64,000 nucleotides of DNA from Alphaproteobacteria bacterium (GTDB taxonomy: Bacteria > Pseudomonadota > Alphaproteobacteria > UBA2136 > UBA6156). The notes beneath the pieces are model-generated. The model was not told the origin of the DNA, searched no databases, and saw nothing but the letters and a program-made list of their open reading frames with translations. The stretch spans positions 83,875 through 147,874 of the forward strand of contig DATAJX010000001.1 in assembly GCA_036261915.1 (NCBI GenBank), in the 5' to 3' direction. Positions 1 through 64,000 of this stretch are shown in pieces. Both the position numbers and the translations under genes were made by a program. Positions within the stretch are counted from its first letter, which is position 1; the number at the start of each line of letters is the position of its first letter.

Positions 1-825
1 GCCACGCTCGGCCTCAACGCCAAGCCGCTGGCCAGTGGCAAATCACCTGTTGTGTTGCATGCCGAAAAACTCAGCCACACCTACACACGCCCGGGCTTCT
101 GGCCGTTCAAAAAGGCCGAGCACCTGCAAGCGCTCAGCAATGTCTCGCTCTCCCTGCAAGCAGGCCAAACCTTAGGTGTGGTGGGTGAAAGCGGTAGCGG
201 CAAAAGCACGCTCGCCCGTGTGCTTACCCGGCTGACCGAACCCGCCCATGGCGGCAAAATCGTGGTGCTTGGCCATACCTTCACGGGCCTCGAAGGCAAT
301 GCCAAACGCCTTGCGCGCAAAAACCTGCAAATGGTGTTTCAAGATCCTTCCGCCGCGCTCAACCCTTATCTTACGGCGGGCGAAAGCGTCGCCGAAGGCG
401 TGCGCGCCCACAACCTCATCGGCCCGAAAAAGATCCGCGCCTACGTCGACAAGATCATGGCCGATTGCGGCCTGCCGTCCGACAGCTACGACAGATACCC
501 GCACCAGTTTTCGGGCGGCCAAAAGCAGCGCATCTGCATCGCGCGCGCGCTGGCGCTCAAACCCAAAATCATTATCGCCGACGAAGCCGTGAGCGCGCTC
601 GACGTCTCCATCCAGGCGCAAATTCTCAAGCTGCTGGCCTCCATCCAAAAAGCCGAACGCACCAGCTACGTGTTCATCAGCCACGATCTCCGCGTGGTCA
701 GCCACCTCGCGCACAACGTGCTGGTCATGCACAACGGCAAGGTGGTCGAAAGCGGGCCCACGCAAAAGGTCTTCAGCAAGCCGCAGCACGCCTACACCAA
801 AAAATTGCTTTCCGCGGTTATCTAA
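1..825 (+). CDS. Oligopeptide/dipeptide ABC transporter ATP-binding protein (OppF/DppF-like), 5' partial
   Basis: Open frame runs from window base 1; Walker A GESGSGKST, ABC signature LSGGQKQR, Walker B IIIADE, C-terminal OppF-type extension. Confidence 0.85.
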   Translation, partial: ATLGLNAKPLASGKSPVVLHAEKLSHTYTRPGFWPFKKAEHLQALSNVSLSLQAGQTLGVVGESGSGKSTLARVLTRLTEPAHGGKIVVLGHTFTGLEGNAKRLARKNLQMVFQDPSAALNPYLTAGESVAEGVRAHNLIGPKKIRAYVDKIMADCGLPSDSYDRYPHQFSGGQKQRICIARALALKPKIIIADEAVSALDVSIQAQILKLLASIQKAERTSYVFISHDLRVVSHLAHNVLVMHNGKVVESGPTQKVFSKPQHAYTKKLLSAVI

Positions 826-832
826 ACCACAG

Positions 833-885
833 TCGTCATCCTCGCGCTTTCTTCAAGCGCGGGGATCCACTCTTAATCCTTACTT
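833..885. repeat. Dispersed hairpin repeat family A, copy 1
   Basis: GTCATCCTCGCGC-loop-GCGCGGGGATCCAC-CTTA(A/T)T-CTTA shared with 43116..43165; both copies abut the stop codon of a minus-strand gene. Confidence 0.55.
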
Positions 886-2793
886 TACTTTCGCAGCCAG
901 CTTTTCAGCCTCTTCCAGCCACTTGCCGGCGCTGCCCAGCAAGCCGTTTTCCCAGAACGCCGGGTCGGTCGGGTCAAGCCCGAAAGGTGCCAGCAACGCC
1001 ACGCCATCCTTGGTGCCGCCGGCGCGCAGCAGGTCCAGGTACAGCGGCTCGAATTTCGCCCCCACGCGCTCGCGGCTGCTCATCAAGCTCTGGGTGAACA
1101 GTTCGCCGAAGGCATAGGCGTAAACATAAAAGGGGCTGTGGAAGTGCCCGATGTAACTCCACAGGTTGTTGGTGTTCTCATAGGTGAACACGTTGCCGCT
1201 CACGCCATAAAGCTTCTGCGTGGTGGCGGCCCATACCGCTTCAATATCTTCAACGCCCAGCTTGCCGTCGCGGCGCTTGGCATGCAGTTCCTGCTCAAAC
1301 AGGCTGAAGCCGATCTGCCGCACCACGGTGTTCATAAAGTCGTTCAGCTTTTCCACCAGCAGCACCAAACGCTCCTTGTCGGTGCGGGTCGAGGCGAGCA
1401 AATGTTCAAACGTCAGCATCTCGCCAAACACACTGGCGGTCTCGGCGTACACCATCGGCGCATGCCACATCAGCGGCCCTTGCGCCTGTGCGGCCAGCAA
1501 CCCGTGCACCGCGTGGCCCAGCTCGTGCGCCAGCGTCGCCACGTCGCGCGGCGTGCCCATAAAGTTCAGCAGCATGTAGCTCTTGTCGCCGTCGGGCAGC
1601 ACCGCGGTGGCGTCGTAGGCACCGCCCACCTTGCCGCTGGCGGGCGGGGCATCCACCCAGCCGCTGTCCAGCACGGTGTCCACCAGCTTGCCCAGCGTGG
1701 GGGAAAAACTGGTGTAAGCGCCGCGCACCACGTCGCAGGCCTCGGCCCAGCTCATCTTGCTTTTGCTGGAAAAGGGCAGGGGTGCCTGCCGGTCGCTCCA
1801 TTTCAAATTCTTCTGCTTCAGCAGCTGCGCCTTCAACCGGTAAAAACGCTGGCACAAGGCGGCACCGGTGCCCATCGCGGCATCGTGCAGCGCTTTCACC
1901 GTGGCGTCGTCCACCTGGTTGCCCAGGTTGCGCGCGCTCATGGCGTGGGGGTAGTTGCGGGCGGTATCGTCAACAGCCTTGTCGCCCATCATTACGTTCA
2001 ATGCGCGGGCCTGGAAGTACGGCAGCTTCTGCGCCGCCAGGCCGTCGTTCACAACCTGTAACACCTTGGCGCGCACTTTCGCGTCGTGGCTTTCCTCCAG
2101 CACGTGCAGCATTTCCGGCAGGCCTTTCTTGCTTCCGGCCCATGCAAATTCCAGCTTCGATTCGATCTCGTCCATCATGTCATCCCACTCGCTGGGGCCG
2201 AAGGGGTCGCGCAGGGTCAGCGCCTCCTCAACCTCCTCGCTCAGGTAGTGCTTGGCCAGCGCGCGGGTGTGTTCCAGCATCGGCTTGTGGTGGGCCACGG
2301 CGTTGTCCTCGCGGCACAGGCGCTTAAAAATGCCTTCATCAAGCTTTGCCACTTCCAGGTCAAAGAACGTGAAGTGCTTGGCATGCGCGGCGGCCAACGC
2401 TTCGCTCACGCGGCTTTGTGTCTTGCGTAATGCCGTGTTGCCGGTATCGCGGCTGGCCGAAAGGAACATGTAATAACCCAGCTTGTTCTCGCGGCGGGTC
2501 AGGTCGGCCAGCGTGGTCAGCGCGGCACCCAGTCTGGTGTTCAACTGGCCGCGGTAGGTCTTGTCGAAGTCCGCCATGCTTGCCAGCAGCGCGGCAAGGT
2601 CGCGCTCGATCGCCGGATCGGTGGGGCTGCTGTAAAAAGTGGTCAGGTCCCAGCGCACGTTCTCGGCGCCGGTTTTGGTCGTGGCCATCTTTTTCGCAGG
2701 CGCCTTCTTCACGGCCTTGGGTTTCGGTTTTGCCGAAGCCTTCGCCTTGGTTGCTTTTTTGGGTGCAGGTTTTTGGGGTTTCGCTTTAGCCAT
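880..2793 (-). CDS. pepF: Oligoendopeptidase F (M3B family zinc metallopeptidase)
   Basis: HELGH zinc motif (HELGHAVH), M3 family-like overall; start chosen at internal ATG 2793 (ORF extends to 2937); Lys/Ala/Pro-rich N-terminal tail. Confidence 0.8.
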   Translation of the reverse strand: MAKAKPQKPAPKKATKAKASAKPKPKAVKKAPAKKMATTKTGAENVRWDLTTFYSSPTDPAIERDLAALLASMADFDKTYRGQLNTRLGAALTTLADLTRRENKLGYYMFLSASRDTGNTALRKTQSRVSEALAAAHAKHFTFFDLEVAKLDEGIFKRLCREDNAVAHHKPMLEHTRALAKHYLSEEVEEALTLRDPFGPSEWDDMMDEIESKLEFAWAGSKKGLPEMLHVLEESHDAKVRAKVLQVVNDGLAAQKLPYFQARALNVMMGDKAVDDTARNYPHAMSARNLGNQVDDATVKALHDAAMGTGAALCQRFYRLKAQLLKQKNLKWSDRQAPLPFSSKSKMSWAEACDVVRGAYTSFSPTLGKLVDTVLDSGWVDAPPASGKVGGAYDATAVLPDGDKSYMLLNFMGTPRDVATLAHELGHAVHGLLAAQAQGPLMWHAPMVYAETASVFGEMLTFEHLLASTRTDKERLVLLVEKLNDFMNTVVRQIGFSLFEQELHAKRRDGKLGVEDIEAVWAATTQKLYGVSGNVFTYENTNNLWSYIGHFHSPFYVYAYAFGELFTQSLMSSRERVGAKFEPLYLDLLRAGGTKDGVALLAPFGLDPTDPAFWENGLLGSAGKWLEEAEKLAAKVK

Positions 2794-3014
2794 GGGCCCG
2801 AACCTACCCGCACCGACATCCAACCGCAAGTACGGCATCATCCGCGTACCTAAAAGGGCCATAAATAAACAGCCGCGCACCAAAAGTGTACAGCCAACCG
2901 ACAGCGGCGCATCACTTCCGCACGCTTTTTCCGTCAAACGGCCGCCCTATATATTGTATGTAAGCGCGGCACGCCGGGTTGACCAAACCGCCCCCAAACG
3001 CTACCCATGACGCC

Positions 3015-3674
3015 ATGCATATCAACGACACGCTCATCCGGGAATTCGACGAAGCCATGAAGCAGGAACGCCTGCTCGAGGTCTGGCATAAATTCCGCTG
3101 GTATATTATCGGCTTGGTCACCTTCATCGTGTTGGCCGTGGCGGGGTGGCAGGGTTGGCAGGCATGGCAACTGCACCAGGCCCGCAGCATGGCCGAACGT
3201 TACTACGCCTGGACCAAACTGCCCGAAAAGGAGCAGCAGGCCAAACTGCCCGAACTCCTGCAACGCAGCACCCAAGGCTACCGCGCCCTCATCGTCTTCA
3301 AACAGGCGCAAGAGCAAGGCAAAACCGACGCTGTGGCCGCCGACCGCACCTATGCGCTGGTGTACGGCGACCGTGGCCAGCCCCAGTGGCTGCGCGAAAT
3401 GGCCCGCCTGAACGCGGCCATCATCCTGCTGGGCCGTAACGATACCCTGGCGCAGGAGCACCTCTCGGTACTCGCCCAGCAACCCGAAGAAGCCAAGGCA
3501 GGCCCTGCTTATCCGGCCGCGCTCGAGCTGCTGGCCATGTTGGCCATCCGCCAGGGCGATACCACCACCGCCAACGGTTACCTCAACCGCATGGTGGCAT
3601 TGCCCAACCTGCCGGCCGATAGCCGCGCCCGCGCCCGTTTGTGGCTGGGTGCGTACTCCACGTTGGCCAAATAA
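3015..3674 (+). CDS. YfgM-like membrane-anchored TPR-like protein (ancillary SecYEG/chaperone family, DUF2659-like)
   Basis: N-terminal MHINDTLIREFDEAMKQERLLEVWHKFRWYIIGLVTFIVLAVAGW resembles E. coli YfgM N-terminus (acidic start, single TM), TPR-like C-terminal region. Confidence 0.55.
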   Translation: MHINDTLIREFDEAMKQERLLEVWHKFRWYIIGLVTFIVLAVAGWQGWQAWQLHQARSMAERYYAWTKLPEKEQQAKLPELLQRSTQGYRALIVFKQAQEQGKTDAVAADRTYALVYGDRGQPQWLREMARLNAAIILLGRNDTLAQEHLSVLAQQPEEAKAGPAYPAALELLAMLAIRQGDTTTANGYLNRMVALPNLPADSRARARLWLGAYSTLAK

Positions 3675-3790
3675 CCTCACATTTCTGCCGTCCGGGGGTT
3701 GTGCTTTGGCATTGGCGCCCCATCTGGAGAACAGAGATTGACGCGGAGGGCCGTGGCCCTTACGCTGGACTGAATAAAAGGAGCTTTGTG

Positions 3791-3997
3791 ATGGCCGGTT
3801 TGTTTGCCCAAGTGCGTTTGCCCGTTGAACTGAAAATGAAGCCCACCAACGGCTTGATCGAAATCCAGCCCCTCGAGGTCAGCCCGTCTGAAGACGCGTT
3901 TTTCGGTGGCTACGCCGAAGACATGCTGGCCGACCTTGGCGCCGACCTGGTGGTCGATGCCCCCAAGGCGCGTATCAGCCGTAAAATACAAGGTTAA
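3791..3997 (+). CDS. Small hypothetical protein (68 aa)
   Basis: ATG 3791 preceded by AAAGGAG 8 nt upstream; stop 4 nt before the TTG start of the downstream ybjQ-like gene. Confidence 0.4.
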   Translation: MAGLFAQVRLPVELKMKPTNGLIEIQPLEVSPSEDAFFGGYAEDMLADLGADLVVDAPKARISRKIQG

Positions 3998-4001
3998 TCA
4001 A

Positions 4002-4331
4002 TTGCTTATCACCACCACGCCCTTTGTCGAGGGCTACCGCATCCGCAAATACGGCCCGCTTGTGGCGGCCGAGGCGGTGATGGGGACGAACATCTTCCGC
4101 GATTTTTTCGCCAAGGTACGAGATGTAGTGGGTGGCCGCAGCAGCGCCTTTCAGGCCGCCCTGGCAAACGCCCGCGAGCTGACTTTACGGGAAGTAACCG
4201 AGCAGGCGGAGCGGGCGGGTTGTAATGCTATCATAGGGTTAGATATAGATTATGGCGAGATCTCGGGCGGCGGGATGACCATGCTGATGGTGGCTGTTCA
4301 GGGCAGTGCCGTATTTATTGAGCCTGCATAA
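4002..4331 (+). CDS. ybjQ: YbjQ/UPF0145 family protein (heavy-metal-binding-like domain)
   Basis: LITTTPFVEGYRI...GTNIFRDFFAKVRDVVGGRS...IIGLDIDYGEISGGGMTMLMV matches the UPF0145 signature; TTG start at 4002 chosen by alignment with the family N-terminus (MxxxTTP). Confidence 0.7.
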   Translation: MLITTTPFVEGYRIRKYGPLVAAEAVMGTNIFRDFFAKVRDVVGGRSSAFQAALANARELTLREVTEQAERAGCNAIIGLDIDYGEISGGGMTMLMVAVQGSAVFIEPA

Positions 4332-4355
4332 TCAATAAGTTACGCGAATTTTGTT

Positions 4356-4380
4356 GCGCCCCTGGGGGGCGCTTTGTGTA
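4356..4380 (+). terminator. Rho-independent terminator after ybjQ
   Basis: GCGCCCC-tgg-GGGGCGC hairpin followed by TTTGTGT. Confidence 0.6.
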
Positions 4381-4413
4381 TACTACCTTAGGTTGCAATA
4401 ATAGGGAGGAAAA

Positions 4414-5436
4414 ATGCAGGAAAACCAAGGATGTTTTAGTGATGCGCGGTGGGCGCTTTTTTGGAGCGCGGATGTGCTGCGACGTCGATATTTGCCGAAG
4501 ATTGGGGCTTTTTGGCGCGAAATTGATGCCGAAGGGTCGCGCGAACTTGAAAGCCTGCAGACCGGGGTGTCGGGGAGGGCGGAAAAAGGGGTGGAGAAGA
4601 TACGGCTGCCCGATGACGAGGAGGGGCGGCATGCGTTGGCGCTGAAGGTGGAGGATGTGCTGCGCGGGATGGGGTTGCCCCATGGATTGTTATTGCGGCA
4701 ACTGGCCTGGGGGGATGCGTGGTGCGATGCCGCCTTGCGGGCCGCGATGGCTCACCGCGAAAAGGCTCGGCGCGAAGGCGTGCGCGTGCGGGTGAACTAC
4801 GTGACCCGGCAACTGCCGTTGACGGCCGAGCAGCAGGCGCAGAAGGACCAACTGACGCAGATCATGAACGACAGCCTGACGCAGATACAAAAGCTATCGA
4901 GCGGTGACTACACCGCCGATGCCGCTACCCAGAAAGTGCTGGACCAGTGGAAAGAGGCGCAGCAGAAAATTGTGGATAGTGGTTTTGTGACCCGTACCCA
5001 GCAGGAGGAGCAGACCTTGGCCGCTCGAGGTATTGGTGACAGTAGCGCCGCGCAGAGCGTGCGGCGCCAGCGCCGGTTGGACCAGCAAAGTGCCACGCAG
5101 AATCTTCAGAACGCTGAAGATGAAATGGGTAGCCAGGTGCGCAGCCAGAACCTGCAGCTGCAGCAGCAGCTGTATAACCTTGCTGCCAGCGGCATTGACA
5201 GCAAGCAGGCTGCGGCACAGGCCGCGGCAGCCACCAGCCTGAGCGGCAGTTTTGCGCAGGATGCGCGGCGCCAGGCCAGCCTGCTGGATTACTATAACAA
5301 GAGCAATAGTGGCGGCGGGTATAGCGTTTTCAACCAATCGCTGCAGAGCGGGTTGGGGGGAGGCCTTTCGAAGGTATTTGGTTTGCCGGGTACTTTTTTG
5401 GGAACCTTGTTTGGAAATAACAACGGGAGGAACTGA
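4414..5436 (+). CDS. Hypothetical Gln-rich coiled-coil protein with Gly-rich C-terminus (340 aa)
   Basis: GGGAGG RBS 5 nt upstream of ATG; Q/A-rich central region, C-terminal GGGLSKVFGLPGTFLGTLFG glycine-zipper-like segment; lower local GC; no family recognised. Confidence 0.55.
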   Translation: MQENQGCFSDARWALFWSADVLRRRYLPKIGAFWREIDAEGSRELESLQTGVSGRAEKGVEKIRLPDDEEGRHALALKVEDVLRGMGLPHGLLLRQLAWGDAWCDAALRAAMAHREKARREGVRVRVNYVTRQLPLTAEQQAQKDQLTQIMNDSLTQIQKLSSGDYTADAATQKVLDQWKEAQQKIVDSGFVTRTQQEEQTLAARGIGDSSAAQSVRRQRRLDQQSATQNLQNAEDEMGSQVRSQNLQLQQQLYNLAASGIDSKQAAAQAAAATSLSGSFAQDARRQASLLDYYNKSNSGGGYSVFNQSLQSGLGGGLSKVFGLPGTFLGTLFGNNNGRN

Positions 5437-5437
5437 A

Positions 5438-5785
5438 ATGGCTGATTTGACTTTGAAGCAATGGCACGAACAGCAATTTTTGCCCTGGAAGCAGGCCGTG
5501 GCCAAGGTGATGGAGAAGCGCCAGGAAGAACGCGAGATGTTCCAGCAGCATGTGGGCCAGTTGCAAAGCATACTGGCTTTGCTGCTGGAGGGGCGTAACC
5601 GTCAGGCCGTGCTGGCGTGGAATACGCTGCACCTGAAACCGACTCTGGCCGATATACGGCTGGGGAGCGACAGCGAGACCGTGACCCTGATGCCGCTAAG
5701 CGGTGAGCCGTTACAGATGGGGCTGGATGAGATTATCGCCGACCTTCAGCGCATGCTGGACGAACGCGGCAACAGCCTGAAGTAA
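5438..5785 (+). CDS. Hypothetical acidic protein (115 aa), translationally coupled to upstream gene
   Basis: ATG 5438 immediately after upstream TGA, GGGAGG 7 nt upstream; no recognisable domain. Confidence 0.5.
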   Translation: MADLTLKQWHEQQFLPWKQAVAKVMEKRQEEREMFQQHVGQLQSILALLLEGRNRQAVLAWNTLHLKPTLADIRLGSDSETVTLMPLSGEPLQMGLDEIIADLQRMLDERGNSLK

Positions 5786-6322
5786 TTACTCGGTGTCGTC
5801 GTCTTGCGCCTGTTCAAGCAGGCGGGCCTTGATGTCTTCGGCCAGTTTGCGGTCGGCGTCGGCATCGGTGGTTTCGGTGGTGATCATTTCGGCCAGCAGT
5901 TGCTGCCAGCTTTCGTCGAGCGCTTGCGGAAACACGCGCTGGTCGAGGTAGATTTCCCAGAAGTTGGCGACTTCGTTGGCCAGGCGGGGATCGATGATGC
6001 TTTGGCGCTGGTAGCCGAGGATGGCGGTATCATGCAGCGACACGATGACCTGTTTGCGCGTGTGGTAGCTGAGGTTGCCGTGGTAGCCCTTGCCGAGCAC
6101 GGGTTCGAGCAGGCGATACAGGTCGGCTTCGTCTTGCACCAGGCCGGGGGCGCAGCGAACATCGTGCGGCAGCAGGTAGCCGTAGCGGGTGATGAGGTCG
6201 GCCGTGGCAGGCGGAAAGTCGAACGCGAGTTCTTTGCCCTCACGGGTCAGCAAAATATTGTAACGCAGCGGCGTTAAAGGGTTGGGAGCGCCGGCAGAGG
6301 GCGTGGTTTCGGGGTTGCTCAT
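5786..6322 (-). CDS. Hypothetical protein (178 aa)
   Basis: Long ORF, convergent with 5438..5785 (stop codons abut: TAATTA); no family recognised. Confidence 0.45.
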   Translation of the reverse strand: MSNPETTPSAGAPNPLTPLRYNILLTREGKELAFDFPPATADLITRYGYLLPHDVRCAPGLVQDEADLYRLLEPVLGKGYHGNLSYHTRKQVIVSLHDTAILGYQRQSIIDPRLANEVANFWEIYLDQRVFPQALDESWQQLLAEMITTETTDADADRKLAEDIKARLLEQAQDDDTE

Positions 6323-6397
6323 GCCGCCAACTTATAGGCGCGCGGCGGCCTCGGCAAGCCGGGTGCCTGCGCATAAGGCGCGGCGGAATATAAGGGA

Positions 6398-6577
6398 ATG
6401 GATATGGAGAGCAGGGAGATTATCGGCGAAATCCGCCAGATTCGGTTTGAAATACGTGAGTTAAAAGAGGAATTGCAACGTTACAAGGGGTTTGTGGGCG
6501 GCGTGGCCTGGTGCCTGAGTGCGTTGACGGCGGTTGTGGGTTTTGTGTGGGGCACGTTGAGTTCGGGGAGCCACTGA
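6398..6577 (+). CDS. Small membrane protein (59 aa), candidate holin/spanin-like component
   Basis: MDMESREIIGEIRQIRFEIRELKEELQRYKG followed by hydrophobic helix FVGGVAWCLSALTAVVGFVWG; stop TGA overlaps the amidase ATG (TGATG); below the 60-aa cut-off of the ORF track. Confidence 0.45.
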   Translation: MDMESREIIGEIRQIRFEIRELKEELQRYKGFVGGVAWCLSALTAVVGFVWGTLSSGSH

Positions 6578-6951
6578 TGCGGGTGATCAATAAACATATC
6601 ATTCATTGCAGTGACAGCGAGGTGGGCGATGTGAAGCTTATTCGCCAATGGCACATTGAGCGCGGCTGGCAGGATGTGGGGTATCATTTTATCATTCGGC
6701 GTGATGGCGAAATTGAAGTGGGCCGCACGCTGGAAGAAATGGGTGCGCATTGCCAGGGGCAGAACGCCGACAGCATTGGCACGTGTTTGGTGGGGGTGAG
6801 GGATTTTACGCCCGGCCAGTTTGCGGCGTTGAAGCGTGTGCACGGGATGGTGCGAAGCCTGTTCCCCGGTGTGCGGGTGTTTAATCACTGCCAGTTCAAT
6901 GCCGGTAAGACCTGCCCCAATTTTGATGCGCATGACATATTGGGAGAATAA
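6577..6951 (+). CDS. N-acetylmuramoyl-L-alanine amidase (Amidase_2/PGRP, T7-lysozyme-like endolysin)
   Basis: KHIIHCSDSE...WHIERGW.DVGYHFIIRRDGEIEVGR...HC.G.N..SIG.CLVG...NHCQF...CPNFD matches the PGRP/AmpD zinc amidase fold; GGGGAG RBS 7 nt upstream of ATG 6577. Confidence 0.8.
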   Translation: MRVINKHIIHCSDSEVGDVKLIRQWHIERGWQDVGYHFIIRRDGEIEVGRTLEEMGAHCQGQNADSIGTCLVGVRDFTPGQFAALKRVHGMVRSLFPGVRVFNHCQFNAGKTCPNFDAHDILGE

Positions 6952-6953
6952 CG

Positions 6954-7364
6954 ATGGGTACTTTGGTGCTGCCTGTTATTCAGGTAATTATTGGTTACTT
7001 GCTAGCGCGTAAGACCGAAGTAGCTCGTGCTACCGGCCTGGCCGAGGACGGTGTAGCCAAGGTGGGCGAAGCCTTACAGAATTTCATGACGCAGGATACT
7101 GCTGCCCAACAGAAGATTTATGACGAGATGGATAAAGCCCGGCAGGCCGACGTAGCCACATTGCCCGGTGCGCCGCCCGTTGTGCTGCTGTTGCGCGGAC
7201 TTGTTCGGCCGGTGATTACGCTGGTGGCTTTTGGCTGGTATGTGGCGGCCCGTGCAAATGGCGTGACTTTGGGCAGTGAGGATTACGCCATTATTGGTGG
7301 GGTGGTTGCTTTCTGGTTTGGATTTCGGCCTTTTGAAAAGGGTTTTCGCCAGCCCAAGCCATGA
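6954..7364 (+). CDS. Three-TM membrane protein, putative holin-like
   Basis: Three predicted TM helices (res 3-18, ~75-100, ~112-125); immediately downstream of endolysin-type amidase (2 nt gap). Confidence 0.5.
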   Translation: MGTLVLPVIQVIIGYLLARKTEVARATGLAEDGVAKVGEALQNFMTQDTAAQQKIYDEMDKARQADVATLPGAPPVVLLLRGLVRPVITLVAFGWYVAARANGVTLGSEDYAIIGGVVAFWFGFRPFEKGFRQPKP

Positions 7365-7460
7365 CGGCGGCAATATCACACACGTGTTGCATTTTTTTGC
7401 CAAGCGCTTTGTAACATGTTAGAAATTCGGCATTCTGAATAAACACAAGAAATGCGTTAA

Positions 7461-8093
7461 ATGGCTGCCCAACAGACAAACATGGAAGAAATTCTAACCT
7501 CCATCCGCACCACGCTGGCGGAGGAAACGGCTAAGGCGGGCACCCCCGCGGCTACGGCTGTGGCTGAAGAGATGTCGGATGAAGAAGTGCTTGCGCTCTC
7601 GGAAGCCGATGTGATGCCCGCTGCCAATGCCGAAGAAACGGTGGACCTTGCCGCGTTTGGACAGGAAGGTGAAGTGAAGATGCAACCCGCCGCGAACGTG
7701 AGCGCCAATGCCGATGTATTGGGTGAGGGGCCTGAAACTCCAGTTGCAGCAACAGCTGCCCCGGCTGCTCCTGTTGAAGCCGCCGCTGCCCCGGCCGCTA
7801 CACCTGCGCCCGCCAAGCAGGCTGATGACCTGGATAAGCTGATTGCGGAGATCGCTTCGGAGCCCGCACCTGCTGCTGCCCCGACAGTGCCTGCTGCATC
7901 TGCCGGTGTTGCGAATGCCCCGGTTTCGTTGGGTTTGGTGGGCGACGTGGCCGATCTGCAAGTGGCTTTGCCGGCCGAAGTTTTGGCCGCTGCCCTGCGC
8001 CCGCTGGTGCAAACCTGGCTGGAACAGAACCTTGCCGGGGTGGTTGAGCGCCTTGTGCAGGCTGAAATCAGCAAGCTTTCCAACGCCGAGTAA
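7461..8093 (+). CDS. popZ: PopZ-like polar organizing protein (DUF2497)
   Basis: N-terminal MEEILTSIRTTL and C-terminal LRPLVQTWLEQNLAGVVERLVQAEISKL match the PopZ conserved N/C termini flanking a low-complexity A/P/E-rich linker. Confidence 0.7.
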   Translation: MAAQQTNMEEILTSIRTTLAEETAKAGTPAATAVAEEMSDEEVLALSEADVMPAANAEETVDLAAFGQEGEVKMQPAANVSANADVLGEGPETPVAATAAPAAPVEAAAAPAATPAPAKQADDLDKLIAEIASEPAPAAAPTVPAASAGVANAPVSLGLVGDVADLQVALPAEVLAAALRPLVQTWLEQNLAGVVERLVQAEISKLSNAE

Positions 8094-8163
8094 CCCCTGC
8101 AAAAACAGCATTTTGGGCCGTTTATGGCTTGATTCCTGCGTCAAACTTTCATAAAGATGAGAG

Positions 8164-10809
8164 ATGCTCGACACACGGTATGATTTTAAGGCGATTGAAT
8201 CGCGGCTGACCTCGGAATGGGAAAAGGCCGGGTGCTTTGATGCCGTGCTCGATGGCCGCAAGCCGTTTGCCATTATGATGCCGCCGCCCAATGTCACCGG
8301 CACGCTGCATTTGGGGCATGCGCTGGATAATACATTGCCTGATATCCTCATTCGTCGTGCCCGCATGCAGGGGCTTGCTGCGTTGTACCAACCAGGCACC
8401 GACCACGCCAGCATTGCCGTGCACGTGGTGCTGGAACGCCAATGGGCCAAGGAAGGCAAAAACCGTTTTGATTACGGCCGTGAGAAGTTCCTTGAAAAGG
8501 CGTGGGAGTGGAAAGACTACTCTGCCGGTATCATCACCACCCAGTTGCGCCGCCTGGGTATCAGCTGCGACTGGAAGCACGAACGTTTTACCATGGACCC
8601 TGCCTATGCGGCAGCCGTGAACGAGGCCTTTGTGACCCTGCACCAGAAAGGCCTGATTTACCGTGGCCAGCGTTTGGTGAACTGGGACCCCAAGATGCAA
8701 ACCGCGGTGAGCGACCTTGAAGTAAAGCACAAGGAAGTGAACGGCCACCTGTGGCATGTGCGTTATAAATTTGCCGATGGCTTCAAGTATAAGGGCGAAG
8801 ACGGCATTGAAATTGCCACCACCCGGCCCGAAACCATTTTGGCCGATGCCGCCATTGCCATTAACCCGAAGGACAAGCGCGCCAAGGATTTGGTGGGCAA
8901 AATGGTGGTTGTGCCGGTGTGCAATCGCCAAATCCCCATCATTGCCGATGAGATGGCCGACCCTGAATTTGGCAGCGGCATGGTGAAGGTGACCCCCGCG
9001 CACGATTTTAACGACTTTGCGTTTTACCAGCGCCACAAGGACGAAGCCGATATTCCTCTAATAAACTTGCTGACGCCGGACGCGCACCTGAACGAAAACG
9101 CGCCCGCCGGATATGTGGGGTTGGAGCGGTTTGCCGCGCGCAAAAAAATGGTGGCCGAACTGGAAGAACTTGGCCAGCTGATTAAGGCCGAACCGCACGT
9201 TCATAACGTGGGCCATGCCGAGCGCGATGATATTATCCTTGAGCCTTACCTGACCTGGCAGTGGTACGTAAAAACCGGCCCGCTGGCTGAAAAGTGCCTG
9301 AAGGCTGCCGATAATGGCGATATTGAATTCATTAACGACCGTGACGAAAAAATTTACCGCCACTGGCTGGAGAACATTCAGGACTGGTGTATCTCTCGCC
9401 AATTGTGGTGGGGCCACCGCATACCCGCATGGTATCGCGGTAACGAGGTTTATGTGGGCACCGCCGCCCCGCAAGGCGAGGGCTGGAAGCAGGACGAAGA
9501 TATTCTCGATACCTGGTTCAGCAGCGGCCTGTGGCCCTTTGCCACGCAAGGCTGGCCGCAGGGCGGCGAACGCCTGCAGACCTTTTACCCCAACAGTGCC
9601 ATTACGCCTGGGCGCGATATTCTGTTTTTCTGGGTCATCCGCATGATGATGATGGGGCTGGAACTCACCGGCAAAGCGCCATTCAAAACCATTTACACCC
9701 ACGGGCTTATCAACGATGAGCACGGCCAGAAAATGAGCAAGAGCAAAGGCAATGTGCTAGACCCCATTGGGCTGATGGATGAATTTGGCACCGACGCCCT
9801 GCGCCTGACCATGGCCACCATTGCCAGCAGCGAAGACATGCGTTTTTCGACCGGCAAGGTTGAGCAGAGCCGTAATTTTTGCACCAAACTGTGGAACGCT
9901 GCGCGTTACCTGGCGCTGCAAGATGTGCGTTGGCTGCCCGAGGACGAAGCCAAGTTCGATGTGCAGACCATCAAACACCCCATCAACCGTTGGCTGGTTG
10001 GCCGGTTGGCCGAGATGGCTACGTCGGTCGATAAACACCTCGATGCCTACGCCTTCAACCAGGCCGCGCAGGAAGTGTACCACTTCACCTGGGGCACGTG
10101 GTGCGACTGGTATCTGGAGCTGACCAAACCGCTGCTGCGCGATACCGATGCCGCCGTGGTGGCCGAAACCAAAAATGTGCTGGGTTGGGCATTCGAGAAA
10201 ATTCTGCGCATCCTGCATCCGTTCACGCCGTTTATCACCGAAGAACTCTGGCAGGGCCACACCGTTGCCGAAAAGAACAATTACCTGATGCTGCAACGCT
10301 GGCCTGTTGCGGCCAACTGGCCTGTCGACAAGGCTGCGCGCGTCACCATCGACAGGCTGGTGGCGTTAACCGGCGCGGTGCGTCAGGCCCGCATGATGCA
10401 CAAACTGTCGTTTAAAATTCCGCTCAATATTTTCCGCAAGGGCGAGGGGGCTTTACCCGCCGAATGGCAGGAAATTTCGGCCTACCTGAAGCCATTAGCG
10501 GGCGTGGGCGAGTTCGCCCAGCGCAATAACCCGCCTGCCGCAGGCGAAGCCACGCTGGTGGTCGAGGGCGACGAATTTATTCTGCCGCTGACCGGCCTGA
10601 TCGATCTGGCCGCCGAGCGCGAGCGCTTGCAGAAAGAACTGAACAACCAGCAGGCTGAACTTTCGAAGATCGACAACCTGCTGGGTAACGCAGGCTTTGT
10701 GGCTAAGGCCCCGCCCGCCGTGCTCGAGCAGAACCGCGACCGCCAGAACGTACTGCGCGACAGCACAAACAAAATCGAAGCGCTGCTGAAAGGCCCTTAC
10801 GCGGTTTAA
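8164..10809 (+). CDS. valS: Valine--tRNA ligase
   Basis: HIGH-class motif PNVTGTLHLGHAL, KMSKS motif KMSKSKGN, 881 aa, C-terminal coiled coil. Confidence 0.95.
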   Translation: MLDTRYDFKAIESRLTSEWEKAGCFDAVLDGRKPFAIMMPPPNVTGTLHLGHALDNTLPDILIRRARMQGLAALYQPGTDHASIAVHVVLERQWAKEGKNRFDYGREKFLEKAWEWKDYSAGIITTQLRRLGISCDWKHERFTMDPAYAAAVNEAFVTLHQKGLIYRGQRLVNWDPKMQTAVSDLEVKHKEVNGHLWHVRYKFADGFKYKGEDGIEIATTRPETILADAAIAINPKDKRAKDLVGKMVVVPVCNRQIPIIADEMADPEFGSGMVKVTPAHDFNDFAFYQRHKDEADIPLINLLTPDAHLNENAPAGYVGLERFAARKKMVAELEELGQLIKAEPHVHNVGHAERDDIILEPYLTWQWYVKTGPLAEKCLKAADNGDIEFINDRDEKIYRHWLENIQDWCISRQLWWGHRIPAWYRGNEVYVGTAAPQGEGWKQDEDILDTWFSSGLWPFATQGWPQGGERLQTFYPNSAITPGRDILFFWVIRMMMMGLELTGKAPFKTIYTHGLINDEHGQKMSKSKGNVLDPIGLMDEFGTDALRLTMATIASSEDMRFSTGKVEQSRNFCTKLWNAARYLALQDVRWLPEDEAKFDVQTIKHPINRWLVGRLAEMATSVDKHLDAYAFNQAAQEVYHFTWGTWCDWYLELTKPLLRDTDAAVVAETKNVLGWAFEKILRILHPFTPFITEELWQGHTVAEKNNYLMLQRWPVAANWPVDKAARVTIDRLVALTGAVRQARMMHKLSFKIPLNIFRKGEGALPAEWQEISAYLKPLAGVGEFAQRNNPPAAGEATLVVEGDEFILPLTGLIDLAAERERLQKELNNQQAELSKIDNLLGNAGFVAKAPPAVLEQNRDRQNVLRDSTNKIEALLKGPYAV

Positions 10810-10810
10810 C

Positions 10811-12535
10811 ATGGGTAATTCGCTGTACCAGAATTTACGCGCGGGGCTTATGGCCGCGCTGGAAAGCCTGAAGGCTTCAGGCGCATTACCCTCCGATATC
10901 AGCTTTGCCAACGTGGTGCTCGAAACCCCGCGTGACGCCACGCACGGTGACTTTGCCACCAACGCCGCCATGGTGCTGGCCAAGGCCGCAGCGCAATCGC
11001 CGCAGGCCATTGCGCAAAATATTCTCCCGCATCTGCAAAAGCTCCCCCAGGTTAAAACCGCCGAAGTCGCGGGCCCCGGCTTCATCAATATTTTTGTGCA
11101 TGATGCCGATCTGTTCGCTCAGGCACAGTCCATCCCCCAGCTTAAAAATGCTTACGGCAAGCTCGATTTATCGGGCGGCCAAAAGGCGCTGGTCGAATAT
11201 GTTTCCATCAATCCCACCGGCCCCATTCACGTCGGCCACGGCCGCAATGCGGTGTTTGGCGACGCCATTGCCAACCTGCTGGAAAAAGCCGGATATCCAG
11301 TATACCGCGAATATCTGATGAACGACGCCGGCGGGCAGATCCGCGTGCTGGTGCGCTCGCTGCACGCGCGGTATTTGCAACTGTTCGGCCAGCAGGTCGA
11401 AGTTCCCGCCGACGGCTATCCCGGCGAATACGTCATCGACATCGCCCAAAAGCTGAAAGATCTCGACGGCGACAAGTGGCTGAAGGTCACCGACGACGAA
11501 GAACTGTTCCAGGGCCTGCGTAAATTCGCGGTCGATGCCTGCATGGACATGATCAAGCCCGACATCAAAACCATGGGCATTACGTTCGACAATTACTTCT
11601 CCGAATGGGACATGCACCAAACCAGCCGCATGCCCGAAGCCGTGAAGCTGCTGCGCGATAAGGGCTACGTGTTCGAAGGCACGCTGCCGCCGCCCAAGGG
11701 CAAAGAGGTGAAGGATTACCGGCCGGTCGAGCTTACGTTGTTCAAGGCCACCGCATTCGGTCTCGAAGAAGACCAGCCCATTTATAAACGTAATGGTGAA
11801 CCGACATACTTCGGTCAGGATATCGCCTACCACTACGACAAGCTCCAGCGGGGCTACCAGCTGCTCGTTACTGTCATTGGCGCGGCGCAGGCCGGCTCAT
11901 TCCGCCCGCTCGAAAAGGCCATCGAAGCTCTGACCGGCGAAAAGGGCCACTACCACCCTGTGCCGTACGAACTGGTCAAGGTGCTGCGCGATGGCCAGCC
12001 GGTCAAACTTTCCAAGCGCGCCGGCAACATTGTGTTGCTCAGCGATGTGCTGGCCGAAACCGGCGCCGACGCCTTCCGCTTCACCATGCTTACGGTCAAG
12101 CCCACCACGCTGCTCACGTTCGATCTCGCCAAGGCCGTGGCCAAAAACATGGAAAACCCGGTGTTCTACGTGCAGTACGCACACGCGCGCCTGTGCTCGG
12201 TGTTCCGCCAGCAAGCCGAACTCGGCCTTACCGACCTGCCCGGCCTTACCCCGCAAACTGTTACGCTTACCCCGGCCTCCCGCGCTGTGCTGCAAATGCT
12301 GGTGCAATACCCCCTCGTTATCGAACTCGCCGCCAAAGCGCTCGAACCGCACCGCCTGGCCACCTATGCGCACCAACTGGCAGGGGCCATCCACCACTGG
12401 TACGCGGCCGAAAAATGGCTGAACCCCGAAGATAAAGCCGCCACCGCCAGCGCCCTGGCCGTGGCGCAGGCCGCGCAAACGGTTATTGCCGATGCGCTGG
12501 CGCTGTGTGGTGTTTCTGCACCACAGAGTATGTGA
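10811..12535 (+). CDS. argS: Arginine--tRNA ligase
   Basis: 574 aa class I aaRS with PTGPIHVGHGRNA HIGH-type motif; typical ArgRS length and C-terminal DALR-like region. Confidence 0.9.
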   Translation: MGNSLYQNLRAGLMAALESLKASGALPSDISFANVVLETPRDATHGDFATNAAMVLAKAAAQSPQAIAQNILPHLQKLPQVKTAEVAGPGFINIFVHDADLFAQAQSIPQLKNAYGKLDLSGGQKALVEYVSINPTGPIHVGHGRNAVFGDAIANLLEKAGYPVYREYLMNDAGGQIRVLVRSLHARYLQLFGQQVEVPADGYPGEYVIDIAQKLKDLDGDKWLKVTDDEELFQGLRKFAVDACMDMIKPDIKTMGITFDNYFSEWDMHQTSRMPEAVKLLRDKGYVFEGTLPPPKGKEVKDYRPVELTLFKATAFGLEEDQPIYKRNGEPTYFGQDIAYHYDKLQRGYQLLVTVIGAAQAGSFRPLEKAIEALTGEKGHYHPVPYELVKVLRDGQPVKLSKRAGNIVLLSDVLAETGADAFRFTMLTVKPTTLLTFDLAKAVAKNMENPVFYVQYAHARLCSVFRQQAELGLTDLPGLTPQTVTLTPASRAVLQMLVQYPLVIELAAKALEPHRLATYAHQLAGAIHHWYAAEKWLNPEDKAATASALAVAQAAQTVIADALALCGVSAPQSM

Positions 12536-12656
12536 TTTTGTAAATCATCGCAGATTTCCTGCATTTCCCTATTTGTGTTTGCCTGTTTATGCATCACATT
12601 GCCCGACATGGTCTGGTCAATTCCAGCCGTTTAATTGTGGAGAGAGAAGTAAAAGT

Positions 12657-13403
12657 ATGGGTGATTTGATGATGCGCTGGCTCAAGCTTAGCCTTGTGGC
12701 GCTGGTGGCCTGCGGTTTTATCGGCATGGTCGTGTATGCATTGTGGATGCGCGACGAGATCCGCTCCGCCCAGGTCGAACCCGCCCTTATTTCCCCGCCC
12801 GATACCGCCATCAAGCGTCGCCCCGACGAACCCGGCGGCATGGCCATCCCCAACCGCGATAAACTGGTGTTCGACCTGCTCGACGAAGCCTCCACCGGCG
12901 TTTCCGCACCCGCCCCGGCACCTGTCGCCGGTTCGGTGGCGGAGCTTCCTCTGGCTGGTGCCGCTACCCCCACCATGGTGGTTACTGTCACCACCGCCGC
13001 TACAGCTTCGCCCAGCGCCATTCCCGCCATTGCGCCCGCCGCCATGCCCATGCCTGCGGCCGCCCCGGTCGAAAATGCCAAGGTCGCGGCACCCACCCAA
13101 CCTGTTGCGGTGGCCGAAACCAAACCTGAACCCAAGCCCGAGCCGAAGGCCGAACCCAAAGCCAAGTCCGGCGGTTGGGGCGTACAACTGGCCGCCGTGG
13201 GCAGTCAGGCCGATGCCGCTAAAATGGCTGCATCGCTGCAAAGCAAAAATGCACCGCTCAAGGGCCTTACCATTGTCACGCCCGATGCCGGCAACGGCCG
13301 TTGGCGCGTGCAGTTCTTCGGCATTGCCAACAAGGCCGCCGCCGCCAAGGTGTGCAGCGAATTGGGCAGCAAGCAACCTTGCTTCCCTGTCGCTAATAAG
13401 TAA
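12657..13403 (+). CDS. SPOR domain-containing membrane protein
   Basis: N-terminal TM, Pro/Ala-rich linker, C-terminal SPOR domain (GGWGVQLAAVGSQADAAKMAASL...WRVQFFGIANKAAAAKVC); start set at ATG 12657 with GGAGAGAGAAG upstream. Confidence 0.7.
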   Translation: MGDLMMRWLKLSLVALVACGFIGMVVYALWMRDEIRSAQVEPALISPPDTAIKRRPDEPGGMAIPNRDKLVFDLLDEASTGVSAPAPAPVAGSVAELPLAGAATPTMVVTVTTAATASPSAIPAIAPAAMPMPAAAPVENAKVAAPTQPVAVAETKPEPKPEPKAEPKAKSGGWGVQLAAVGSQADAAKMAASLQSKNAPLKGLTIVTPDAGNGRWRVQFFGIANKAAAAKVCSELGSKQPCFPVANK

Positions 13404-13419
13404 CCTTTGCCCGCCTAAC

Positions 13420-13448
13420 AACCAGCCCCGTTTGGGGCTGGTTCCATA
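13420..13448 (+). terminator. Rho-independent terminator after SPOR gene
   Basis: CCAGCCCC-gttt-GGGGCTGG hairpin followed by a T-rich run. Confidence 0.6.
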
Positions 13449-13468
13449 TATAGTGTAGTATCGGCGGT

Positions 13469-14557
13469 ATGACCTTCAGCATCCGCACTCCGCAAATCTC
13501 CCCCGTGCTTCTCGGCCTGTCCGGCCCAGCGCTTACCGCGCCCGAAATCGCCCTCATCAAAAAAATAAATCCCATGGGCTTTTTGCTGTTTGCGCGGAAT
13601 ATCGAAACCCCCGAACAAACCCAAAAGCTCTGCGCTCAACTGGCCGAACTCTCACCGCTTACGCCGCCGCTCATCGCGGTCGACCAGGAAGGCGGCCGCG
13701 TCCAGCGCGTGCATTTTGAAGGCCGTTTGCCCCCCGCCAAAGCCTTCGGCGACTGGTACGAAACAAACCCCGAAACCGCGCGCGAAGCCTGCCGCCTCAA
13801 CCATATTCTGCTGGCCGCCGAACTCACCGCCGTCGGTGCCCACTGGGCGCTCACCCCGGTGCTCGACGTCGCTCACGCCGCCACCCACGCCATCATCGGC
13901 GACAGGGCATTTTCCTCCAACCCCGCCACGGTGGCAGCACTGGCGCAGGCCGCGCTGCAGGGCTTAAGGGAAGGGGGCTGCTTCGCCTGCCTCAAACACG
14001 CCCCCGGCCACGGCCGTGCCGCCGCCGACAGCCACGTCGAGCTGCCAACCGTCAACGCTTCGCAAGCCGACATCGAAGCCGACGCCCAACCCTTCAAGCA
14101 GCTCGCCCCGCACGCCCCATTCATCATGACAGCCCATATCCGCTACCCCGCGCTCGACCCTGCCAATTGTGCCACCAATTCAAAAACCATCCTGTCACAT
14201 ATGCGAAAAAATTGGCAGTTCGACGGCCTCATTCTGGCCGACGACCTCGGCATGCAAGCCCTGCAAGGCAGCTATGCGCAGAGGGCGCAAAACGCGCTGG
14301 CCGCGGGGTGCGATGTGGTCATCTGCAGCTTCAGCCAGCTCAAGGCGGGCATGGCGGGCACGGTCTATAACCGGGCCGATGCCGATGCATTGGCCGCCGC
14401 AAACCTGCCGCCGCTCAACCCGCGCGCGCTGCAATTCCTGCAAAACCTGCCGGTGCCCACCCCCGCCGGCCCGCAAACAATTGCCGAAGCCCGCGCCAAA
14501 CTTAAAGCCCTATGGGCTGACGGCGCCGGGCGTTTGGGCTATACACTGGCGCTGTGA
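13469..14557 (+). CDS. nagZ: Beta-N-acetylhexosaminidase (GH3)
   Basis: GH3 NagZ motifs incl. KHAPGHGRAAADSH, 362 aa. Confidence 0.85.
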   Translation: MTFSIRTPQISPVLLGLSGPALTAPEIALIKKINPMGFLLFARNIETPEQTQKLCAQLAELSPLTPPLIAVDQEGGRVQRVHFEGRLPPAKAFGDWYETNPETAREACRLNHILLAAELTAVGAHWALTPVLDVAHAATHAIIGDRAFSSNPATVAALAQAALQGLREGGCFACLKHAPGHGRAAADSHVELPTVNASQADIEADAQPFKQLAPHAPFIMTAHIRYPALDPANCATNSKTILSHMRKNWQFDGLILADDLGMQALQGSYAQRAQNALAAGCDVVICSFSQLKAGMAGTVYNRADADALAAANLPPLNPRALQFLQNLPVPTPAGPQTIAEARAKLKALWADGAGRLGYTLAL

Positions 14558-15396
14558 AAATTCTCTTTACCACGCTGTTCCTGCCCACCGGCCTCGTGCT
14601 CATCGGTATCGCCGCGGCGTTGTGGGCACTGTGGCGCAAGCCCAAACAGCGCTCGCTGGCCATCGCCATTCTGGGCACCACGCTGGCAGGCGGCTACCTG
14701 CTGGCCACGCCGCTGGTCGGGCGCGCGCTCGGCCTGGCGCTGTTCAACAGCGTGCAGGCGCGCGAGCTCGCCAGCCTGTCCGAAGCCGACGCCATCGTCG
14801 TCCTCACCGGCGGCATTTACGATTCCGGTCCCATGGGCTGGCTGCCGCGGGCCGAAAGCATCCAGCGCCTGGCGGTGGCTTACGAAGCCCAGCGCCGCAT
14901 CAACCTGCGCCTGCCGGTCATCGTGTCCGGCGGCCACACCGAAGGCGTACAAAACCCGTCCGAAGCCCGCGTTGCCGCCGATTTCTTCGCCCGCAACCGC
15001 TCCGAGATCACCCCCACCGAACTTGAAGAAGCCAGCACCGATACCTACGAAGCCGCGCTGCAACTGGCCCCGGTGCTCAGCCACCGCGGCGCCCGCAACG
15101 TGCTGCTGGTCACGTCCGATACCCACATGCTCCGCGCGCTCGCCGTGTTCCGTAACCACGGGATCGACGCCGTGCCGCTCCCGGCCATGAGCCTGCCGCA
15201 CAACATGGGCATCCGCGCGTTCCTGCCGTCGGTCTACGGCGTCATGCTGTCCAGTTCTGCGCTGTACGAAATGTACGGCCTCGCCGCCTCGCTGCTCAGC
15301 GGCAAAATAGGCCTGCGCGATCTCACCTATTCCACCCACCCCACCCCTCCGGCAAAACCCGCCGCAGTCCCCACCCAAATCATAGAAAGCGAATAG
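14554..15396 (+). CDS. YdcF/DUF218 family membrane protein (SanA/ElyC-like)
   Basis: N-terminal TM then DUF218-like region (AIVVLTGG...VSGGH...LLVTSDTHMLRA); GTG start overlapping the nagZ stop. Confidence 0.65.
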   Translation: MKILFTTLFLPTGLVLIGIAAALWALWRKPKQRSLAIAILGTTLAGGYLLATPLVGRALGLALFNSVQARELASLSEADAIVVLTGGIYDSGPMGWLPRAESIQRLAVAYEAQRRINLRLPVIVSGGHTEGVQNPSEARVAADFFARNRSEITPTELEEASTDTYEAALQLAPVLSHRGARNVLLVTSDTHMLRALAVFRNHGIDAVPLPAMSLPHNMGIRAFLPSVYGVMLSSSALYEMYGLAASLLSGKIGLRDLTYSTHPTPPAKPAAVPTQIIESE

Positions 15397-15398
15397 CC

Positions 15399-15596
15399 AT
15401 GTTCGGTCTCAGCCTCGGTCATATCATCATCATCCTTGTCATCGTCCTCATCTTTTTCGGCGTCGGCAAACTGCCCAACGTGATGGGCGACCTCGGCAAG
15501 GGCGTAAAGGCCTTCAAAGAAGGCATGGGCGAAGGCCCGGCCAAACCCGTCCGCAAACCGGCCCGCAAAAAGGCCAAAGCCAAAAAGCGTAAGTAG
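15399..15596 (+). CDS. tatA: Sec-independent protein translocase TatA
   Basis: MFGLSLGHIIIILVIVLIFFGVGKLP...KAFKEGM typical TatA/E; Lys-rich tail. Confidence 0.9.
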   Translation: MFGLSLGHIIIILVIVLIFFGVGKLPNVMGDLGKGVKAFKEGMGEGPAKPVRKPARKKAKAKKRK

Positions 15597-15758
15597 GTGA
15601 TTCCGGGCCTCAGCCTTGGCGAGATCATCGTCCTGCTGCTGGTCGGCATCATTTTCCTGAAGCCCGAAGACCTGCCGCGCGTCGCCAAACAGGCGGGCAT
15701 CTGGCTGGTCACCATCCGGCGGTACGTCCACGGCATGATGGCCGGGCTGGGCGAATAA
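15597..15758 (+). CDS. tatB: TatB-like (second TatA/B family member, unusually short, 53 aa)
   Basis: GTG start right after tatA stop; VIPGLSLGEIIVLLLVGIIFLKPEDLPRVAKQAG matches TatA/B N-terminal TM+hinge; positioned between tatA and tatC. Confidence 0.55.
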   Translation: MIPGLSLGEIIVLLLVGIIFLKPEDLPRVAKQAGIWLVTIRRYVHGMMAGLGE

Positions 15759-15759
15759 C

Positions 15760-16464
15760 ATGGCACTCCGCACCGGCTCCGCCCTGGTTCCGCACGTGGC
15801 CGAACTCCGCCGCCGCCTGCTGCGTAGCCTTGGCCTGCTCCTGGCCGGCACCATCACGCTGTTCCAAACGCAAACCCATTGGCTGCCGTTCTTCACCGCG
15901 CCGCTCACCAGCATCCCCAACGCGCACCTGCAATTCACCACCGTCACCGGGCCGTTCGTCAGCCTGTTGCACCTGTCGTTCCTGCTCTCGCTGGTGTTCC
16001 TCATGCCGTGGTTCGTGTACGAGGTCTGGGCCTTCGTCGCCCCCGGCCTGCGCCGGTCCGAGCGCCGCAAAAGCAGCCTCACGCTGCTCGCCATCCCCAC
16101 GCTGTTTTACGTGGGCCTCGCCACCGCGTTCTTCACCGTGCTGCCCGCCGCGCTGCATTTTTTGCTGGTCTCGCCGCTGCCCGGCCTGGTCATCGCGCCA
16201 ACGCTCGAAAGCTACATCACCTTCACCGGCATGCTGTGCCTGGCCTTCGGCATCACCTTCAACCTGCCCGCGCTGCTGTTCGCGCTCATCCGCACCGGCG
16301 TGGTCAAACCGGCCGCCGTGCGGCAATCCCGCCGCTTCGTCGTGGTCGGCATTTTTGCGCTGGCCGCCGTCATCACGCCGCCCGATCCCCTCAGCATGCT
16401 GCTGCTGGCCATCCCCCTCTGGCTGATGTTCGAAGCCACGCTCCTGCTTGCCAAACCGCGCTAA
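15760..16464 (+). CDS. tatC: Sec-independent protein translocase TatC
   Basis: 234 aa polytopic membrane protein, TatC-like, follows tatA/tatB. Confidence 0.85.
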   Translation: MALRTGSALVPHVAELRRRLLRSLGLLLAGTITLFQTQTHWLPFFTAPLTSIPNAHLQFTTVTGPFVSLLHLSFLLSLVFLMPWFVYEVWAFVAPGLRRSERRKSSLTLLAIPTLFYVGLATAFFTVLPAALHFLLVSPLPGLVIAPTLESYITFTGMLCLAFGITFNLPALLFALIRTGVVKPAAVRQSRRFVVVGIFALAAVITPPDPLSMLLLAIPLWLMFEATLLLAKPR

Positions 16465-16483
16465 AAAAGCCATTCTCCGCGCC

Positions 16484-17749
16484 ATGATCGATCCCACGCT
16501 CCTCCGCACGCCCGAAGGCGTCCAAGCCGTCAAAACCGCCATCCAAAACCGGGGCGGCAATCCTTCCATCGTCGATAAAGCCGTCGAAGCCGACGCCGAA
16601 CGCCGTAAGGCCATGGGCAACGCGCAAAACCTGCAGGCCCAGCGCAACGCGCTGTCCAAGCAGATCGGCGAAGCCAAGCGGGCAGGGGAAAGCGCCGCCG
16701 ACCTCATGAAGCAGGTCGAAGCCGTCAACGCGCAGATCGACGCCCTGAACGACGACTCCGGCAATCCGCTGCTGGCCGAGATCCCCAACATCCCGCAAGC
16801 CGACGTGCCGGTAGGTAAGGACGAGAGCGACAACCTCGAGATCCGCAAATGGGGTACGCCCAAGCAATTCGATTTCACACCCAAGGCCCACGACGACGTG
16901 GCCGAAGGCCTCGGCATGCTTGATCTCCCCACCGCCAGCAAAATCTCCGGCGCGCGCTTCGCGTGGCTGCAAGGCCCGCTGGCCCGGCTCGACCGCGCCA
17001 TGTACCAATACACGCTCGATTACCTGAGCACCGAAAAAGGCTTCACCGAAGCCGTGGTGCCCTACCTCGTGCACGCGCCCGCGCTGGTCGGCACCGGCCA
17101 GCTGCCCAAGTTCGAAGAAGACCTCTTCAAAACCACCGACGGCCGCTTCCTCATCCCCACCGCCGAGGTGCCGCTCACCAACTACGCGGCCGACACCATC
17201 TTCAAAGAGTCCGACCTCCCCATCAAGTTCACCGCGCACACGCCCTGCTTCCGCTCCGAAGCCGGCAGCGCGGGGAAAGACACCAAAGGCATCCTGCGCC
17301 AGCACCAGTTCGACAAGGTCGAAATGGTCATCCTCGCCACGCCCGAACAGTCGGCCAAGCTGCACGAAGAAATGACCGCCGCGACAGAAGAGCTTTTGCG
17401 CCGCCTCGAACTGCCCTACCGCACCATCATGCTCTGCACCGGAGACATGGGCTTCGGCAGCACCAAAACCTACGATATCGAAGTCTGGGTGCCCTCGCAA
17501 AACACCTACCGCGAACTCTCGTCCTGCTCCAACTGCGGCGATTTCCAGGCCCGCCGCATGAAGGCGCGCTACAAAAAAGAAGGCGCGAAGGAAACCACCT
17601 TCATCCACACGCTCAACGGCAGCGGGCTTACCCGCCGCGCGCTGGTCGCCATCCTTGAAAACTTCCAGAACGCCGACGGCTCGGTCACCATCCCGCCGGT
17701 GCTGCGTCCGCACATGGGTGGTTTGGCCAAACTCGAAAAAGCCAAATAA
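16484..17749 (+). CDS. serS: Serine--tRNA ligase
   Basis: N-terminal coiled-coil arm (MIDPTLLRTPEGVQ...), class II core motifs, ~421 aa; start moved to ATG 16484. Confidence 0.9.
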   Translation: MIDPTLLRTPEGVQAVKTAIQNRGGNPSIVDKAVEADAERRKAMGNAQNLQAQRNALSKQIGEAKRAGESAADLMKQVEAVNAQIDALNDDSGNPLLAEIPNIPQADVPVGKDESDNLEIRKWGTPKQFDFTPKAHDDVAEGLGMLDLPTASKISGARFAWLQGPLARLDRAMYQYTLDYLSTEKGFTEAVVPYLVHAPALVGTGQLPKFEEDLFKTTDGRFLIPTAEVPLTNYAADTIFKESDLPIKFTAHTPCFRSEAGSAGKDTKGILRQHQFDKVEMVILATPEQSAKLHEEMTAATEELLRRLELPYRTIMLCTGDMGFGSTKTYDIEVWVPSQNTYRELSSCSNCGDFQARRMKARYKKEGAKETTFIHTLNGSGLTRRALVAILENFQNADGSVTIPPVLRPHMGGLAKLEKAK

Positions 17750-18412
17750 GTGCATCTCAAGAACATCCAGCCTAACGCCACCCGCATGCGCCGCATGCTC
17801 GAAAGCATCCGCGCCAAGGGCATCACCGATCCCAAGGTGCTCGAAGCCATGTCCCGCGTCCCGCGCGAGTTGTTCCTGCCGCACGCGCTGGGCGCCGAGG
17901 CCTACGACGATAACGCCCTGCCCATCGGCGAAAAGCAAACCATCTCGCAACCCACCGTGGTGGCCGAAATGACCGCGGGCCTGCAACTCACGGGGGCCGA
18001 AAAAGTGCTCGAGATCGGCACCGGCTGCGGCTACCAAACCGCCATCCTGTGCCGCCTGTCCAAACGGGTCTTTACCATCGAGCGCCACCCGCGCCTGTCC
18101 ACTTCGGCGGTCGAACGCCTGCACGCCATGGGCTACACCAACTTCGCGGCATTGGTGGGCGACGGCACCATGGGCTGGCCGCAACAGGCACCGTTCGATG
18201 CCATCATCGTCACCGCCGCGGGCCCGTCCATCCCGCCCGCGCTCATCAGCCAACTCAAGCCCGGCGGCAAACTGGTCATTCCGGTGGGCGAGGCTTCCAC
18301 CCAAAAACTCGTCCGGCTCACCAAGGCCGAATCCGGCCAAACATTCGAGCAGGTGCTCGGCCGCGTCAGCTTCGTGCCGCTCATCGGCCAGCAGGGCGTT
18401 AAGGCGTCTTGA
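17750..18412 (+). CDS. pcm: Protein-L-isoaspartate O-methyltransferase
   Basis: LEIGTGCGYQTAIL SAM-binding motif and PCMT-like overall; alternative ATG start at 17786. Confidence 0.85.
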   Translation: MHLKNIQPNATRMRRMLESIRAKGITDPKVLEAMSRVPRELFLPHALGAEAYDDNALPIGEKQTISQPTVVAEMTAGLQLTGAEKVLEIGTGCGYQTAILCRLSKRVFTIERHPRLSTSAVERLHAMGYTNFAALVGDGTMGWPQQAPFDAIIVTAAGPSIPPALISQLKPGGKLVIPVGEASTQKLVRLTKAESGQTFEQVLGRVSFVPLIGQQGVKAS

Positions 18413-18429
18413 GATAATCCCGCATAATA

Positions 18430-18461
18430 AAAAACCCCAGCTGGTGCTGGGGTCAATTTTT
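18430..18461. terminator. Bidirectional rho-independent terminator between convergent pcm and TPR gene
   Basis: CCCCAGC-tggt-GCTGGGG hairpin flanked by A-tract and T-tract. Confidence 0.65.
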
Positions 18462-18469
18462 GTGAAATA

Positions 18470-19132
18470 TCACTTGGAGCCTTTTTCCAACAGGGCCGCC
18501 TTGGCAATATCTGCCGACGCGGCCTGCTGGTTACCCAAAACCATAAGGCTCATGGCACGGCCTCTATAGGCATTCACATCTTCAGGCGATAATCCGATAG
18601 CGGCTGAATAAGCCGCCACTGCTTCGATATGCTTCTTCTGGCGTTGCAAAACATTACCTTTTTCACGGTGGGCGCGTCCGCAAAGGGGGTCGGTCTGCAA
18701 GGCCAGGGTTATAAACCGCCATGCCACTGCATCAGGGTAATTGCCCAGCTTGGTGTTGATATCCTGATCATTCACGATACCTGCAATACCAGCCATTGCC
18801 TCAGCCGCTTCTTTTTTGTTTTGGTGCACCGCTTCGTTAAAGGTTTTCTCGCTCAGGGCAATATCACCTTTATCTCGCAAAACAAAACTGGTGAAGAGTA
18901 ACCTCTGCCATTGCTGGTCAGGAGGAGTTCTTTTTGTAAGATCCTCGCAGGCGGTTTCCCGTTTGGACCAGTCAATGGGCTTGCCTGGAGGTGGACCTGC
19001 AGAACACAGCATAAATTGACTGAAAAACGGAGTCAGGCTTTTCACCCAGTCCACATCGTAAAAGGCGTAAGTTTTCACTGGATTGTTCAAAGCCAGCAGG
19101 GTTGCCAGCCACGCAATGTTTTTTAAACGCAT
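18470..19132 (-). CDS. Secreted TPR/Sel1-like repeat protein (220 aa)
   Basis: Signal peptide MRLKNIAWLATLLALN; TPR-like helical repeats; visibly lower GC than flanks. Confidence 0.55.
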   Translation of the reverse strand: MRLKNIAWLATLLALNNPVKTYAFYDVDWVKSLTPFFSQFMLCSAGPPPGKPIDWSKRETACEDLTKRTPPDQQWQRLLFTSFVLRDKGDIALSEKTFNEAVHQNKKEAAEAMAGIAGIVNDQDINTKLGNYPDAVAWRFITLALQTDPLCGRAHREKGNVLQRQKKHIEAVAAYSAAIGLSPEDVNAYRGRAMSLMVLGNQQAASADIAKAALLEKGSK

Positions 19133-19367
19133 GGGGTATGCTCCATAAAAGGTAAGGTGAGCGGGGTACTATTTATATAAGTAATTGAAATGAATCGTTT
19201 ACACAAGCTAAAAGGCAAACCTTGAAAAGGAGATTCTGCTGGCTAAAAGTTTGCGTTGCCTTGTCCATCATTTGTATACGTTAACCCTTTGCCACACCTG
19301 CCAAAAAACCAAGCCGCAAAACGCGCAATGGGCTACAGCAAGGGCCGCAACCTGCTATAGTGGCGGC

Positions 19368-20282
19368 ATGAAAACCAACCTTCTTGCCCTGCTGGCCGCC
19401 ACCATCCTGTCCACCAATGCGTTCGCGCAAAACGTGCAGGTCGATGCCGCCAGCCTCCAGCAACGGCTCGACCGCATCGAACAACGCCTGTCGGTCACCG
19501 AAAACCGGGGCAGCAACACCACCAACGGCATCAGCACCATGGCCAGCGGCAACGGCTCGCCCACGGGTACGGCCATGGCCGACCTGCAAGAGCGCATGAG
19601 CCTGCTCGAACGCCAGGGCGACCAGGTCAACGGCGGGGTCGAACGCCTCAGCCACGCGGTCGAACAGCTGGCCAAGCAGCTCGACCTCATGAGCAAGGAT
19701 TACGACCAGCGCCTCACCGCGCTCGAGCAAAAAAGCGCCGCAGCGCCCAAGCCGGCGGCCACGCCTGTAGCCGCCGCGGCCGATAATACCTCCGCCACCA
19801 CACCCGCCGCCGCCCCGGCCACGTCCGATGTGCCCGCCAACCTTTCCGCCACCGAGCATTACAACAAGGCCTACGCCTACCTCACGGCGGCCGACTACGC
19901 CAACGCGCTCAAGTGGCTCAGCGCGTTCACCGAACGCTTCCCCGACGACAAACTGGCCGACAACGCCTGGTACTGGCTGGGCGAGGTGCACCTGGTGCAA
20001 AACAACCCGCAACAGGCGCTGGTCGCGTTCAAAGAGGGCCTGCAAAAATTCCCCAAAGGCGCCAAGGCTCCTGCCAATCTCTACAAAATGGGGCTTGCCC
20101 TCCAGCAGCTCAAGCAGGATTCGTTCGCCAAATCCAGCTGGGAAAAACTGCTGAAGGATTTCCCCAACGCGCCCGAAACCGCCAAGGCCAAGCAAAAGCT
20201 CGAAGAACTTAAAAAGGCCGAAGCCGCCGCAGCCCCCAAGGCCGCCGAAAAACCGGCCGCAAAACCCGCGGCCAAAAAATAA
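19368..20282 (+). CDS. cpoB: Tol-Pal system protein CpoB/YbgF
   Basis: Signal peptide, N-terminal coiled coil, C-terminal TPR (YNKAYAYLTAADYANALKW...WYWLGEV); conserved position upstream of tilS-ftsH; Lys/Ala/Pro-rich C-terminal tail. Confidence 0.8.
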   Translation: MKTNLLALLAATILSTNAFAQNVQVDAASLQQRLDRIEQRLSVTENRGSNTTNGISTMASGNGSPTGTAMADLQERMSLLERQGDQVNGGVERLSHAVEQLAKQLDLMSKDYDQRLTALEQKSAAAPKPAATPVAAAADNTSATTPAAAPATSDVPANLSATEHYNKAYAYLTAADYANALKWLSAFTERFPDDKLADNAWYWLGEVHLVQNNPQQALVAFKEGLQKFPKGAKAPANLYKMGLALQQLKQDSFAKSSWEKLLKDFPNAPETAKAKQKLEELKKAEAAAAPKAAEKPAAKPAAKK

Positions 20283-20318
20283 CTTGCTGCCGTTAGTTAA
20301 GGTAACTACAAAAGGCCC

Positions 20319-21239
20319 ATGAAGGGCCTTTTTCTCGACTGGTTCACTCCCGGCAGCCGCTGGGGCATCGGGGTGTCCGGCGGAGGCGATTCCATCGCCC
20401 TGCTGCACCTGCTGGTGGCGCAGTTCGGCGCCGCCCCATTCCAGGCGGTGCTGGTCAACCACGGCTGGAACGCCGCCTTCGCCAAAAAGTGCCAACAGGC
20501 CGTGGCGCACGAATGCAAAAAATTCGGCGTACCGCTCACGATCATCAAAACGCCCGGCGGAAAAGCCAAAACCAACGCCGAAGCAGCCGCGCGCAAATCC
20601 CGCTACACCGCCTTCGCGCAAGCCTGCGCCGAACATACCCTTTCCGGCATCGCGCTCGGCCACACGCAAACCGACGTGGCCGAGCAGTTCCTCATGCGCG
20701 CGGGCAAGGGCAGTGGTCTAGCGGGCCTCTCCGGCATCCCGGCACAAAACACCGTCGCAGGCGTGCAGGTCGTTCGCCCGCTGCTTACCATCAGCCGCGC
20801 CGACCTGCGCACCTGGCTCAAGCGTAAAAAGATCCAGTGGGTCGAAGACCCCGGCAACGCCGCCAGCACACGCGGAAAGATCCGCAGCAGGCTCAAAGGC
20901 AACTGGCTGCCCGAACAGTCCATCGCCGCCAGCACATCAAGCCTGGCCCGCGCGAATGCGGCGCTCGAGCAGTGGCTGGCCAAGCTCCTGCAAAACGTCA
21001 CGGTCACCAAAACCGGCTGGTCGTGTGAGCGCCAGTGGCTGCTCCAGTTGCCCGAAGAAATGTCCCTGCGCCTGCTGGGCACCCTGGTGAAGGACGACAC
21101 CGCCGACTTCGCCCCCCGCACCGGCAAGCGCCAAACGCTGCTGGCAAAGATCACGGCATCCGAAAAAGGCACCGCCACCCTCGGCGCGTTCAAACTCAAC
21201 TGGGCCAAAGGCGCCCTCCACGGTACCCGCCTCACATAA
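20319..21239 (+). CDS. tilS: tRNA(Ile)-lysidine synthetase
   Basis: PP-loop SGGGDS motif near N-terminus; conserved tilS-ftsH neighbourhood. Confidence 0.85.
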   Translation: MKGLFLDWFTPGSRWGIGVSGGGDSIALLHLLVAQFGAAPFQAVLVNHGWNAAFAKKCQQAVAHECKKFGVPLTIIKTPGGKAKTNAEAAARKSRYTAFAQACAEHTLSGIALGHTQTDVAEQFLMRAGKGSGLAGLSGIPAQNTVAGVQVVRPLLTISRADLRTWLKRKKIQWVEDPGNAASTRGKIRSRLKGNWLPEQSIAASTSSLARANAALEQWLAKLLQNVTVTKTGWSCERQWLLQLPEEMSLRLLGTLVKDDTADFAPRTGKRQTLLAKITASEKGTATLGAFKLNWAKGALHGTRLT

Positions 21240-21244
21240 CAAAA

Positions 21245-21272
21245 ACCCGCCACCATAAGGCAGCGGGTCTTT
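21245..21272 (+). terminator. Putative terminator after tilS
   Basis: ACCCGC...GCGGGT stem with long loop followed by CTTT; weaker than the others. Confidence 0.35.
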
Positions 21273-21287
21273 GCATCGATACTCAGC

Positions 21288-21587
21288 CTAACCGGCCAAA
21301 AATTCATATTCGGTAGTGGCTCCACCGCCAAAATCAACCTTGGCCCTGCCGGTCGAGTCACATGAAAACGAAGGCTGCGAGCCGATCGAATTGAATAATT
21401 CGATATCACTTCTGGCTAGCCGCTTCACTTCCATTTCCTGCAACCAGGTGCAGGGCTTGAACTTCAGCGGACGGATAGCCTCCGCCATCTTCGCTTCGTC
21501 GCTGCGCAGTTTTTGCAGCTTGTCGTCCTTCATCTCTGAAGAACACACCAGCAGCAAAGCCAGTGCCGAAACCATAATGCCGTTCAT
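21288..21587 (-). CDS. Small putative lipoprotein (99 aa)
   Basis: ATG 21587 with GGAG RBS 7 nt upstream; signal peptide MNGIMVSALALLLVCSS (possible lipobox LLVC); lower local GC. Confidence 0.45.
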   Translation of the reverse strand: MNGIMVSALALLLVCSSEMKDDKLQKLRSDEAKMAEAIRPLKFKPCTWLQEMEVKRLARSDIELFNSIGSQPSFSCDSTGRAKVDFGGGATTEYEFLAG

Positions 21588-21687
21588 GGGGGTATCTCCG
21601 TGCGGAACAAAAAAGCGATAGGCGCAAACAGCGCGCCGGGTGCCTCTCTCATATGGGTTCCGCATGTAAAATTTCAATAATCAAAAG

Positions 21688-21720
21688 CGTAAAAAAGCCC
21701 CCCTGTTTGCACAGGGGGGC
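21688..21720 (-). terminator. Rho-independent terminator downstream of 21766..22305
   Basis: GCCCCCCTGT-ttgc-ACAGGGGGGC 10-bp stem with A-tract on + (T-tract on the minus strand). Confidence 0.7.
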
Positions 21721-21765
21721 TTCGTTACTGCCGGATAGGGAGGGCATTCCCCTCCGGCAATCGGC

Positions 21766-22305
21766 TTACTTGGGGGCAGGGCTGGCGGCAGGCTTGTTAA
21801 AGACCGCCATCGTATCCTCGAACTGCGAACCCTTGTAGGGCTGCACGGGGTTGGCCGTTGTCACGCGGCTGGTCTGCACCGTCAGCGGTCCTGTGTTGGT
21901 CACAGGCGCGGTTGCCGGGGCATTGGCCACCGGGGCCCGCATGGCTTTCGGCTTGGCCGCCACCTTGGGGGCAGCGGCAGGCTTCTTGGCCACGGCCTGC
22001 TTCACCGGCTTGGCGGCGGGCGCCGCAACCGTCTCCACGCCGTCAAACAGCTCATTGCCGTCGGGGCTGAAAAGCACAAAACGCTTTTCAGTCACGCCGC
22101 CGGGCATGGGCCTGTCCACGGTCACCTTGCAGTTGCCGTCCTTGGTCGGCGTGCCCACCGGCCAGCTCACGTCATACTTGTCCATGGCGTCGTACACCTT
22201 TTGGGTGCAGCCGCTTGCCGCATGGGCCTGGGCAAACATGCCAAGGCCTGCAAAAAGGGCGGTTCCAAGGGCAAGGCCCGCAATGCGCGTCATCATTTTC
22301 ATCAC
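21766..22305 (-). CDS. Secreted hypothetical protein with Ala/Lys/Pro-rich segment
   Basis: Signal peptide MMKMMTRIAGLALGTALFAGLGMFAQAHA; Cys-containing N-terminal domain, AKP-rich low-complexity C-terminal half. Confidence 0.55.
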   Translation of the reverse strand: MMKMMTRIAGLALGTALFAGLGMFAQAHAASGCTQKVYDAMDKYDVSWPVGTPTKDGNCKVTVDRPMPGGVTEKRFVLFSPDGNELFDGVETVAAPAAKPVKQAVAKKPAAAPKVAAKPKAMRAPVANAPATAPVTNTGPLTVQTSRVTTANPVQPYKGSQFEDTMAVFNKPAASPAPK

Positions 22306-22409
22306 AAAGTTCCTTCTGGTGTCTCGGGCGGCAAAAGCCGCCCAATAGGGGTGTAAGTCCCTGTTAAATGGGGCAGAATACCGATTTTACAAGTTCTTTA
22401 CGCCGGTTT

Positions 22410-22447
22410 TTGTTGCCGGGGTGGGGTAGGGGCTATAAAGTGCGCCC
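22410..22447 (+). promoter_or_regulatory. Putative sigma70-type promoter for a leaderless ftsH transcript
   Basis: TTGTTG (-35) - 18 nt - TATAAA (-10, 22434..22439) - 8 nt - ATG; no SD between the -10 element and start codon. Confidence 0.4.
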
Positions 22448-24376
<1,929 letters not shown>

Positions 24377-24381
24377 AAAAA

Positions 24382-24406
24382 TCCCCGCCACCGGCGGGGA
24401 TTTTAC
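24382..24406. terminator. Bidirectional terminator between ftsH and convergent zinc-ribbon gene
   Basis: TCCCCGCC-acc-GGCGGGGA hairpin flanked by AAAAAAA and TTTT. Confidence 0.75.
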
Positions 24407-24415
24407 CATTCGATA

Positions 24416-24886
24416 TCAACGTCCCGCGCGGCGGGGCAATCCGCGGAACAGTTCATTCATCGGCATCTTGGGTTGGCGTATCTGCCGCACCCACTGGCGC
24501 CGGGGCTTGCAGGCGGGGCAGCCGCGCCGGTCGTTGGTCTGCACCAGTCCAAACTCTTCCCAGTTTTCATGGGCCGGGTTTCTCAGGCAGCCAAAGGTGT
24601 TCCTGTTGCGGGCACCCCGCCATTCTCCAACCACCCGCACGCCCAGCGGTTCAAGGCGGCTGGCCGGGTGGCCCTTGCCCTCGTTCAGGGCCTGCGCGCA
24701 CTCAGGGCAACCACGGCCCAGCTTGGTCACGTCATAAGGAGTGGCTTTCCATTCGTGGCCGCAAACCTTGCAAAACCAGCGTTCCGGATAACTCAACCGG
24801 GTCAAATCCGGCCCCATGTAGGCCATGTCGCCACGCTGGGCGGCAAATTCACGCAACACGCGTCCCTTGATCAGTGGATGGGCCAT
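24416..24886 (-). CDS. Zinc-ribbon domain protein (two CxxC...CPxC modules)
   Basis: CKVCGHEW...CPEC and FGCL...CPAC paired-Cys motifs; start set at ATG 24886 with GGAGG 5 nt upstream. Confidence 0.5.
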   Translation of the reverse strand: MAHPLIKGRVLREFAAQRGDMAYMGPDLTRLSYPERWFCKVCGHEWKATPYDVTKLGRGCPECAQALNEGKGHPASRLEPLGVRVVGEWRGARNRNTFGCLRNPAHENWEEFGLVQTNDRRGCPACKPRRQWVRQIRQPKMPMNELFRGLPRRAGR

Positions 24887-24993
24887 GTCAGCCTCCATAA
24901 AAAGAAATAACGGTTTCAACGCCCCACTGCCTTAATTGTATACATTTGTCAACAGTTGGTGAAACCGCCCCCCTATGCTAAAACCCGCACCTC

Positions 24994-26361
<1,368 letters not shown>

Positions 26362-26368
26362 GTCGGCC

Positions 26369-27181
26369 ATGCCGCATCCCATGGGCGGGTGCTGGGCAAA
26401 GCTCGAAAGGGCAAAATCCACGGTGGCCGAACTGGAAAAAAGCATCACCGATTACCTGAAGCCCGGCTCGCCCCACTTCACCATCACCTCCGGGCATTTC
26501 AATCAGTTCACCGAATTCGGCTACACCGTAGCGGGCAAACCTTTGCCGCTGTCGTTCGCGGTCATGGCGGGCGAGGTCCTGCACCACCTGCGCTCCGCGC
26601 TCGACTACGCGCTATGGGCGTTGGCCAGTCAAAAGATCGAACCCGGGCGCGACCTTCAATTTCCTTTATGCGACAATCCCTCCGATTTTCAGGAAAAGCT
26701 CCGCCGTAAAAGCTTCAAAGGCATCAGCGAGCAGGGCAGGGCGCTTATCGAACAACTGCAACCCTACAACAGCCAGCCCGATCCCCACCTCTCCACCTTC
26801 AAGGCCCTGTCCGAATATAACAACATCGACAAACACCGCCTGCTCCTGGTCGTCTCCGCCGCGGCGCAAATCGGCAATACCATCAAACTGGGTGATGACG
26901 GCAAGGCCACGGGTCCCACCGTGATTAAGGGTTTCGGCCCGCCCGACGAAGTCATGGTCACCGAAGAAGGTACCCGCGTGTTCACCATTTATTTCGACGG
27001 CCCCCATCCGCACGCCAACGCCCAAATGGAGATAAAGCTGAAGGCCTATTTCGCCCCCGTTCCCCACATCCTGCCCAAGGTCGAATTCATCTCCGGGCTG
27101 CAATTGCTGTGCGCCAACGTCGAAGATGCGCTCAAACGCCTTCAAGCTCTGTTCGATAGGGAATTCCCTCCCATGGGCTAA
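26369..27181 (+). CDS. Hypothetical protein (270 aa), unknown function
   Basis: ATG 8 nt after glmM stop; no recognisable motif; followed by a strong terminator. Confidence 0.5.
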   Translation: MPHPMGGCWAKLERAKSTVAELEKSITDYLKPGSPHFTITSGHFNQFTEFGYTVAGKPLPLSFAVMAGEVLHHLRSALDYALWALASQKIEPGRDLQFPLCDNPSDFQEKLRRKSFKGISEQGRALIEQLQPYNSQPDPHLSTFKALSEYNNIDKHRLLLVVSAAAQIGNTIKLGDDGKATGPTVIKGFGPPDEVMVTEEGTRVFTIYFDGPHPHANAQMEIKLKAYFAPVPHILPKVEFISGLQLLCANVEDALKRLQALFDREFPPMG

Positions 27182-27202
27182 CTGCCCATCCAAAAAACAA
27201 AA

Positions 27203-27230
27203 GGCCCGCCATTCCGGCGGGCCTTTTTTG
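27203..27230 (+). terminator. Rho-independent terminator after 26369..27181
   Basis: GGCCCGCC-attcc-GGCGGGCC hairpin followed by TTTTTT. Confidence 0.75.
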
Positions 27231-27295
27231 TCAGCAACCTTACGCCGCCGGTCAGCTCCATTCCGCAAATGTAAGCTTGCTTACACGTGCAAATA

Positions 27296-27425
27296 TGAAA
27301 AAGCGGCTTTGAGGCCGCCCCGACATTCCCGCATCACCCGCGCATCATTCACGCTCGTTTAAAGGCCAAATCGCATCACAAGTGTACAGCTCAACATCAC
27401 TCGCGCATCACCTGCGCAGCATTAT
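27296..27425. repeat. Dispersed repeat family B copy 1 (cgcatcac-rich element)
   Basis: ~105-bp segment CCGACATTCCCGCATCACCCGCGCATCAT...TGTACAGC...CGCGCATCAC similar to 45442..45556. Confidence 0.5.
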
Positions 27426-27760
27426 TGCCCTTCTTGAGGCGTCTTGGCGATGAACGACATTTCCGTAAGCCGCGTCACCGGGTTGTAGCCATTCAGCTTC
27501 ACGAAAGCATACGGGTGGCGGCGCGCGCAGCTCTCCACGTGCGCCATCAGTTGCCCGGCGGTCAGCGCCTGCGGCTGGCCCTCGGCGCCAAAGCGCGTCG
27601 GCAATATCGGCCACTGCCGCCAGTAAAAATCGGCATGGGTCGGGGTCTCGCTGAATTCGATGCTGGCCACCCAACCGTTGGCAATGAGCGTATGCGCCTG
27701 CGCCTCAATTTGCGCATTGCTCAGTGGTGGCAAAAAAGCAAAAGTTTCAAATCTTTGCAT
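27422..27760 (-). CDS. RuBisCO small-subunit (RbcS/CbbS)-like protein
   Basis: MQRFETFAFLPPLSNAQIEAQAHTLIANGWVASIEFSE....FYWRQW.......VKLNGYNPVTRLTEMSFI aligns along its length with form I RbcS (cf. RFETFSYLPPLSD.QIAAQIEYMI..G..P.IEF......FYW.MWKLP); ATG 27760 7 nt after the NUDIX stop. Confidence 0.8.
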   Translation of the reverse strand: MQRFETFAFLPPLSNAQIEAQAHTLIANGWVASIEFSETPTHADFYWRQWPILPTRFGAEGQPQALTAGQLMAHVESCARRHPYAFVKLNGYNPVTRLTEMSFIAKTPQEGQ

Positions 27761-27767
27761 CACGTCC

Positions 27768-28166
27768 TCAATCTATCCTGTTAATTTGTTTCAGCCAGTC
27801 GAAGATCAACACGGCGGCCCCGCCCACGCGCGGTCGGTCGGCATGGCCAAGCCACGCCATGTCGTCTATCTCGCTCGCGGGTTTCAGCACGCCGGTGTAA
27901 TCGCCGCCGTAGCAGGCAATGCGCACCAGCGTGCCTTCAGGCTTGCCGTGGGCCTGCGCTTCAAAGGTGTCCAGGTACTCCAGGTTCTCCGGCGCCAGTT
28001 GCACGTTCAGTTCTTCACCGATTTCGCGCACCAGCGCCTGCTGGTCGGTTTCACCGGCCTCGCGCTTGCCGCCCGGAATATAGTAAACCTGCTGGCCGCG
28101 GCTGCGCACCATCAGCACGCGGCGGTTCTCCACCCGCAGCCAGCCCAGCTTATCAATGCTCGCCAT
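27768..28166 (-). CDS. NUDIX hydrolase
   Basis: NUDIX box GGKREAGETDQQALVREIGEELNV (Gx5Ex7REUxEE); start ATG overlaps the stop of the upstream RbcL-like gene (TAATG). Confidence 0.8.
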   Translation of the reverse strand: MASIDKLGWLRVENRRVLMVRSRGQQVYYIPGGKREAGETDQQALVREIGEELNVQLAPENLEYLDTFEAQAHGKPEGTLVRIACYGGDYTGVLKPASEIDDMAWLGHADRPRVGGAAVLIFDWLKQINRID

Positions 28167-29905
28167 TACGCGTCGTCCTCGGGTTCGTCATCGTCCTTGC
28201 GCGGCGCAAACGGCTTGATGTTATCCGGCTTGGGGGCAGGGAAGGTCTGCACCTCGCCACCGGTGGCCTTGCCCACGCCGGGGTTGGTGCCGGTCCCGCC
28301 AATCACACCGAACAGGAACGCACCCTCGTGCCAGTGGTCCAGCGCGGCCTTCAGCTCGGGGCAATAGCGCGCGGCCTTGCTCAAAATGGTGCGGCCTTCC
28401 ACGGCCAGGCTCACACCCTCGTTACGGGCCTGAACCAGCGCTTCAATGGCGGTACGGTTGGCAATGGCACCGGCCTGGCTGCCCCAGGGGTGTCCCATGA
28501 TGCTGCCGCCACATTGAATGACCACATGGTCGCCCATCGCATCGATCAGGCGGGGGAAGTGCCACGGGTTGTGCCCGCCGCCCACGGCCGGAATGGCCGG
28601 GTTCAACCCATGGAAAGGCTGGCTCACATAGTGCCCGGTGTCGGGCGCAGCCTGCACCAGGTCGTCGCGCAACGCGGCCATCACGCCGCTCACCTGGCGG
28701 CGGTTGGTCACGCTGCCGCGCAGCGGGCTGGCGGTGCTCACCATGTCGCAACCGGCCCAGCGCAACAGCTTGGCATGCAACTGTTCGCTCATCATGTCGC
28801 CGCTCAGGGCGCGGCCGCCCATGGCGCACAGCACCATCTCGTTCTTGCGGCACCACTCGGTCAGGCTGTGCAATGCGGCCCAGCCAATCGCCACGCTGTC
28901 CACCATCACCATGGCCATTTCCATGTCCTTGGCCCACAGCGCGCGCTCCAGCATCAGGTCAACAGTGGGTGCGGTAATATTGCAGGCATGGCTTTTAAAC
29001 TCATTGGTCTCGCGCATGGCGGCATGGGCGGCTTCTGCGGCGTACCTGAAGCGCTCGCGCCAGCCGTTGGTGGGTATGCTGTGCAGCAAAACCGGGTCGG
29101 CGCAAAAATCGGCCCCGCCCACCAGGGCCTCGTACACCGCGCGGCCATATTGACGGGCACTCAACCCCTGCATGGGGCGGATGGTACAGCTCATCAGCGG
29201 GCGCCCGTGCTTGTTCATGGCATCGCGCAAGCCGCGCACGCCAAAGGCCGGGCCGCGGAAGGTCCGGGCCAGCAGTTCCGGCAATCTAATATCCATCAGC
29301 CGCGCGCCGGTGCCGGTCAGCGCCGCGCTCACCACGCTCAGCACGCCGGGCACGCTGCCGCCTTCAATCAACAGGTGGGGCACCAGCAGGTGCAGCCGTA
29401 TCCGGCGCGGGCCCACGGTCTCGGCATGGGTCACGGCGGGCTGCGGCTGGGTCGGGTCGGCATATTCCTGCGTCCAGCTGTCCACCCATACGCCTTGCAT
29501 GGCGCTGCTTATCAGCTTGCTGGCGCTGGCGGGGGTGTGGTCCGTATCGGCCAGTTCCAGCACGGCGGTTAAAGCGGTCTCCGGGCTCAGCACGGCCGAA
29601 GCCCCGCCACCCACCACCGGCACATTATCCGCCTGCGGCGCCACCAAACTGTCCAGCGGCACCCCCAGCGCCCGGGCGATCTTCACCACGCTGCCAAAAC
29701 CGGGGTTGGTATGCCCGCTCAATATCCGGCTCAGGCTGGCCATGCTCACGCCACTGGCCCGCGCCAGCTCGGCCGAGCTCATGCCCTTGCCCGCCAACAA
29801 TTCCTTAATAACGTCGCCCAAGTTTTCCGAATGTATCATGTTGCGTTTATGGAATACCCCTTGCAAATACGCAACCAAAAAACCGCCTTTTCCGGCAAGT
29901 CTCAT
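28166..29905 (-). CDS. HTH(XRE)-RuBisCO large-subunit-like fusion protein (non-canonical active site)
   Basis: Residues ~25-85 are an XRE-type HTH (LGDVIKELLAGKGMSSAELARASGVSMASLSRILSGHTNP). The rest aligns with the RbcL N- and C-domains (FRGPAFGVRGLRDAMNKHGRPLMSCTIRPMQGLSARQYGRAVYEALVGG; GGGHNPWHFPRLIDAMGDHVVIQCGGSIMGHPWGSQAGAIANRTAIEALVQARNEG). The catalytic K175/K177/K201/D203/E204/H294/H327/K334 equivalents are replaced. Real start may be the internal ATG ~29839 (MIHSENLGD...). Confidence 0.8.
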   Translation of the reverse strand: MRLAGKGGFLVAYLQGVFHKRNMIHSENLGDVIKELLAGKGMSSAELARASGVSMASLSRILSGHTNPGFGSVVKIARALGVPLDSLVAPQADNVPVVGGGASAVLSPETALTAVLELADTDHTPASASKLISSAMQGVWVDSWTQEYADPTQPQPAVTHAETVGPRRIRLHLLVPHLLIEGGSVPGVLSVVSAALTGTGARLMDIRLPELLARTFRGPAFGVRGLRDAMNKHGRPLMSCTIRPMQGLSARQYGRAVYEALVGGADFCADPVLLHSIPTNGWRERFRYAAEAAHAAMRETNEFKSHACNITAPTVDLMLERALWAKDMEMAMVMVDSVAIGWAALHSLTEWCRKNEMVLCAMGGRALSGDMMSEQLHAKLLRWAGCDMVSTASPLRGSVTNRRQVSGVMAALRDDLVQAAPDTGHYVSQPFHGLNPAIPAVGGGHNPWHFPRLIDAMGDHVVIQCGGSIMGHPWGSQAGAIANRTAIEALVQARNEGVSLAVEGRTILSKAARYCPELKAALDHWHEGAFLFGVIGGTGTNPGVGKATGGEVQTFPAPKPDNIKPFAPRKDDDEPEDDA

Positions 29906-30017
29906 GTAAGCAACCTAAAAAAACTGTGTGTTTATGGCCAAAAAAGCCCAAAAACCCATTGTCCTGCAAGCAAGGCTTTGGCATGTATGCACCGTTAATA
30001 ACCTAAGGAGTACATAC
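29906..30017. promoter_or_regulatory. Divergent intergenic control region between HTH-RbcL-like operon and OMP gene
   Basis: 112-bp AT-richer spacer between divergently transcribed genes; expected location of both promoters and of any operator bound by the XRE HTH. Confidence 0.4.
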
Positions 30018-30626
30018 ATGAAGCAAGTAGCAATTTTAACCGTTGTGGCAGCAGGCCTTATCGCAAGCAACGCCATGGCAACCGACGGCGCCTACATGGG
30101 CGTGCAGGGCGGTTATAGCTCGATCAAGGCCAAGCAAGAAGGCAACCTGAACGGCGCCGGCCTCAGCGATACCAACAACGCCGACGGCGCACAGCTGGGT
30201 GTGTACGGTGGTTACGGTAAAACCTTCAACAATGTTTATCTGGGCGCCGAAGTCGAAGCCAACGGCACCAACAACAGCATGGATCCCAACTACAGCGGCA
30301 ACGCCACCAAGTTCAAGCAGGAGTACAACTACGGCGCCGCAGCGCGTGTGGGCTATAACTACAACGATTGCCTGATGCCCTACGTTCGCGCCGGTGTTAC
30401 CCGTGCCAAGTTCAACCAGGTGGGCGGCAACCTCGACGACAGCCAAACCAAAACCGGCTTCGCCCCGGGCGTGGGTCTCGAATACCACGTGGCCGACCAC
30501 ATGAGCGTACGCGGCGAACTGGTCAGCACCTACTACGGCCGCATGGACAGCTCCAACAGCACCTCGGGCGTCAGCAGCAAGCTGAACGACCGCGTGGCCC
30601 GCGTCGGTCTCACCTACAACTTCTAA
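30018..30626 (+). CDS. Outer-membrane beta-barrel protein (OmpA-like/OmpW-type small barrel)
   Basis: AAGGAG RBS 7 nt upstream; signal peptide MKQVAILTVVAAGLIASNAMA; alternating amphipathic strands rich in Y/G/N; C-terminal ...GLTYNF. Confidence 0.7.
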   Translation: MKQVAILTVVAAGLIASNAMATDGAYMGVQGGYSSIKAKQEGNLNGAGLSDTNNADGAQLGVYGGYGKTFNNVYLGAEVEANGTNNSMDPNYSGNATKFKQEYNYGAAARVGYNYNDCLMPYVRAGVTRAKFNQVGGNLDDSQTKTGFAPGVGLEYHVADHMSVRGELVSTYYGRMDSSNSTSGVSSKLNDRVARVGLTYNF

Positions 30627-30647
30627 CGAAGTTACCGTTACCTATCC

Positions 30648-30680
30648 AAAAAAACCGGCCTGTGGGGGCCGGTTTTTAAA
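30648..30680. terminator. Bidirectional terminator between OMP gene and tRNA
   Basis: AACCGGCC-tgtggg-GGCCGGTT hairpin flanked by AAAAAAA / TTTTT. Confidence 0.7.
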
Positions 30681-30684
30681 TTTC

Positions 30685-30761
30685 TGGTGGCGCCTCACGG
30701 ATTCGAACCGCGGACACGAGGATTATGATTCCTCTGCTCTAACCAACTGAGCTAAGGCGCC
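30685..30761 (-). tRNA. tRNA with CAT anticodon (elongator Met or Ile2/lysidine type)
   Basis: Reverse complement GGCGCCTTAGCTCAGTTGGTTAGAGCAGAGGAATCATAATCCTCGTGTCCGCGGTTCGAATCCGTGAGGCGCCACCA folds as cloverleaf; anticodon loop ATCATAA; G1-C72 pair so not initiator. Confidence 0.85.
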
Positions 30762-30864
30762 ACACGGGGCGATAGGTAGCCTTACTGCCATAAAGTGTCA
30801 ACAAGGCGTTCACAATTAGCCAATAAAAGGCTACATTGCGCGCCTTATATAGAGAAAAGACCCC

Positions 30865-32127
30865 ATGCAGCGCACCGCCTACTTCCTTAAAACCACCAAA
30901 GACGTCGCCAAAACCGAAGTCAGCCGCAATGCGCAACTGCTCATCCGCGCGGGTATGGTCAACCAGTTGATGGCCGGGGCCTACAGCTATTTGCCGCTGG
31001 GCCTGCGGGTGCTCACCAAAATCGAAAACATCATCCGCGACGAAATGAACAGGCTCGGCGCCGGCGAGTTGCTTATGCCCGCGCTGCAACCGCGCGAGAT
31101 ATGGGACGTCACCGGCCGCTGGGATAAGATAGACGTGCTTTTCAAGCTCAAGGGTGCGGGCGATCGCGACCTGGCACTGGGCCCCACGCACGAAGAAGTT
31201 ATCACCCCGCTGGCCGCCACGGTCATCAACAGCTACCGCGACCTGCCCACCGCCGTTTACCAGGTGCAAACCAAGTTCCGGAATGAGGCCCGTGCCAAAA
31301 GCGGCCTGCTGCGCGGGCGCGAATTCCGTATGAAAGACATGTACAGCTTCCACGCCACGCAGGAAGACCTCGATGCCTTTTACGAAAAGGCGACCGAAGC
31401 CTACCAGCGCATCTACCAGCGCGTGGGGCTGGGCGATTTAACGTTGCGTACTTTCGCCTCGGGCGGCGCCTTCAGTAAATACTCGCACGAATTCCAAACG
31501 CTCACCGAAAGCGGCGAAGACATCGTTTATAAGCTTCCCAACGGCGATGCCATCAACGAAGAGATCATCACCGAACGCGAAGCCATCGCCGACCTGATTC
31601 CAAACTATAAAGAAGGCGACGAAGCCAAACTGCAAAAAGCCAAATCCATCGAGGTCGGCAACATCTTCAAGCTCGGCACCCGCTTTTCCGAGGCCTTCAA
31701 CCTTACCTACACCGATAAAGACGGCAGCGTAAAACACCCGGTCATGGGCTGCTACGGCGTCGGCCCCAGCCGCGTCATGGGTACGGTGGCCGAAGTGCTC
31801 TCCGACGAAGCCGGCCTCATCTGGCCGATGGAGATCGCGCCTTTCCACGTCGGCATCGTCAACCTGCGGGTGTCCGACGACGGCTGCAACATCGCCACCG
31901 CCAAACTGAATGATATCCTCACCGCCCAGGGGTTCGAAGTGCTGGTCGACGACCGCGACACCGGCGCGGGCGATAAATTCGCCGACATGGACCTCATAGG
32001 CCTGCCGTGGCAGGCCACCATAGGCCCCAAGGGCGTGGCGGCGGGCGAAGTGGAATGGAAAAACCGCAAAACCGGCCAAAAGCAAAGCCTGCCCATGGGC
32101 AAGTTGCCCGAAGGCTTGTCTCTTTAA
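30865..32127 (+). CDS. proS: Proline--tRNA ligase (short bacterial form without INS editing domain)
   Basis: Class II aaRS; N-terminus RNAQLLIRAGMVNQLMAGAYSYLPLGLRVLTKIENIIRDEM typical of ProRS; 420 aa. Confidence 0.85.
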   Translation: MQRTAYFLKTTKDVAKTEVSRNAQLLIRAGMVNQLMAGAYSYLPLGLRVLTKIENIIRDEMNRLGAGELLMPALQPREIWDVTGRWDKIDVLFKLKGAGDRDLALGPTHEEVITPLAATVINSYRDLPTAVYQVQTKFRNEARAKSGLLRGREFRMKDMYSFHATQEDLDAFYEKATEAYQRIYQRVGLGDLTLRTFASGGAFSKYSHEFQTLTESGEDIVYKLPNGDAINEEIITEREAIADLIPNYKEGDEAKLQKAKSIEVGNIFKLGTRFSEAFNLTYTDKDGSVKHPVMGCYGVGPSRVMGTVAEVLSDEAGLIWPMEIAPFHVGIVNLRVSDDGCNIATAKLNDILTAQGFEVLVDDRDTGAGDKFADMDLIGLPWQATIGPKGVAAGEVEWKNRKTGQKQSLPMGKLPEGLSL

Positions 32128-32134
32128 AAAGAAA

Positions 32135-32158
32135 AACGGCCCCAGCAGGGGCCGTTTC
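32135..32158. terminator. Bidirectional terminator after proS
   Basis: AACGGCCCC-agca-GGGGCCGTT hairpin. Confidence 0.65.
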
Positions 32159-32380
32159 CTATTCAAGCCGTTTGGCCGTGGTGCACAGGCAGGTGCCGTC
32201 GGTAAACTTCAGGCACACCACCGGGTCGAGCAGGGCCTTACGGTCCTTCGGCGGGGGCTCAACGTAATAAACCTCACCCACCTGTCCCACATAATCCCCG
32301 AATATGTCCTGAAACATCTGGGGCTGCGGGGCCTCCTTCAACTTGGCCATGTCTTTCACGGCCCAGCTACGCATACTCAT
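32159..32380 (-). CDS. Small hypothetical protein (73 aa)
   Basis: ATG 32380 overlaps the stop of the upstream small gene (ATGA); no family recognised. Confidence 0.4.
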   Translation of the reverse strand: MSMRSWAVKDMAKLKEAPQPQMFQDIFGDYVGQVGEVYYVEPPPKDRKALLDPVVCLKFTDGTCLCTTAKRLE

Positions 32381-32559
32381 ACGGGGTTCTCCAAAAGGCG
32401 GGTGAGTTTCCAATCGCCGGTTTGCGGGTCTTTGTAATCAACCAGTACGCGTTCATCGGCCACATGCACCACCACAGCTTCAAAGGTGCCGGAGCGAGTA
32501 GGGGTGCCGTCGGGTAAATGCAGGGTAATGGTCACCCTGCTGCCTACAATCAGGGGCAT
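32377..32559 (-). CDS. Small hypothetical protein (60 aa)
   Basis: GGAG RBS 7 nt upstream of ATG 32559; beta-rich small protein; coupled to 32159..32380. Confidence 0.4.
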   Translation of the reverse strand: MPLIVGSRVTITLHLPDGTPTRSGTFEAVVVHVADERVLVDYKDPQTGDWKLTRLLENPV

Positions 32560-32653
32560 TCAGGGCTCCGTTTGTTAAAAAGGTATCGGTTTCGTTAAGC
32601 TATTGATAGTATACATTGTAAATTGCGGCAACCCTGTGCTACCTAAAGAAATC

Positions 32654-33887
32654 ATGCCGAATTTAATCACCACCTTCGTCGCCCGCTACGCCCGTGGCCG
32701 TCGCGGCTTCACCCGGGTGGTCACGGCCTGCAGCGTAGCGGGCATTTTGCTTGGTGTTGCGGCGCTCATCATTGTCATGGCGGTCATGTCGGGCTTCCGC
32801 GACGAACTCATCGGCCGCATCCTTGGCATCGCAGGCCACGCCACGGTCGAAGTCGCTGGCCTCACAACGCCCGAAGCCACCCTCATGGCGGCCGATATCA
32901 AAAACCTCAAAGGCGTTACCAGCGCAGTGCCGTATATTTCCGGGCAGGTGATGATCTCGGCCAACGGGCAGGCGGGGGGCGCCATCATCCGCGGCCTCAA
33001 CGTGGCCGACATCCCCCAATCGGTGCGCAGCCACCTGCTGCAAGGCACGGCCGACCTCCAACCGGGCGACATCCTCATCGGCGAACGCCTGGCCGCCACC
33101 CTGCGCGTGGGCGTGGGCAGCGGCGTCACGCTCATTTCGCCGCAAGGCCTGCGCACGCTCATGGGCTTCGTGCCGCGCATCGAAACCTTCCGCGTCGGCG
33201 GCATCTTCAAAATCGGCATGGTGCAGTTTGATAGCGGCATGGTGCTGGGCAACATGGCCGATTTCCAAAAGTTCCTGCAGCTTGATAACCGCGTCTCGGC
33301 GCTCGAGGTCCGCGTGGCCGATCCCGAAAAGATCGAGCCGCTGGGCTGGAAGATCGGCGAAGTCGCCAGCTACCGCGCCGGCAGCAACATGGCGGTCAGC
33401 GTCAACACCTGGCAGCAGCAAAACGTCGATTTCTTCCGCGCCCTGCAGGTCGAGCGCGTCACCATGTTCATCATCCTCAGCCTCATCGTCATCGTCGCGG
33501 CCTTCACCATCATCACCGGGCAAATGATGCTGGTGAACGATAAACTGGCCGACATCGCCATCCTCCGCACCATGGGCGCCACGCGTTCCCACATCCGCCG
33601 TATCTTCCTCATGAACGGCCTGCTGCTGGGCGGCATGGGCATCGCGGGCGGCGTGCTGCTCGGCGTCATCGTGGTGTTCAACATGACAGCCGTAGTCGGC
33701 GGCATCAAAGCTGTTACAGGCATCGAGCTGTTCCCCGCCGATGTCTACTTCCTCTCGCAACTGCCCAGCCGTCTCGACGGCACCGACATGTTCGGCATCG
33801 TCGGCATGGCGCTGTTCCTCACGCTGCTGGCCAGCTGGTATCCGGCCTGGCGTGCCGCCCAACTCGACCCCGTGGAGTTGCTGCGCC

Positions 33888-33895
<8 letters not shown>
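32654..33895 (+). CDS. lolE: Lipoprotein-releasing system transmembrane permease LolC/E
   Basis: FtsX-like 4-TM permease with large periplasmic MacB-like domain; followed by lolD. Confidence 0.8.
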
Positions 33896-34565
<670 letters not shown>

Positions 34566-34611
34566 GCATTTCCCGCCCCATATGAAAGGGGTTGATAACA
34601 GGGAGGCCTCA

Positions 34612-34809
34612 ATGGCCAACAATGTAACGTTTGATCACTATGCTCACGACGAAGACGAGCGCCCCTACCGCGCCAAACGCCGCCGCAAAAGCGATTTCCG
34701 CCATGGCGGTGGCGCTTCGGTCCGCAAGGCCCAAAACCTCATCGCCCGCGAAGCGCTGCCCGAACGCGGCAGCCCCCAGTCTTCCTACAATCTACAGCGC
34801 CAGCGCTGA
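34612..34809 (+). CDS. Small basic hypothetical protein (65 aa)
   Basis: GGGAGG RBS 5 nt upstream of ATG 34612; Arg/Lys-rich; followed by a perfect palindromic terminator. Confidence 0.45.
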   Translation: MANNVTFDHYAHDEDERPYRAKRRRKSDFRHGGGASVRKAQNLIAREALPERGSPQSSYNLQRQR

Positions 34810-34813
34810 ACGA

Positions 34814-34848
34814 AACGGCCCGGAGATATCTCTCCGGGCCGTTTTGTC
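34814..34848 (+). terminator. Rho-independent terminator
   Basis: AACGGCCCGGAGAT/ATCTCCGGGCCGTT perfect palindrome followed by TTTG. Confidence 0.7.
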
Positions 34849-34911
34849 TGGCCACCCCTCCAGCCGCAAAAAAGTGGAGAAAGATTAACCCTGTTTTACC
34901 GCGCCAAGCCC

Positions 34912-34946
34912 TTCAAGTCACGCCGCAAAAGGGCTACATTACGCCC
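34912..34946 (+). promoter_or_regulatory. Putative promoter for a leaderless dnaE transcript
   Basis: TTCAAG - 17 nt - TACATT (34935..34940) - 6 nt - ATG; no SD. Confidence 0.35.
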
Positions 34947-37900
34947 ATGGCACCCGGCTTCATCCCCTTAACCGTCAAAACCAGCTTTTCGCTGCTGGAA
35001 GGGATGATCCAGCCCAAGCCGCTGGCCAAAACCGCCGCCAAACTGGGCTATCCGGCTATCGGAATTACAGACATCGGCAACATGTTCGGCGCGGTCGAAC
35101 TTTCCAAATACCTGCCCGAGCAGGGCGTGCAGCCCATCCTGGGCACCGAACTGCCCCTCTGGCTGCCCACCGCGCCGGGCAAGCAGCGGCAGGCGGGTTA
35201 CGTTAGCCTGCTGGTGCAAAACCACACGGGCTGGCAAAACCTGTGCAAACTCATTTCCATCGCGCAGGCCGCCAAACTTACCGAAGGCCGCGACGGCCTC
35301 GATATGTCCCAACTGCTCGAGTTCAACGCGGGCCTCATCCTGCTCTCCGGCCCTTATCATCGCGGCGCGGCCGATATGTGGCGCCAGCAGGGCACGCTGC
35401 TCGAAAACCTGACCACGCTGCAACAAATTTTCGGCGACAGACTCTACGTGCAGCTCGAACGCCACGGCTCGGCGAACGAAACCGAGATCGAAAGCGCCCT
35501 GTGCGCCGCCGCAACTCAATTACAACTGCCGCTGGTCGCCACCAACGATGTCCGCTTCTTCGAGCCGTCGCAGCAAACCGCATGCGAAGTGCTGCTCTCC
35601 ATCGGCGACAGTACCACTATGGCCGACCCCAACCGCCGCAAGCTCACGCCCAACCACCGCCTGCGCACCCCGGCCGAAATGATGGAACTGTTCGCCGATA
35701 AACCTTCGGCGCTGGCCAACACCGTGCACATCGCCAAACGCTGCGCCTTCCTGCTGCAGCAGGTCAGCGTCAAAAAAATGTATATGCCCAAGTGGATATT
35801 CTCCGAGGGCGAAGAGGTCTCGCAAACCATCCGGCGCGAGGCTGAAAAAGGCCTGCAAAAACGTCTGGTCGAAGAAGTGCTGCCGCTGTGCGACAGTTCC
35901 GAGGCCGAAGAAGCCGCCGCGCAAAAATATAAAGCGCGCCTCGAATATGAACTCGAAACCCTCATCACCATGGGGTTCGAAGGCTACTTCCTCATCACGT
36001 CCGATTTCATCCGCTGGGCCAAAGGGCAGGGCATCCCGGTTGGCCCGGGCCGTGGGTCGGGTGCCGGTAGCCTGGTGGCCTGGAGCCTGCAGATCACCGA
36101 CCTCGATCCCATCCGCTGGAACCTCTACTTCGAACGCTTCCTCAACCCCGACCGCGTCAGCCTGCCCGATTTCGATATCGATTTCTGCCAGGATCGGCGC
36201 GAAGAGGTCATCGCCTACGTGCGCCAGCGCTTCGGCGCCGACAGGGTCGCGCAGATCATCACTTTCGGTACGCTCAAGGCCCGTGCCTGCATTCGCGACG
36301 TCGGCCGCGTGCTCGGCCTCGGCTACAATTTCTGCGGCGAGGTCGCCAAGTTCATCCCCGAAGGCGCCAACCCGCCCGACCTGCCCACCGTGCTGAAAAC
36401 CGACGAACGCCTGCGCGCCCGGTATGATGAGGAAGAGGACGTCAAAACCCTGCTCGATACCTCCATGCAGCTTGAAGGCTGCTACCGCCACGCCAGCACC
36501 CACGCCGCCGGTATCCACATTGTGGATCGCCCCATCACCGACGTCGCGCCGCTCTACGTCGATCCGCGCGCCAGCCTGCCGGCAACAGCATTCACGTGGG
36601 ACGACGCCGAAAAAGCCGGGCTGGTGAAGTTCGACTTCCTCGGCCTCAAAACGCTCAGCGTCATCCGGCTGGCGCAAAACATGGTGCAGGCTTCGCACAA
36701 GCCCGATTTCGACATCATGAAAATTTCGCTGTCCGATCAAACCCCGTTCGACATGCTCAAAAAGGGCCAGACCCTCGGCGTGTTCCAGATCGAAGGCGCG
36801 GGCATGACCGAACTCACCCGCAAAATGCAGGCCGACGACCTCGAAGCCTTGAGCGCGCTCATCGCCCTCTACCGCCCGGGCCCCATGGAATGGATCCCGC
36901 AGTACATCAACGTGCGGCTGGGGAAGGAAGAACCGGTCTACCCGCACCCGCTGCTGAAGGACACGCTCGAAGTTACCTTCGGCATCGCCGTGTACCAAGA
37001 GCAGGTGATGCAAATGGCTCGCGTGCTGGCAGGCTACACGCTGGCGGGCGCCGACCTGTTGCGCCGCGCCATGGGTAAAAAGCAACCCGAGGAGATGGCG
37101 AAAGAACGCACCAAGTTCGTCACCGGCGCGGCCGTCACAAACGGCATCGAAGAGGCCATGGCCAACAGCATTTTCGACCAGATGAGCGCTTTCGCAGGCT
37201 ACGGTTTCAACAAGGCGCACAGCATGGCCTACGCGCTTATCTCGTACCAAACCGCGTGGCTCAAGGCCAACTACCCGCTCGAGTTCATGGCCAGCACCAT
37301 GACGTACGATCGCGGCGATACCGATAAAATTTTGCGCTACAAGCAAGAGCTCGGCCGTATGGGCTATAAGCTGCTGCCGGTTAGCATCAACAAAAGCGGC
37401 GTGTTCTTCGAAGTGCAGGAAGGCAACCTGCGCCACGGCCTGGCGGCATTAAAGGGCGCGGGCGAAGAAGCCATGCGCCGCGTGGTGGCCGAGCGCGCCA
37501 AAAACGGCCCCTACAAAAACATGTGGGATCTCGTCAGCCGCAACGATCCCCACACCCTCAACCGCCGCCAGTTCGAAGTGCTGGCCAAGGCGGGCGCATT
37601 CGATGACTTCGAGTCCAACCGCGGCATGGTCATGGCCAACCTCGATATTTACCAGAACTACGGCAGCGCCTGCCTCGAGCAACGCGAAAGCGGCCAAACC
37701 GACATGTTCGGCGGCAGCGGCGGAACGCCGAGCGCCGACCCCTACAAGCAAAGCCTGCAACCGCCACTGCAACTCGACGTCCTGCAAAAACTGGCGTTCG
37801 AACAGGAAGCTATCGGCTTCTACCTCTCCGCCCACCCGCTCGATTCCTGCCAGAAGGAACTCGCCCGCCTGCACAGCTACAAACAGCTGTCCGAGATCGA

Positions 37901-38390
37901 AGAGTTCGGCGCGGCAGGCGGCGGCGCAGCTACGGTGGCGGGTATCGTGCTCAGCCTGCGCGAGGTCAAAACCAAAGCAGGCGCGCGCATGGCCGTGGTC
38001 ACGCTGTCCGACCCCACCGGCCAGGCCGAGGTCGCCATCTTCCCCGAAGCCTACGCCGCGCAAGGGCACCTGGTGCGCGAAGGCAGCAGCACCGTCATCA
38101 CCATCAAGGTCAGTCAGGACGGCGAACGCCTTCGCATCTTCGCCGAACGCATCCGCGCGCTCGAAGACGCGCTGTCCGAACGCTCCGAGCTCCTCATCAC
38201 GCTGGCCGACGCCAATCAAACCATCCGGGTGCAGGATATGTTGCGCCAGGCCGGGCAGGGGGGCACCACGGTCAAGCTGAACGTGCCCACCGGGCAAGGC
38301 CGCGCCACGGTGCGCCTGCCGGGCGGCTTCCGTATCAAGCCGGGCCTGCTGGCCAACCTGCAGGGCCTTTCAGGCGTTTCTGTCCAATAA
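34947..38390 (+). CDS. dnaE: DNA polymerase III subunit alpha
   Basis: 1147 aa; N-terminal PHP domain (GYPAIGITDIGNMFG), polymerase core and OB-fold C-terminus. Confidence 0.95.
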   Translation: MAPGFIPLTVKTSFSLLEGMIQPKPLAKTAAKLGYPAIGITDIGNMFGAVELSKYLPEQGVQPILGTELPLWLPTAPGKQRQAGYVSLLVQNHTGWQNLCKLISIAQAAKLTEGRDGLDMSQLLEFNAGLILLSGPYHRGAADMWRQQGTLLENLTTLQQIFGDRLYVQLERHGSANETEIESALCAAATQLQLPLVATNDVRFFEPSQQTACEVLLSIGDSTTMADPNRRKLTPNHRLRTPAEMMELFADKPSALANTVHIAKRCAFLLQQVSVKKMYMPKWIFSEGEEVSQTIRREAEKGLQKRLVEEVLPLCDSSEAEEAAAQKYKARLEYELETLITMGFEGYFLITSDFIRWAKGQGIPVGPGRGSGAGSLVAWSLQITDLDPIRWNLYFERFLNPDRVSLPDFDIDFCQDRREEVIAYVRQRFGADRVAQIITFGTLKARACIRDVGRVLGLGYNFCGEVAKFIPEGANPPDLPTVLKTDERLRARYDEEEDVKTLLDTSMQLEGCYRHASTHAAGIHIVDRPITDVAPLYVDPRASLPATAFTWDDAEKAGLVKFDFLGLKTLSVIRLAQNMVQASHKPDFDIMKISLSDQTPFDMLKKGQTLGVFQIEGAGMTELTRKMQADDLEALSALIALYRPGPMEWIPQYINVRLGKEEPVYPHPLLKDTLEVTFGIAVYQEQVMQMARVLAGYTLAGADLLRRAMGKKQPEEMAKERTKFVTGAAVTNGIEEAMANSIFDQMSAFAGYGFNKAHSMAYALISYQTAWLKANYPLEFMASTMTYDRGDTDKILRYKQELGRMGYKLLPVSINKSGVFFEVQEGNLRHGLAALKGAGEEAMRRVVAERAKNGPYKNMWDLVSRNDPHTLNRRQFEVLAKAGAFDDFESNRGMVMANLDIYQNYGSACLEQRESGQTDMFGGSGGTPSADPYKQSLQPPLQLDVLQKLAFEQEAIGFYLSAHPLDSCQKELARLHSYKQLSEIEEFGAAGGGAATVAGIVLSLREVKTKAGARMAVVTLSDPTGQAEVAIFPEAYAAQGHLVREGSSTVITIKVSQDGERLRIFAERIRALEDALSERSELLITLADANQTIRVQDMLRQAGQGGTTVKLNVPTGQGRATVRLPGGFRIKPGLLANLQGLSGVSVQ

Positions 38391-38418
38391 AAAACAGCCC
38401 CCGCGGGGGCTGTTTTGT
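38391..38418. terminator. Bidirectional terminator between dnaE and convergent small gene
   Basis: ACAGCCCCCGCGGGGGCTGT hairpin flanked by A/T tracts. Confidence 0.75.
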
Positions 38419-38426
38419 CGTCACGC

Positions 38427-38744
38427 CTATTTTATCCAGATCGTATTCGCCGCCGCCGCAGGCCCGTCCACTTCCTCAATAGTCACGCCCTTCGGGTTCT
38501 TGGTGGCCAGCAGGTCGCGCAGCACTTCCAACCGGCCGGTGGCCAGTTCGCGTTGCGTGGCGGGCAGGCGTACTTCAAAGGTGCCCTGGCCTTTCTGCGC
38601 GGCGGCCAGAAGGGGCTTCATCGGGGCGTTGTCGGCGGGGGCCAGCCATTTGTTGGCGCCACGGTAGGTCAGCACCATGCCGTCATCGGCCTGCGCGCTC
38701 AAGGCGAACATACCGGCCAGTAAAATAAACCGGTATTTCATCAT
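38427..38744 (-). CDS. Small secreted hypothetical protein (105 aa)
   Basis: Signal peptide MMKYRFILLAGMFALSAQA; immediately downstream of ppiD on the same strand. Confidence 0.5.
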   Translation of the reverse strand: MMKYRFILLAGMFALSAQADDGMVLTYRGANKWLAPADNAPMKPLLAAAQKGQGTFEVRLPATQRELATGRLEVLRDLLATKNPKGVTIEEVDGPAAAANTIWIK

Positions 38745-40661
38745 CTATTGCTCCACCGTGTTCGGTGTCGTCCCGAACACCCCATCCAGCCGCTGCTTGT
38801 TCAGCTTCACGCGGCTCTGGCGGGTCAGGTAATCAATCAGCATGGTCTCGGTCTGGGCCTGCAACTGCTGGGTATAGGCATTGGCGGTGTTGTTGGCTTC
38901 TTCCTGCGTGGGGTCGGCTAACTGGCGGCCGGTCACCTGCACCAGGCGCATTTCATCACCTACCTGCAGCGGCACATCCAGCACGCCGTTCACGGGCAAC
39001 GAAAGCACGTCGCCGCGCTTGTCCTTCAGCCAGTCGGGCGCGGGGTTGGCAGGTCCCATGGTCAGACTGCTCATGGTGGCATTGTGCACATTCAAATTGC
39101 GGGCAACCTGCTCAAGCCCGCCGCTGCCCGGCTTGCGGGCGGCGGTCAGCACGTTCTGGGCGGCATTCAAAAGCCCGGCCTGCTGCTGGGCCTGCTTGGC
39201 GGCTTTCAGCACGTTGTCTTTTATCTGGGCCAGAGGGCGCTGGCTGGCCGCCTGCACCTTGGTCACCTGCACATAGGCAAGGCCGTTGCGGGGCAGGTTG
39301 ATGGGCTCGCTCACGTCGCCTTCACCGGTCTTGAAAGCCACGGCCATAATATTGCTGTCCGGGTGTTCGGCACCGGGCTCGATCAGGCTGTAGCGCTGCA
39401 GCTTCAAGCCTTTCTGGCCGGCGATCTTGTCCAGCGTGTCGCCGGCGGCAACGGCGTCGGCAATCTGGTTGGCCAGGTCAACCATGGTCTGGTCGGCCAG
39501 TTGGCGGCGCAGGGCGTCGGCGATCTTGTCCTTCACGGCACTCAATGGTTGCTGGTGCGGCGGCTCAATGCTTTCCACGCCAATAATGTGCCAGCCGAAG
39601 GGGCTCTTCACCGGCGCACTGATCTCGCCCACCTTCAGGCCAAAGGCCACGTCGCCAAAAGTGGCCACAACGTCCTTCTTGGCAATCAGGCCAAGGTCGC
39701 CGCCGCTGCTCTTGCTGCCCGGGTCAAGGGTGTGTTCGCGGGCGGCCTTCTCAAGGTCTTTCAGGTTCTTGATCTCACCGGCCATGCGCTTGGCCACCAC
39801 TTCGCTGTTCACCAGCACGTGGCGCACGCGGCGCTGCTCGGGCAAGGCGTACTCGGCCTTGTGCAGGTTATAGTCCTTTTCCACCTGCTCGTCGGTCACG
39901 GTCAGGCTCTTGGCCAACTCGGCGCTGTCCAGCACCAGCACGTTAAAGCTGCGCTTTTCGGCAATGGTGCCAAGGCTGGGGTTGGCCTTGTAAAACTGCT
40001 CAAGGTCGTTGTCGGTAATGGCCGGGGGCGTCGGCAGGCTGGCCGGGCCGATGGCCAGCACATTCAACGTCAGGGTCGAGTGCACCAGCGCGCTCAGCGG
40101 ACGCACGGCGGCAGCGGTGGGGCTGGGGGTGGCCACCAGTTCGCTCAACAACCGCACGCTCAGGTCCTTGCCCATCTCGTGCTCAAATTCGCTGGTGCTC
40201 ATGCCGTTGCTGGCCAGGCTTTGCTGGTAGCGGCTCAGGTTGAAAACCCCGTTCTGATGAAAATTCGGAATGGCCGAGATCTCATCACGCAACTGGGCGG
40301 TGGCGGGTATCAGCGCAAGGTCGCGGGCGGTGTGGCGCAGCACAAGGCGGTGCACCAGGTCGTTCACCACACTGGGGCCAATGTTCATTTGCGCCAGCAG
40401 GGCAGGGGGCACGGGCTGGCCGCCCAGCATCTGCTGAACACGCTTCAGGCTCTGGTCGTAGGCGCGCTGGGCCTGGCCCACGCTCACGCCTTCGCCGTCA
40501 ACGCTCAAGGCTTCGTTGCCCAGCTGGTTGGTTAAATATTCCCCGACGCCCCAGGCGCCAAAGCTCATGGCCAAAACCACCAGCATCACCTTGGCCGGCT
40601 TGGTTTCCCCTAACTTCCTGAAAAAATGCAGCATGGGCGCTATATATAGCGTAACGGGCAA
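38745..40661 (-). CDS. ppiD: Periplasmic chaperone PpiD (SurA-N domain plus parvulin-like domain)
   Basis: N-terminal membrane anchor MLHFFRKLGETKPAKVMLVVLAMSFGAWGVGEYL as in PpiD, parvulin-like segment (GDLGLIAKKD...GEISAPVKSPFGWHIIGV); likely start at ATG 40634. Confidence 0.75.
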   Translation of the reverse strand: MPVTLYIAPMLHFFRKLGETKPAKVMLVVLAMSFGAWGVGEYLTNQLGNEALSVDGEGVSVGQAQRAYDQSLKRVQQMLGGQPVPPALLAQMNIGPSVVNDLVHRLVLRHTARDLALIPATAQLRDEISAIPNFHQNGVFNLSRYQQSLASNGMSTSEFEHEMGKDLSVRLLSELVATPSPTAAAVRPLSALVHSTLTLNVLAIGPASLPTPPAITDNDLEQFYKANPSLGTIAEKRSFNVLVLDSAELAKSLTVTDEQVEKDYNLHKAEYALPEQRRVRHVLVNSEVVAKRMAGEIKNLKDLEKAAREHTLDPGSKSSGGDLGLIAKKDVVATFGDVAFGLKVGEISAPVKSPFGWHIIGVESIEPPHQQPLSAVKDKIADALRRQLADQTMVDLANQIADAVAAGDTLDKIAGQKGLKLQRYSLIEPGAEHPDSNIMAVAFKTGEGDVSEPINLPRNGLAYVQVTKVQAASQRPLAQIKDNVLKAAKQAQQQAGLLNAAQNVLTAARKPGSGGLEQVARNLNVHNATMSSLTMGPANPAPDWLKDKRGDVLSLPVNGVLDVPLQVGDEMRLVQVTGRQLADPTQEEANNTANAYTQQLQAQTETMLIDYLTRQSRVKLNKQRLDGVFGTTPNTVEQ

Positions 40662-40770
40662 GGCGTAAAGGCAAGCGCCTCACAACGGTGCCACTCCAAA
40701 GTGCGTACAATTGCATTTGCTTTAAGCTTTATGCTTTACGCGGCGCGCCGCTTCATTTAAACACCCCTGC

Positions 40771-41139
40771 ATGACACCCATCCTGCTTCTGGTTAATGCC
40801 CTGGTCGCCATCCTCATGGTCATCCTCATTCTTCTGCAGCGGAACGATCCCGCCGCGGGCGGCATGTTCGGCGGCACGGGCGGGGGCAGCCAGCCGGTGG
40901 TGCGCAATCCGCTCGCCAGGCCCACGGCGTTCCTGGCGGCTGTGTTCCTCATCAACTGCATTACCATCGCCTATCTCACCAAGGGTCACGAAAACGCCAG
41001 CACCATCATGCACGCCGAACAGGCAGGCGAACTCACCGGCGTTTCAAATACCATCCCCGACCTCCCGGCCCCGCAGGTGCCCGGTGTGTCGTCAACCGTA
41101 TCGGTCAGCGCCAGCGCGGTGGTAAGCCCCACTAAATAA
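40771..41139 (+). CDS. secG: Preprotein translocase subunit SecG
   Basis: N-terminal TM, GGMFGG..GG motif, second hydrophobic segment; conserved position upstream of pyrG. Confidence 0.8.
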   Translation: MTPILLLVNALVAILMVILILLQRNDPAAGGMFGGTGGGSQPVVRNPLARPTAFLAAVFLINCITIAYLTKGHENASTIMHAEQAGELTGVSNTIPDLPAPQVPGVSSTVSVSASAVVSPTK

Positions 41140-42848
41140 TGCGCGACGTTTCCGCCCCCATCGCCAAACCCGCCAAACCCGGCCTTAAAAAACTCCCCTC
41201 TACCAAATTCATCTTCGTCACCGGCGGGGTCATGAGCTCGCTGGGCAAAGGCCTCACCGCCAGCGCACTCGGCGCGGTGCTGCAGGCGCGGGGCTTCTCG
41301 GTCATCCAGCAAAAGCTCGACCCCTACCTCAACGTCGATCCCGGCACCATGTCGCCCTTCCAGCACGGCGAGGTCTACGTCACCGCCGACGGCTGCGAAA
41401 CCGACCTCGACCTCGGCCACTACGAACGCTTCACCGGCGTGCCCACCGGGCAATATTCCAATACCACCAGCGGGCAGATATACTGGCGCATCCTCAGCAA
41501 AGAGCGCCGCGGTGACTACCTCGGCAAAACCGTGCAGGTCGTCCCGCACGTCACGGGCGAAGTAAAAAACTTCGTCAAACTGCTCGACGGCGCGGCCGAC
41601 TTCGCGCTCATCGAGATCGGCGGCACGGTGGGCGATATCGAAGGCCGCGCCTTCATCGAAGCCATCCGCGAATTCGGGCTCGAAAAAGGCGAGGCCAACA
41701 CCCTCTACATGCACCTTACCTACGCGCCTTATTTACGGGTGGTGGGCGAGATCAAAACCAAGCCTACGCAAAACGCGGTGCGCGAACTGCTCGAAATGGG
41801 CATCAAGGCCAACGTGGTGGTGGTGCGGGCCGAAGTCACCGTGCCCGACAACGAACTGAAAAAAATAGCCATGTTTGCGGGCCTCAAGCCCAGCCATGTG
41901 GTCAGCTGCCCCGATAGCCCCACCATTTACAGCGTGCCGCTCACCCTGCATGCCAACGGGCTCGATGCCGCCGTGCTCGACCACTTCGGCCTCAAGGCGC
42001 CCAAGCCCAACATGGCGCGCTGGCAGCACATCGCAGGCACCATCATGCAGCCGCCGCGCAAGGTTAAGATCGCGGTGGTCGGCAAATACGTCCAGCTGGG
42101 CGATGCTTATATTTCACTCAACGAAGCCCTCCTGCACGGCGGTTTCGCGCACGACGCCAAGGTCGAGATCGACTTCGTCGACAGCGAAGCGCTCGAAAAA
42201 CTGTCCGAAAAAGAAGTCGCCAAACGCCTCTCCGGCGCAGCAGGCATCCTCGTCCCCGGCGGCTTCGGCTATCGCGGCACCGAAGGCAAGATCCGTGCCA
42301 TCGCCTACGCGCGCAAAAACAACGTGCCGTTCTTCGGCATCTGCCTCGGGCTGCAAATGGCCATCGTCGAGGTCGCGCGCAACGCGGCCAAACTGGCGGG
42401 TGCCGGCAGCACCGAATTCGCCACCGACATGGGCAAGGCACTCAAACACCCCGTCATCAGCCTCATGACTGAATGGGATGCCGGCAAGGTGAAGCGTACC
42501 GACAAAGAAAACATGGGCGGCACCCTGCGCCTCGGCAACTATCCCTGCAAACTGGGCAAGGGCACGCTGGCCAACAAACTGTACAAGGCCGACAAGATCA
42601 CCGAGCGCCACCGCCACCGCTACGAGTTCAACCCCACCTACCGCAAACAGCTCGAAGCCGCAGGCCTCATCTTCTCCGGCACCAGCCCCACCGATCCCGA
42701 CCTGGTCGAGATCGTCGAACTCGACGCCAAAAAATCCGGCCATCCCTTCTTCATCGCCTGCCAGTTCCACCCCGAATTCCAAAGCCAGCCGCTCGCCCCC
42801 CACGCGCTGTTCGCGGGCTTCGTGGGGGCATCGCTCAAGCGCAAATAA
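41139..42848 (+). CDS. pyrG: CTP synthase
   Basis: KFIFVTGGVMSSLGKGLTASALG N-terminal P-loop, C-terminal glutamine amidotransferase (GICLGLQMAI...HPEF); ~22-aa N-terminal extension, so true start may lie downstream. Confidence 0.9.
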   Translation: MRDVSAPIAKPAKPGLKKLPSTKFIFVTGGVMSSLGKGLTASALGAVLQARGFSVIQQKLDPYLNVDPGTMSPFQHGEVYVTADGCETDLDLGHYERFTGVPTGQYSNTTSGQIYWRILSKERRGDYLGKTVQVVPHVTGEVKNFVKLLDGAADFALIEIGGTVGDIEGRAFIEAIREFGLEKGEANTLYMHLTYAPYLRVVGEIKTKPTQNAVRELLEMGIKANVVVVRAEVTVPDNELKKIAMFAGLKPSHVVSCPDSPTIYSVPLTLHANGLDAAVLDHFGLKAPKPNMARWQHIAGTIMQPPRKVKIAVVGKYVQLGDAYISLNEALLHGGFAHDAKVEIDFVDSEALEKLSEKEVAKRLSGAAGILVPGGFGYRGTEGKIRAIAYARKNNVPFFGICLGLQMAIVEVARNAAKLAGAGSTEFATDMGKALKHPVISLMTEWDAGKVKRTDKENMGGTLRLGNYPCKLGKGTLANKLYKADKITERHRHRYEFNPTYRKQLEAAGLIFSGTSPTDPDLVEIVELDAKKSGHPFFIACQFHPEFQSQPLAPHALFAGFVGASLKRK

Positions 42849-42853
42849 AAAAA

Positions 42854-42876
42854 GCCGTCCCGAAGGACGGCTTTTC
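42854..42876. terminator. Bidirectional terminator after pyrG
   Basis: GCCGTCC-cgaa-GGACGGC hairpin flanked by AAAAAA / TTTTC. Confidence 0.75.
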
Positions 42877-42878
42877 AT

Positions 42879-43049
42879 TTAGCTGAACAGGTTCACAACC
42901 CACATGAACCACGAGTTCGGGGCGGGGCGGATGCCGAACGCAACGGCGATCACCGTCACCAGCACCGCCAAAAATATAAAGCGGCACCACATCGAATTGG
43001 AAAGTATCGGCCTTGGCTTGCGGGGCCGGTCGTCATCATCAAACGTCAT
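42879..43049 (-). CDS. Small membrane protein (~56 aa)
   Basis: ATG 43049 with GGAGA RBS 6 nt upstream; acidic N-terminus MTFDDDDRPRKPRP then one TM helix; below the ORF-track length cut-off. Confidence 0.35.
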   Translation of the reverse strand: MTFDDDDRPRKPRPILSNSMWCRFIFLAVLVTVIAVAFGIRPAPNSWFMWVVNLFS

Positions 43050-43115
43050 GGAATGTCTCCAGTGAGGGGAACTTACCTCTCATATGGGGCCAAAACCGGC
43101 AATTTCAACCGCAGC

Positions 43116-43165
43116 CGTCATCCTCGCGCCTCTTTGCGCGGGGATCCACACTTATTCTTATCTTA
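43116..43165. repeat. Dispersed hairpin repeat family A, copy 2
   Basis: GTCATCCTCGCGCCTCTTTGCGCGGGGATCCACACTTATTCTTATC, ~80% identical to copy 1, immediately downstream (minus strand) of the VirB11-like stop codon. Confidence 0.55.
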
Positions 43166-44131
43166 AGCTTTCAACTGCTTGAAGTACCCGGCCACCCCCG
43201 TGCCCTGCCGGGTGAGTTGAATGACGCCGTAAATATCGTCCTCAAGCTGGCGCTTCAGCACGGTCAACGCGCTTTCGGCCACTTCGCCGTTCAGCATCAC
43301 GCGGTTGATGACGGCATCCAGCGCGCTGGCCGGGTTGTTGGCGTGGATGGTCGCCATGCTGCCTTCGTGGCCGGTGTTGATGGCCGAACAGAAAGCGAAG
43401 GCGTTCTCCTTGCGGATTTCGCCCAGCAGGATGCGGTCGGGCCGCATGCGCAAACAGGCGTTCAATATCTCGCGTATCTCGCGGCCGCTCGGGTCGCGGT
43501 TGGCACCGCCGAAAATAAGGCCCGCGTGGTTCACATGCGGTACTTCAAGCTCCGGCACGTCCTCCAGCGTAATCAACCGTTCCCCGGCAGGAATGTGCTT
43601 CAGCGCCGCATTCATGAAGCTGGTCTTCCCGGTGCTGGTCCCGCCACTGATCAGGATGGTCTTCTTCCCCTCAATGGCGGCCACCAGTTGTTCCTTGGTG
43701 CCGGGCGGAAGGATGAAATCGTCCAGCGTATAATCCTTCCGCTTGGCAATGCGGATGCTCATGGTGAAGGCCTTGGTGGTGTGGTGCCCGGCCACGATCT
43801 GCACGCGGTGCCCGCCGGGCATCTTGCAGCTCATAATGGGGTGGCTGGGGGTGAACACCTCGCCGCTCAGGTTGGCCAGCATGCGCGCGCTGTCTTCCAG
43901 CTGTTCCTGGCTCAGGTCCGGGGCATCCACCCATTCCCAGTGGCCGTCCGGGTACTCAAAACCAACCTGCCCCGGTTTGTTGATGATGACCTCCTTGATG
44001 CCCGGCCTGCCAATATAGGTCAGCAGCGGCCCCAAAAAGCGGGCTTCCACCTTGTTCAGGCCGTATTGCGCGGCCATGGCTTCAATTTCGGGCGTCAGGG
44101 CCTTCCCGGCCTGGTTGATGAGGTTCGACAT
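43163..44131 (-). CDS. VirB11/TrbB-family type IV secretion ATPase, orphan
   Basis: VirB11-like blocks: INKPGQVGFEY, MPGGHRVQIV, Walker A GGTSTGKTS, ERLITLEDVPELEV, LRMRPDRILLGEIR, His box GHEGSMATIHANNP; start set at ATG 44131. Confidence 0.8.
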   Translation of the reverse strand: MSNLINQAGKALTPEIEAMAAQYGLNKVEARFLGPLLTYIGRPGIKEVIINKPGQVGFEYPDGHWEWVDAPDLSQEQLEDSARMLANLSGEVFTPSHPIMSCKMPGGHRVQIVAGHHTTKAFTMSIRIAKRKDYTLDDFILPPGTKEQLVAAIEGKKTILISGGTSTGKTSFMNAALKHIPAGERLITLEDVPELEVPHVNHAGLIFGGANRDPSGREIREILNACLRMRPDRILLGEIRKENAFAFCSAINTGHEGSMATIHANNPASALDAVINRVMLNGEVAESALTVLKRQLEDDIYGVIQLTRQGTGVAGYFKQLKA

Positions 44132-44282
44132 AAAACCAATATGGGGCGGGCAGGGGCCTCTAACCAACAAAAACCTCTAAAAACCGGCAATAAATACCAC
44201 CCCCTGTGGCTCGAAAACCGGGCCTCGCCACCCGTATGCCACCCACCCCGGTTCATTTCGCCATTAAGCAAAAATCCGAAAC

Positions 44283-44313
44283 AAAAAGCCCACCCGCAAG
44301 GGTGGGCTTTTTT
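44283..44313. terminator. Terminator downstream of HA-domain gene
   Basis: GCCCACCC-gcaa-GGGTGGGC hairpin flanked by AAAAA / TTTTTT. Confidence 0.7.
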
Positions 44314-44561
44314 CATTGGGGGCGCCCCGAGCGGCTGGTCGGGATATCCCATGTCCACTTCGGAATGCAGCTCAGGGCCTTGAACAACTCGGGCGACAGT
44401 TGGGCGTTCTTGTAGCGGGTGCGCATTTCCAGCACCCACAGGCCCAGCGGCCTTTCGGTCTGGAACGATACGTTGGTATGGCCATGCTTGCGCGCATAGG
44501 CCCGCAGCATCTCCAGCCTGTGCTGGGTTCGCTTACTCAGGTACGCGGGGTGGCAACCCAT
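44313..44561 (-). CDS. Stand-alone helicase-associated (HA) domain protein (82 aa)
   Basis: LEMLRAYARKHGHTNVSFQTERPLGLWVLEMRTRYKNAQLSPELFKALSCIPKWTWD matches the HA-domain consensus (..F..HGH..VP...LG.WV..QR.....L...R...L..LGF.W). Confidence 0.6.
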   Translation of the reverse strand: MGCHPAYLSKRTQHRLEMLRAYARKHGHTNVSFQTERPLGLWVLEMRTRYKNAQLSPELFKALSCIPKWTWDIPTSRSGRPQ

Positions 44562-44609
44562 GGGAGCCTCCTGCGGTAAAACGGTATGGAAGGGAGCGCT
44601 GTGTATACG

Positions 44610-45212
44610 TTAAAGGCTTTGCGGCGGCAACAGCAAACCGGCGTGTTTTACCAGCAAGGCGTCCACGGCTTCCATATCCGCAACAACCCCCAACGCGGCA
44701 AGGCTGGTCACGGGTTTGTCCAGCCCGCAGGGCCTTATCCGGGCATACGCGCCCAAATCAGGCGCCACGTTCAGCGCCACGCCGTGGTACGCCACCCATT
44801 TCCTCACCCGCACGCCAATGGCGGCGATCTTGGCTTCACCCACCCAAACCCCCACATCGTCGGTGATCTCGCCCTTCACCCCCAAATCGGCCAAAACCGC
44901 CACCATCCACATCTGCAAGCGCTTAATGTAGGCCCGTATATCTCGGTCCTCCAGCCTCACAACCAGGTAAACCACCCGCTGCCCCGGCCCGTGGTAAGTA
45001 GTCTTGCCGCCGCGCCCGGTGGTAAGCACCGGAATATCCCCCGGGTTCAAAACCTCACCCGCTTCGGCGCTGCTCCCGGCGGTAAAAACCGGCGCGTGCT
45101 CGCAAAAAATCACCTTTTCCGGCCCACCGGCCAGCACATCGGCCAAGGTTTCCTCCATGCGCAGAACACCCTGTTCGTAAGGGGTCAGCCCGGGCCACGT
45201 TTCAAATTGCAT
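44610..45212 (-). CDS. lipB: Octanoyltransferase LipB
   Basis: LipB-like (TYHGPGQRVVYLVVRL, KIAAIGVRVRKWVAYHGVALNV); start set to ATG 45212 because the longer ORF would overlap the tRNA-Leu. Confidence 0.85.
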   Translation of the reverse strand: MQFETWPGLTPYEQGVLRMEETLADVLAGGPEKVIFCEHAPVFTAGSSAEAGEVLNPGDIPVLTTGRGGKTTYHGPGQRVVYLVVRLEDRDIRAYIKRLQMWMVAVLADLGVKGEITDDVGVWVGEAKIAAIGVRVRKWVAYHGVALNVAPDLGAYARIRPCGLDKPVTSLAALGVVADMEAVDALLVKHAGLLLPPQSL

Positions 45213-45270
45213 AAGGGTATATATAGACGGCTTGCGGGAAGGGGGCAAACAGGCTAAACACAGGCCGCGT

Positions 45271-45355
45271 GCGCTCGTGGCGGAATTGGTAGACGCGCTG
45301 CCTTGAGGTGGCAGTCCGTAACAGGGTGTGGGTTCGAGTCCCTCCGAGCGCACCA
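45271..45355 (+). tRNA. tRNA-Leu (GAG)
   Basis: GCGCTCGTGGCGGAATTGGTAGACGCGCTGCCTTGAGGTGGCAG...GGTTCGAGTCCCTCCGAGCGCACCA; anticodon loop TTGAGGT; long variable arm typical of Leu. Confidence 0.9.
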
Positions 45356-45441
45356 AAATCACTCCAAAGGAGTGTTTCATAAGGGCGGAGCCGCGCCCAC
45401 CAGGCGTAGCGCGTGGGTGAAGGCGGAGATTTTTTCTCTAC

Positions 45442-45556
45442 CCGACATTCAAGCGCCACCCGCGCATCATCCGCGCTCGCTTTGGGTCTTAAAACCGACA
45501 AAACTGTACAGCAAACCGACAGCCGCGCATCACTCCCGCATCACATGCGCGCCATG
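45442..45556. repeat. Dispersed repeat family B copy 2
   Basis: CCGACATTCAAGCGCCACCCGCGCATCATCCGCGCTCG...CTGTACAGC...CCGCGCATCACTCCCGCATCACATGCGC similar to 27319..27422. Confidence 0.5.
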
Positions 45557-45626
45557 CTTTCGTCATTCTTGCACCACCGCACAAACCCCCTTGGTGTACA
45601 CCGCAAAACGTGGCACGGTGGCACCC

Positions 45627-46580
45627 ATGCGCGCGCTCATATACGTCATAGTCCTTTTGTTTCAACTGGTTGCGGCCATGCCTGCCCACGCGGCCCCCGC
45701 CGCCTTCGGCGATTCCATCGTCGCGGTGGTCAGCACCACGGTCATTTCGGGCCGCGAGCTGCAACAGCGCGTCGCCCTCACCTCGCGCCAGCTGGGGGGC
45801 GATAAATCCCTCTCCGAGGCCGATAAAAAGTACATCGAAAACAAAAGCCTGGTCATTCTTATTGACGAAGAGCTTCAACGCCAGTTCGCCGCCGCCAACG
45901 GCATCACCGTCACGCCCGAAGACCTCAAGCGCTACCGTGCCGCCGTCGGCGAGCAGGTCGATCTCACCAAGCTCGGCAAGGGGCTCGAAGATCCCCTCAA
46001 GCGCAAAATGGAAGCCGAGATCCGCTGGCAAAAGATCATCGCCGAGATCGTCCGCCCGCGCATCAACATCAGCCAGGCCGAGATCGACCAGCTCATCGCG
46101 GGCATGCTCAAGGGCCGCCACGTGGTCGAGCGCGACATCTCGCAAATATTGCTGGCGGTGAACGACAAGGCCGAAGAAGAAAAAAAGCACCAGAAGATCA
46201 TCGAGATCGCCGACAAGCTTAAAAACGGCGCCAAATTCGAAGACATGGCCAAACAGTTCAGCGAAGACGACAGCGCCAAAAACGGGGGCAAAATGGGCTG
46301 GTTCGCCAGCGGCGAGCTTAACCCCCAGCTCGAAGAAGCGCTCGATAAACTCGAACCCGGCCAGGTTTCCGGCATCATCCGCACGCCGCTGGGCTGGCAC
46401 CTGATCCGCATCGACAATTCCCGCACCACCAAGCCGCTCGAAGACAACGAGGCCAACATGGCGCAATACCGCACCCGCGTGCGCGAGCACCTTACCGCCA
46501 ACCGCGTCGAGCTCGAGGCCCGCCGCCTGATGCGCGAGATCCGCCAGCGCTCGTTCGTCGATATCCGCAAGGCGTCGTAA
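45627..46580 (+). CDS. surA: SurA-like periplasmic peptidyl-prolyl isomerase (SurA N-domain plus one parvulin domain)
   Basis: Signal peptide MRALIYVIVLLFQLVAAMPAHA, SurA_N-like chaperone region, parvulin domain (GGKMGWFASGEL...GIIRTPLGWHLIRI); upstream of rsmA as in the conserved surA-(pdxA)-ksgA arrangement. Confidence 0.75.
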   Translation: MRALIYVIVLLFQLVAAMPAHAAPAAFGDSIVAVVSTTVISGRELQQRVALTSRQLGGDKSLSEADKKYIENKSLVILIDEELQRQFAAANGITVTPEDLKRYRAAVGEQVDLTKLGKGLEDPLKRKMEAEIRWQKIIAEIVRPRINISQAEIDQLIAGMLKGRHVVERDISQILLAVNDKAEEEKKHQKIIEIADKLKNGAKFEDMAKQFSEDDSAKNGGKMGWFASGELNPQLEEALDKLEPGQVSGIIRTPLGWHLIRIDNSRTTKPLEDNEANMAQYRTRVREHLTANRVELEARRLMREIRQRSFVDIRKAS

Positions 46581-47363
46581 GTGTCCGTTTCGCCCGATAA
46601 AAAGCTGGGCCAGCATTTTTTGCACGACGCCCGGGTGGTCGAGCGCATCGCCACCTCCATTGCGGGGCTCTTGAAGCCCGGCAACCTGCTGCTCGAGATC
46701 GGCCCCGGCACCGGCGCGCTCACCAGGCCGCTGCTGGCGCTCAACCACCCCATGGTCCTGCTCGAAAAAGACGCCCGCTGCGTCGAAGCCCTGCAACCGC
46801 TGCTGCACGGCCGCCCCGACATCACCCTCAACCAGGCCGACGCGCTGGAAGCCGACTGGCCCGCACTGCTGCAAAACCGGCCCACCGTGGTGGTGGGTAA
46901 CCTGCCTTACAACGTGGGCACCGAGATCGTAGCCGACCTGTTACACGTCGCCAACGGTGGAGCACCCATCACCCACATGGTGTTCATGCTGCAAAAAGAG
47001 GTCGTGCAACGCCTGTGCGCCATTCCCGGCAACGGCAACTGGGGGCGATTGGGCGTGCTGGCCGACGTGCTCAGCGACCGCGGCAAACTGTTCGACGTCC
47101 CGCCCGGCGCCTTCAACCCGCCGCCCAAGGTCATGAGCAGTATCGTTCAACTCACGCCGCTGCCAAAGCCGCGCTTTCCGGTCGATATGAAAAAGCTCGA
47201 CATCCTGCTCCGTACCGCCTTCGGCCAGCGCCGCAAAATGCTGCGCGCCAGCCTGCGCGAAAAACTCGACGAAACCGTTTTTGCAAAACTGAATATCGAC
47301 CCCACCGCCCGGCCCGAAACCCTCACCACCCAGCAGCTCTGCCAACTGGCCAACAACCTGTAA
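46581..47363 (+). CDS. rsmA: 16S rRNA (adenine1518/1519-N6)-dimethyltransferase
   Basis: KKLGQHFLHD N-terminal motif, SAM-binding EIGPGTGALT, NLPYNV motif. Confidence 0.9.
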   Translation: MSVSPDKKLGQHFLHDARVVERIATSIAGLLKPGNLLLEIGPGTGALTRPLLALNHPMVLLEKDARCVEALQPLLHGRPDITLNQADALEADWPALLQNRPTVVVGNLPYNVGTEIVADLLHVANGGAPITHMVFMLQKEVVQRLCAIPGNGNWGRLGVLADVLSDRGKLFDVPPGAFNPPPKVMSSIVQLTPLPKPRFPVDMKKLDILLRTAFGQRRKMLRASLREKLDETVFAKLNIDPTARPETLTTQQLCQLANNL

Positions 47364-47366
47364 AAA

Positions 47367-47390
47367 AGCCCCCGGGAAGGGGGCTTTTTA
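47367..47390. terminator. Bidirectional terminator between rsmA and ppiA
   Basis: AGCCCCC-gggaa-GGGGGCT hairpin flanked by AAAAA / TTTTT. Confidence 0.75.
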
Positions 47391-47402
47391 AACCAAGCAA
47401 TA

Positions 47403-47993
47403 TTACTTGGTCTTGGCAGCGGTCTTGCTGGGCTTGGCCTTGGCTTCGTCGCTGGCCACGGTCATCTTCACGATCTTGTCCGGGTCGGTCACGGCGCCGT
47501 TGTCGTAGGGGTCGCCTTTCTTGATGTTGTCGACGTACTGCATGCCGTCGATCACCTTGCCCCACGCGGTGTACTGGCCATCAAGCCCGCCGTTGTCGGC
47601 CAGCATGATGAAGAACTGCGCGTTGGCGCTGTCCGGGTTACCGCTGCGCGCCGCGCTTACAATGCCGCGGGCGTGATGAATGTCGTTGAATTCGGCCTTC
47701 AGGTCGGGCTTGTCGCTGCCGCCCATGCCGTCGCCGCGGGGGCTGCCGGTCTGGGCCATAAAGCCGGCAATAACGCGATGCCACAGCTTGCCGTTGTAGT
47801 AGCCTTCGCGGGTCAGTTCCTTCACGCGGGCCACATGGTTGGGGGCCTTGGCGGGATACATTTCAATCACCACGCGGCCGTCCTTCAGGTCCAGGTACAG
47901 CGTGTTATCGGGGTCGGTGATCGCGGGTGCGGCATTGGCTTTGGCCATGAACAGTGCTCCTAATACGGTTGCAAAAAAGACGGCTTTTTTCAT
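47403..47993 (-). CDS. ppiA: Periplasmic cyclophilin-type peptidyl-prolyl cis-trans isomerase
   Basis: Signal peptide; cyclophilin motifs (YNGKLWHRVIAGFMAQTG, FFIML.D...LDGQYTAWGKV). Confidence 0.85.
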   Translation of the reverse strand: MKKAVFFATVLGALFMAKANAAPAITDPDNTLYLDLKDGRVVIEMYPAKAPNHVARVKELTREGYYNGKLWHRVIAGFMAQTGSPRGDGMGGSDKPDLKAEFNDIHHARGIVSAARSGNPDSANAQFFIMLADNGGLDGQYTAWGKVIDGMQYVDNIKKGDPYDNGAVTDPDKIVKMTVASDEAKAKPSKTAAKTK

Positions 47994-48016
47994 TTTTATG
48001 CTCTCTGTGTTTTATC

Positions 48017-48106
48017 TGGCGGAGAGGAGAGGATTCGAACCTCCGAAGGTGTTACCACCTCAACGGTTTTCGAGACCGCCGCATTCGACCACTCTGCCAC
48101 CTCTCC
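48017..48106 (-). tRNA. tRNA-Ser (CGA)
   Basis: RC GGAGAGGTGGCAGAGTGGTCGAATGCGGCGGTCTCGAAAACCGTT...GGTTCGAATCCTCTCCTCTCCGCCA; anticodon loop CTCGAAA; long variable arm; 90 nt. Confidence 0.9.
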
Positions 48107-48155
48107 GCGCGGGTAGCGAATTAGCATTTTGTACGCGGCTTGTCATCAACCCCCG

Positions 48156-48180
48156 CAAAAAAGGGGCCACGGCCCCTTTA
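48156..48180 (-). terminator. Terminator downstream of DUF4142 gene
   Basis: AGGGGCC-acg-GGCCCCT hairpin with A-tract on + side. Confidence 0.6.
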
Positions 48181-48192
48181 AATCGCAGCCGG

Positions 48193-48696
48193 CTATTGCG
48201 CCAGCTTGGTGGCCATATCCAGGTGCTTGCGCAGCGTGGGCAGGGTTTTGGCGGCATATTCGCTCACCACGCCGTCCTTGGCCTTGGCTTCCTTTTCGTA
48301 CATCGCAATGTCGTCCTTGTGGTCCTCTATCGCGTGCTCGGTAAAGGCCTGGTCGAACTGCGTGCCCTTCAGTGCCGCAAGCTTGTAGTACATGTCTTGT
48401 TGCGCCTTGCTGGGCTCGGTGGGCACCGGCTGGCCGATGGCGGTGGCGGCCACGGCAGCCGCACGGTAGGCGGCCGAATGGTCAGCCCGCAGCGTGGTGC
48501 CAAAACTCTTCACCTTGGGGTTGTCGCTGTTCTGTTCGGCCAGCTTGCCCATGTTCACTTCGGCCAGGTTGCCTTCAAGCGCACTGGTAATGAACTTCTC
48601 GGCGCTGCCCTCGGCCACGGCGGTGGCGGCGCTAAATATGCCAATGCCCACCAGCGCGGTGGTGTAGGTGCCAAACTTCAGGGTGGGGAACTTCAT
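48193..48696 (-). CDS. DUF4142 domain-containing secreted protein
   Basis: Signal peptide then two DUF4142-like repeats (KFITSALEGNLAEVNMGKLAEQ...; FDQAFTEHAIEDHKDDIAMYEKEAKAKD). Confidence 0.65.
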   Translation of the reverse strand: MKFPTLKFGTYTTALVGIGIFSAATAVAEGSAEKFITSALEGNLAEVNMGKLAEQNSDNPKVKSFGTTLRADHSAAYRAAAVAATAIGQPVPTEPSKAQQDMYYKLAALKGTQFDQAFTEHAIEDHKDDIAMYEKEAKAKDGVVSEYAAKTLPTLRKHLDMATKLAQ

Positions 48697-48773
48697 GCGG
48701 TTTCTCCTTGTTACCTCGCCAGCCTGACGGCGATGCGGTAAAAAGTCTGTAAGGGTAAGCGCACCTGCGCATA

Positions 48774-48809
48774 AAAAACGGCCCCGGTTTTACGGGGCCG
48801 CCTTTTTCA
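48774..48809 (-). terminator. Terminator downstream of MazG-like gene
   Basis: CGGCCCCG-gtttta-CGGGGCCG hairpin flanked by AAAAAA / TTTTT. Confidence 0.65.
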
Positions 48810-49211
48810 TTTTTTCACCAGCGGGGTTTTGTGGGGCTCAAGGGCAAACATATCGTCAAACCGGCTACCCGGCGGGCAATGGGCCAGGGTTACGTAGTTC
48901 TTTCTCGAAAACCCACCGCGCTCCCTGAACTTGGCCGAACGCATCTGTTCCATCTCGGCCAGCGTGTAGTTGCTTTCGCGGCAGATCTCGCGCACCACCT
49001 CAATAATGTCGGCAAGCTCCTCAACGCGTTTCTTGGGGTTGGTGGCGGCCTTCATCTCGGCCACTTCCTCACCCAGTTTGGCATGCAGTTTTTGCAGGTA
49101 TTCTTCACGTTCAAGCGGTTCGGCAACCTGCACCTGCACGTCGTCGGCCTGCATCCGTGCAATGTCGTTTTTGCGCACCAGTTTGTTCAGGGTATAAGTG
49201 TTCAGCCGCAT
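48807..49211 (-). CDS. All-alpha NTP pyrophosphohydrolase (MazG/HisE-like) family protein
   Basis: LNKLVRKNDIARMQ...EEYLQKLHAKLGEEVAEM....EELADIIEVVREI pattern of MazG-like nucleotide pyrophosphohydrolases; GGAGGG RBS 8 nt upstream of ATG 49211. Confidence 0.5.
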   Translation of the reverse strand: MRLNTYTLNKLVRKNDIARMQADDVQVQVAEPLEREEYLQKLHAKLGEEVAEMKAATNPKKRVEELADIIEVVREICRESNYTLAEMEQMRSAKFRERGGFSRKNYVTLAHCPPGSRFDDMFALEPHKTPLVKK

Positions 49212-49276
49212 GGGAAGGGCCCTCCGGTAAAACGGGAAAAATGATGCCCCTGTATACCTCATCCGGCCCGTAAAGA

Positions 49277-49298
49277 AAATGGCGGAAGCGGTGGGATT
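49277..49298. repeat. 22-bp direct duplicate of the tRNA-Ser(TGA) 3' end (att-like)
   Basis: AAATGGCGGAAGCGGTGGGATT at 49277..49298 is identical to 49321..49342 (RC of the tRNA acceptor/T-stem 3' end incl. CCA). Confidence 0.7.
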
Positions 49299-49323
49299 AC
49301 CGATCGCCCCCGCTCCCGCAAAA

Positions 49324-49411
49324 TGGCGGAAGCGGTGGGATTCGAACCCACGGATGGTTGCCCATCAGCGGTTTTCAAGACCGCCGCAATCGACCACTCT
49401 GCCACACTTCC
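49324..49411 (-). tRNA. tRNA-Ser (TGA)
   Basis: RC GGAAGTGTGGCAGAGTGGTCGATTGCGGCGGTCTTGAAAACCGCT...GGTTCGAATCCCACCGCTTCCGCCA; anticodon loop CTTGAAA; long variable arm; 88 nt. Confidence 0.9.
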
Positions 49412-49480
49412 GCCGCCCTTCTAGCATACAATGCCCAAAACCACATAGAGCCTGTACAAATTTACGTGGTAAAAAACCCC

Positions 49481-50455
49481 ATGCAAAAACATCTGGGGTT
49501 GTTGTTTGTGGTGCTGCTGGCCGGTTGCGCCAATGCGCCGTCCGAAAAAGCAGGTACTGCCGGCAGCACCGCACCGTCGGCCGCCAATGCCGATTTCACC
49601 CGCTTCTACAAGCAGTTCAGGGCCACGCTCAGTCCCAGCCAGGCCAAACTGTTCACCGATAGCTTCAACGGCAACGTGGTGCCCTACCGCGTGGCGCAAA
49701 AGGCTGCCAGGTCGCAACCCGAACTCACCAAAACGTTCGAGGAATACGTCGGCCCTATGCTCAAGGCCGAACGCGTCTCCGTCGCCCGTGCCAGGCTCGA
49801 AGAGAACCGCGACGTGCTGGAACAAATAGCCCTTAAAACCGGTGTCCCGCCCGAAGTGGTGATCGCGCTCTGGGGCATCGAAACCAACTTCGGCAACTCG
49901 CAGGGCAAGCACCCGGTCATCCCGGCGCTGGCCACGCTGGCGTGGGAATCGCACCGGCAGGAGTTCTATCAAAAAGAACTCCACGCCGCACTCGACCTCA
50001 CCGAGCAGAACAACTTCGGGCCCGACATCAAAGGCAGCTGGGCAGGGGCCTTGGGCCAGCCGCAGTTCATGCCCAGCACCTACTTGCGCGCGGGGGTCGA
50101 TGGCGACGGTGACGGCCGCGTCGATCTGTTCAACGACCTGCCCGACGTCTTCGCCAGCACCGCCAACCTGCTCAAACTCAACGGCTGGAAACGCGGGCTG
50201 GCGTGGCGCATCACGCTGCCCGAAAACGCCCCGGCTCCTAACCTGAAACTCAACGAGCGCGGCCTGTCCGAACCGTTCGATCCCAGCGGCTACAAACTGG
50301 CCGGCATCGCCGGTGGCGAAAAGTACCGCTATTACCGCCCCACCAGTGGCCCGGCGTTTTTGCTCGGCCCCAACTTCACCGCCGTGCTGCGCTGGAACAA
50401 CTCCAGTTACTTCGCCTATTCGGTGCTGGCCCTGGCCGATATGTTGAAGGATTAA
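49481..50455 (+). CDS. mltB: Lytic murein transglycosylase (MltB/SLT_2 family) lipoprotein
   Basis: Lipoprotein signal MQKHLGLLFVVLLAGCAN; MltB-like blocks (GVPPEVVIALWGIETNFG, GALGQPQFMPSTY, DGDGDGRVDL). Confidence 0.8.
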   Translation: MQKHLGLLFVVLLAGCANAPSEKAGTAGSTAPSAANADFTRFYKQFRATLSPSQAKLFTDSFNGNVVPYRVAQKAARSQPELTKTFEEYVGPMLKAERVSVARARLEENRDVLEQIALKTGVPPEVVIALWGIETNFGNSQGKHPVIPALATLAWESHRQEFYQKELHAALDLTEQNNFGPDIKGSWAGALGQPQFMPSTYLRAGVDGDGDGRVDLFNDLPDVFASTANLLKLNGWKRGLAWRITLPENAPAPNLKLNERGLSEPFDPSGYKLAGIAGGEKYRYYRPTSGPAFLLGPNFTAVLRWNNSSYFAYSVLALADMLKD

Positions 50456-50459
50456 ACAT

Positions 50460-51488
50460 ATGCGCTTCGCCCCCCTCGCTGCCACCGCCCTGCTGTTCAC
50501 GGCCTTAGGCGGATGCACCGAACTCCAGGTCGCCTCGCACCTGTTCAAACGCAGCAGTTCCGGTTGCGCGGCCGAAGGCATGAACAAGGTGGGCGAGCCT
50601 TATATGGTCGACGGCGTGCGCTACACCCCGGCAGGCAGCAGCGCGGGCTATAAAGAAAAAGGCATCGCCAGCTGGTACGGAGACGATTTCCACGGCAAGG
50701 CCACCGCCAACGGCGAGTGCTACAACATGTACGCCTATACCGCCGCCCACAAAACGCTGCCGCTGCCCACCGTGGTGCGGGTCACCAATCTCGAAAACAA
50801 CAAAAGCGTGGTGCTGAAGGTGAATGACCGCGGCCCGTTCGTGCGCGGCCGCCTGATCGACCTGAGCTACGCCGCCGCCCAAAGCCTCGACATCGTCCGC
50901 ATGGGCAGCGCACCGGTCATGGTCGAAGCCATCGGCGGGCCGTTCAACGGGTCTAATGCTGCCAGTGCCAGCGCGCAAATGGCAGCCACCGGGGGCGGGC
51001 AGGCCGAAACACTCGCCGCCAGCGGCCCCACCGCCGCCGTGGCCGAAGACCTTCCGGCCGATGTGCCCGCGCCCGGCACCGCAGGCGTCGCCGCCATCGT
51101 CAACCCGCTCGACAACATCAAGTCCGGCGTGCCGCCCACCCCGGCCACGGTCGCCAGCGCCAACGCGGGCGTGCCTGCTCCGGCCAAGCCGCAAACCTTG
51201 CCGCCCATCCCCGCCAGCGGCCCCAAACCCGCCACCCTGCCGCTCGAGCATAGCCGCGTGTTCGTGCAGGTGGGCGCCTTCGGCGAAAGCGCCCGCGCCG
51301 CCGACGTCAAGGCCGCGCTCGAAAAGATCGACGCCACCGCCCATTTGCAACAGATCACCAACGCGGCAGGCGCCAGCCTCACGCGGGTGCGCAGCGGCCC
51401 GTATAATAACGTGGCCGAGGCCGAAGCCGCGCTGGCCAGGGTCACCGGCAGCTTCCCCGGCGCCAAGATTGTGGTGGAAAACAAATAA
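50460..51488 (+). CDS. rlpA: Septal ring lytic transglycosylase RlpA (DPBB plus SPOR)
   Basis: Lipoprotein signal ...ALGGCT; DPBB domain (GIASWYGDDFHGKATANGECYNMY...AAHKTLPLPT.VRVTNLENNKSVVLKVNDRGPF); C-terminal SPOR domain. Confidence 0.85.
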   Translation: MRFAPLAATALLFTALGGCTELQVASHLFKRSSSGCAAEGMNKVGEPYMVDGVRYTPAGSSAGYKEKGIASWYGDDFHGKATANGECYNMYAYTAAHKTLPLPTVVRVTNLENNKSVVLKVNDRGPFVRGRLIDLSYAAAQSLDIVRMGSAPVMVEAIGGPFNGSNAASASAQMAATGGGQAETLAASGPTAAVAEDLPADVPAPGTAGVAAIVNPLDNIKSGVPPTPATVASANAGVPAPAKPQTLPPIPASGPKPATLPLEHSRVFVQVGAFGESARAADVKAALEKIDATAHLQQITNAAGASLTRVRSGPYNNVAEAEAALARVTGSFPGAKIVVENK

Positions 51489-51533
51489 CCACTCGCCTTG
51501 CGCGGCAGGGGCCATGGTGGCATTCTGCCGCGC

Positions 51534-52667
51534 ATGAAAAACATCCTTCTCGCCACCAGCGCCCTGGCCCTCATCGTTAATCTCGCCGCTGCCGCCGCAC
51601 CGGCGCCGTTCAGCCTCAACGCCAAGTCGGCCTACGTGTTCCACCCGGCCACCGGCACCGTGCTGCTCAATCAAAACGGCGATCAGCAAATGGGCCCGGC
51701 CAGCCTCACTAAAATGATGACGCTGTACCTCACCTTCCAGGCGCTGAAGGAAGGCCGCCTCAAGCTCACCGACCAACTTCCGGTGTCCGAAAAAGCCTGG
51801 CGCATGGGCGGCAGCAAAATGTTCGTCAAAGTGGGCACTACGGTCGATGTCGAAAGCCTCATCCGCGGCATGGCCATCGTTTCCGGTAACGACGCCTGCG
51901 TGGTGATGGCCGAAAAACTCGGCGGCACCGAAGAAGGCTTCGTGGCGATGATGAACAAAAAAGCCACCGACATCGGCATGACGCACACCAACTTCACCAA
52001 CGCCAACGGCTGGCCCGACCCCGCCGAGCGCACCACCGCGCACGACATGGCGCAACTGCTTACCGCCATTTTCCGCGATTTCCCCGAGTATAAAAAGTAC
52101 ATGGCCGAAGAGGAATTCACCTACAACGGTATCAAGCAGCAAAACCGCAACGGCCTGCTGCACGCCAACGCGGGCGTCGATGCGGGCAAAACCGGCCACA
52201 CCGAAGAGTCGGGCTACCACCTGGCCGCCACGGCGGTCGAAAACAACGAACGCCTCGTCAGCGTGGTCATGGGCACCGACGGCTTCAGCACGCGCGAAGG
52301 CGAAACCCTCAAGGCTTTCCGCACCTTCTTCGCCTCTAACAAAACGGTCAACGTGTTCCAGCCGGGCGACGCCGTGGTCAAAGACGTCCCCGTCTGGGGT
52401 GGCCCGCGCGCCATGACCGACCTCACCGTCGCCGCACCCGTTGGCGTCTACATCAGCCAGCTGGAGCACGAAAAGACCAACGCGCAGGTCAGCTACAACA
52501 AGCCGCTGGTCGCACCTATCGCCGCCGGCACGCCGGTGGGCGAAGTGCGCGTCACGCTCCCCAGCGGGCAGGTGGTCACCAGCTCGCTGGTGGTCGGCAC
52601 GGCCATCCCCAAGGGCGGTTTCTTCACCCGCTTCGCGCAGGTCGTGGCCAGCAAGTTCGGCCACTAA
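51534..52667 (+). CDS. dacC: D-alanyl-D-alanine carboxypeptidase (PBP5/6 family)
   Basis: Signal peptide; SxxK (PASLTKMMT), SGN (IVSGNDA), KTG (GKTGHT) motifs. Confidence 0.85.
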   Translation: MKNILLATSALALIVNLAAAAAPAPFSLNAKSAYVFHPATGTVLLNQNGDQQMGPASLTKMMTLYLTFQALKEGRLKLTDQLPVSEKAWRMGGSKMFVKVGTTVDVESLIRGMAIVSGNDACVVMAEKLGGTEEGFVAMMNKKATDIGMTHTNFTNANGWPDPAERTTAHDMAQLLTAIFRDFPEYKKYMAEEEFTYNGIKQQNRNGLLHANAGVDAGKTGHTEESGYHLAATAVENNERLVSVVMGTDGFSTREGETLKAFRTFFASNKTVNVFQPGDAVVKDVPVWGGPRAMTDLTVAAPVGVYISQLEHEKTNAQVSYNKPLVAPIAAGTPVGEVRVTLPSGQVVTSSLVVGTAIPKGGFFTRFAQVVASKFGH

Positions 52668-52743
52668 TGCCGCTGGCCAACCTGGCGGTATACAGCTATA
52701 ACGGGTTCAACATTCCGAACCCGTTTTTTTAAAGAGGAATCCC

Positions 52744-53394
52744 ATGAAAACAGACCCTCGTTTCATTGTCATCGAAGGCCCCGACGGCGCGGGTAAAACC
52801 ACGCAAATAGGCCTGCTTAAAAAGGCCTTTGCCGCAGTCGGCATCAACGCCGTGTTCCAACGCGAACCCGGCGGCACCAAACTGGGCGAAATGATCCGTC
52901 CCATCGTCAAAACCCACATGTACCCCGGCCTCACCGTGGGGCAGGAGCTGGTGCTGTTCAATGCCTCCCGCATCTCATTCATCTACGAAGTGCTCAAACC
53001 CGCGCTTGAACGCGGCGAGTGGTTCATCGCCGACCGCTACGCCCACAGCACGCTGGCCTACCAAACGGCGGGCGGGCTCGATACCGCGCTGGTAGCCACG
53101 GTGGTCAACGCTGCAGTGGGTGAGGTCTGGCCCCACCTTACGTTCATTTTCGATATTTCGCCCAACGAAGCCCTCAAGCGCAAAGAAGCCAACCCCGAAG
53201 ACGGCACCCGTATGGAAGACAAAGGCCTCGAATTCCACCAGCGCGTGCGCGAAAACTACCTGCTGATGGTCGAAAATAACCCCGACACCACGGTGGTTAT
53301 CAACGCCACCCAAACCGTGGCCCAGGTGCACGGGCAGATGCTGGAGCAGATCAACACCCGCTTCGGTCTCAACCTGCAACCTCAAATATCGTGA
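52744..53394 (+). CDS. tmk: Thymidylate kinase
   Basis: P-loop IEGPDGAGKTT, DRY-like motif (ADRYAHSTLAYQ). Confidence 0.9.
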   Translation: MKTDPRFIVIEGPDGAGKTTQIGLLKKAFAAVGINAVFQREPGGTKLGEMIRPIVKTHMYPGLTVGQELVLFNASRISFIYEVLKPALERGEWFIADRYAHSTLAYQTAGGLDTALVATVVNAAVGEVWPHLTFIFDISPNEALKRKEANPEDGTRMEDKGLEFHQRVRENYLLMVENNPDTTVVINATQTVAQVHGQMLEQINTRFGLNLQPQIS

Positions 53395-53426
53395 CCAAAC
53401 ATGGCCCCACCTGCTAAGGTGGGGCC

Positions 53427-54155
53427 ATGCCAACTTCCATAAGCGCTTTACCCGCCCTCATCGGCCACGCCGACGTCATTAAACAGCTCGAAACCTTGCT
53501 GGCCGCGGGCCGCCTGCCGCACGCGCTGCTGCTGCACGGGCCGCGCGGCATGGGCAAGCGTGTGCTGGCCAACCAGCTGGCCTGGCGGCTTATCGCGGGC
53601 GGGCAGGGGATGCAGGTCAATCAAAACAGCCCCGCCTACCACCAGCTGGCCGCCGGCAGTAACCCCGATTTCCACGTACTGGAGGTGGAGGAAAAAGCCA
53701 AATCCATCAAGATCAAACAGGTGCGCGAACTGCTCGGCAACCTGCTGCGCACCGCCGACACCCAGCGCGTCGTCATCGTCGACAGCGTCGACGACCTCAC
53801 CGACGAATCGCCCCACGTCCTGCTCAAAACGCTCGAAGAACCGCGCCCCGGCCTCACCTTTATCCTCATTTCGCACGGGCTGGGCAACGTGCTGCCCACC
53901 ATCCGCAGCCGCAGCCGGCTGGTGAGGGTAGGGACCCTCAGCGCCACCGAGCAGATGCTGGTGCGCGCCGCCAACCCCAGTTACGCCCCGCCGCCCGAAG
54001 ACGACCTCGTCACGCTCATGCACCAACTGGCCACCAACCCCACACCCGAAAACGCCATGGCCTACCAAAAAATCGCCACGCTGCGCGCTAGGCAGTCAAG
54101 CATGAACCTCCCCGCCGCCCTGGCGGCCGAAGCCGGGCGCCTGCTGGTCAAATGA
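53427..54155 (+). CDS. holB: DNA polymerase III subunit delta-prime (short form)
   Basis: LPHALLLHGPRGMGKRVLA clamp-loader AAA+ motif; conserved tmk-holB-tatD order. Confidence 0.75.
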   Translation: MPTSISALPALIGHADVIKQLETLLAAGRLPHALLLHGPRGMGKRVLANQLAWRLIAGGQGMQVNQNSPAYHQLAAGSNPDFHVLEVEEKAKSIKIKQVRELLGNLLRTADTQRVVIVDSVDDLTDESPHVLLKTLEEPRPGLTFILISHGLGNVLPTIRSRSRLVRVGTLSATEQMLVRAANPSYAPPPEDDLVTLMHQLATNPTPENAMAYQKIATLRARQSSMNLPAALAAEAGRLLVK

Positions 54156-54934
54156 TCGACTCCCACGCCCACCTCACACACCGGCGCTACACGCAGGAAG
54201 AGCCGCCCGCCCCCCCTGCCGATATCCTCAGGCGGGCAGGGGAGGCCGGCATCGAGCAGATCCTCGCCATCGCTTGCGAATTAAACGAGTGGCAGGAAAC
54301 GCTTGCGCTGGCCACCATACATAAAGGCCTGTGGGTCGCTGCCGCATTGCACCCCGGCAGCGTCGATACCGCCGAAATGCTTCCCACGCTTGAAGAACTG
54401 GTGGCACTGGCCGCCCATCCCAAGCTTATCGCTTACGGCGAAACCGGGCTCGATGCCAAAGCGGGCGAGGTGCCTTCACCGTCGCAAACCGGCATGTTCA
54501 TCAAGCACCTCATGGCCGCGCGCCAAACCGGGCTGCCGGTGTGCCTGCACACCCGCGGCGCCGAAGACCTGGTGCTCGACATCCTGCAAGATTTCCCCGA
54601 CGTGAACTTCGTCTACCACTGCTTCACCGGCACCGCCGCGCAGGCTGCGCGGGTGCTCAAACAGGGAGGCTACATTTCGCTGTCGGGCATCGTCACTTTC
54701 AGCAATGCGAAGGACCTGCAAGCCGTCGCCAAAACCATCCCGCCCGAGCGCCTGCTGCTCGAAACCGACGCCCCCTACCTCGCCCCCACGCCTTTCCGCG
54801 GCAAACGCAACGAACCCGCGCTCGTGGCCGAAACCTACAAGTACGTGGCCAACCTGCTGGGCATGCCGCTCACGCAACTGGCGCCGCAGGTTGCAGCTAA
54901 CTTCCACGCGCTGTTCCCGCGTGCCAAACTCTAG
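54152..54934 (+). CDS. tatD: TatD family metal-dependent hydrolase
   Basis: MIDSHAHL, GETGLD, HTRGAED, ETDAPYL motifs of TatD/YcfH. Confidence 0.85.
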   Translation: MIDSHAHLTHRRYTQEEPPAPPADILRRAGEAGIEQILAIACELNEWQETLALATIHKGLWVAAALHPGSVDTAEMLPTLEELVALAAHPKLIAYGETGLDAKAGEVPSPSQTGMFIKHLMAARQTGLPVCLHTRGAEDLVLDILQDFPDVNFVYHCFTGTAAQAARVLKQGGYISLSGIVTFSNAKDLQAVAKTIPPERLLLETDAPYLAPTPFRGKRNEPALVAETYKYVANLLGMPLTQLAPQVAANFHALFPRAKL

Positions 54935-54936
54935 CC

Positions 54937-56034
54937 ATGGCCGCCGATAACAACGACAACAACCAGCCAAAAAAAACCGGTTTCATGGCCGGGTTCAGCA
55001 AGGCCGTGCGCGAGATCTCGGCCGAGATCAAAAAGGATCTCAACAACGCGCCGCCGCCCAAAGCGGGCGAGGGCAGCGGCTACAAAACACCCGATCACCT
55101 GGTCAAGGCCGTCAGCGCGGCGCAAAGCGGGTTGGCCTTTGTCGAAACCCCGGCCGAGCCGGGCGCCACCATTCCGCAGGCGCCGTTGCAACCGCACAAT
55201 TTCAACGTCAAACCACTCAACCCATGGCAGGCTCTGCGCGAATCCGGCAGCCAAAAAAAGTTCGCGACAGACGCGTACTACCACGCCTACACACCGGCCG
55301 ACCTCGCCCACTACGTGCGCCAGCTGCCGCAGGGCGTACCCACGGTCAGCCTGCTGTGCGCCGAGGCGGGCGACGAATTGCTGCTCGAAGGCTTCCAGGC
55401 CACGCTGCGTGCCGTGCCGTCGCTGTTCGGCGCCACCGGCTTCAGCCCGCGCAACCTGCAACCCGATGCCGACACGCTCGACACCACCCTCACCGAACTG
55501 CTCAACAACAATCCCAAGATCCTGGCGGTCGGCCCCGTGGGGCTCGACCTCACCTACACCAGCCACAACCTCGCCCAGCAGGCCGAGCAGATGACCCGCC
55601 AGCTCGAGATCGCCGCCGATTTCGGCCTTCCCGCACTGGTGTTCCAAAACGGCGCGCTCACCGAACTGCGCGATATCTTGGAGCAGGGCATCAGCCTGCC
55701 GCAAAAGCTGGTGTGGCTGAAACCCATCCAGACCGAGGCCGAACTCGAGTTTATTCAAGAGTATAATTTCTACGTGGCCTTCAGGGCCGAGATCACCTGG
55801 CCGAAAGAAACCTTCTACCGCGAGGCGGTAAGGCAAATATTGCCGCACCGCTGGCTGGCCGGGTCGGGCAACTCGCTCAAAAGCACGCACAACCGGGCAG
55901 GCCACTTCAACAGCGCCGCGGGGATGAACGAGATCATCGACACGCTGGCTGAACTCCTGAAGGTCGATGTCAACGCGCTGAAGGAGCGGCTGAACATGAA
56001 CTTCGCCGCGGTCTACGGCCCAGCCGCAGCCTAG
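54937..56034 (+). CDS. Divergent TatD-like paralog with N-terminal extension (metal ligands degenerate)
   Basis: ILAVGPVGLDLTYTSHNLAQQAEQMTRQLEIAADFGLPALVF resembles the TatD core (AIGE.GLD...EQ...F..QL.LA..L.LPV.IH) but lacks the HxH and ETDAP motifs; ~100-aa N-terminal low-complexity extension. Confidence 0.5.
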   Translation: MAADNNDNNQPKKTGFMAGFSKAVREISAEIKKDLNNAPPPKAGEGSGYKTPDHLVKAVSAAQSGLAFVETPAEPGATIPQAPLQPHNFNVKPLNPWQALRESGSQKKFATDAYYHAYTPADLAHYVRQLPQGVPTVSLLCAEAGDELLLEGFQATLRAVPSLFGATGFSPRNLQPDADTLDTTLTELLNNNPKILAVGPVGLDLTYTSHNLAQQAEQMTRQLEIAADFGLPALVFQNGALTELRDILEQGISLPQKLVWLKPIQTEAELEFIQEYNFYVAFRAEITWPKETFYREAVRQILPHRWLAGSGNSLKSTHNRAGHFNSAAGMNEIIDTLAELLKVDVNALKERLNMNFAAVYGPAAA

Positions 56035-56261
56035 GCAGGGGAAGGCCGCAGGGGGCCCAAAACAGGGCCGAATTCCAGCCTTTCCATACCCCACAAGCTA
56101 TTTTACATAACATACATTATGCGAAGTAATGATATGGTCTGAACCCACTCCATAAGGCCATTTCAAGACCCTCACACAACCTCATACCCAACCTCCAAAC
56201 CCGTTTAAACGCGGTCTGGCGAAGCCTGTTTTCGCCCTCATTCCACATCCACAACAACTAC

Positions 56262-56296
56262 AAAAAAATGGACACCGGAAAAATTTCCGGTGTCCA
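56262..56296 (-). terminator. Terminator downstream of 56306..57091
   Basis: GGACACCGGAA-aaat-TTCCGGTGTCC hairpin with AAAAAAA on the + side. Confidence 0.7.
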
Positions 56297-56305
56297 AAAT
56301 TCATG

Positions 56306-57091
56306 TCAGTGCAACTTCCCCTGCGCAAGCAGGTCGCGTGCCGTCCACCACTGTTTCTGATGAACGATTTCAGGCAGCGTCCGTACGTTGGCAACCGCAT
56401 CCATGCCGTTACGCCATGGAATATCCAGGTTCTCACCGTTCTTGAAGCGAATCAAAAACGGATAACGCGGGATTTCGGGCGGGTCTTTCTTTAATCGGCC
56501 CGTCGCCTTGCCCGACATTGACCAGATCACCCCCCTTGCCTTTGGCTCTTCCGCAGTCCGGGCGGGCGGCGGCGTCACCAAAACCTCCTCCGGTCGGGCC
56601 ACTGGGGCTTCCGGTGGGGTGGGGTCGGCTGGCAGGGGCTGCTGGGTCAGCAGCATAGGCTCCGGTTTGGCCTCCTTAAAAAGGCCAAGCTCGTCGGTAA
56701 TGGCCAGGGCCAATCCTTGCAACCGGCCCATGCGTATGGCCAGCCGCAGTTTCTGCGCCTCGCTGGGCTTGCCGTCAGGGTCATAAGGCTCGGTCTTGTC
56801 GGCGGCTTCCTTGCGGAAGATCTCGATAATCCGGCCCACGCCCTCAAGCACTTCACGAATATTCTCCAGCCGCGCATCCTTGCCCTTCATCAACAGCTTG
56901 TTGGTTTTGGGGCTGATATGCGCGGGGTCGTCGTGCTTGCCGTCCAGGTATTCCTTGATGTTCTCATCGCCCCGGCGTCGCGCCAGAAGCTCCAGAATAT
57001 CAAGGCCGATACCGAATTCAGCGGCTTCCTCCTGCAGTTTCCGTACAATCTCCATCTCTGAAGGCGTCGGGTCTTGGGGGGTCTCGCTCAT
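56306..57091 (-). CDS. Hypothetical protein (261 aa)
   Basis: Long ORF downstream of asnB on the same strand; Pro-rich central linker; no family recognised. Confidence 0.5.
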   Translation of the reverse strand: MSETPQDPTPSEMEIVRKLQEEAAEFGIGLDILELLARRRGDENIKEYLDGKHDDPAHISPKTNKLLMKGKDARLENIREVLEGVGRIIEIFRKEAADKTEPYDPDGKPSEAQKLRLAIRMGRLQGLALAITDELGLFKEAKPEPMLLTQQPLPADPTPPEAPVARPEEVLVTPPPARTAEEPKARGVIWSMSGKATGRLKKDPPEIPRYPFLIRFKNGENLDIPWRNGMDAVANVRTLPEIVHQKQWWTARDLLAQGKLH

Positions 57092-57172
57092 GCGATCTTC
57101 TCCATGAAAAAAGGGATTAAACTCAGGTTTAACCCCTTCTACAACCTTATTGTATACAAATCAAGTGCAGGC

Positions 57173-59089
57173 TTAAACAGTGGTATTCAACAGGTTTTTA
57201 CGCCACCACACAATAAAGCAGGCGGCCAGCAGGGTATAAGCGCCATCCACTTCCCCCCTCACCGTGGCCTGAAACCACCGCCGGGTGTTCTCGGCATCCA
57301 GCCAGTCGGCGTCCTTGCTGCGCAGGGTATCCATCACCATGGCCCTCCCCTCGCCCAGCAACCAGTTGCGCACGGGGGCTCCAAAACCGGCCTTTTTCCG
57401 CCACAAAACACTGCTTGGCAGGCGTGGCTTCACCGCCTGCTTGAACATCCACTTCAAACTCAGGTTATGCAGCTTGATGCTCGGCGATACATCCGACATG
57501 AAATTCATCAACCGCTTGTCGATCAAAGGCACCCTAATTTCCACCCCATGCGCCATCCCGGCCTTGTCGGCATAGTTCAGGTTGTGGTCGGGCAAAAATC
57601 CGGCCAGTTCCATAAACAGCAAGCGGTTCACCGGGTCCTGCCCTGCGCTGTGGGCCTGCGCCTCGTCCAGGGCGTTGATCCACCCCCCCGCCAGCTGCTT
57701 GCGCCACTCGGGCTGCAGCAGTTGCCACGCCGCCGGGTGGCTGTTGGTGCGGAAGGCCTGCCGCAAAAACTTCTCTTCATCCAGCGCCAGCAAACCGGCC
57801 AACTGGTCGGCACGGCGGCCCAGCGCGCCCATCTTCGCCTTGCTCAAATACGGCGCGCTGAATTTCAAAAGCCCCGAGATCATGGGCGCGTTCTTGCCCG
57901 CATACTGCCGCAAGCGGGCCGAAAGATGCCGCCGGTAGCCCGTGAAAATATCATCGCCGCCGGTGCCGCTCATCAGCACCTTAATGCCGTCGGCGCGCGC
58001 CTGCTTGCTAATATCCTCCACAAACAGCGGCGCCGGGTCGGCGGTCGGTTCGTCCAGCAACGCGGCCAACCCAGGCAAGCGGCCCAGCACGTTGTTGCTT
58101 TCCACAATCATGGGCGTCAGCGGCACCTTCAAATGCTCGGCCACCTTGCGCGCGTACATCAAATCGTCGCTGAAGCCTTCAGCCTTCATGCTGCTGTCAT
58201 TGAAGCCGATGCAGTACGTATGCGCAGGCCTGTGTCCGGTGGCCACCATGCTGGCCACCACGGCGCTGCTGTCCACGCCGCCGCTCATGAAGGCCCCCAG
58301 CGGCACATCCGCAATGCACTGCTCGTTCACCACGGCATCCAGCAAATGCAGCAACTGTTCCGGCGTGCGGTCGGGGTGGTAAAACGGCTCGCCGTTCTCA
58401 ATGTTCGGCAACGCGGGGGTAAACCAGCGCTTCATCTGCACCTGCACACCGCCCTCGCCGCGACGCGCCAGAAGGCAATGCCCGGGTCGTAGCTTCTTGA
58501 TGCCGTTCACCGGCGTGCGCTCGCCCGGGCTCCACAGCAGGGTCAGGTAGTCGGCCAGCGCAGCAGGGTCGGGGCTGGTGTCCACGCCGGGCAGCTTCAG
58601 CAGCGTCTTCAGCTCGCTGGCAAACGCCAACCCTTGCGCGGTGCGGGCGTAGTACAGCGGCTTGATGCCCGCATGGTCGCGCGCAATGAACAGCTCCTGC
58701 TTTTCGGCATCCCAAATCGCAAAAGCGAACATCCCTTCCAAACGGCTCAGCATGCCTGTGCCCAGCATGTCATATAAGGGCGCCAGCACACCGGTGTCGC
58801 TGTTCTGGTTATAGGTGTACCCGCGCGCGTTCAAATCGCCGTGCAGGGTTTTGTAGTTGTAAATCTCACCATTGAAGATCACCTGGTAGCGCCCATCCAC
58901 CCCCGGCATCGGCTGGCTGGCGGCGGCGGTCAGGTCAATAATGCTCAAGCGCTGGTGGGTCAGCACAATGCCGGTGGCGGGGTTGGCCCACACGCCGTGG
59001 CCGTCGGGCCCGCGGTGCGCCTGGGCGGCTTGCAATACCCCGGCCAACTCGGGGTTGAAACTGCCAAACAAGCCTGCAATGCCGCACAT
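57173..59089 (-). CDS. asnB: Asparagine synthase (glutamine-hydrolysing)
   Basis: N-terminal MCGIAG Ntn-amidotransferase start, PP-loop SGGVDSS. Confidence 0.9.
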   Translation of the reverse strand: MCGIAGLFGSFNPELAGVLQAAQAHRGPDGHGVWANPATGIVLTHQRLSIIDLTAAASQPMPGVDGRYQVIFNGEIYNYKTLHGDLNARGYTYNQNSDTGVLAPLYDMLGTGMLSRLEGMFAFAIWDAEKQELFIARDHAGIKPLYYARTAQGLAFASELKTLLKLPGVDTSPDPAALADYLTLLWSPGERTPVNGIKKLRPGHCLLARRGEGGVQVQMKRWFTPALPNIENGEPFYHPDRTPEQLLHLLDAVVNEQCIADVPLGAFMSGGVDSSAVVASMVATGHRPAHTYCIGFNDSSMKAEGFSDDLMYARKVAEHLKVPLTPMIVESNNVLGRLPGLAALLDEPTADPAPLFVEDISKQARADGIKVLMSGTGGDDIFTGYRRHLSARLRQYAGKNAPMISGLLKFSAPYLSKAKMGALGRRADQLAGLLALDEEKFLRQAFRTNSHPAAWQLLQPEWRKQLAGGWINALDEAQAHSAGQDPVNRLLFMELAGFLPDHNLNYADKAGMAHGVEIRVPLIDKRLMNFMSDVSPSIKLHNLSLKWMFKQAVKPRLPSSVLWRKKAGFGAPVRNWLLGEGRAMVMDTLRSKDADWLDAENTRRWFQATVRGEVDGAYTLLAACFIVWWRKNLLNTTV

Positions 59090-59274
59090 GGGCAGTATTA
59101 GTACATGAAGCAGGGGCGTTCGGTAAAGTAAACGTTATGTAAGCTTTGTGTCGGCCACCTTACAGCGCGTCTGTTTCGTATTGAAGCTTCCGACCACGCG
59201 CCTACCATGCACGTGTAGGCAAGGTAAAAAACAAATGGGTTACCTACCGCCTGCGTAAATGGAGGAAACGACAC

Positions 59275-59577
59275 ATGAAAAAATATCTGCTCGGGTTACT
59301 CGCCGTGGCTGGCCTCGCCGCCGCCGCAGGTAACGTCAGCGCCGACGACTGGCACGGCGGCCGCCCCGGCGGTCACGCGCCGCAACGCGGCTGGCACGAT
59401 AACCGTGGCGGCCACAACTGGCACGGCCCGGTGGCCTATTATCGTCCGGCGCCGTACCGCTACTACCGCCCGGCCCCGGTGGCTTACTACCGTCCGGCCT
59501 ACTATCGGCCGGTAGCCTACTACCCCGCGCCGTACTATGCGCAACCCGGCCTCGCGCTGTCGTTCAACATCCGCTAG
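59275..59577 (+). CDS. Small secreted Tyr/Pro/Arg-rich repeat protein (100 aa)
   Basis: Signal peptide; repeated YYRPAP(V/Y) units; own terminator. Confidence 0.5.
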   Translation: MKKYLLGLLAVAGLAAAAGNVSADDWHGGRPGGHAPQRGWHDNRGGHNWHGPVAYYRPAPYRYYRPAPVAYYRPAYYRPVAYYPAPYYAQPGLALSFNIR

Positions 59578-59589
59578 CGCGGTGTCAAA

Positions 59590-59624
59590 AACGCGGCGTC
59601 CGGTCCCTCGGCGCCGCGTTTTCC
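59590..59624 (+). terminator. Rho-independent terminator
   Basis: AACGCGGCG...CGCCGCGTT stem followed by TTCCCC. Confidence 0.5.
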
Positions 59625-59682
59625 CCTCTGATTTTTTATACGAACCATGCTGAAATACCTTAGTAACAGGAGAACATAGAAC

Positions 59683-60099
59683 ATGAAAACCTATCTGCTC
59701 GCCGCAGCTACTGCACTGCTCACCCTCGGCGCCGCCGGTACCGCCTTGGCCCAAAACCAATGGCACGGCGGCACGCACTTCCGAGGGCACGATTGGGATC
59801 CCCCCGCTGGCCACCAATGGAAACGCATTCCCCCGGGCCAAGCCAAAAAGCGCCTATACTACGCACCGCGCCATAACGTGGCCGTGCGCGAATATGTCTA
59901 CTACCCGCAGGCCCGCGCCTATTACGCCCCCTGGAACAAACGCTGGTACTACCGCAACGGCAACCGCTGGGTGGTACGCCAAAGCGCACCGCTCAACATC
60001 AACCTCGGCAACGGCATCAACATCAGCCTGGGCGCCGACGTTCCCTATACCTACGACACCTACGTCGTGAACAACTACCGTACCTACTATCCGTACTAA
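59683..60099 (+). CDS. Small secreted Tyr-rich protein (138 aa)
   Basis: Signal peptide MKTYLLAAATALLTLGAAGTALA; YY.P/YYAP/WYYRNGNRW motifs. Confidence 0.5.
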   Translation: MKTYLLAAATALLTLGAAGTALAQNQWHGGTHFRGHDWDPPAGHQWKRIPPGQAKKRLYYAPRHNVAVREYVYYPQARAYYAPWNKRWYYRNGNRWVVRQSAPLNINLGNGINISLGADVPYTYDTYVVNNYRTYYPY

Positions 60100-60116
60100 C
60101 GCCCAACCTCCGGCCC

Positions 60117-60146
60117 GGCCCCGCCCAGCGCGGGGCCGTTTTTTAT
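60117..60146 (+). terminator. Rho-independent terminator
   Basis: CGGCCCCGC-ccag-GCGGGGCCG followed by TTTTTT. Confidence 0.75.
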
Positions 60147-60263
60147 CCGTAAGCGAACGCGCCGCATATGTAAAAAAGCGCAGCCGAACAACCCCGCGCC
60201 GGCCCGCAATAACTCACACGGCCGTACAATGCCGCCAGTTCAAACACAGGGAGAGAACGGGAA

Positions 60264-60818
60264 ATGAAAAACATCAAAACCTTCACCGCCATGGTCATGG
60301 CACTGGCGGGCGGCGCCGCCAGCATCGCGGCCGCTCAGGTGCTCACCACCGGCGGCACGGCGGGCAGCAGCCTCAACAACGGCGCCAACATCGGCGCGGG
60401 CAACCACACGGGCGCCAGCGTCGATACAAATAACCCCACGTCGTCCGACATCCGCGCCAAGGTCGGCGTGCAAGGCACCGCGCAGGCGCGCGATAACCTC
60501 AGCAACAACCCGGTGCCCAACACCACCACACCGGCCGAAATGGGCCCCGGTAATACGGGGGCAGGCAGCGTGCAGGGCAGCACGCACACCGCCGCGCAGG
60601 TCAAGGGCGCGGCCCGGCTGGCCGACGTCTTGCCCAAGGGCAGCGCAAGCTACACCTACTATCCAAAGGCGCAGGTCTATTACAGCCCCGGCACGTCCAC
60701 CTATTATTACAGCCAGCGCGGCCAGTGGTACTCGGGCAATGCCATCCCGGCGGGGGTCAATCTCGGCACCGGAAGCACGGTCAAACTCAACGGCAAGGGC
60801 ACCATCACCACGCCGTAA
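60264..60818 (+). CDS. Secreted Gly/Thr/Asn-rich protein with C-terminal Tyr-rich module (184 aa)
   Basis: Signal peptide; C-terminal YTYYPKAQVYYSPGTSTYYYSQRGQWYSGN related to the two upstream small proteins. Confidence 0.5.
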   Translation: MKNIKTFTAMVMALAGGAASIAAAQVLTTGGTAGSSLNNGANIGAGNHTGASVDTNNPTSSDIRAKVGVQGTAQARDNLSNNPVPNTTTPAEMGPGNTGAGSVQGSTHTAAQVKGAARLADVLPKGSASYTYYPKAQVYYSPGTSTYYYSQRGQWYSGNAIPAGVNLGTGSTVKLNGKGTITTP

Positions 60819-60829
60819 GTCCGTCGCAA

Positions 60830-60858
60830 AAAAAAGGCGCCCCATGGCGCCTTTTTTA
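60830..60858. terminator. Bidirectional terminator
   Basis: GGCGCC-ccat-GGCGCC followed by TTTTTT (A-tract upstream). Confidence 0.75.
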
Positions 60859-62994
60859 AATCGAAAGCAACACCGGCTGCCCGGTTTTCACGCTCTCGGC
60901 CGCCGCCAGAATCACATGACTGCTATGCAACAGCTCGGCCACCGGCACAGGCACGGGCGCGCGGCCGCGGCAGGCATCGGCAAACGCCTGCAACGCAGCG
61001 GCATGGCCCTTGTCGGCGCTGCCGAAAAACCCCCGGCACTTCAGTGTGCGGCCGTTCCAGAGCGTAGTCTTGTAATTGGTCATCACGCCGCTGTTGCCGC
61101 CGCCGCTCACGCTCACCATTTCCTTCGGCGCCTGCGGGTGGTTCTCCGACGTGTATAAAATCACGCTCAAACTGCCGTCGCGGTGGCGCAAGGTTATGCT
61201 GTAGCAATCCTGCCCCTTCCCCGCCGTGGCGGTCACGCTCTGCACCGGGCTGCCGGCAAGGTAAAGCGCAAGGTCGGTAAAGTGGCAGGCTTCGCCCAGC
61301 AAACGGCCGCCGCCTTCGGCCCCGCTCTGCCAGTTGGCGTCGTCCAGCTTGCCCGCGTTCACGCGTATCATGATCTGTTTCGGCCCGCGCACTTCGGCCA
61401 GCTTGTCGCGCAGCGGCTGCAGGTAGGGCGAAAAGCGCCGGTTGAACCCCACCATCAACACCTGCGGGTGTGCCCGGTGCGTGGCCTCGATCTTTTCCAG
61501 GTCCTTGGCGGTCAGGCTCAACGGCTTTTCCACCCACACGTGCTTGCCTGCCTTCAGCGCACTCACCACCTGCGCGGCATGCGCGCTGTGGCGGGTCGAA
61601 ATCACCACCGCATGGGTGTTGGCATCCTCCAGCAGCGCGTTCTCGCCGGTCGCGGCAAACGTGGCCTCGAATTTCTCCATCGCATGCGCGGCGGTCAACC
61701 CGCCCTTGCCTGCGATCCCGGCCAGCGCCACGCCATCGGTCTTCTTCAGCAACGGCAGCAACGTACCGCGTGCAAACGCACCCGGGCCCAGCAGGCTCAC
61801 GCCCAGCTCATCACGGCGCAACGCCACGCTGGTATAAGGCTGCTCGGCCTGCAACTCGGGGTAAGCCAGCACCACGCCCAGCGTGTCGCCACCCTTGGCG
61901 ATCATCTCATAAGCCTTCAACGCGTCACCGAATTCAAACATGTGGCTGGTCAGCAAACCCACATCCAGCGTGCCCGCCGCCATCAGTTCTAAAACTTCGC
62001 GCAGGTGGTCGGCTTCGGTGTGCGGCACATACCCGGCCGGGTAGGCCACGCCCTGCTGCTCAAACGCCGGGTCGTAGCGCCCTGGCCCGTAGCTGCGGCT
62101 GGTCTTTACCGTCAGTTCCTTCTTCATGAAATCCGCGTAAGGGAAGGCCGTCCCCACCTTGCCCACCAGCACCACCGTGGCGCGGTCGCGGGCCCAGGCC
62201 GCAGCCTGGGCAATCGGCCCGTCGCTGTCGGTCGCGGCACAGATCAAAACCGAATCAAACCCCCGCCCGCCGGTAAACTCGGCAAAAGCGGCATCAGCTG
62301 CGGCGGCACCGCTCGCGGCCAGAATCGCCCCACCCTGCACAGCCAGGTCCCCACGCTGCCTGTTCGGGTCAAACCCGGCCACCTGGGCCCCGGCGGCGGC
62401 GGCAATCTGCACCGCCAACTGCCCTACAAGACCCAAGCCCATCACCAGCACGCGGTCGCCCAACGCCACACCGGCATTGCGCACGCCCTGCAACGCAATG
62501 GCCGCCAGCGTGGCATAACACGCATGTTCAAACAGAACACCCTCCGGCATCTTCGCCGTCAAATTCTTCGGCACGGCATTCACCTGCGCATGGTTGGCCA
62601 AACCGGCACCGGCCATGGCCACGCTGTCGCCCACGGCGTACAGGTGCGCCACGCTGGCACCCACCGCCATCACGGTGCCCGCGGCGCTGTAACCCAGCGG
62701 CAAAGGTTCGTCCAAACGGCCGAACACGCTCTGCAGCGTCGCCGCCAGCCCGTCGCGCTTCAGCTTGCCCATGGTCTTGGCCACCAGGTCGGGGCGGCTT
62801 TTGGCCTTACCCACTAAACTCTTGCTGGCAAATTCCATCACCATGCGCTCGGTCCCGGCTGAAATCAGGCTGGCCTTGGTGGCCACCAAAACTTCGCCCG
62901 TCCCCACGCTGGGCAGCGGCACGGTTTTCATCTCAATTTTGCCTTTGCGCACGTTCTGGGTGATCTGCTTCATCTTGTTCTTCCGTTTAAGCAA
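60856..62994 (-). CDS. Bifunctional oxidoreductase: zinc-binding MDR alcohol-dehydrogenase-like N-domain fused to Gfo/Idh/MocA C-domain
   Basis: N-terminal MDR fold (GTERMVMEF... Rossmann GLGLVGQLAVQ), C-terminal Gfo/Idh/MocA region (HAVVISTRHSAHAAQVVSALKAGKHVWVEKPLS, EACHFTDL); polysaccharide-biosynthesis-type fusion. Confidence 0.7.
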   Translation of the reverse strand: MLKRKNKMKQITQNVRKGKIEMKTVPLPSVGTGEVLVATKASLISAGTERMVMEFASKSLVGKAKSRPDLVAKTMGKLKRDGLAATLQSVFGRLDEPLPLGYSAAGTVMAVGASVAHLYAVGDSVAMAGAGLANHAQVNAVPKNLTAKMPEGVLFEHACYATLAAIALQGVRNAGVALGDRVLVMGLGLVGQLAVQIAAAAGAQVAGFDPNRQRGDLAVQGGAILAASGAAAADAAFAEFTGGRGFDSVLICAATDSDGPIAQAAAWARDRATVVLVGKVGTAFPYADFMKKELTVKTSRSYGPGRYDPAFEQQGVAYPAGYVPHTEADHLREVLELMAAGTLDVGLLTSHMFEFGDALKAYEMIAKGGDTLGVVLAYPELQAEQPYTSVALRRDELGVSLLGPGAFARGTLLPLLKKTDGVALAGIAGKGGLTAAHAMEKFEATFAATGENALLEDANTHAVVISTRHSAHAAQVVSALKAGKHVWVEKPLSLTAKDLEKIEATHRAHPQVLMVGFNRRFSPYLQPLRDKLAEVRGPKQIMIRVNAGKLDDANWQSGAEGGGRLLGEACHFTDLALYLAGSPVQSVTATAGKGQDCYSITLRHRDGSLSVILYTSENHPQAPKEMVSVSGGGNSGVMTNYKTTLWNGRTLKCRGFFGSADKGHAAALQAFADACRGRAPVPVPVAELLHSSHVILAAAESVKTGQPVLLSI

Positions 62995-64000
62995 TTTTAT
63001 GGGTCACATCGTTGCGGTTCTGGAATATCCCGCAAGGGTCCACCACCATCTTCCCGGCCAGCGCTCCATCGGGCAATGCCTTAAAGGCACTGTGCGCGGT
63101 CAAACTCACCACCACCTTGGCGGCGGCCACGGCGGTGGAAAGCGGCACAATGGCGTAATCGTTATGTTTACGAATATGCGGCTCCACGATCAGGCAATGA
63201 AACCCCGGGCGCTTCTTCAGTTCCTCGATCACGGTGATGGCGGGGCTCTCGCGCAAGTCATCCACATCCGGCTTATAGGCCAAGCCCAAACAGGCAATAC
63301 TGCACGGGGTGCCCCCGGCGGCGGCCACGGCCTTCTCGATCTGCTCCACCACCCACAGCGGCTTGTCGTCGTTGGTGGCGCGGGTGGCCTGCATCTGCGG
63401 CGTCAGCTCGGGCGCCTCGGCAATAATGAACCACGGGTCCACCGCAATGCAGTGCCCGCCAACGCCGGTGCCGGGGGTCAGAATATTCACGCGCGGATGA
63501 TGGTTGGCCAGTTTAATGACATTCCACACATCCAAACCCATCTTGGCGCACACGGTACTCAGCTCGTTCGCAAACGCGATCTGCGCATCGCGGCTGGCGT
63601 TCTCCACCAGCTTCACCATCTCAGCCTCGGCGGCGGTGCAGGGCAGCAACTGGCCGGTGCAAAAGCTCTGGTACAACGCCAAACCGCGCCCGGTGGCCTG
63701 CGGCGTCAATCCACCCACCAGCCGGTCGTTCTCCACCATTTCGCGTACGGTGGCGCCGGGTATCGCGCGCTCTGGGCAAAACACGTAATCGATCTTGTCA
63801 GCCAGTTCCGGGCGCAAGCGCTCAACCACATCCTTCACATGCTTGCGGGTGGCGCCCACGGGGCTGGTGCTTTCCAAAACCACCAGGTCGCCGGCCTTCA
63901 GCACCGGCGTCATGCTGGTAACCCCGGCTTCCACAAAACTCATGTCCGGGGTGTGCAGTGCGTGGTCCACCGGGGTGGGCAGGCTCAAAATGAACACGTC
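62987..64000 (-). CDS. UDP-sugar 6-dehydrogenase (WecC/WbpA/TviB family), 5' partial
   Basis: Central and C-terminal UDPG/MGDP dehydrogenase domains (catalytic-Cys region, GLAYKPDVDDLRESPA); N-terminal Rossmann part lies beyond the window end. Confidence 0.7.
   Translation of the reverse strand, partial: DVFILSLPTPVDHALHTPDMSFVEAGVTSMTPVLKAGDLVVLESTSPVGATRKHVKDVVERLRPELADKIDYVFCPERAIPGATVREMVENDRLVGGLTPQATGRGLALYQSFCTGQLLPCTAAEAEMVKLVENASRDAQIAFANELSTVCAKMGLDVWNVIKLANHHPRVNILTPGTGVGGHCIAVDPWFIIAEAPELTPQMQATRATNDDKPLWVVEQIEKAVAAAGGTPCSIACLGLAYKPDVDDLRESPAITVIEELKKRPGFHCLIVEPHIRKHNDYAIVPLSTAVAAAKVVVSLTAHSAFKALPDGALAGKMVVDPCGIFQNRNDVTHKIA

Follow-up and report, generated by a model that had tools for sequence, protein, structure and literature searches.

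The genes rcc00555/556 of Rhodobacter capsulatus constitute the endolysin-holin locus of the gene transfer agent RcGTA. For this locus PF11351 has experimental support, and the conserved flanking host genes were used as evidence for its vertical inheritance (PMC5026251). Holin activity was shown experimentally for another PF11351 protein, TeaA of phage ICP1, next to which the TM antiholin ArrA is encoded (PMC7182436). Temperate podophages of the P22-like type, such as Phage CBW1004C-Prop1 (35 kb), have the gene order terminase-portal-scaffold-capsid; besides an integrase and a repressor, they possess modules for recombination/replication and antitermination. In Bacillus subtilis the genes xhlA-xhlB-xlyA form the lysis cassette of PBSX, a defective, DNA-packaging prophage.

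We analyzed a 64-kb stretch of alphaproteobacterial DNA (here referred to as the window) with a cassette of three genes, which code for a 59-aa tail-anchored protein, a 124-aa amidase and a 136-aa membrane protein. Probably, the cassette is a translationally coupled phage-type lysis operon, the orphaned yet intact remnant of a ~15-kb cluster (the parent cluster) that was left after a deletion of ~12 kb. As in RcGTA, an endolysin gene adjoins a gene of the GTA_holin_3TM superfamily (PF11351; TCDB GTA-Hol), and both RcGTA and the parent cluster are chromosomally fixed, vertically inherited and phage-derived. In contrast to RcGTA, the 136-aa protein stays below the Pfam threshold of PF11351, and its homology to PF11351 members was shown by profile searches. 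Furthermore, the RcGTA lysis genes are found at a separate locus whereas the cassette directly adjoins the head-tail cluster, the upstream 59-aa protein is extra to the RcGTA lysis locus, and the structural genes are of the P22-portal, Phage_capsid_3 and SU10-adaptor types instead of the HK97 type.

In ICP1 a PF11351-family holin and a small TM-containing regulator are encoded alongside each other as well, but ICP1 is a lytic myovirus, no sequence similarity between ArrA and the 59-aa protein is claimed and lysis inhibition is not implied for the cassette. The amidase shares the Amidase_2 fold, the zinc and catalytic residues, the lack of a signal sequence and the predicted holin-dependent release with T7 lysozyme (gp3.5), although it is shorter (124 vs 151 aa) and 44-49% identical to its nearest phage enzymes, the endolysins of T7-like phages. 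PBSX, a domesticated phage-like element, likewise combines a small protein with coiled coil and C-terminal TM, a holin and an amidase. This analogy is architectural only; gene order, the Gram-positive host and the lack of a Pfam XhlA match of the 59-aa protein distinguish the two. With CBW1004C-Prop1 the parent cluster has a related capsid (36% identity) and the order of the head genes in common, whereas none of the additional modules of such phages is present in the 15 kb.

Organization of the locus

The cassette and its surroundings in the window consist of:

4002..4331, + strand: ybjQ (YbjQ_1), host gene, conserved left boundary (Pfam YbjQ_1, 2.4e-28)
4414..5436, + strand: chimeric 340-aa ORF, probable deletion scar (blastp and alignments)
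5438..5785, + strand: gene of a conserved 115-aa element protein (homologues at equal position in relatives)
5786..6322, - strand: gene of a 178-aa protein, the most conserved of the element, divergent from the cassette
6323..6397, no strand: divergent intergenic region of 75 nt, with a sigma-54-like motif and the SD-like AAGGGA of the 59-aa gene
6398..6577, + strand: gene of the 59-aa tail-anchored protein (N-terminal coiled coil, C-terminal TM), proposed holin partner
6577..6951, + strand: Amidase_2 endolysin gene, 124 aa from ATG (PF01510, T7 lysozyme match)
6954..7364, + strand: gene of the 136-aa membrane protein, proposed holin (profile homology to PF11351)
7461..8093, + strand: gene of a DUF2497 protein (Pfam DUF2497), host gene, conserved right boundary
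8164-10809: valS, host gene after the DUF2497 gene

The preliminary description had placed three consecutive ORFs with coupled junctions on the + strand at 6398-7364, and all were found there. At the first junction the ATG (6577-6579) overlaps the TGA (6575-6577), and at the second only 2 nt separate the TAA (6949-6951) from the ATG at 6954. Purine runs resembling SD sequences (AAGGGA, GGGGAG and GGGAGA) were located 4-7 nt upstream of each start. Since many homologues were found for each of the three proteins and the dN/dS values against the closest relative were 0.28 (59-aa protein), 0.21 (amidase) and 0.10 (136-aa protein), the ORFs are considered real genes and not chance ORFs.

The block had been described as lower in GC. 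This holds for the block (58.0%) and the cassette (54.6%) when compared to the window (61.2%), but valS-argS also had only 58.1% GC. The GC skew of the block (+0.21), the maximum among all 3-kb windows, was the stronger signal. The host genes around the cassette were aminoacyl-tRNA synthetases, DUF2497 and ybjQ, and a cargo gene was not present nearby.

The amidase

The 124-aa protein matched PF01510 with 41.2 bits (cut-off 26) and phrog_822, annotated as amidase, at 1.5e-38. Aligned to T7 lysozyme by phmmer (1lba/1aro; E 1.4e-23 for 1lba), it retained five of five key residues: H10, H114 and C123 correspond to the zinc ligands H17, H122 and C130 of T7, and Y36 and K121 to the catalytic Y46 and K128. 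Hydropathy peaked at a KD of 0.87 without any hydrophobic segment, the N-terminus included, and the catalytic core begins already at residue ~8. The earlier assignment to a T7/PGRP-type amidase lacking a signal peptide was thus confirmed. A cryptic signal peptide or an AmiD-like role, which would have spoken against a lysis function, was not indicated; the NCBIfam AmpD model reached E 0.006 and only 16 bits, whereas its cut-off lies at 143 bits. The protein is therefore predicted to be a cytoplasmic, holin-dependent endolysin with neither signal peptide nor SAR domain.

The membrane proteins

Hydropathy of the 136-aa protein revealed two clear hydrophobic segments (1-19 and ~73-99) and a marginal one (110-124, at KD 1.5); in the AF2 model helices were present at 2-18, 75-101 and 108-121. 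The N-terminal hydrophobic segment was found in 23 of 28 family members. Neither the 136-aa nor the 59-aa protein could be assigned to a holin family by direct searches of Pfam, PHROG and NCBIfam, and neither the 136-aa protein nor any of 28 close relatives from its family matched PF11351, with E values up to 10 admitted. The sole direct family match of the two proteins in these databases was a weak one to phrog_6637, a family without functional annotation.

A profile of the 136-aa family gave a different picture. It retrieved P0220 (E 2e-9), which scores 25.8 bits on PF11351 (cut-off 24.8 bits), as well as P0222 (E 5e-8; 34.3 bits on PF11351), and 27 of its 104 matches carried PF11351. In addition, hhalign aligned residues 52-134 to PF11351 with 99.5% (E 3.9e-23). 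The search for a holin family suggested in the preliminary description thus gave no direct match but, through the family profile, a link to GTA_holin_3TM, and the flanking membrane proteins do not lack holin features, as the 136-aa protein has them. By these comparisons it is a divergent, remote homologue of the PF11351 superfamily.

The gene context points into the same direction. In phage contigs the homologues of the 136-aa protein were always located directly 3' of an endolysin and were preceded by a small protein with coiled coil and TM. The endolysin itself varied, with Amidase_2 in L005, L006 and L035, Peptidase_M15_3 in L032 and L037 and DUF5675 in L036. Besides the window, L005, L006, L011-14, L016, L017, L020, L024, L026, L030-32 and L035-37 all had an endolysin adjoining the homologue, and in one homologue (P0238) an SLT domain was fused to it. 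Remote homology and gene context together lead us to propose that the 136-aa protein is a holin. A tblastn search against 50,697 phage records yielded no match, and a fold search with the model against BFVD was not significant (best E 1.9).

A function as membrane-anchored regulator was considered as well. LacI HTH-like matches were present at residues ~20-45 in 6 of 28 family members, all sub-threshold (best E 0.004). Because of this, and since conservation and homology to PF11351 lie in the C-terminal membrane part, the idea was dropped.

For the 59-aa protein a single C-terminal TM had been claimed, in accordance with the hydropathy segment at 31-55. Its family motif ELxxIRxDIxxLxxExxxYKGFVGGVxW was kept across the elements. 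In the phage contigs L032, L036 and L037 its position is held by proteins that share its architecture. Pfam, PHROG and NCBIfam gave zero matches. XhlA (PF10779) was not matched by the 59-aa protein and by its phage-contig counterparts only at E 0.27-0.32, so the resemblance is architectural. We infer, purely by analogy, that the protein might be a holin partner, either antiholin or co-holin. A spanin was rejected, as the TM segment is C-terminal with ~4 residues beyond it, and an ORF with lipobox was not found within 6398-7460.

Regulatory signals and boundaries

Upstream of the 178-aa gene the minus strand carries a putative sigma-54-like motif (GGCAC-N5-TTGC) at 6354-6367. It was found at the equal position in L002, L003, L008, L014 and L027 and as a variant in L030/31, and was absent as such from more distant loci. 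Scans for sigma-70 promoters and terminators remained at background level with none convincing, and the region 3' of the 136-aa gene folds no better than shuffles (z +1.0). CtrA-type control, which had been suggested, is without support since the 64-kb window contains zero TTAA-N7-TTAA sites.

Typical traces of integration were not found. The nearest tRNA is at 30.7 kb, direct or inverted repeats flanking the block were short and at chance level, and neither the block nor the intact relatives carried an integrase.

Upstream genes and deletion within the cluster

According to the preliminary description the cassette is a stand-alone module with no phage structural genes nearby. Indeed, capsid and portal genes are absent from the 64-kb window. 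However, the three ORFs at 4414-6322 belong to a phage-derived cluster, and the cassette does not stand alone but forms the 3' end of this ~15-kb cluster, which is internally deleted in the window.

The chimeric ORF next to ybjQ corresponds in its residues 1 to ~120 to the first gene of the cluster (232 aa in L014). Residues ~121-340 correspond to a conserved late protein of ~250 aa, from its residue ~35 onward, which places the junction near nt 4770-4780. In L014 the two parent genes (2718-3416 and 15256-16026) are ~12 kb apart, and terminase, portal, capsid, adaptor and tail genes lie between them. From these alignments, an internal deletion of ~12 kb appears to have fused the first gene to the late gene and removed the packaging, head and tail genes, by which the lysis cassette would have been orphaned. 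The closest relative (valS 84% identical) retains intact tail fibre, 170-aa and 250-aa genes. As the source MAG is incomplete, a second intact copy of the cluster may be present elsewhere in the genome.

Homologues of the 115-aa protein occupy the equivalent position in L002, L008, L014, L017, L020, L024 and L031 (dN/dS 0.15). For the 178-aa protein 119 homologues with 53-94% identity were found. Its AF2 model had a pLDDT of 90.6, and fold searches were not significant (best E 0.08 in PDB and 0.008 in BFVD, TM-scores below 0.3). In L028 the 178-aa homologue alone remains, beside ybjQ, and the phage-like contig L029 also carries one.

All ORFs of the remnant, five plus the chimeric one, are uninterrupted. 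A relative-rate test of window-specific substitutions against the intact-tail relative gave 9 vs 4 for the 136-aa protein, 6 vs 7 for the amidase and 5 vs 2 for the 59-aa protein, all non-significant. Relaxed selection after the deletion was thus not detected by this test, which has little power in case the deletion happened recently.

The parent cluster in related species

MAGs of more than 20 related alphaproteobacterial species carried a colinear cluster of ~15 kb at this locus; the cluster maps comprise 21 GTDB species loci plus metagenome loci. The order is uncharacterised genes, terminase, portal, a scaffold-like gene, capsid, SU10-type adaptor, a nozzle-like 580-aa protein, tail fibre, four small genes and the cassette. 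The structural genes are of the P22_portal, Phage_capsid_3 and SU10_adaptor types and matched phrog_156 (portal), phrog_334 (capsid) and phrog_2 (terminase). Gene-by-gene annotation of L014 revealed no integrase, repressor or replication gene among 19 annotated genes.

Directly to the left of the intact cluster ybjQ was found in every left flank read (L014, L016, L020, L023, L024 and L025). DUF2497-valS follows to the right in the nearer relatives (L002, L003, L008, L012, L013, L014, L017, L027, L030/31 and L040/41). The capsid was 71-93% identical among hosts and at most 36% identical to that of any sequenced phage. The capsid relatives are phages with genomes of 35-62 kb, and an argument from a small head is therefore not available for a GTA reading.

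Not all copies are complete. The clade of L002, L003, L008 and L027 lacks the amidase, and a search for remnants of it found none; since these clusters are otherwise intact, the membrane pair is not strictly dependent on this enzyme. In L026 the portal, capsid and 585-aa genes are split by frameshifts.

The genes of the cluster diverge in parallel with valS (Mantel r 0.77-0.97, p <= 0.0024). Their dN/dS was 0.10-0.28 compared to 0.08-0.11 for valS and argS, and dS was comparable to the flanking genes. These values indicate that the cluster is vertically inherited under purifying selection.

Discussion

By itself the cassette is an ordinary holin-endolysin module, and the core of the preliminary description, a phage-type holin-endolysin cassette that either serves GTA release or remains from a prophage, is supported. 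In the proposed mechanism the T7-lysozyme-type zinc amidase would build up in the cytoplasm and the 136-aa holin of the PF11351 superfamily in the inner membrane. Upon triggering, the holin would form holes, and the amidase would gain access to the peptidoglycan and cleave the MurNAc-L-Ala bond. The 59-aa coiled-coil protein most likely would assist or tune the holin, in analogy to ArrA of ICP1 and XhlA of PBSX; a spanin would be no part of the cassette.

It is rather unlikely, but to be taken seriously, that the cassette is a decaying pseudo-operon which became functionless by the deletion, is not degraded yet and is silent or accidentally expressed. Since every particle gene is gone, nothing would be left to release. 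Moreover, decay has proceeded further in L026 with its split genes and in L028 with only the 178-aa homologue, and a clear promoter or terminator was not found. This is countered by the uninterrupted remnant and chimeric ORFs, the intact catalytic residues of the amidase and the lack of excess window-specific substitutions, the latter with low test power in case of a recent deletion. Holin-endolysin pairs are also reused for secretion. A co-opted host module, with lysis for eDNA or vesicle release or with protein export similar to type 10 secretion, would fit to the precise survival of the cassette and of the highly conserved 178-aa gene at the deletion and to constraint that is not visibly relaxed. 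We nevertheless regard it as improbable, since the neighbouring host genes include no cargo gene and, in all relatives, cassette and head-tail cluster are physically linked.

There is likewise little probability that the space between ybjQ and DUF2497 is an integration hot spot, entered again and again by related temperate podophages, one of which decayed here as an ordinary defective prophage. The structural genes are phage-like (phrog_156, phrog_334, phrog_2) and the capsid has relatives in temperate phages, for instance CBW1004C-Prop1 with its integrase and repressor. However, integrase, repressor, replication module, tRNA and att-like repeat were absent at all loci, and the compact 15-kb gene set was identical across over 20 species. 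Gene distances that follow valS, a dS comparable to the flanks and a capsid far more similar among hosts than to sequenced phages also argue against repeated integration. A housekeeping wall amidase like AmpD or AmiD, accompanied by two unrelated small membrane proteins, can be considered highly improbable. Even though Amidase_2 also covers AmpD and AmiD and a weak AmpD match was obtained (E 0.006), its score was far below the cut-off, T7 lysozyme and phage endolysins were the best matches, the gene context derives from a phage, and beside the same membrane protein the phage contigs carry non-orthologous endolysins in exchange. We favour the orphaned lysis operon as the explanation of the cassette.

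The parent cluster is a candidate for a podovirus-derived GTA-like element, still unproven. Head, tail and lysis genes occur without replication, integration or immunity genes in the relatives but not in the window, where the particle genes are deleted. Conserved position and co-divergence with host genes were found for the parent cluster, whereas the HK97-family portal, protease and capsid of RcGTA-like elements are not among its structural genes. Only tentatively, and with considerable doubt, we suggest an unrecognised GTA-like family of podoviral ancestry, independent of RcGTA and fixed in an uncultured alphaproteobacterial lineage beside ybjQ and, among the nearer relatives, DUF2497-valS. 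It would have a divergent GTA-type holin, a new tail-anchored partner and a dispensable T7-type amidase, and the window lineage would just have lost its particles but retained the lysis genes and the 178-aa gene. A published description of the parent element was not found in the literature, which is weak evidence of novelty because coverage of the search is incomplete.

The 136-aa protein adds a branch that is invisible to Pfam to the GTA-type holin family, and the 59-aa protein a recurrent small tail-anchored partner without family assignment. The larger value lies in the context, a compact, replication-less and vertically inherited podovirus-like head-tail-lysis cluster in more than 20 uncultured alphaproteobacterial species. 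If the cluster makes particles, it would represent an independent domestication in the bacterial class that also harbours RcGTA and BaGTA. The intact clusters, the amidase-less clade, the frameshifted L026, the deleted copy of the window and the nearly erased L028 form a natural series, which could reveal how such elements are maintained and lost.

Structure and composition of the cassette

The cassette comprises three coupled genes, for which ORF calling and direct reading of the junctions gave exactly the coordinates and junctions of the preliminary description:

6398-6577, + strand, 59-aa protein, ORF present as described
6577-6951, + strand, amidase (124 aa), counted from the ATG overlapping the upstream TGA
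6954-7364, + strand, 136-aa protein, starting after a 2-nt gap

A purine-rich, SD-like run precedes each of the three starts. Hydropathy also agreed with the transmembrane (TM) pattern proposed earlier for all three proteins. The 59-aa protein has a single C-terminal TM segment (residues 31-55) after a charged, coiled-coil-like N-terminus. The amidase has no hydrophobic stretch and neither a signal nor a SAR sequence. Hydrophobic helices were found in the 136-aa protein at residues 1-19, ~73-99 and 110-124, the last being marginal. A search for a spanin candidate at the cassette found none.

The block that holds the cassette was modestly GC-poor (block 58.0%, cassette 54.6%, window-wide 61.2%). 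What set it apart most in composition was its G-over-C skew, at +0.21 higher than in any other 3-kb window. On the + strand the skew reached +0.2 to +0.35 at 4000-7500, the highest in the 64 kb, with an average of -0.08 elsewhere. GC skew marks the element more sharply than GC content.

The amidase and the 136-aa protein

The 124-aa protein matched Pfam Amidase_2 with 41.2 bits (cut-off 26) and PHROG 822 'amidase' at 1.5e-38, and was 44-49% identical to endolysins from T7-like and Rhizobium phages. Its best solved relative was T7 lysozyme (E 1.4e-23), in which the zinc and catalytic residues are well established; H10, Y36, H114, K121 and C123 aligned to these, and the active site is intact. 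The match to AmpD reached 16 bits, far below the cut-off of 143. Since the amidase carries no signal or SAR sequence, a holin would be needed.

An AlphaFold2 model of the 136-aa protein (28 homologues as input, pLDDT 81) placed helices at residues 2-18, 75-101 and 108-121, with a helical region at 20-68. The protein had no direct match among Pfam and NCBIfam models, its sole direct match being phrog_6637, a family without assigned function (6.8e-5). All 76 close homologues were 'hypothetical' proteins from uncultured Alphaproteobacteria sharing a near-invariant C-terminal half (LRGLVRPVITL...W.V.AR...EDYAIIGG..AFWFGFRPFEK). A family profile searched against 1.84 billion representative proteins retrieved 116 proteins at E <= 1e-3. 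PF11351 'GTA_holin_3TM' was found in 27 of the 104 matches scanned, and no other family was recurrent. Two matches scored above Pfam's own threshold for PF11351, namely P0220 (profile E 2e-9; 25.8 bits) and P0222 (5e-8; 34.3 bits, full length). Compared profile to profile with six proteins positive for PF11351, the family gave 99.5% probability (E 3.9e-23, residues 52-134). These matches place the 136-aa protein, at the level of sequence, in the GTA-type holin superfamily as a divergent member. The superfamily includes an experimentally supported holin, TeaA of ICP1 (PMC7182436), and, going by the family's naming, the holin of the RcGTA release locus rcc00555/556 (PMC5026251).

Residues ~20-45 of the 136-aa protein (RKxDVAxxTGLSEDxVGKV) showed weak helix-turn-helix-type Pfam matches, to LacI HTH in 6 of 28 family members (best E 0.004) and also to HTH_Tnp_ISL3, HTH_26 and KORA. 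They probably form a cytoplasmic helical hairpin, which may have a DNA- or protein-binding role. The 299-aa protein P0238, retrieved by the search of representative proteins, combines a distant homologue at residues 24-110 with an SLT/muramidase domain at 152-257; by these matches one polypeptide joins a holin-like domain to a peptidoglycan hydrolase, here an SLT lytic transglycosylase domain.

Lysis genes in phage contigs and related elements

In phage contigs the 136-aa homologue was always located directly 3' of an endolysin, the type of which varied:

L032 and L037, Peptidase_M15_3
L036 (40.5-kb viral contig), DUF5675
L035, Amidase_2

A constant membrane partner whose neighbouring enzyme is exchanged non-orthologously is the classic signature of lysis cassettes. 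In L032, L036 and L037 the trio opens with a gene for a small protein built like the 59-aa protein, its coiled coil preceding a TM segment at the C-terminus.

In one clade, elements that are intact in other respects have the 59-aa and 136-aa genes side by side, the amidase being absent without remnant:

L002, 9601-10444
L003, 9803-10447
L008, 17316-17936
L027, 17282-17950

These elements would have to lyse by the membrane proteins alone or by an enzyme encoded elsewhere. In locus L023 the gene after the amidase (17757-18035) encodes an unrelated 92-aa membrane protein where other elements have the 136-aa family, a non-orthologous exchange of the holin component.

The parent element

The cassette had been regarded as stand-alone. 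The contigs of its homologues contradict this and assign it to a cluster of ~15 kb. The capsid from the homologue loci, used to scan the species genomes of GTDB, yielded 21 loci, all in uncultured alphaproteobacterial MAGs. ORF and BLAST maps of the loci, with family scans of L014, gave one colinear cluster of ~15.3 kb, in the order:

232-aa protein, 281-aa protein
141-aa protein (weak DUF5681), 174-aa protein (DUF6973)
large terminase, 105-aa protein
P22-type portal, scaffold-like 211-aa protein, major capsid, SU10-type adaptor
580-aa protein, tail fibre (Collar)
153-aa, 256-aa and 128-aa proteins; 181-aa protein on the minus strand
57-aa protein, amidase, 136-aa protein

The family scans of L014 detected no integrase, repressor, recombination or replication genes in the cluster, whereas all these modules are present in a temperate phage of 35 kb, the nearest annotated one whose capsid is related (36% identity). 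The ~580-aa protein after the adaptor (L014 11747-13489, and homologues) matched phrog_5107 'amidase' (lysis) over its full length (3.6e-21); rather than a lysis enzyme, this may be a hydrolase of the virion or a tail nozzle.

The left boundary was ybjQ in the window, L014, L016, L020 and L023-L025, and the right boundary DUF2497-valS in the window, L002, L003, L008, L012-14, L017, L027, L030/31 and L040/41. More distant lineages retained the ybjQ side alone.

Pairwise identities of four element genes followed those of valS (Mantel test, seven taxa with valS sequence; r = 0.88, 0.92, 0.97 and 0.77 for the 178-aa, 136-aa, 250-aa and 115-aa genes, respectively; p <= 0.0024). Compared with the closest relative, whose valS and argS are 84% identical to those of the window, dN/dS was 0.10-0.28 for element genes and 0.08-0.11 for valS and argS, with dS of the same order. 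Capsids were 71-93% identical between hosts and at most 36% to any sequenced phage. For RcGTA loci the same pattern has served as an argument that they are resident and inherited with the host (PMC5026251). By these comparisons the cassette is a member of a vertically inherited cluster.

Deletion and decay

The 340-aa ORF at 4414-5436 is chimeric: up to residue ~120 it aligns to the first gene of the element, and from residue ~121 to the ~250-aa late protein, starting at residue ~35 of the latter; the two parent points lie ~12 kb apart in L014. Portal and capsid sequences were absent from the whole 64-kb window. Together the alignments show an internal deletion, which is lineage-specific because the closest relative keeps the tail fibre, 170-aa and 250-aa genes. 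All remnant genes in the window are intact and a relative-rate test gave no acceleration along its lineage, compatible with either a recent deletion or continuing constraint.

Further lineages stand at different stages, among them the clade without the amidase (L002, L003, L008, L027). Loss was near-total in L028, where the 178-aa homologue alone (6121-6642) is left, adjoining ybjQ. In L026 two ORFs stand in place of each of three genes (portal, capsid and 585-aa; 2102-7931), through either pseudogenisation or assembly errors. Every contig of the closest relatives (L030, L031, L040, L041) breaks within the tail-fibre/250-aa region, which suggests strain-level variation or repeats there, and the element was thus read in part.

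The 178-aa gene and regulation

The 178-aa protein (5786-6322, minus strand) was the most conserved element product, with 53-94% identity over 119 homologues. Its AlphaFold2 model (pLDDT 90.6) had no significant fold match in PDB and BFVD. A homologue in the phage-like contig L029 (10001-10495) lies among small early-type ORFs, and the protein is possibly a regulator.

The 75-nt intergenic region (6323-6397) between the cassette and this divergent gene contains a sigma-54-like GGCAC-N5-TTGC site (6354-6367, minus strand), ~32 nt upstream of the 178-aa gene start. The site was conserved in L002, L003, L008, L014 and L027, occurred as a variant in L030/31, and was not conserved in more distant loci. 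In L003, L008 and L027 a hairpin (GTGCCT-A/T run-AGGCAC) overlaps the motif. We regard the site as a putative promoter, a lead and not a result. The CtrA-type control suggested before found no counterpart, with zero CtrA boxes in the 64-kb window.

Function and significance

The amidase, the PF11351 homology and the gene context uphold the holin-endolysin reading of the preliminary description, and its stand-alone and CtrA components fall away. We consider it likely that this holin-endolysin cassette derives from a phage and was left orphaned by a deletion within a domesticated cluster. The 136-aa protein would form a membrane lesion releasing the cytoplasmic amidase, the 59-aa protein would modulate it, and in intact relatives the cassette would release particles. 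The cluster would be GTA-like; that it is a true gene transfer agent is a tentative proposal that we hold to be somewhat doubtful. As a system the cassette itself is of an ordinary kind; its holin is divergent and its partner protein unclassified. The object of interest is rather the parent element in the relatives.

Follow-up and report, generated by a model that had tools for sequence, protein, structure and literature searches.

The operon described here encodes a putative DNA-binding protein built on the body of a Rubisco large subunit (hereafter L) together with a Rubisco small-subunit homolog (hereafter S). We think it probable, though by no means assured, that the pair constitutes an autoregulated XRE-type transcription factor whose sensor or oligomerization module is a catalytically dead form I L with its cognate S. 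The operon lies in a 64-kb window, by which we mean the whole stretch of DNA that was analyzed, and its genes are ordered L, a NUDIX hydrolase gene, and the rbcS-like gene (Table 1). Family-wide statements below are based on 77 L clusters and 37 S clusters, with reading frames intact in more than 35 loci.

Table 1. Features of the HTH-RbcL-like/rbcS-like operon, with positions given in the window
Feature	Position	Strand	Basis and remarks
Terminator-like hairpin	27300..27321	minus	About 100 nt 3' of the rbcS-like stop; pattern scan only
rbcS-like gene (S), 112 aa	27422..27760	minus	ATG start; last gene of the operon
NUDIX hydrolase gene, 132 aa	27768..28166	minus	PF00293, E 1.1e-11; between L and S
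HTH-RbcL-like gene (L), 557 aa from the conserved ATG	28166..29839	minus	HTH_3 and RuBisCO_large (Pfam)
Disordered Pro/Gly/acidic C-terminal tail of L, residues 503-557	28169..28333	minus	AlphaFold2; family consensus
Complete, catalytically dead form I RbcL body (N-domain and TIM barrel), residues 89-502 of L	28334..29575	minus	Foldseek; active-site table, 77 members
XRE/Cro-C1-type helix-turn-helix, residues 7-66 of L	29642..29821	minus	PF01381 (HTH_3), 50.3 bits, cut-off 23
Candidate operator O1, TTCCATAAACGCAA on the minus strand	29841..29854		1 nt before the ATG; PWM
Candidate operator O2, TTGCGTATTTGCAA on the minus strand	29861..29874		20 bp upstream of O1

S is a full-length small-subunit homolog with an invariant N-terminal arm

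A first-pass annotation of this DNA had read the product of the last gene as an RbcS homolog over its whole length, and our searches uphold that reading. The open reading frame (ORF) is preceded by a GAGGA Shine-Dalgarno-like site 7-8 nt 5' of its ATG, and its product matches the Pfam profile RuBisCO_small (PF00101) at 69.1 bits (cut-off 27; E 3.2e-19), with residues 4-108 aligned to positions 1-97 of the 97 in the profile. When S was compared with the PDB by phmmer, each of the 54 matches was a Rubisco small subunit and no CcmM chains were among them; the best matches (1uzh_C, 7qsw_B, and 6lrr_T; E ~1e-16) were cyanobacterial or green-type and reconstructed ancestral chains. The AlphaFold2 (AF2) model of S (pLDDT 83) gave form I small subunits as its top Foldseek matches (6z1f_I, 2ybv_B, and 7qt1_D; TM ~0.72, probability 1.00).

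Across the 37 S clusters, mean column identity is 71%, and the invariant residues R3, F4, E5, T6, F7, L10, P11, P12, W47, and W50 make up an N-terminal arm, RFETF.LPP, and a W..W motif. These residues align with the same motifs of cyanobacterial S, namely the conserved L-binding arm ETF.YLPPL and W..W, and S keeps both the small-subunit fold and the segments that contact L in real Rubisco. Although invariant, the arm is modeled with low confidence when S is folded in isolation, as would be expected of an interface segment. S also carries an 8-residue insertion after the betaA-betaB region and ends in KTPQEGQ, an invariant, disordered C-terminus.

L joins an XRE-type HTH to a Rubisco body without catalytic residues

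We set the start of L by comparison across 20 loci, and the NCBI model P0038 has the same start; the longest ORF extends to 29905. In the AF2 model of L (pLDDT 88.9), the helix-turn-helix (HTH) domain is a five-helix bundle whose nearest solved structures are HigA, SinR, and C.BclI, and the recognition-helix segment S(V/M)ASLSRIL is kept across the family. A non-conserved linker of low AF2 confidence (residues 67-88) leads from the HTH to the RbcL body. L matches RuBisCO_large (PF00016) at 210 bits, and its top Foldseek matches are the form I L chains 6hbc_B, 3zxw_A, and 7qsw (target-normalized TM 0.87-0.92), with an rmsd of ~2 Å over ~440 residues. Beyond the body, pLDDT falls below 50 for residues 509-557, and the tail contains a TPF motif that is conserved in the family consensus.

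In the window L, the carbamate lysine and the Mg2+ ligands (K201, D203, and E204) are replaced by A, P, and V, and K175, K177, H294, H327, K334, and N123, which are kept in no family member (n=77), by R, M, M, S, G, and A. All 77 members share K175R, H327S, S379G, and the replacement of K201 by A, C, or V; D203P is found in 76, K334G in 75, and H294M in 73, while E204 is T in 70 of the 77 and T, V, A, or S overall. Judged from these alignments, carboxylase activity of L is excluded, since the residues for carbamylation, Mg2+ binding, enolization, and carboxylation have all been replaced. What the family keeps is R295 (77/77), T173, D202, and the phosphate-binding glycines G380, G381, G403, and G404. 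Conservation of at least 90% is seen at 15 of 25 former active-site positions versus 132 of 416 positions domain-wide (Fisher p = 0.0025), and newly conserved basic residues (G333R, N207H, I382H, and A389R) line loop 6 and the 377-389 segment.

L is closest to green-type form I Rubisco

In NCBIfam, L scored below all Rubisco cut-offs (PRK04208, 319 bits with a cut-off of 438; TIGR03326, 197 bits with a cut-off of 497), with 319 bits for the form I/III model versus 110 for MtnW and 57 for OiaX. Among the best 60 of 99 PDB matches of L, almost all were form I and reconstructed ancestral L chains and none was a form IV Rubisco-like protein, and a rough neighbor-joining tree placed the family as sister to form I. 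By sequence and fold, L comes closest to the S-bearing green-type form I and not to classical form IV, the class suggested for it initially, and 'form I pseudoenzyme' is its most fitting description. Since L is a form I pseudoenzyme, the retention of S reflects inheritance and not a new recruitment.

The pair resembles green-type (IA/IB) L8S8 form I enzymes in the full-length homology of L and S, in the L-then-S gene order, in its best PDB matches, which for L and S alike are cyanobacterial, plant, IA, and reconstructed ancestral chains, and in the N-terminal arm and W..W motif that S retains. On the other hand, L has no catalytic residue, Mg2+ ligand, or carbamate lysine, an HTH and linker stand in place of the first ~30 RbcL residues (an estimate from alignments), and a disordered tail of ~50 residues has been added; S differs by its insertion and its invariant C-terminal end, and the genes lie outside any Calvin-cycle context among the window ORFs scanned. 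Form IV proteins (MtnW/YkrW, OiaX, Photo, and NonPhoto) resemble L in being non-carboxylating members of the Rubisco superfamily in heterotrophs, but they are enzymes without a small subunit, whereas L is co-encoded with S, has lost the metal site, and bears a DNA-binding domain. A HMMER scan of 1.84 billion representatives returned no HTH-Rubisco lineages outside the family, and in the full-text literature we found no description of an HTH-fused or S-bearing non-catalytic Rubisco, with 'IV-GOS' (Tabita et al.) lying outside this comparison.

L and S are conserved as a pair outside a Calvin-cycle context

In the window, L and S belong to one operon without being immediate neighbors, because the NUDIX gene, whose start overlaps the L stop by 1 nt and whose translation shows an intact Nudix box, lies between them. 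This slot is empty in most loci and is a variable 'cargo' position, occupied elsewhere by a cytidine/dCMP-deaminase-like gene (L006), a glyoxalase/VOC gene (L014), or a 178-aa gene (L013). In a deep clade of uncultured alphaproteobacteria, ~33 of 36 loci have S directly 3' of L, and in most loci the gap ranges from a 4-nt overlap to 34 nt, with codons often overlapping. Pairwise identities of L and S are correlated (r = 0.86 over 23 pairs), as expected for co-divergence. The divergent subclade L031, L037, and L046 has no S within the flanks examined, so an adjacent S can be dispensed with in part of the family.

Synteny with proS, glmM, and ftsH is kept in 11 loci, which argues for vertical inheritance, and all-against-all clustering of flanking ORFs returned only this synteny as conserved partner genes. 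Among the ~45 window ORFs scanned with Pfam, we found no PRK, CbbX/Q/O, or carboxysome genes, and the remaining ORFs are housekeeping genes by eye. Rfam and tRNA scans of the window detected four tRNAs only. The locus itself sits near a tRNA gene, among variable small ORFs.

These results bear on several claims of the first-pass annotation. It had placed S next to a non-catalytic L, and a degenerate-active-site L is indeed encoded in the same operon, but with the NUDIX gene in between. It had listed no prk or cbb genes, in agreement with our scan, and it had proposed looking for S genes without an L-like neighbor; S does not occur widely without L, and every family-type (non-cyanobacterial) S locus has L directly upstream. 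Its central idea was that the two proteins interact for something other than CO2 fixation. Conservation and co-inheritance of the pair outside a Calvin context speak for this. As far as sequence can tell, the interaction would most plausibly serve assembly or stabilization of the HTH regulator; for its other suggestion, that S acts as an allosteric partner, no specific support was found.

A candidate operator overlaps the L promoter

In nearly all lineages, the L promoter is overlapped by a conserved palindrome-like 14-mer, TTSCA-N5-GSAA, which was seen in ~20 loci and often in two copies. In the window, O1 overlaps a -10-like CATAAA (29846-29851) and O2 overlaps a -35-like TTGCGT (29869-29874). 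The two boxes are separated by 17 nt, and the -10-like box lies 6 nt from the ATG, an arrangement that suggests a leaderless L transcript. Upstream of L, the degenerate pattern shows an 85-fold enrichment, and it gave 21 matches compared to 0.16 in shuffles. Using a position weight matrix (PWM) trained with related loci left out as groups, we found that for 18 of 20 loci the locus-wide best match lay no more than 125 nt 5' of the L start, and O1 was the best or second-best match in the 64-kb window after its own sites and those of the closest relative had been excluded from training. Exact 4-mer dyad enumeration did not recover the imperfect palindrome, for which this criterion was too strict. 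Given the overlap with the -35-like and -10-like boxes, the conservation of the 14-mer could partly reflect the promoter.

Matches at 44670, 62981, and 27261/27287 were considered as further regulon sites and rejected as near chance, with five matches of at least 14 bits compared to 1.1 expected, two of the five being the operator itself; the pair at 27261/27287, downstream of rbcS, is not conserved in the closest relative. Clustering of flanking ORFs likewise yielded no conserved target gene besides the operon itself. Terminator-like sites are as numerous as expected from shuffles, so the hairpin downstream of S is weakly supported.

Alternative roles of the remodeled Rubisco body

The dead Rubisco body and S could serve as an oligomerization platform only, presenting HTHs in pairs or in eight copies with no effector in the old site, and with control exerted through abundance, the C-terminal tail, or partners. 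In keeping with such a platform, the N-domain contributors to the active site (E60, T65, and N123) vary within the L family, which would fit an intact two-subunit ligand site less well, and no conserved ligand candidate or pathway lies beside the operon. The invariant disordered end of S and the TPF motif of L further hint at extra protein contacts. However, the former active-site positions are conserved above the domain average and uniformly replaced, and a structural role would not obviously need the retained R295 and glycine motifs or the new basic residues. We regard a purely structural role as unlikely, if still deserving of serious attention.

Conserved and non-random pocket replacements would also suit a bifunctional enzyme-repressor, comparable to PutA or BirA, in which the pocket converts a phosphorylated substrate by a new, metal-independent reaction that still requires S, and enzyme occupancy is relayed to transcription through the HTH; the inserted 'housecleaning' genes (NUDIX, deaminase, and glyoxalase) hint at a metabolic theme. 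Such chemistry is improbable in our view, since K201, D203, and E204 are gone together with the general bases/acids K175, H294, and K334, and no pathway genes are conserved nearby. To our knowledge, moreover, all characterized members of the Rubisco superfamily, Rubisco-like enzymes included, use the carbamate-Mg2+ site.

We give very little credence to a mobile defense or toxin-antitoxin-like module in which the XRE regulator and its sensor control variable effectors such as the NUDIX protein or the deaminase. Generic PADLOC HTH models match the HTH, the candidate model PDC-S07 matches the NUDIX protein, the gene between L and S varies, and a tRNA gene and variable small ORFs are close by; but the PADLOC matches concern generic domains only, with none to the RbcL body or S, the inserted gene is absent from most loci, and the conserved synteny points to vertical descent across a deep clade. 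Finally, although the form I fold is complete and a cognate S is present, we dismiss both a still functional form I carboxylase and a pair of decaying pseudogenes, since K201, K175, H294, H327, and K334 are kept in no member and NCBIfam scores fall below the Rubisco cut-offs, while both frames are intact and strongly conserved across the loci and clusters sampled.

Discussion

We favor an autoregulated transcription factor in which L assembles through the Rubisco L2 dimer, probably into L8S8. The two HTH domains of each L2 dimer would bind the palindromic operator and repress the operon, and this autoregulation would extend to the small enzyme gene between L and S, which encodes a NUDIX hydrolase here. 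A phosphorylated or otherwise anionic metabolite may bind the remodeled pocket and, once bound, shift the geometry of the HTHs via the N-terminal segment; in a true Rubisco, this segment covers the active site on closure.

S is probably kept because form I L came to rely on it structurally, needing it to stay soluble and to keep the octamer stable. We base this rationale on reconstructed ancestral form I enzymes (Schulz et al. 2022 and 2024), in which L substitutions entrench S for precisely these properties (PMC11696622). The AncLS chains 7qsw_A and 7qsw_B are among the best matches of the two subunits, but in the reconstructed proteins the dependence bears on both catalysis and stability of an active enzyme; since catalysis is gone in the present family, only a structural dependence could remain and explain the retention of S. 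The S-less subclade appears to have escaped this dependence by losing S, and it indicates that the scaffold can work without an adjacent S.

A more specific form of this proposal, which we put forward tentatively as a possibility, is the exaptation of an entire L8S8 hexadecamer as a transcription factor. With four L2 dimers facing outward and a pair of HTHs on each, one particle could engage several operators (O1 and O2, or distant sites). DNA binding would be switched by a sugar-phosphate-like ligand held in the dead site, through the closure of the N-terminus and loop 6 that Rubisco already possesses. S would then be held by structural entrenchment only, with the S-less subclade as a natural escape.

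Known regulators of related design include MocR/GabR, which join an HTH to an aminotransferase-like fold, and RpiR, which joins an HTH to SIS. L shares with them an N-terminal HTH, a linker, a large dimerizing enzyme fold with lost or changed catalysis as the sensor, and a likely palindromic, autoregulatory operator. It differs in that the sensor fold is that of Rubisco, for which such a role is unreported, in having a separately encoded accessory subunit, and in an assembly that may reach 16 chains. Redeployment of S has parallels too. The SSUL domains of CcmM are repeats within another protein and lack the N-terminal arm. In both these domains and an insertion in the form III Rubisco of Methanococcoides burtonii, the fold or function of S is redeployed for assembly and not for catalysis (PMC9833052). 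Unlike the S described here, which is free-standing, full-length, and paired with a dead L, both serve active carboxylases.

JGI records label genes of this family as 'ribulose-bisphosphate carboxylase' large and small chain, so false autotrophy calls are possible in metagenome surveys. By convention, S marks the carboxylating form I enzymes, and homologs that do not carboxylate are taken to be enzymes without S. The family breaks both rules, with a form I-derived L-S pair that has no possible carboxylase chemistry and a fused DNA-binding domain. Since its S-less sister subclade allows a direct comparison, 'entrenchment' (constructive neutral evolution) becomes testable in extant proteins, and the regulator may offer a tool for sensing a sugar phosphate or related metabolite. 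Altogether, it seems that a gene regulator has taken over the enzyme body of Rubisco as its sensor or scaffold; if so, control of transcription would join the functions already known for the Rubisco fold.

An RbcS homologue shares an operon with an HTH-fused RbcL-like protein

The product of the rbcS-like gene (S) aligns along its entire length with Pfam RuBisCO_small (E 3.2e-19, 69.1 bits; gathering score 27). Each of its 54 PDB sequence matches is a Rubisco small subunit; cyanobacterial/green-type chains and reconstructed ancestral ones lead the list (E ~1e-16), followed by IA chains (~1e-10) and red-type IC and ID chains (1e-5 to 1e-3). An AlphaFold2 model of S, built from 37 family sequences, adopts the small-subunit fold (pLDDT 83), with form I small subunits as its top Foldseek matches (TM ~0.72). 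The first-pass annotation, which had called this ORF an RbcS homologue and suggested the profile search, was thus correct. The S family comprises 37 clusters (90% identity), each of 111-116 aa, with a mean column identity of 71%. Its invariant residues cluster in the W47/W50 motif and the N-terminal arm (R3, F4, E5, T6, F7, L10, P11 and P12). Despite its invariance, the arm is modelled at a pLDDT of ~50 in the isolated chain, as expected of a segment that is ordered only on its partner.

The operon begins with the gene for L, a Rubisco large-subunit homologue fused to an XRE-type HTH domain, whose start we placed at the conserved M23 of the longest ORF (reaching 29905), in agreement with NCBI's own model. 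S had been described as lying next to L; the shared operon holds, but in the window one NUDIX gene separates the two, and S begins 7 nt past it, behind a GAGGA site. A NUDIX gene also occupies this slot in the homologous locus L008, and other genes do so elsewhere (see the table), tightly packed or overlapping in the window, L006, L013 and L014. Several of the slot products resemble metabolite "housecleaning" enzymes and would be under shared control with the L-S pair.

Features of the operon, its surroundings and homologous loci (positions without a locus handle refer to the window)
Feature	Position	Strand	Remarks
rbcS-like ORF (S)	27422-27760	-	112 aa, start MQRFETFAFLPPLS
NUDIX gene	27768-28166	-	132 aa; start overlaps L stop by one base
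HTH-RbcL-like gene (L)	28166-29839	-	557 aa; first gene of operon
Candidate operator O1	29841-29854		TTCCATAAACGCAA; 1 nt before ATG of L
Candidate operator O2	29861-29874		TTGCGTATTTGCAA; 20 bp from O1
S residues 106-112	27425-27445		invariant C-terminal KTPQEGQ
L tail, residues ~509-557	28169-28315		conserved TPF motif
Cytidine/dCMP-deaminase-like gene	L006:7510-8004		in L-S slot
Glyoxalase/VOC gene	L014:5593-5958		in L-S slot
178-aa protein gene	L013:2174-2710		in L-S slot
S-less HTH-RbcL-like gene	L031:5001-6599		~41% identity to window protein
S-less HTH-RbcL-like gene	L037:2420-4024		~41% identity to window protein
S-less HTH-RbcL-like gene	L046:2953-4578		~41% identity to window protein
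P0243, HTH-less homologue	L036:382-1845		same dead active site; short Lys-rich N-terminal tail MKKKSTLKAPTIKPIRTGKNKKP
tRNA-Met	30685-30761		close upstream of operon
270-aa ORF	26369-27181	+	no Pfam or PADLOC match; not conserved in related loci
DUF4379 treble-clef zinc-ribbon gene	24416-24919	-	167 aa; not conserved in related loci
Operator-like 14-mers	27261-27274, 27287-27300		14.5 and 13.9 bits; 26 bp apart
Operator-like matches	44670-44683, 62981-62994		~16 bits each; near chance expectation

L derives from form I Rubisco and has lost its catalytic residues

L scores 50 bits with Pfam HTH_3 and 210 bits with RuBisCO_large. The NCBIfam form I/III model gives 319 bits, under its cut-off of 438, and the Rubisco-like enzyme models score far lower (MtnW 110, form II 82 and OiaX 57 bits). 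The PDB matches listed (60 of 99) include no form IV Rubisco-like protein and consist almost wholly of L chains from form I or reconstructed ancestral enzymes, headed by the reconstructed AncLS (7qsw_A) and cyanobacterial IB enzymes (E ~1e-88). In the AlphaFold2 model (pLDDT 88.9), residues 7-66 form a five-helix HTH and residues 89-502 a complete RbcL N-domain with TIM barrel; the linker between them (67-88) has low confidence, and the tail (509-557) is disordered. The RbcL body superimposes on form I L chains over ~440 residues (target-normalised TM ~0.9, rmsd ~2 Å), and a rough neighbour-joining tree places the L family as a monophyletic sister to the sampled form I sequences. L therefore descends from S-bearing form I Rubisco and is not a classical form IV protein.

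The active site had rightly been called degenerate. In an alignment of 77 family clusters to genuine form I sequences, each catalysis-essential residue is replaced: K175 by R (77/77), K177 by M, L or I (S in one cluster), K201 by A, C or V and never K, D203 by P (76/77), E204 by T (70/77), H294 by M (73/77), H327 by S (77/77), K334 by G (75/77), S379 by G (77/77) and N123 mostly by A. R295 (77/77), T173, D202 and W66 (72/77) are kept, as are the phosphate-binding G380, G381, G403 and G404. The replacements are uniform, with at least 90% conservation at 15 of 25 former active-site positions versus 132 of 416 domain-wide (Fisher p = 0.0025). Other changes conserved within the family are concentrated in loop 6 (TVVGK to SPLRG) and residues 377-389, and basic residues are gained (G333R, I382H, N207H and A389R). 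Judged from the aligned residues, carboxylation and any carbamate-Mg2+ chemistry by L are excluded, and L probably retains a conserved, remodelled, putatively anion-binding pocket.

The pair is conserved at an orthologous chromosomal site

Every recovered context of a family-type S, in metagenomes and 19 species-level genomes, shows a co-oriented HTH-RbcL-like gene immediately upstream. Starting from L, the homologues P0113 and P0101 have S of 95 aa and 104 aa, respectively, and among 11 further metagenomic L loci S is present in nine and absent in one, and one contig is too short. Overall, S lies directly downstream of L in ~33 of 36 distinct loci, in most of them with a gap between a 4-nt overlap and 34 nt, which answers the earlier question of co-occurrence in favor of a pair. 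L and S pairwise identities are correlated (r = 0.86, 23 pairs). The only other conserved neighbors are proS, glmM and ftsH (11 loci), a synteny that identifies the chromosomal site as orthologous and vertically inherited.

The stretch between proS, L-S and glmM carries variable small ORFs without a Pfam match and looks like a variable chromosomal spot within conserved synteny. The DUF4379 gene lies between glmM and ftsH, beside the operon. In L014, L015 and L009, sequences that resemble tRNA genes by eye immediately precede L.

The S-less loci L031 (protein P0114), L037 (P0245) and L046 hold the most divergent family members and form one subclade with the HTH-less P0243 in the neighbour-joining tree. 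No rbcS-like gene was found in the available flanks of the three loci, and the P0243 contig is too short to show neighboring genes. In L031 and L037, L is preceded by a conserved gene for a 621-631-aa membrane protein (34% identity between the two) with no Pfam match.

A candidate operator and a proposed mechanism

The HTH of L is a generic XRE/Cro-C1 domain, nearest among solved structures to HigA, SinR and C.BclI, and family members share the recognition-helix segment S(V/M)ASLSRIL. In the ~120 nt upstream of the L start, a palindrome-like 14-mer, TTSCA-N5-GSAA, is present once or twice at nearly all loci (for example TTGCATAAATGCAA in L006), and the S-less members have it too. O1 and O2 are the two best PWM matches in the whole 64 kb. 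A degenerate form of the motif shows an 85-fold enrichment upstream of L, and it gives 21 matches versus 0.16 in shuffles. Since it was derived from these same sequences, we added a leave-group-out test: in 18 of 20 loci, a PWM excluding the tested locus and its close relatives placed the locus-best match (7-64 kb) at most 125 nt before the start codon of L. O1 and O2 overlap -35-like TTGCGT and -10-like CATAAA boxes (17-nt spacer, 6 nt before the ATG), which suggests that a leaderless transcript may be repressed there. Because of this overlap, the promoter rather than an operator could account for part of the 14-mer conservation.

Two further operator-like 14-mers lie downstream of rbcS, intergenic between two terminator-like hairpins; the closest relative, L008, does not share them, which makes chance the probable explanation. 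Of the two matches farther away, one falls within a lipB-like gene (by eye) and the other where a UDP-glucose-dehydrogenase-family gene adjoins one for a fused ADH/GFO oxidoreductase.

We consider it very likely that L is a DNA-binding regulator and likely that it regulates its own operon. We propose an autoregulated XRE-type transcription factor whose sensor module would be a dead form I L-S complex, dimerizing and probably octamerizing. In the Rubisco L2 dimer both N-termini lie on the outer face, related by the two-fold axis, and closure over the bound sugar bisphosphate involves the N-terminal segment, loop 6 and the C-terminal strand. Given this position and closure, HTH domains on 20-residue linkers could pair on a palindromic operator, and whether the remodelled pocket is occupied could influence their geometry; we give ligand sensing in the former active site an even chance. 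Rivals of the proposal are a ligand-free scaffold and a bifunctional enzyme-repressor. A defence module is essentially excluded, with PADLOC evidence against it, as is an active carboxylase, given the replaced catalytic residues, or a pseudogene pair.

Host and novelty

Pfam scans of the window revealed cell-envelope, secretion (TatC and T2SSE ATPase), peptidase and ABC-transporter genes; FtsH (read from its translation), GlmM and ValS are also present, and several others, ProS, DnaE and PyrG among them, were identified by eye from translations only. In line with the reported lack of prk and cbb genes, no PRK, CbbX/Q/O or carboxysome genes were found in the parts of the window checked. No cultured relative of ValS exceeds 48% identity (Dongia), and its relatives at 50-70% are encoded on the same long contigs as L and S; from these relationships the host is a deep, uncultured alphaproteobacterial lineage. 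MAGs with the locus (L011, L014, L016, L028 and L008) are titled Pseudomonas fluorescens, Blastochloris viridis, Pseudomonadaceae or Pseudomonadales, which look like mis-assignments.

No other HTH-Rubisco lineage emerged from a full HMMER scan of 1.84 billion representatives, and in the literature searched we found no description of an HTH-fused Rubisco or of S with a non-catalytic L. One family member lies on contig AACY020311001.1 (L040), which we take from its AACY prefix to be Global Ocean Sampling/Sargasso Sea data. The family has therefore been public since the 2000s and might overlap Tabita's "IV-GOS" Rubisco-like group. Its genes carry the database labels "ribulose-bisphosphate carboxylase" large/small chain or [quoted passage not shown]. 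The L-S pair joins two known kinds, the Rubisco-superfamily pseudoenzyme and the enzyme-derived transcription factor. The representative search also returned other fusions (P0376, P0296, P0302 and P0315), which join a TIR domain to a Rubisco-like protein (by eye, K201 seems to be replaced there), an IF-2B domain (whose family has ribose-1,5-bisphosphate isomerase as a member) to RbcL, and RbcL to an APH-type kinase domain.

Why the small subunit is kept

The KTPQEGQ end of S and the TPF motif of the L tail are absent from canonical Rubisco; since both are conserved though predicted to be disordered, they suggest extra family-specific contacts. An L-S complex is very likely, with indirect support from the invariant N-terminal arm and W47/W50 motif of S. 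In experiments with reconstructed form I enzymes, a few L substitutions make solubility and octamer stability depend on S (PMC11696622). By analogy, a form I L without catalysis would still need S, and no new function of S would be required. The L-S pair separates the structural role of S from catalysis, with an S-less sister group for comparison.

What the first reader, a model, noticed from the sequence alone, without database searches (positions are those of the whole stretch)
27422..29905. Operon architecture: HTH-RbcL-like, then NUDIX hydrolase, then RbcS-like, with overlapping/closely spaced junctions
The three minus-strand genes are packed with a 1-nt stop/start overlap (TAATG at 28166) and a 7-nt spacer (27761..27767). 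This suggests co-translation and a single functional unit. A NUDIX hydrolase inserted between large- and small-subunit genes is not a known cbb arrangement. NUDIX enzymes act on nucleoside-diphosphate-X substrates such as ADP-ribose, and archaeal form III RuBisCO works in AMP/ribose-1,5-bisphosphate salvage. A speculative link is a ribose-phosphate or nucleotide-sugar sensing/detoxification module whose effector is generated or removed by the NUDIX enzyme. The whole unit is divergent from an OMP beta-barrel gene and sits 780 bp from a tRNA(CAT) gene.
Basis: inference. Interest (0 to 1): 0.8.

Follow-up and report, generated by a model that had tools for sequence, protein, structure and literature searches.

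The report
DNA-binding dead RuBisCO pair, NUDIX passenger
The three genes are real and tightly packed, but the NUDIX gene is a local passenger: what is conserved is a catalytically dead RuBisCO large subunit fused to a DNA-binding domain, its small-subunit partner, and a palindromic DNA site in front of the fusion gene, which together look like an undescribed RuBisCO-derived gene regulator.

Summary
Observation confirmed. Three minus-strand genes are present. They encode an HTH_3 + RuBisCO-large fusion (28166-29839; the ORF runs to 29905), a 132-aa NUDIX (27768-28166) and a RuBisCO-small-like protein (27422-27760). The junctions are a TAATG overlap and a 7-nt spacer, with no internal terminator.

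The functional trio is not supported. Of 28 related loci, NUDIX sits between the two RuBisCO-like genes in only 2. The closest relative (86% identity) has none. Others carry GIY-YIG, a glyoxalase/VOC gene, a nucleotidyltransferase cassette, or nothing. The NUDIX belongs to a large stand-alone MutT-like family found in unrelated phyla and contexts.

The conserved unit is the fusion plus the RbcS-like gene (25 of 28 loci). All 73 family members lack carbamate Lys201, the Mg ligands Asp203/Glu204, and Lys175, His294, His327 and Lys334. The altered pocket is nevertheless more conserved than the rest of the core. The family groups next to form I RuBisCO.

A palindrome, TTSCAT-N2-ATGSAA, usually in two copies about 20 bp apart, lies just upstream of the fusion gene (about 100-fold enriched). 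The two window copies are the best two matches in 64 kb.

Best reading: an autoregulating transcription factor built on a dead form-I RuBisCO scaffold. I found no description in the searchable literature.

The parts
28166..29839 (-). Gene for the HTH-RbcL* fusion (557 aa from ATG 29839, stop TAA 28166-28168). The longest ORF reaches 29905, but those 22 extra codons are probably not translated.
   Evidence: ORF. Pfam HTH_3 + RuBisCO_large. The 100%-identical NCBI protein P0001 is 557 aa, and there are 76 fusion homologues. AF2 model pLDDT 88.3.
29642..29821 (-). XRE/Cro-C1-type helix-turn-helix domain (aa 7-66 of the 557-aa protein), followed by a disordered, poorly conserved linker (aa 67-88).
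   Evidence: Pfam HTH_3 2.5e-13. Five helices at pLDDT >90 and a linker at pLDDT about 42. Weak PDB matches to HigA, SinR and C.BclI. The linker's mean top-residue frequency is 0.30.
28334..29575 (-). RuBisCO large-subunit-like core (N-domain plus TIM barrel, aa 89-502), with the carboxylase active site replaced by a different, family-invariant set of residues.
   Evidence: NCBIfam form I model 319 bits, below its 438 cutoff. Best PDB hit 7qsw_A, 301 bits. Foldseek TM about 0.9, rmsd 2-2.5 A to form I RbcL. Residue census over 73 members. Pocket conservation test p=8e-4.
28169..28333 (-). Disordered Pro/acidic C-terminal tail (aa 503-557) absent from canonical RbcL. It contains a short semi-conserved ..(I/V)(T/K)PF.. 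motif and an acidic end.
   Evidence: pLDDT <50 over 511-557. Alignment A1 columns 590-650.
29841..29854 (.). Operator-like palindrome 1 (TTGCGTTTATGGAA on the + strand, TTCCATAAACGCAA on the gene strand). It ends 1 nt before the start codon ATG 29839.
   Evidence: Best-scoring 14-mer in the 64-kb window with a PWM built only from other loci (19.4 bits). Pattern search. Motif enrichment.
29861..29874 (.). Operator-like palindrome 2 (TTGCAAATACGCAA on the + strand), 20 bp centre-to-centre from palindrome 1.
   Evidence: Second-best 14-mer in the window with the leave-out PWM (17.4 bits). The same two-site layout at 17-21 bp spacing is seen in L003, L005, L016/L022 and L035.
27768..28166 (-). 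NUDIX hydrolase gene (132 aa), a MutT-like minimal Nudix protein. It is a lineage-specific passenger in the L-S spacer, co-transcribed with the other two genes. Its start overlaps the fusion's stop (TAATG).
   Evidence: Pfam NUDIX 1.1e-11. Only weak MutT-type NCBIfam and PDB matches. More than 1100 homologue clusters in many phyla, in stand-alone contexts. Present at this position only in the window and L001.
28002..28070 (-). Nudix box (aa 33-55: GKREAGETDQQALVREIGEELNV). The catalytic REx2EE glutamates are intact. Only the penultimate consensus G is replaced by N.
   Evidence: Read directly from the translation. The same box is conserved in the L001 copy.
27422..27760 (-). RbcS-like small-subunit gene (112 aa from ATG 27760, alternative GTG 27763). 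It is the conserved partner of the fusion and has the family-specific C-terminus ..AKTPQEGQ.
   Evidence: Pfam RuBisCO_small 3.4e-19. Best PDB hits are green-type and ancestral RbcS at about 1e-16. Found downstream of the fusion in 25 of 28 loci. It forms a distinct family of 37 clusters on fusion-bearing contigs.
27300..27321 (-). First terminator-like hairpin followed by a T-run, about 100 nt after the RbcS-like stop. Probable 3' end of the operon.
   Evidence: This is a consensus scan only; the number of hits in the region did not exceed the shuffle expectation.
27199..27227 (-). Strong 13-bp-stem hairpin followed by a T-run, with an A-run on the other side, so it is potentially bidirectional. 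It lies between the operon and the convergent ORF 26369-27181.
   Evidence: and the sequence.

Best explanation
The window holds one operon of three genes, but only two of them are a conserved functional unit.

The first gene encodes an XRE-type helix-turn-helix domain joined by a short flexible linker to a complete large-subunit fold of form-I-type RuBisCO. That fold has lost every residue needed for carbamylation, Mg2+ binding and enolisation/carboxylation. The last gene encodes its cognate small-subunit-like partner.

Shown computationally:
- The domain architecture.
- The family-wide loss of the catalytic residues.
- Strong conservation of the remodelled pocket.
- Co-conservation and tight linkage of the two genes.
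- A conserved palindrome, TTSCAT-N2-ATGSAA, usually in two copies about two helical turns apart, directly upstream of the fusion gene.

Inferred:
- The two proteins assemble like RuBisCO, as L2-based oligomers capped by S, possibly L8S8.
- The two-fold axis of each L2 dimer brings two HTH domains together to read the palindrome.
- Binding over the promoter and start region autoregulates the operon.
- The conserved ex-active-site pocket, which keeps R295, K175->R and the Gly-Gly phosphate-binding loops, binds an unknown and possibly phosphorylated effector that modulates DNA binding.

The NUDIX gene is a MutT-like housecleaning hydrolase that landed in the permissive spacer between the L and S genes in a shallow sub-lineage. 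It is simply co-expressed under the regulator's promoter. Other lineages carry other small genes in that slot, or none.
For: Architecture and fold.

Family: 76 clusters of HTH+RbcL fusions at 40-86% identity, all from uncultured Proteobacteria, mostly labelled Alphaproteobacteria.

Dead active site in 73 of 73 members: K201->A/C/V; D203->P in 72 of 73; E204->T/S/V/A; K175->R in 73 of 73; K177->M/L/I/S (M, L or I in 72 of 73); H294->M; H327->S in 73 of 73; K334->G; E60->Q/N/S; N123->A.

Pocket still constrained: 16 of 25 ex-active-site positions are at least 90% conserved, against 118 of 389 in the rest of the core (Fisher p=8e-4).

RbcS-like partner: downstream in 25 of 28 loci, usually 2-50 nt away. 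The RbcS-like family is confined to fusion-bearing contigs.

Operator:
- 19 of the 34 pattern matches in 259 kb of loci fall in the 2.8 kb immediately upstream of the fusion genes, in 14 of 23 loci.
- The inner positions, which the pattern did not constrain, show a CAT-AT-ATG preference.
- Loci fetched later, L033 and L035, carry strict matches; L032 and L030 carry relaxed ones.
- With a PWM built without the window, the two best 14-mers in 64 kb are the two sites abutting the start codon.

NUDIX as passenger.

One transcription unit.

Vertical inheritance in a housekeeping neighbourhood (tilS-ftsH-glmM | module | proS-lolCDE).
Against: - There is no experimental evidence of any kind: DNA binding, complex formation, stoichiometry and ligand are all inferred.
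- The motif was first seen by eye in the same upstream regions used to count it. Hold-out and leave-out checks reduce this circularity but do not remove it. Nine of 23 loci have only degenerate versions.
- No further convincing operator was found in the 64-kb window, so a regulon beyond self-regulation is unknown.
- One divergent subclade (P0077, L021, L023, L030) lacks an adjacent RbcS-like gene, and one member (P0208) lacks the HTH. Neither partner is therefore absolutely obligatory.
- A strongly conserved pocket is also what a new enzymatic activity would produce.
- The NUDIX copies in the window and L001 may descend from one old insertion (sisters in an NJ tree, 21 of 100 bootstraps). Some lineage-specific functional recruitment cannot be excluded.
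Confidence: 0.6

Rival explanations
1. First reader's model. The trio is one functional module in which the NUDIX hydrolase makes or removes a nucleoside-diphosphate-X or ribose-phosphate effector that the RbcL-like domain senses.
For: The genes are translationally coupled in this window. The Nudix box is intact in both copies. The RbcL-like pocket keeps phosphate-binding elements. The window and L001 copies are weakly compatible with a single origin.
Against: NUDIX is in the slot in 2 of 28 loci. It is absent from the closest relative (86% identity). Elsewhere it is replaced by GIY-YIG, VOC, nucleotidyltransferase or unknown genes, or by nothing. The NUDIX family is huge and stand-alone in unrelated phyla and contexts. 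The window NUDIX is as similar to Chloroflexi and actinobacterial homologues (60-62%) as to the L001 copy.
Confidence: 0.08
2. The fusion is a bifunctional enzyme-repressor in the manner of PutA, BirA or NadR. The remodelled RuBisCO barrel would catalyse a new reaction, as RuBisCO-like proteins do, and the HTH would autoregulate it.
For: The ex-active-site pocket is significantly more conserved than the rest of the core. The RuBisCO superfamily has repeatedly evolved new enzymes (established knowledge of form IV RLPs; NCBIfam models MtnW and OiaX are listed).
Against: All three residues of the metal/carbamate centre that underlies every known RuBisCO or RLP reaction are gone in 73 of 73 members, together with K175, H294, H327 and K334. 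No metabolic genes are consistently adjacent; the context is housekeeping. All NCBIfam enzyme models score far below their cutoffs.
Confidence: 0.15
3. The RuBisCO-like core is only an oligomerisation scaffold with no ligand. It would present several HTH dimers and act as a constitutive repressor or nucleoid-organising particle.
For: Tandem operators lie about two helical turns apart, which suits a multivalent binder. The RbcS partner is retained, and in form I RuBisCO its known role is architectural (established knowledge).
Against: A pure scaffold would not need 16 of 25 ex-active-site positions at 90% or more conservation.
Confidence: 0.15
4. It is a variant cbb operon encoding a working RuBisCO.
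For: Automatic annotations call the genes ribulose-bisphosphate carboxylase large and small chains. Gene order is L then S.
Against: There is no Lys201, Asp203, Glu204, Lys175, His294, His327 or Lys334. The protein scores 319 bits against a cutoff of 438 for the form I model. No cbb genes lie nearby.
Confidence: 0.01
5. It is a defence or toxin-antitoxin-like module with an XRE regulator and a variable effector slot (NUDIX, GIY-YIG nuclease, nucleotidyltransferase).
For: The slot holds domain types that are common in conflict systems. The NUDIX matches PADLOC candidate PDC-S07 at 2.6e-11, and the HTH matches generic defence-associated HTH models.
Against: Most loci have an empty slot. One cargo is a glyoxalase/VOC protein. 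The pair sits at a conserved housekeeping position and looks vertically inherited. The PADLOC matches are generic domain similarity. Neither the RbcL-like nor the RbcS-like protein matches any defence model.
Confidence: 0.04

Closest known systems
Form I RuBisCO (RbcL8RbcS8; cbbL-cbbS / rbcL-rbcS)
   Same: The large-subunit fold is complete (N-domain plus TIM barrel): TM about 0.9 and 33-36% identity in the Foldseek alignments. The best sequence hit is a reconstructed ancestral form I RbcL. A cognate RbcS-like gene lies immediately downstream in L-then-S order. The family groups with form I in the NJ tree.
   Different: All catalytic, carbamate and Mg residues are replaced. The first roughly 45 RbcL residues are replaced by an HTH domain and linker. 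There is an extra disordered C-terminal tail. There is no CBB-cycle context. The family is a separate monophyletic clade outside the green and red crown groups (100/100 and 73/100 bootstraps; crude NJ with a long-branch caveat).
RuBisCO-like proteins (form IV RLPs, e.g. MtnW/YkrW DK-MTP-1-P enolase, OiaX)
   Same: Both are RuBisCO large-subunit homologues that cannot carboxylate RuBP.
   Different: RLPs are enzymes. By established knowledge they generally keep the carbamate Lys and the metal ligands, have no small subunit, and branch outside forms I-III. This family lacks the metal centre, has a small subunit and an HTH, and is nearest to form I. NCBIfam scores are 319 bits for form I, against 110 for MtnW and 57 for OiaX.
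One-component regulators with an enzyme-derived sensor domain (MocR/GabR: GntR-HTH + aminotransferase fold; NrtR: Nudix fold + winged HTH; XRE-cupin regulators)
   Same: The design principle is the same: a DNA-binding domain fused to a (pseudo)enzyme fold whose old active site serves as a ligand pocket, with palindromic operators at the regulator's own promoter.
   Different: The sensor/oligomerisation module here is a RuBisCO large subunit with a separately encoded small-subunit partner. I know of no such architecture in those families and found none in the literature search. The effector and regulon are unknown.
CbbR (LysR-type regulator of cbb operons)
   Same: It is a transcription factor associated with RuBisCO biology that responds to sugar phosphates such as RuBP (established knowledge).
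   Different: It has an unrelated fold and family. Here the regulator itself is made from RuBisCO, and no cbb genes are nearby.
MutT-type minimal Nudix hydrolases
   Same: The 132-aa protein is a single Nudix domain with an intact REx2EE catalytic motif. The closest solved structures are MutT proteins.
   Different: The match is far below any NCBIfam equivalog cutoff, so the substrate is unassigned. Its position between RbcL-like and RbcS-like genes is peculiar to this shallow lineage.

Membership tests
Form I RuBisCO (functional carboxylase) | Large-subunit fold and sequence homology | tested here: met
   Pfam PF00016 at 6.9e-62. PDB 7qsw_A at 1.3e-88. Foldseek TM about 0.9. However, it scores 319 bits against the NCBIfam form I cutoff of 438.
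Form I RuBisCO (functional carboxylase) | Carbamylatable Lys201 with Mg2+ ligands Asp203 and Glu204 | tested here: not met
   Lys201 is replaced by A/C/V in 73 of 73 members, Asp203 by P in 72 of 73, and Glu204 by T/S/V/A in 73 of 73. The window protein has A247, P249 and V250.
Form I RuBisCO (functional carboxylase) | Catalytic Lys175, His294, His327 and Lys334, and N-domain Glu60 and Asn123 | tested here: not met
   They are replaced by R, M, S, G, Q/N/S and A respectively, family-wide.
Form I RuBisCO (functional carboxylase) | Cognate small subunit encoded next to the large subunit | tested here: met
   Pfam RuBisCO_small at 3.4e-19. The gene is downstream in 25 of 28 loci.
Form I RuBisCO (functional carboxylase) | Calvin-cycle genomic context (prk, cbbX/Q/O, carboxysome genes) | tested here: inconclusive
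   None was seen within +/-10 kb or in related loci; the neighbours are tilS, ftsH, glmM, proS and lolCDE. Whole genomes were not available.
RuBisCO-like protein (form IV) | RuBisCO_large homologue lacking carboxylase residues | tested here: met
RuBisCO-like protein (form IV) | Placement in the RLP clade, outside forms I-III, and no small subunit | tested here: not met
   The family groups with form I: it is monophyletic in 100 of 100 bootstraps and sister to the form I crown in 73 of 100. NCBIfam scores are highest for form I. It has an RbcS-like partner.
XRE/Cro-C1 family transcription factor | HTH_3 DNA-binding domain | tested here: met
   PF01381 at 2.5e-13, above its gathering score. Five-helix bundle at pLDDT >90.
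XRE/Cro-C1 family transcription factor | Palindromic operator at or near its own promoter | tested here: met
   TTSCAT-N2-ATGSAA is enriched about 100-fold upstream of the fusion genes. Hold-out loci carry it. With the leave-out PWM the window sites are the top two hits. This is computational evidence only.
XRE/Cro-C1 family transcription factor | Demonstrated sequence-specific DNA binding and regulation | not testable with these tools
   Needs EMSA, footprinting, ChIP, or reporter assays.
Nudix hydrolase superfamily | Nudix box GX5EX7REUXEEXGU and Nudix fold | tested here: met
   Residues 33-55 are GKREAGE-TDQQALV-REIGEELNV, with only the penultimate G replaced by N. Pfam PF00293 at 1.1e-11.
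Nudix hydrolase superfamily | Assignable substrate class (MutT, ADP-ribose, NADH, RppH and so on) | tested here: inconclusive
   All NCBIfam equivalogs score far below their cutoffs, the best being 31 bits against 98-245. The best PDB hit is MutT at 1.3e-6.
   Found in 2 of 28 loci, and absent from the closest relative.

The most novel reading that the evidence does not exclude
The HTH-RbcL* and RbcS* proteins may assemble into a RuBisCO-shaped L8S8 particle. Such a particle would display four outward-facing HTH dimers and would bind tandem or looped operators as a giant multivalent transcription factor or nucleoid organiser. Its eight remodelled ex-active sites would sense a phosphorylated metabolite. 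That would be a wholesale repurposing of the RuBisCO holoenzyme, small subunit included, from catalysis to gene regulation in non-autotrophic Proteobacteria. It would also be a natural record of what RbcS does for the large-subunit core when catalysis is irrelevant.
Probability: 0.3. Interest if true: 0.9.

Novelty: new variant of a known kind. Interest (0 to 1): 0.7.

Why it matters
RuBisCO evolution is studied intensively, and its known non-carboxylating relatives, the RLPs, are all enzymes without small subunits. This would be a lineage that branched next to form I, kept the small subunit, discarded the whole catalytic centre, gained a DNA-binding domain, and co-evolved with an operator. 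That would be a new functional fate for the superfamily, from enzyme to regulator.

It would also give a natural system for two questions: what the small subunit contributes structurally, independent of catalysis, and how an active site is converted into a sensor pocket.

It has a practical consequence too. These genes are annotated automatically as ribulose-bisphosphate carboxylase large and small chains. They can therefore create false calls of autotrophy in metagenome surveys.

For the finding as written, the useful result is negative. The NUDIX is not part of the conserved unit and should not drive hypotheses about the module's effector.

Tried and rejected
- **Defence or TA module.** PADLOC gave only generic HTH and NUDIX similarity, and nothing for the RbcL-like protein, the RbcS-like protein or ORF 26369-27181.
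- **RNA elements.** Rfam at gathering thresholds found only four tRNAs in the window. There is no riboswitch or leader near the operon.
- **Further regulon members.** PWM hits at 44670 (inside a lipB-like coding sequence), 62981/63012 (a coding junction of two sugar-nucleotide-type genes) and a weak pair at 27261/27287 are not convincingly intergenic or upstream of genes, so I treat them as chance.
- **Horizontal-transfer signature for the NUDIX.** Its GC content (0.58-0.65) is not distinct from its neighbours.
- **Integron-type cassette insertion.** There is no room for attC-like sites, since the junctions are a 1-nt overlap and 7 nt.
- **First NUDIX orthology test.** The cherry count was flawed because P0095 is the L001 protein itself. 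Repeated without it, the window and L001 copies are sisters, but in only 21 of 100 bootstraps, so this is unresolved.
- **Phylogeny.** I could build only a crude NJ tree on 50%-identity representatives. Forms I-prime, I-alpha and I'' were not labelled, so "sister to crown form I" may be a long-branch effect.
- **Literature.** Nine completed full-text searches on combinations of rubisco, rubisco-like, HTH, XRE, DNA-binding, fusion, pseudoenzyme, small subunit and nudix found nothing on this architecture. One further query was rejected on syntax. A 2025 superfamily survey (bioRxiv 10.1101/2025.11.05.686826) does not mention it. Subscription-only literature was not searched.
- **Host taxonomy.** It was not resolved beyond the record label "Alphaproteobacteria bacterium". 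Some related MAGs are labelled Pseudomonadales, Pseudomonadaceae or Magnetococcales.

Full report
**1. What is in the sequence**

Three minus-strand ORFs occupy 27422-29905.
- The first (28166..29905, 579 codons) matches Pfam HTH_3 (aa 33-86, 2.5e-13) and RuBisCO_large (aa 223-525, 6.9e-62).
- The second (27768..28166, 132 aa) matches NUDIX (1.1e-11).
- The third (27422..27763) matches RuBisCO_small (3.4e-19).

The sequence shows ...GCG TAA TGG..., so the last base of the fusion's stop codon is the first base of the NUDIX start codon. At the second junction it reads TGA GGACGTG ATG, with a GAGG Shine-Dalgarno-like motif before ATG 27760.

A consensus scan finds no terminator-like site at either junction. 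It finds two downstream of the RbcS-like gene, at 27321-27300 and 27227-27199.

The divergent neighbour is an OMP beta-barrel gene. tRNA-Met(CAT) is at 30685-30761.

One correction concerns the start of the fusion gene. The identical database protein (P0001) has 557 aa and homologues start at or after that point. The real start is therefore very probably ATG 29839.

**2. Is the trio conserved?**

A scan of one genome per species found 24 loci that encode a relative of the fusion. Look-ups of metagenomic homologues added more.

By tblastn and a profile search, an RbcS-like gene follows the fusion in 25 of 28 informative loci, usually 2-50 nt downstream. It is missing only in one divergent subclade: P0077, L021, L023 and L030.

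The NUDIX gene occupies the spacer only in the window and in L001, whose fusion is 82% identical.
- The closest relative (P0002/L035, 86%) has RbcS 12 nt after the fusion.
- A 78% relative has a GIY-YIG gene in the slot.
- L004 has a glyoxalase/VOC gene, while its near-twin L006 has none.
- L007 has an unknown 178-aa ORF.
- L020 has three ORFs, including a nucleotidyltransferase.

The NUDIX protein itself belongs to a very large family of stand-alone proteins of about 132 aa. More than 1100 clusters score E<=1e-5. Members at 55-62% identity occur in Chloroflexi, Micromonospora, Hymenobacter and others. In two Chloroflexi MAGs and one unlabelled metagenome contig they sit in unrelated contexts.

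The window and L001 copies are no closer to each other than to those homologues. They are sisters in only 21 of 100 bootstraps.

The Nudix box is intact, but no substrate class can be assigned. The NUDIX is best seen as a passenger gene in a permissive spacer.

**3. What the conserved pair is**

*Nearest relatives.* The fusion's RuBisCO part scores best against the form I model: 319 bits, against 197 for form III and 82 for form II, all below their cutoffs. Its best solved relative is a reconstructed ancestral form I large subunit (7qsw, 1.3e-88). Green-type enzymes score above red-type ones.

*Structure.* An AlphaFold model built on 73 family members (pLDDT 88.3) shows four regions: a five-helix HTH, a short disordered linker, a complete N-domain plus TIM barrel, and a disordered C-terminal tail. 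The core superposes on form I RbcL at TM about 0.9.

*Active site.* A census of the 25 classical active-site positions over all 73 members shows family-wide replacement:

| Position | Replacement in the family |
|---|---|
| Lys201 | A/C/V; no Lys in any member |
| Asp203 | P in 72 of 73 |
| Glu204 | T/S/V/A |
| Lys175 | R in 73 of 73 |
| Lys177 | M/L/I in 72 of 73 (S in one) |
| His294 | M |
| His327 | S in 73 of 73 |
| Lys334 | G |
| Glu60 | Q/N/S |
| Asn123 | A |

Thr173, Asp198, Asp202, Arg295, Trp66 and the Gly380-381 and Gly403-404 loops are kept. Carboxylation, or any carbamate/Mg-dependent enolisation, is therefore excluded.

*Pocket conservation.* These positions are nonetheless more conserved than the rest of the core: 16 of 25 against 118 of 389 at 90% or more (Fisher p=8e-4). 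This argues that the remodelled pocket still does something specific.

*Small subunit.* The RbcS-like protein is closest to green-type and ancestral small subunits. It forms its own family of 37 clusters, found on the same contigs as the fusions.

*Placement in the superfamily.* Among 1.84 billion 50%-identity representatives, the RuBisCO superfamily has 1391 hits, and this family collapses to about five clusters. In a crude NJ tree the family is monophyletic in 100 of 100 bootstraps, sister to green plus red form I in 73 of 100, and never inside that crown group. Long-branch attraction to the base cannot be excluded.

**4. Evidence that it binds DNA at its own promoter**

Reading the upstream regions of the fusion genes revealed a recurring 14-bp palindrome, TTSCAT-N2-ATGSAA. 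It is often present twice, 17-21 bp apart.

Counting used the deliberately loose pattern TTSC-N6-GSAA.
- 19 of the 34 matches in 259 kb of loci lie in the 120 nt upstream of the start codons, which is about 1% of the DNA. They occur in 14 of 23 loci.
- The six inner positions, which the pattern leaves free, show a clear CAT-AT-ATG preference.
- Loci fetched afterwards carry the motif too: strict in L033 and L035, relaxed in L032 and L030.
- With a PWM built without the window or its nearest relative, the two best 14-mers in the entire 64-kb window are 29841-29854 and 29861-29874.

These two sites are 20 bp apart, and the first ends 1 nt before ATG 29839. This is the layout expected of an autoregulated XRE-type repressor whose operators overlap the promoter and start region.

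The half-site resembles a -35 element, and there is no obvious Shine-Dalgarno sequence. The mRNA may therefore be leaderless; that is inference only.

No other convincing operator was found in the window.

**5. Mechanism proposed**

Shown computationally:
- the domain architecture;
- the dead but conserved pocket;
- the obligatory-looking partnership with an RbcS-like gene;
- the conserved operator.

Inferred:
- The large-subunit core still forms head-to-tail L2 dimers, capped by the small subunit, possibly as L8S8.
- Each L2 two-fold axis pairs two N-terminal HTH domains to read one palindrome.
- Tandem sites two helical turns apart are bound cooperatively.
- The operon is autoregulated.
- An unknown effector, plausibly phosphorylated given the retained R295, K175R and glycine loops, modulates binding.

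Genes that land in the L-S spacer are co-expressed. In this window that gene is a MutT-like Nudix hydrolase.

**6. Context**

The pair sits in a housekeeping neighbourhood that is syntenic across many of the MAGs. On one side are tilS, ftsH and glmM; on the other are proS and lolCDE. This indicates vertical inheritance rather than a mobile island. No CBB genes are nearby.

**7. Comparison with known systems and novelty**

- It is not a member of functional form I RuBisCO, because the defining catalytic features were tested and not met.
- It is not a form IV RLP, because of its placement, its small subunit, and the absence of the metal centre.
- It works like one-component regulators with pseudoenzyme sensor domains, such as MocR/GabR, NrtR and XRE-cupin. 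The difference is that its module is a two-gene RuBisCO-derived unit.

Nine completed full-text searches and a recent superfamily survey gave no description of it. Public annotations are generic or misleading, for example "ribulose-bisphosphate carboxylase large chain".

I rate it a new variant of a known kind. It is of high interest to RuBisCO evolution and to metagenome annotation. The specific NUDIX hypothesis is not supported.

Noticed in passing
window 26369-27181 (+): A 270-aa ORF convergent with the operon. It has no Pfam or PADLOC match and no counterpart in any related locus, where it is a singleton cluster. It lies between glmM and the RbcS-like gene and shares the hairpin at 27199-27227 as a possible bidirectional terminator.
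   Followed up: partly
L-S spacer in related loci: L004:7645-8010, L007:2174-2710, L020:1622-4031; JGI contig of P0003: The short spacer between the fusion gene and the RbcS-like gene acts as a variable slot. It holds VOC/glyoxalase, an unknown 178-aa ORF, a three-ORF cassette with a nucleotidyltransferase, or GIY-YIG, and it differs even between near-identical genomes (L004 against L006). The reason this spacer collects small genes is unexplained. There is no room for attC-like sites in the window.
   Followed up: partly
P0208 (487 aa) and loci L021, L023, L030/L031: A divergent subclade, labelled Magnetococcales or UBA2136, lacks an adjacent RbcS-like gene. One representative, P0208, has a Lys-rich 25-aa N-terminus instead of the HTH, yet it keeps the same dead-site signature (RPM, DPT, GGGHNPWHFPRL). 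It may be an evolutionary intermediate or a secondary loss.
   Followed up: partly
window 27422-27445 (C-terminus of the RbcS-like protein) and 28169-28333 (C-tail of the fusion): The RbcS-like proteins end in a nearly invariant ..(A/V)(K/R)TPQEGQ. The fusion carries a disordered tail, absent from RbcL, with a semi-conserved ..TPF(K/R)(K/R)P.. motif and an acidic end. Both look like short linear motifs of unknown function.
   Followed up: no
window 62981-62994 and 63012-63025; 44670-44683; 27261-27274 and 27287-27300: These are further matches to the operator PWM. One pair lies at the junction of two minus-strand genes: a UDP-sugar dehydrogenase-like ORF and a 712-aa oxidoreductase-like ORF. 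One lies inside a lipB-like coding sequence. A weak pair lies between the two terminator-like hairpins downstream of the RbcS-like gene. They are probably chance, but the downstream pair could matter if the complex loops DNA.
   Followed up: partly
window 29883-29898 (-): A small hairpin followed by a T-run lies inside the 5' extension of the long ORF, upstream of the operators. It scored as terminator-like with only 5 base pairs and is probably chance.
   Followed up: no
database annotations of P0002, P0003, P0024, P0355-P0358 and others: Automatic pipelines name these genes ribulose-bisphosphate carboxylase large or small chain. In marker-gene surveys of metagenomes they would be scored as evidence of Calvin-cycle autotrophy although the protein cannot carboxylate.
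   Followed up: no
record titles of L001, L002, L004, L008, L010, L015: Related MAGs carry inconsistent taxonomic labels: Alphaproteobacteria, Pseudomonadales, Pseudomonadaceae, 'Pseudomonas fluorescens' and 'Blastochloris viridis'. They nevertheless share synteny around the module, so the host lineage is evidently poorly classified.
   Followed up: no
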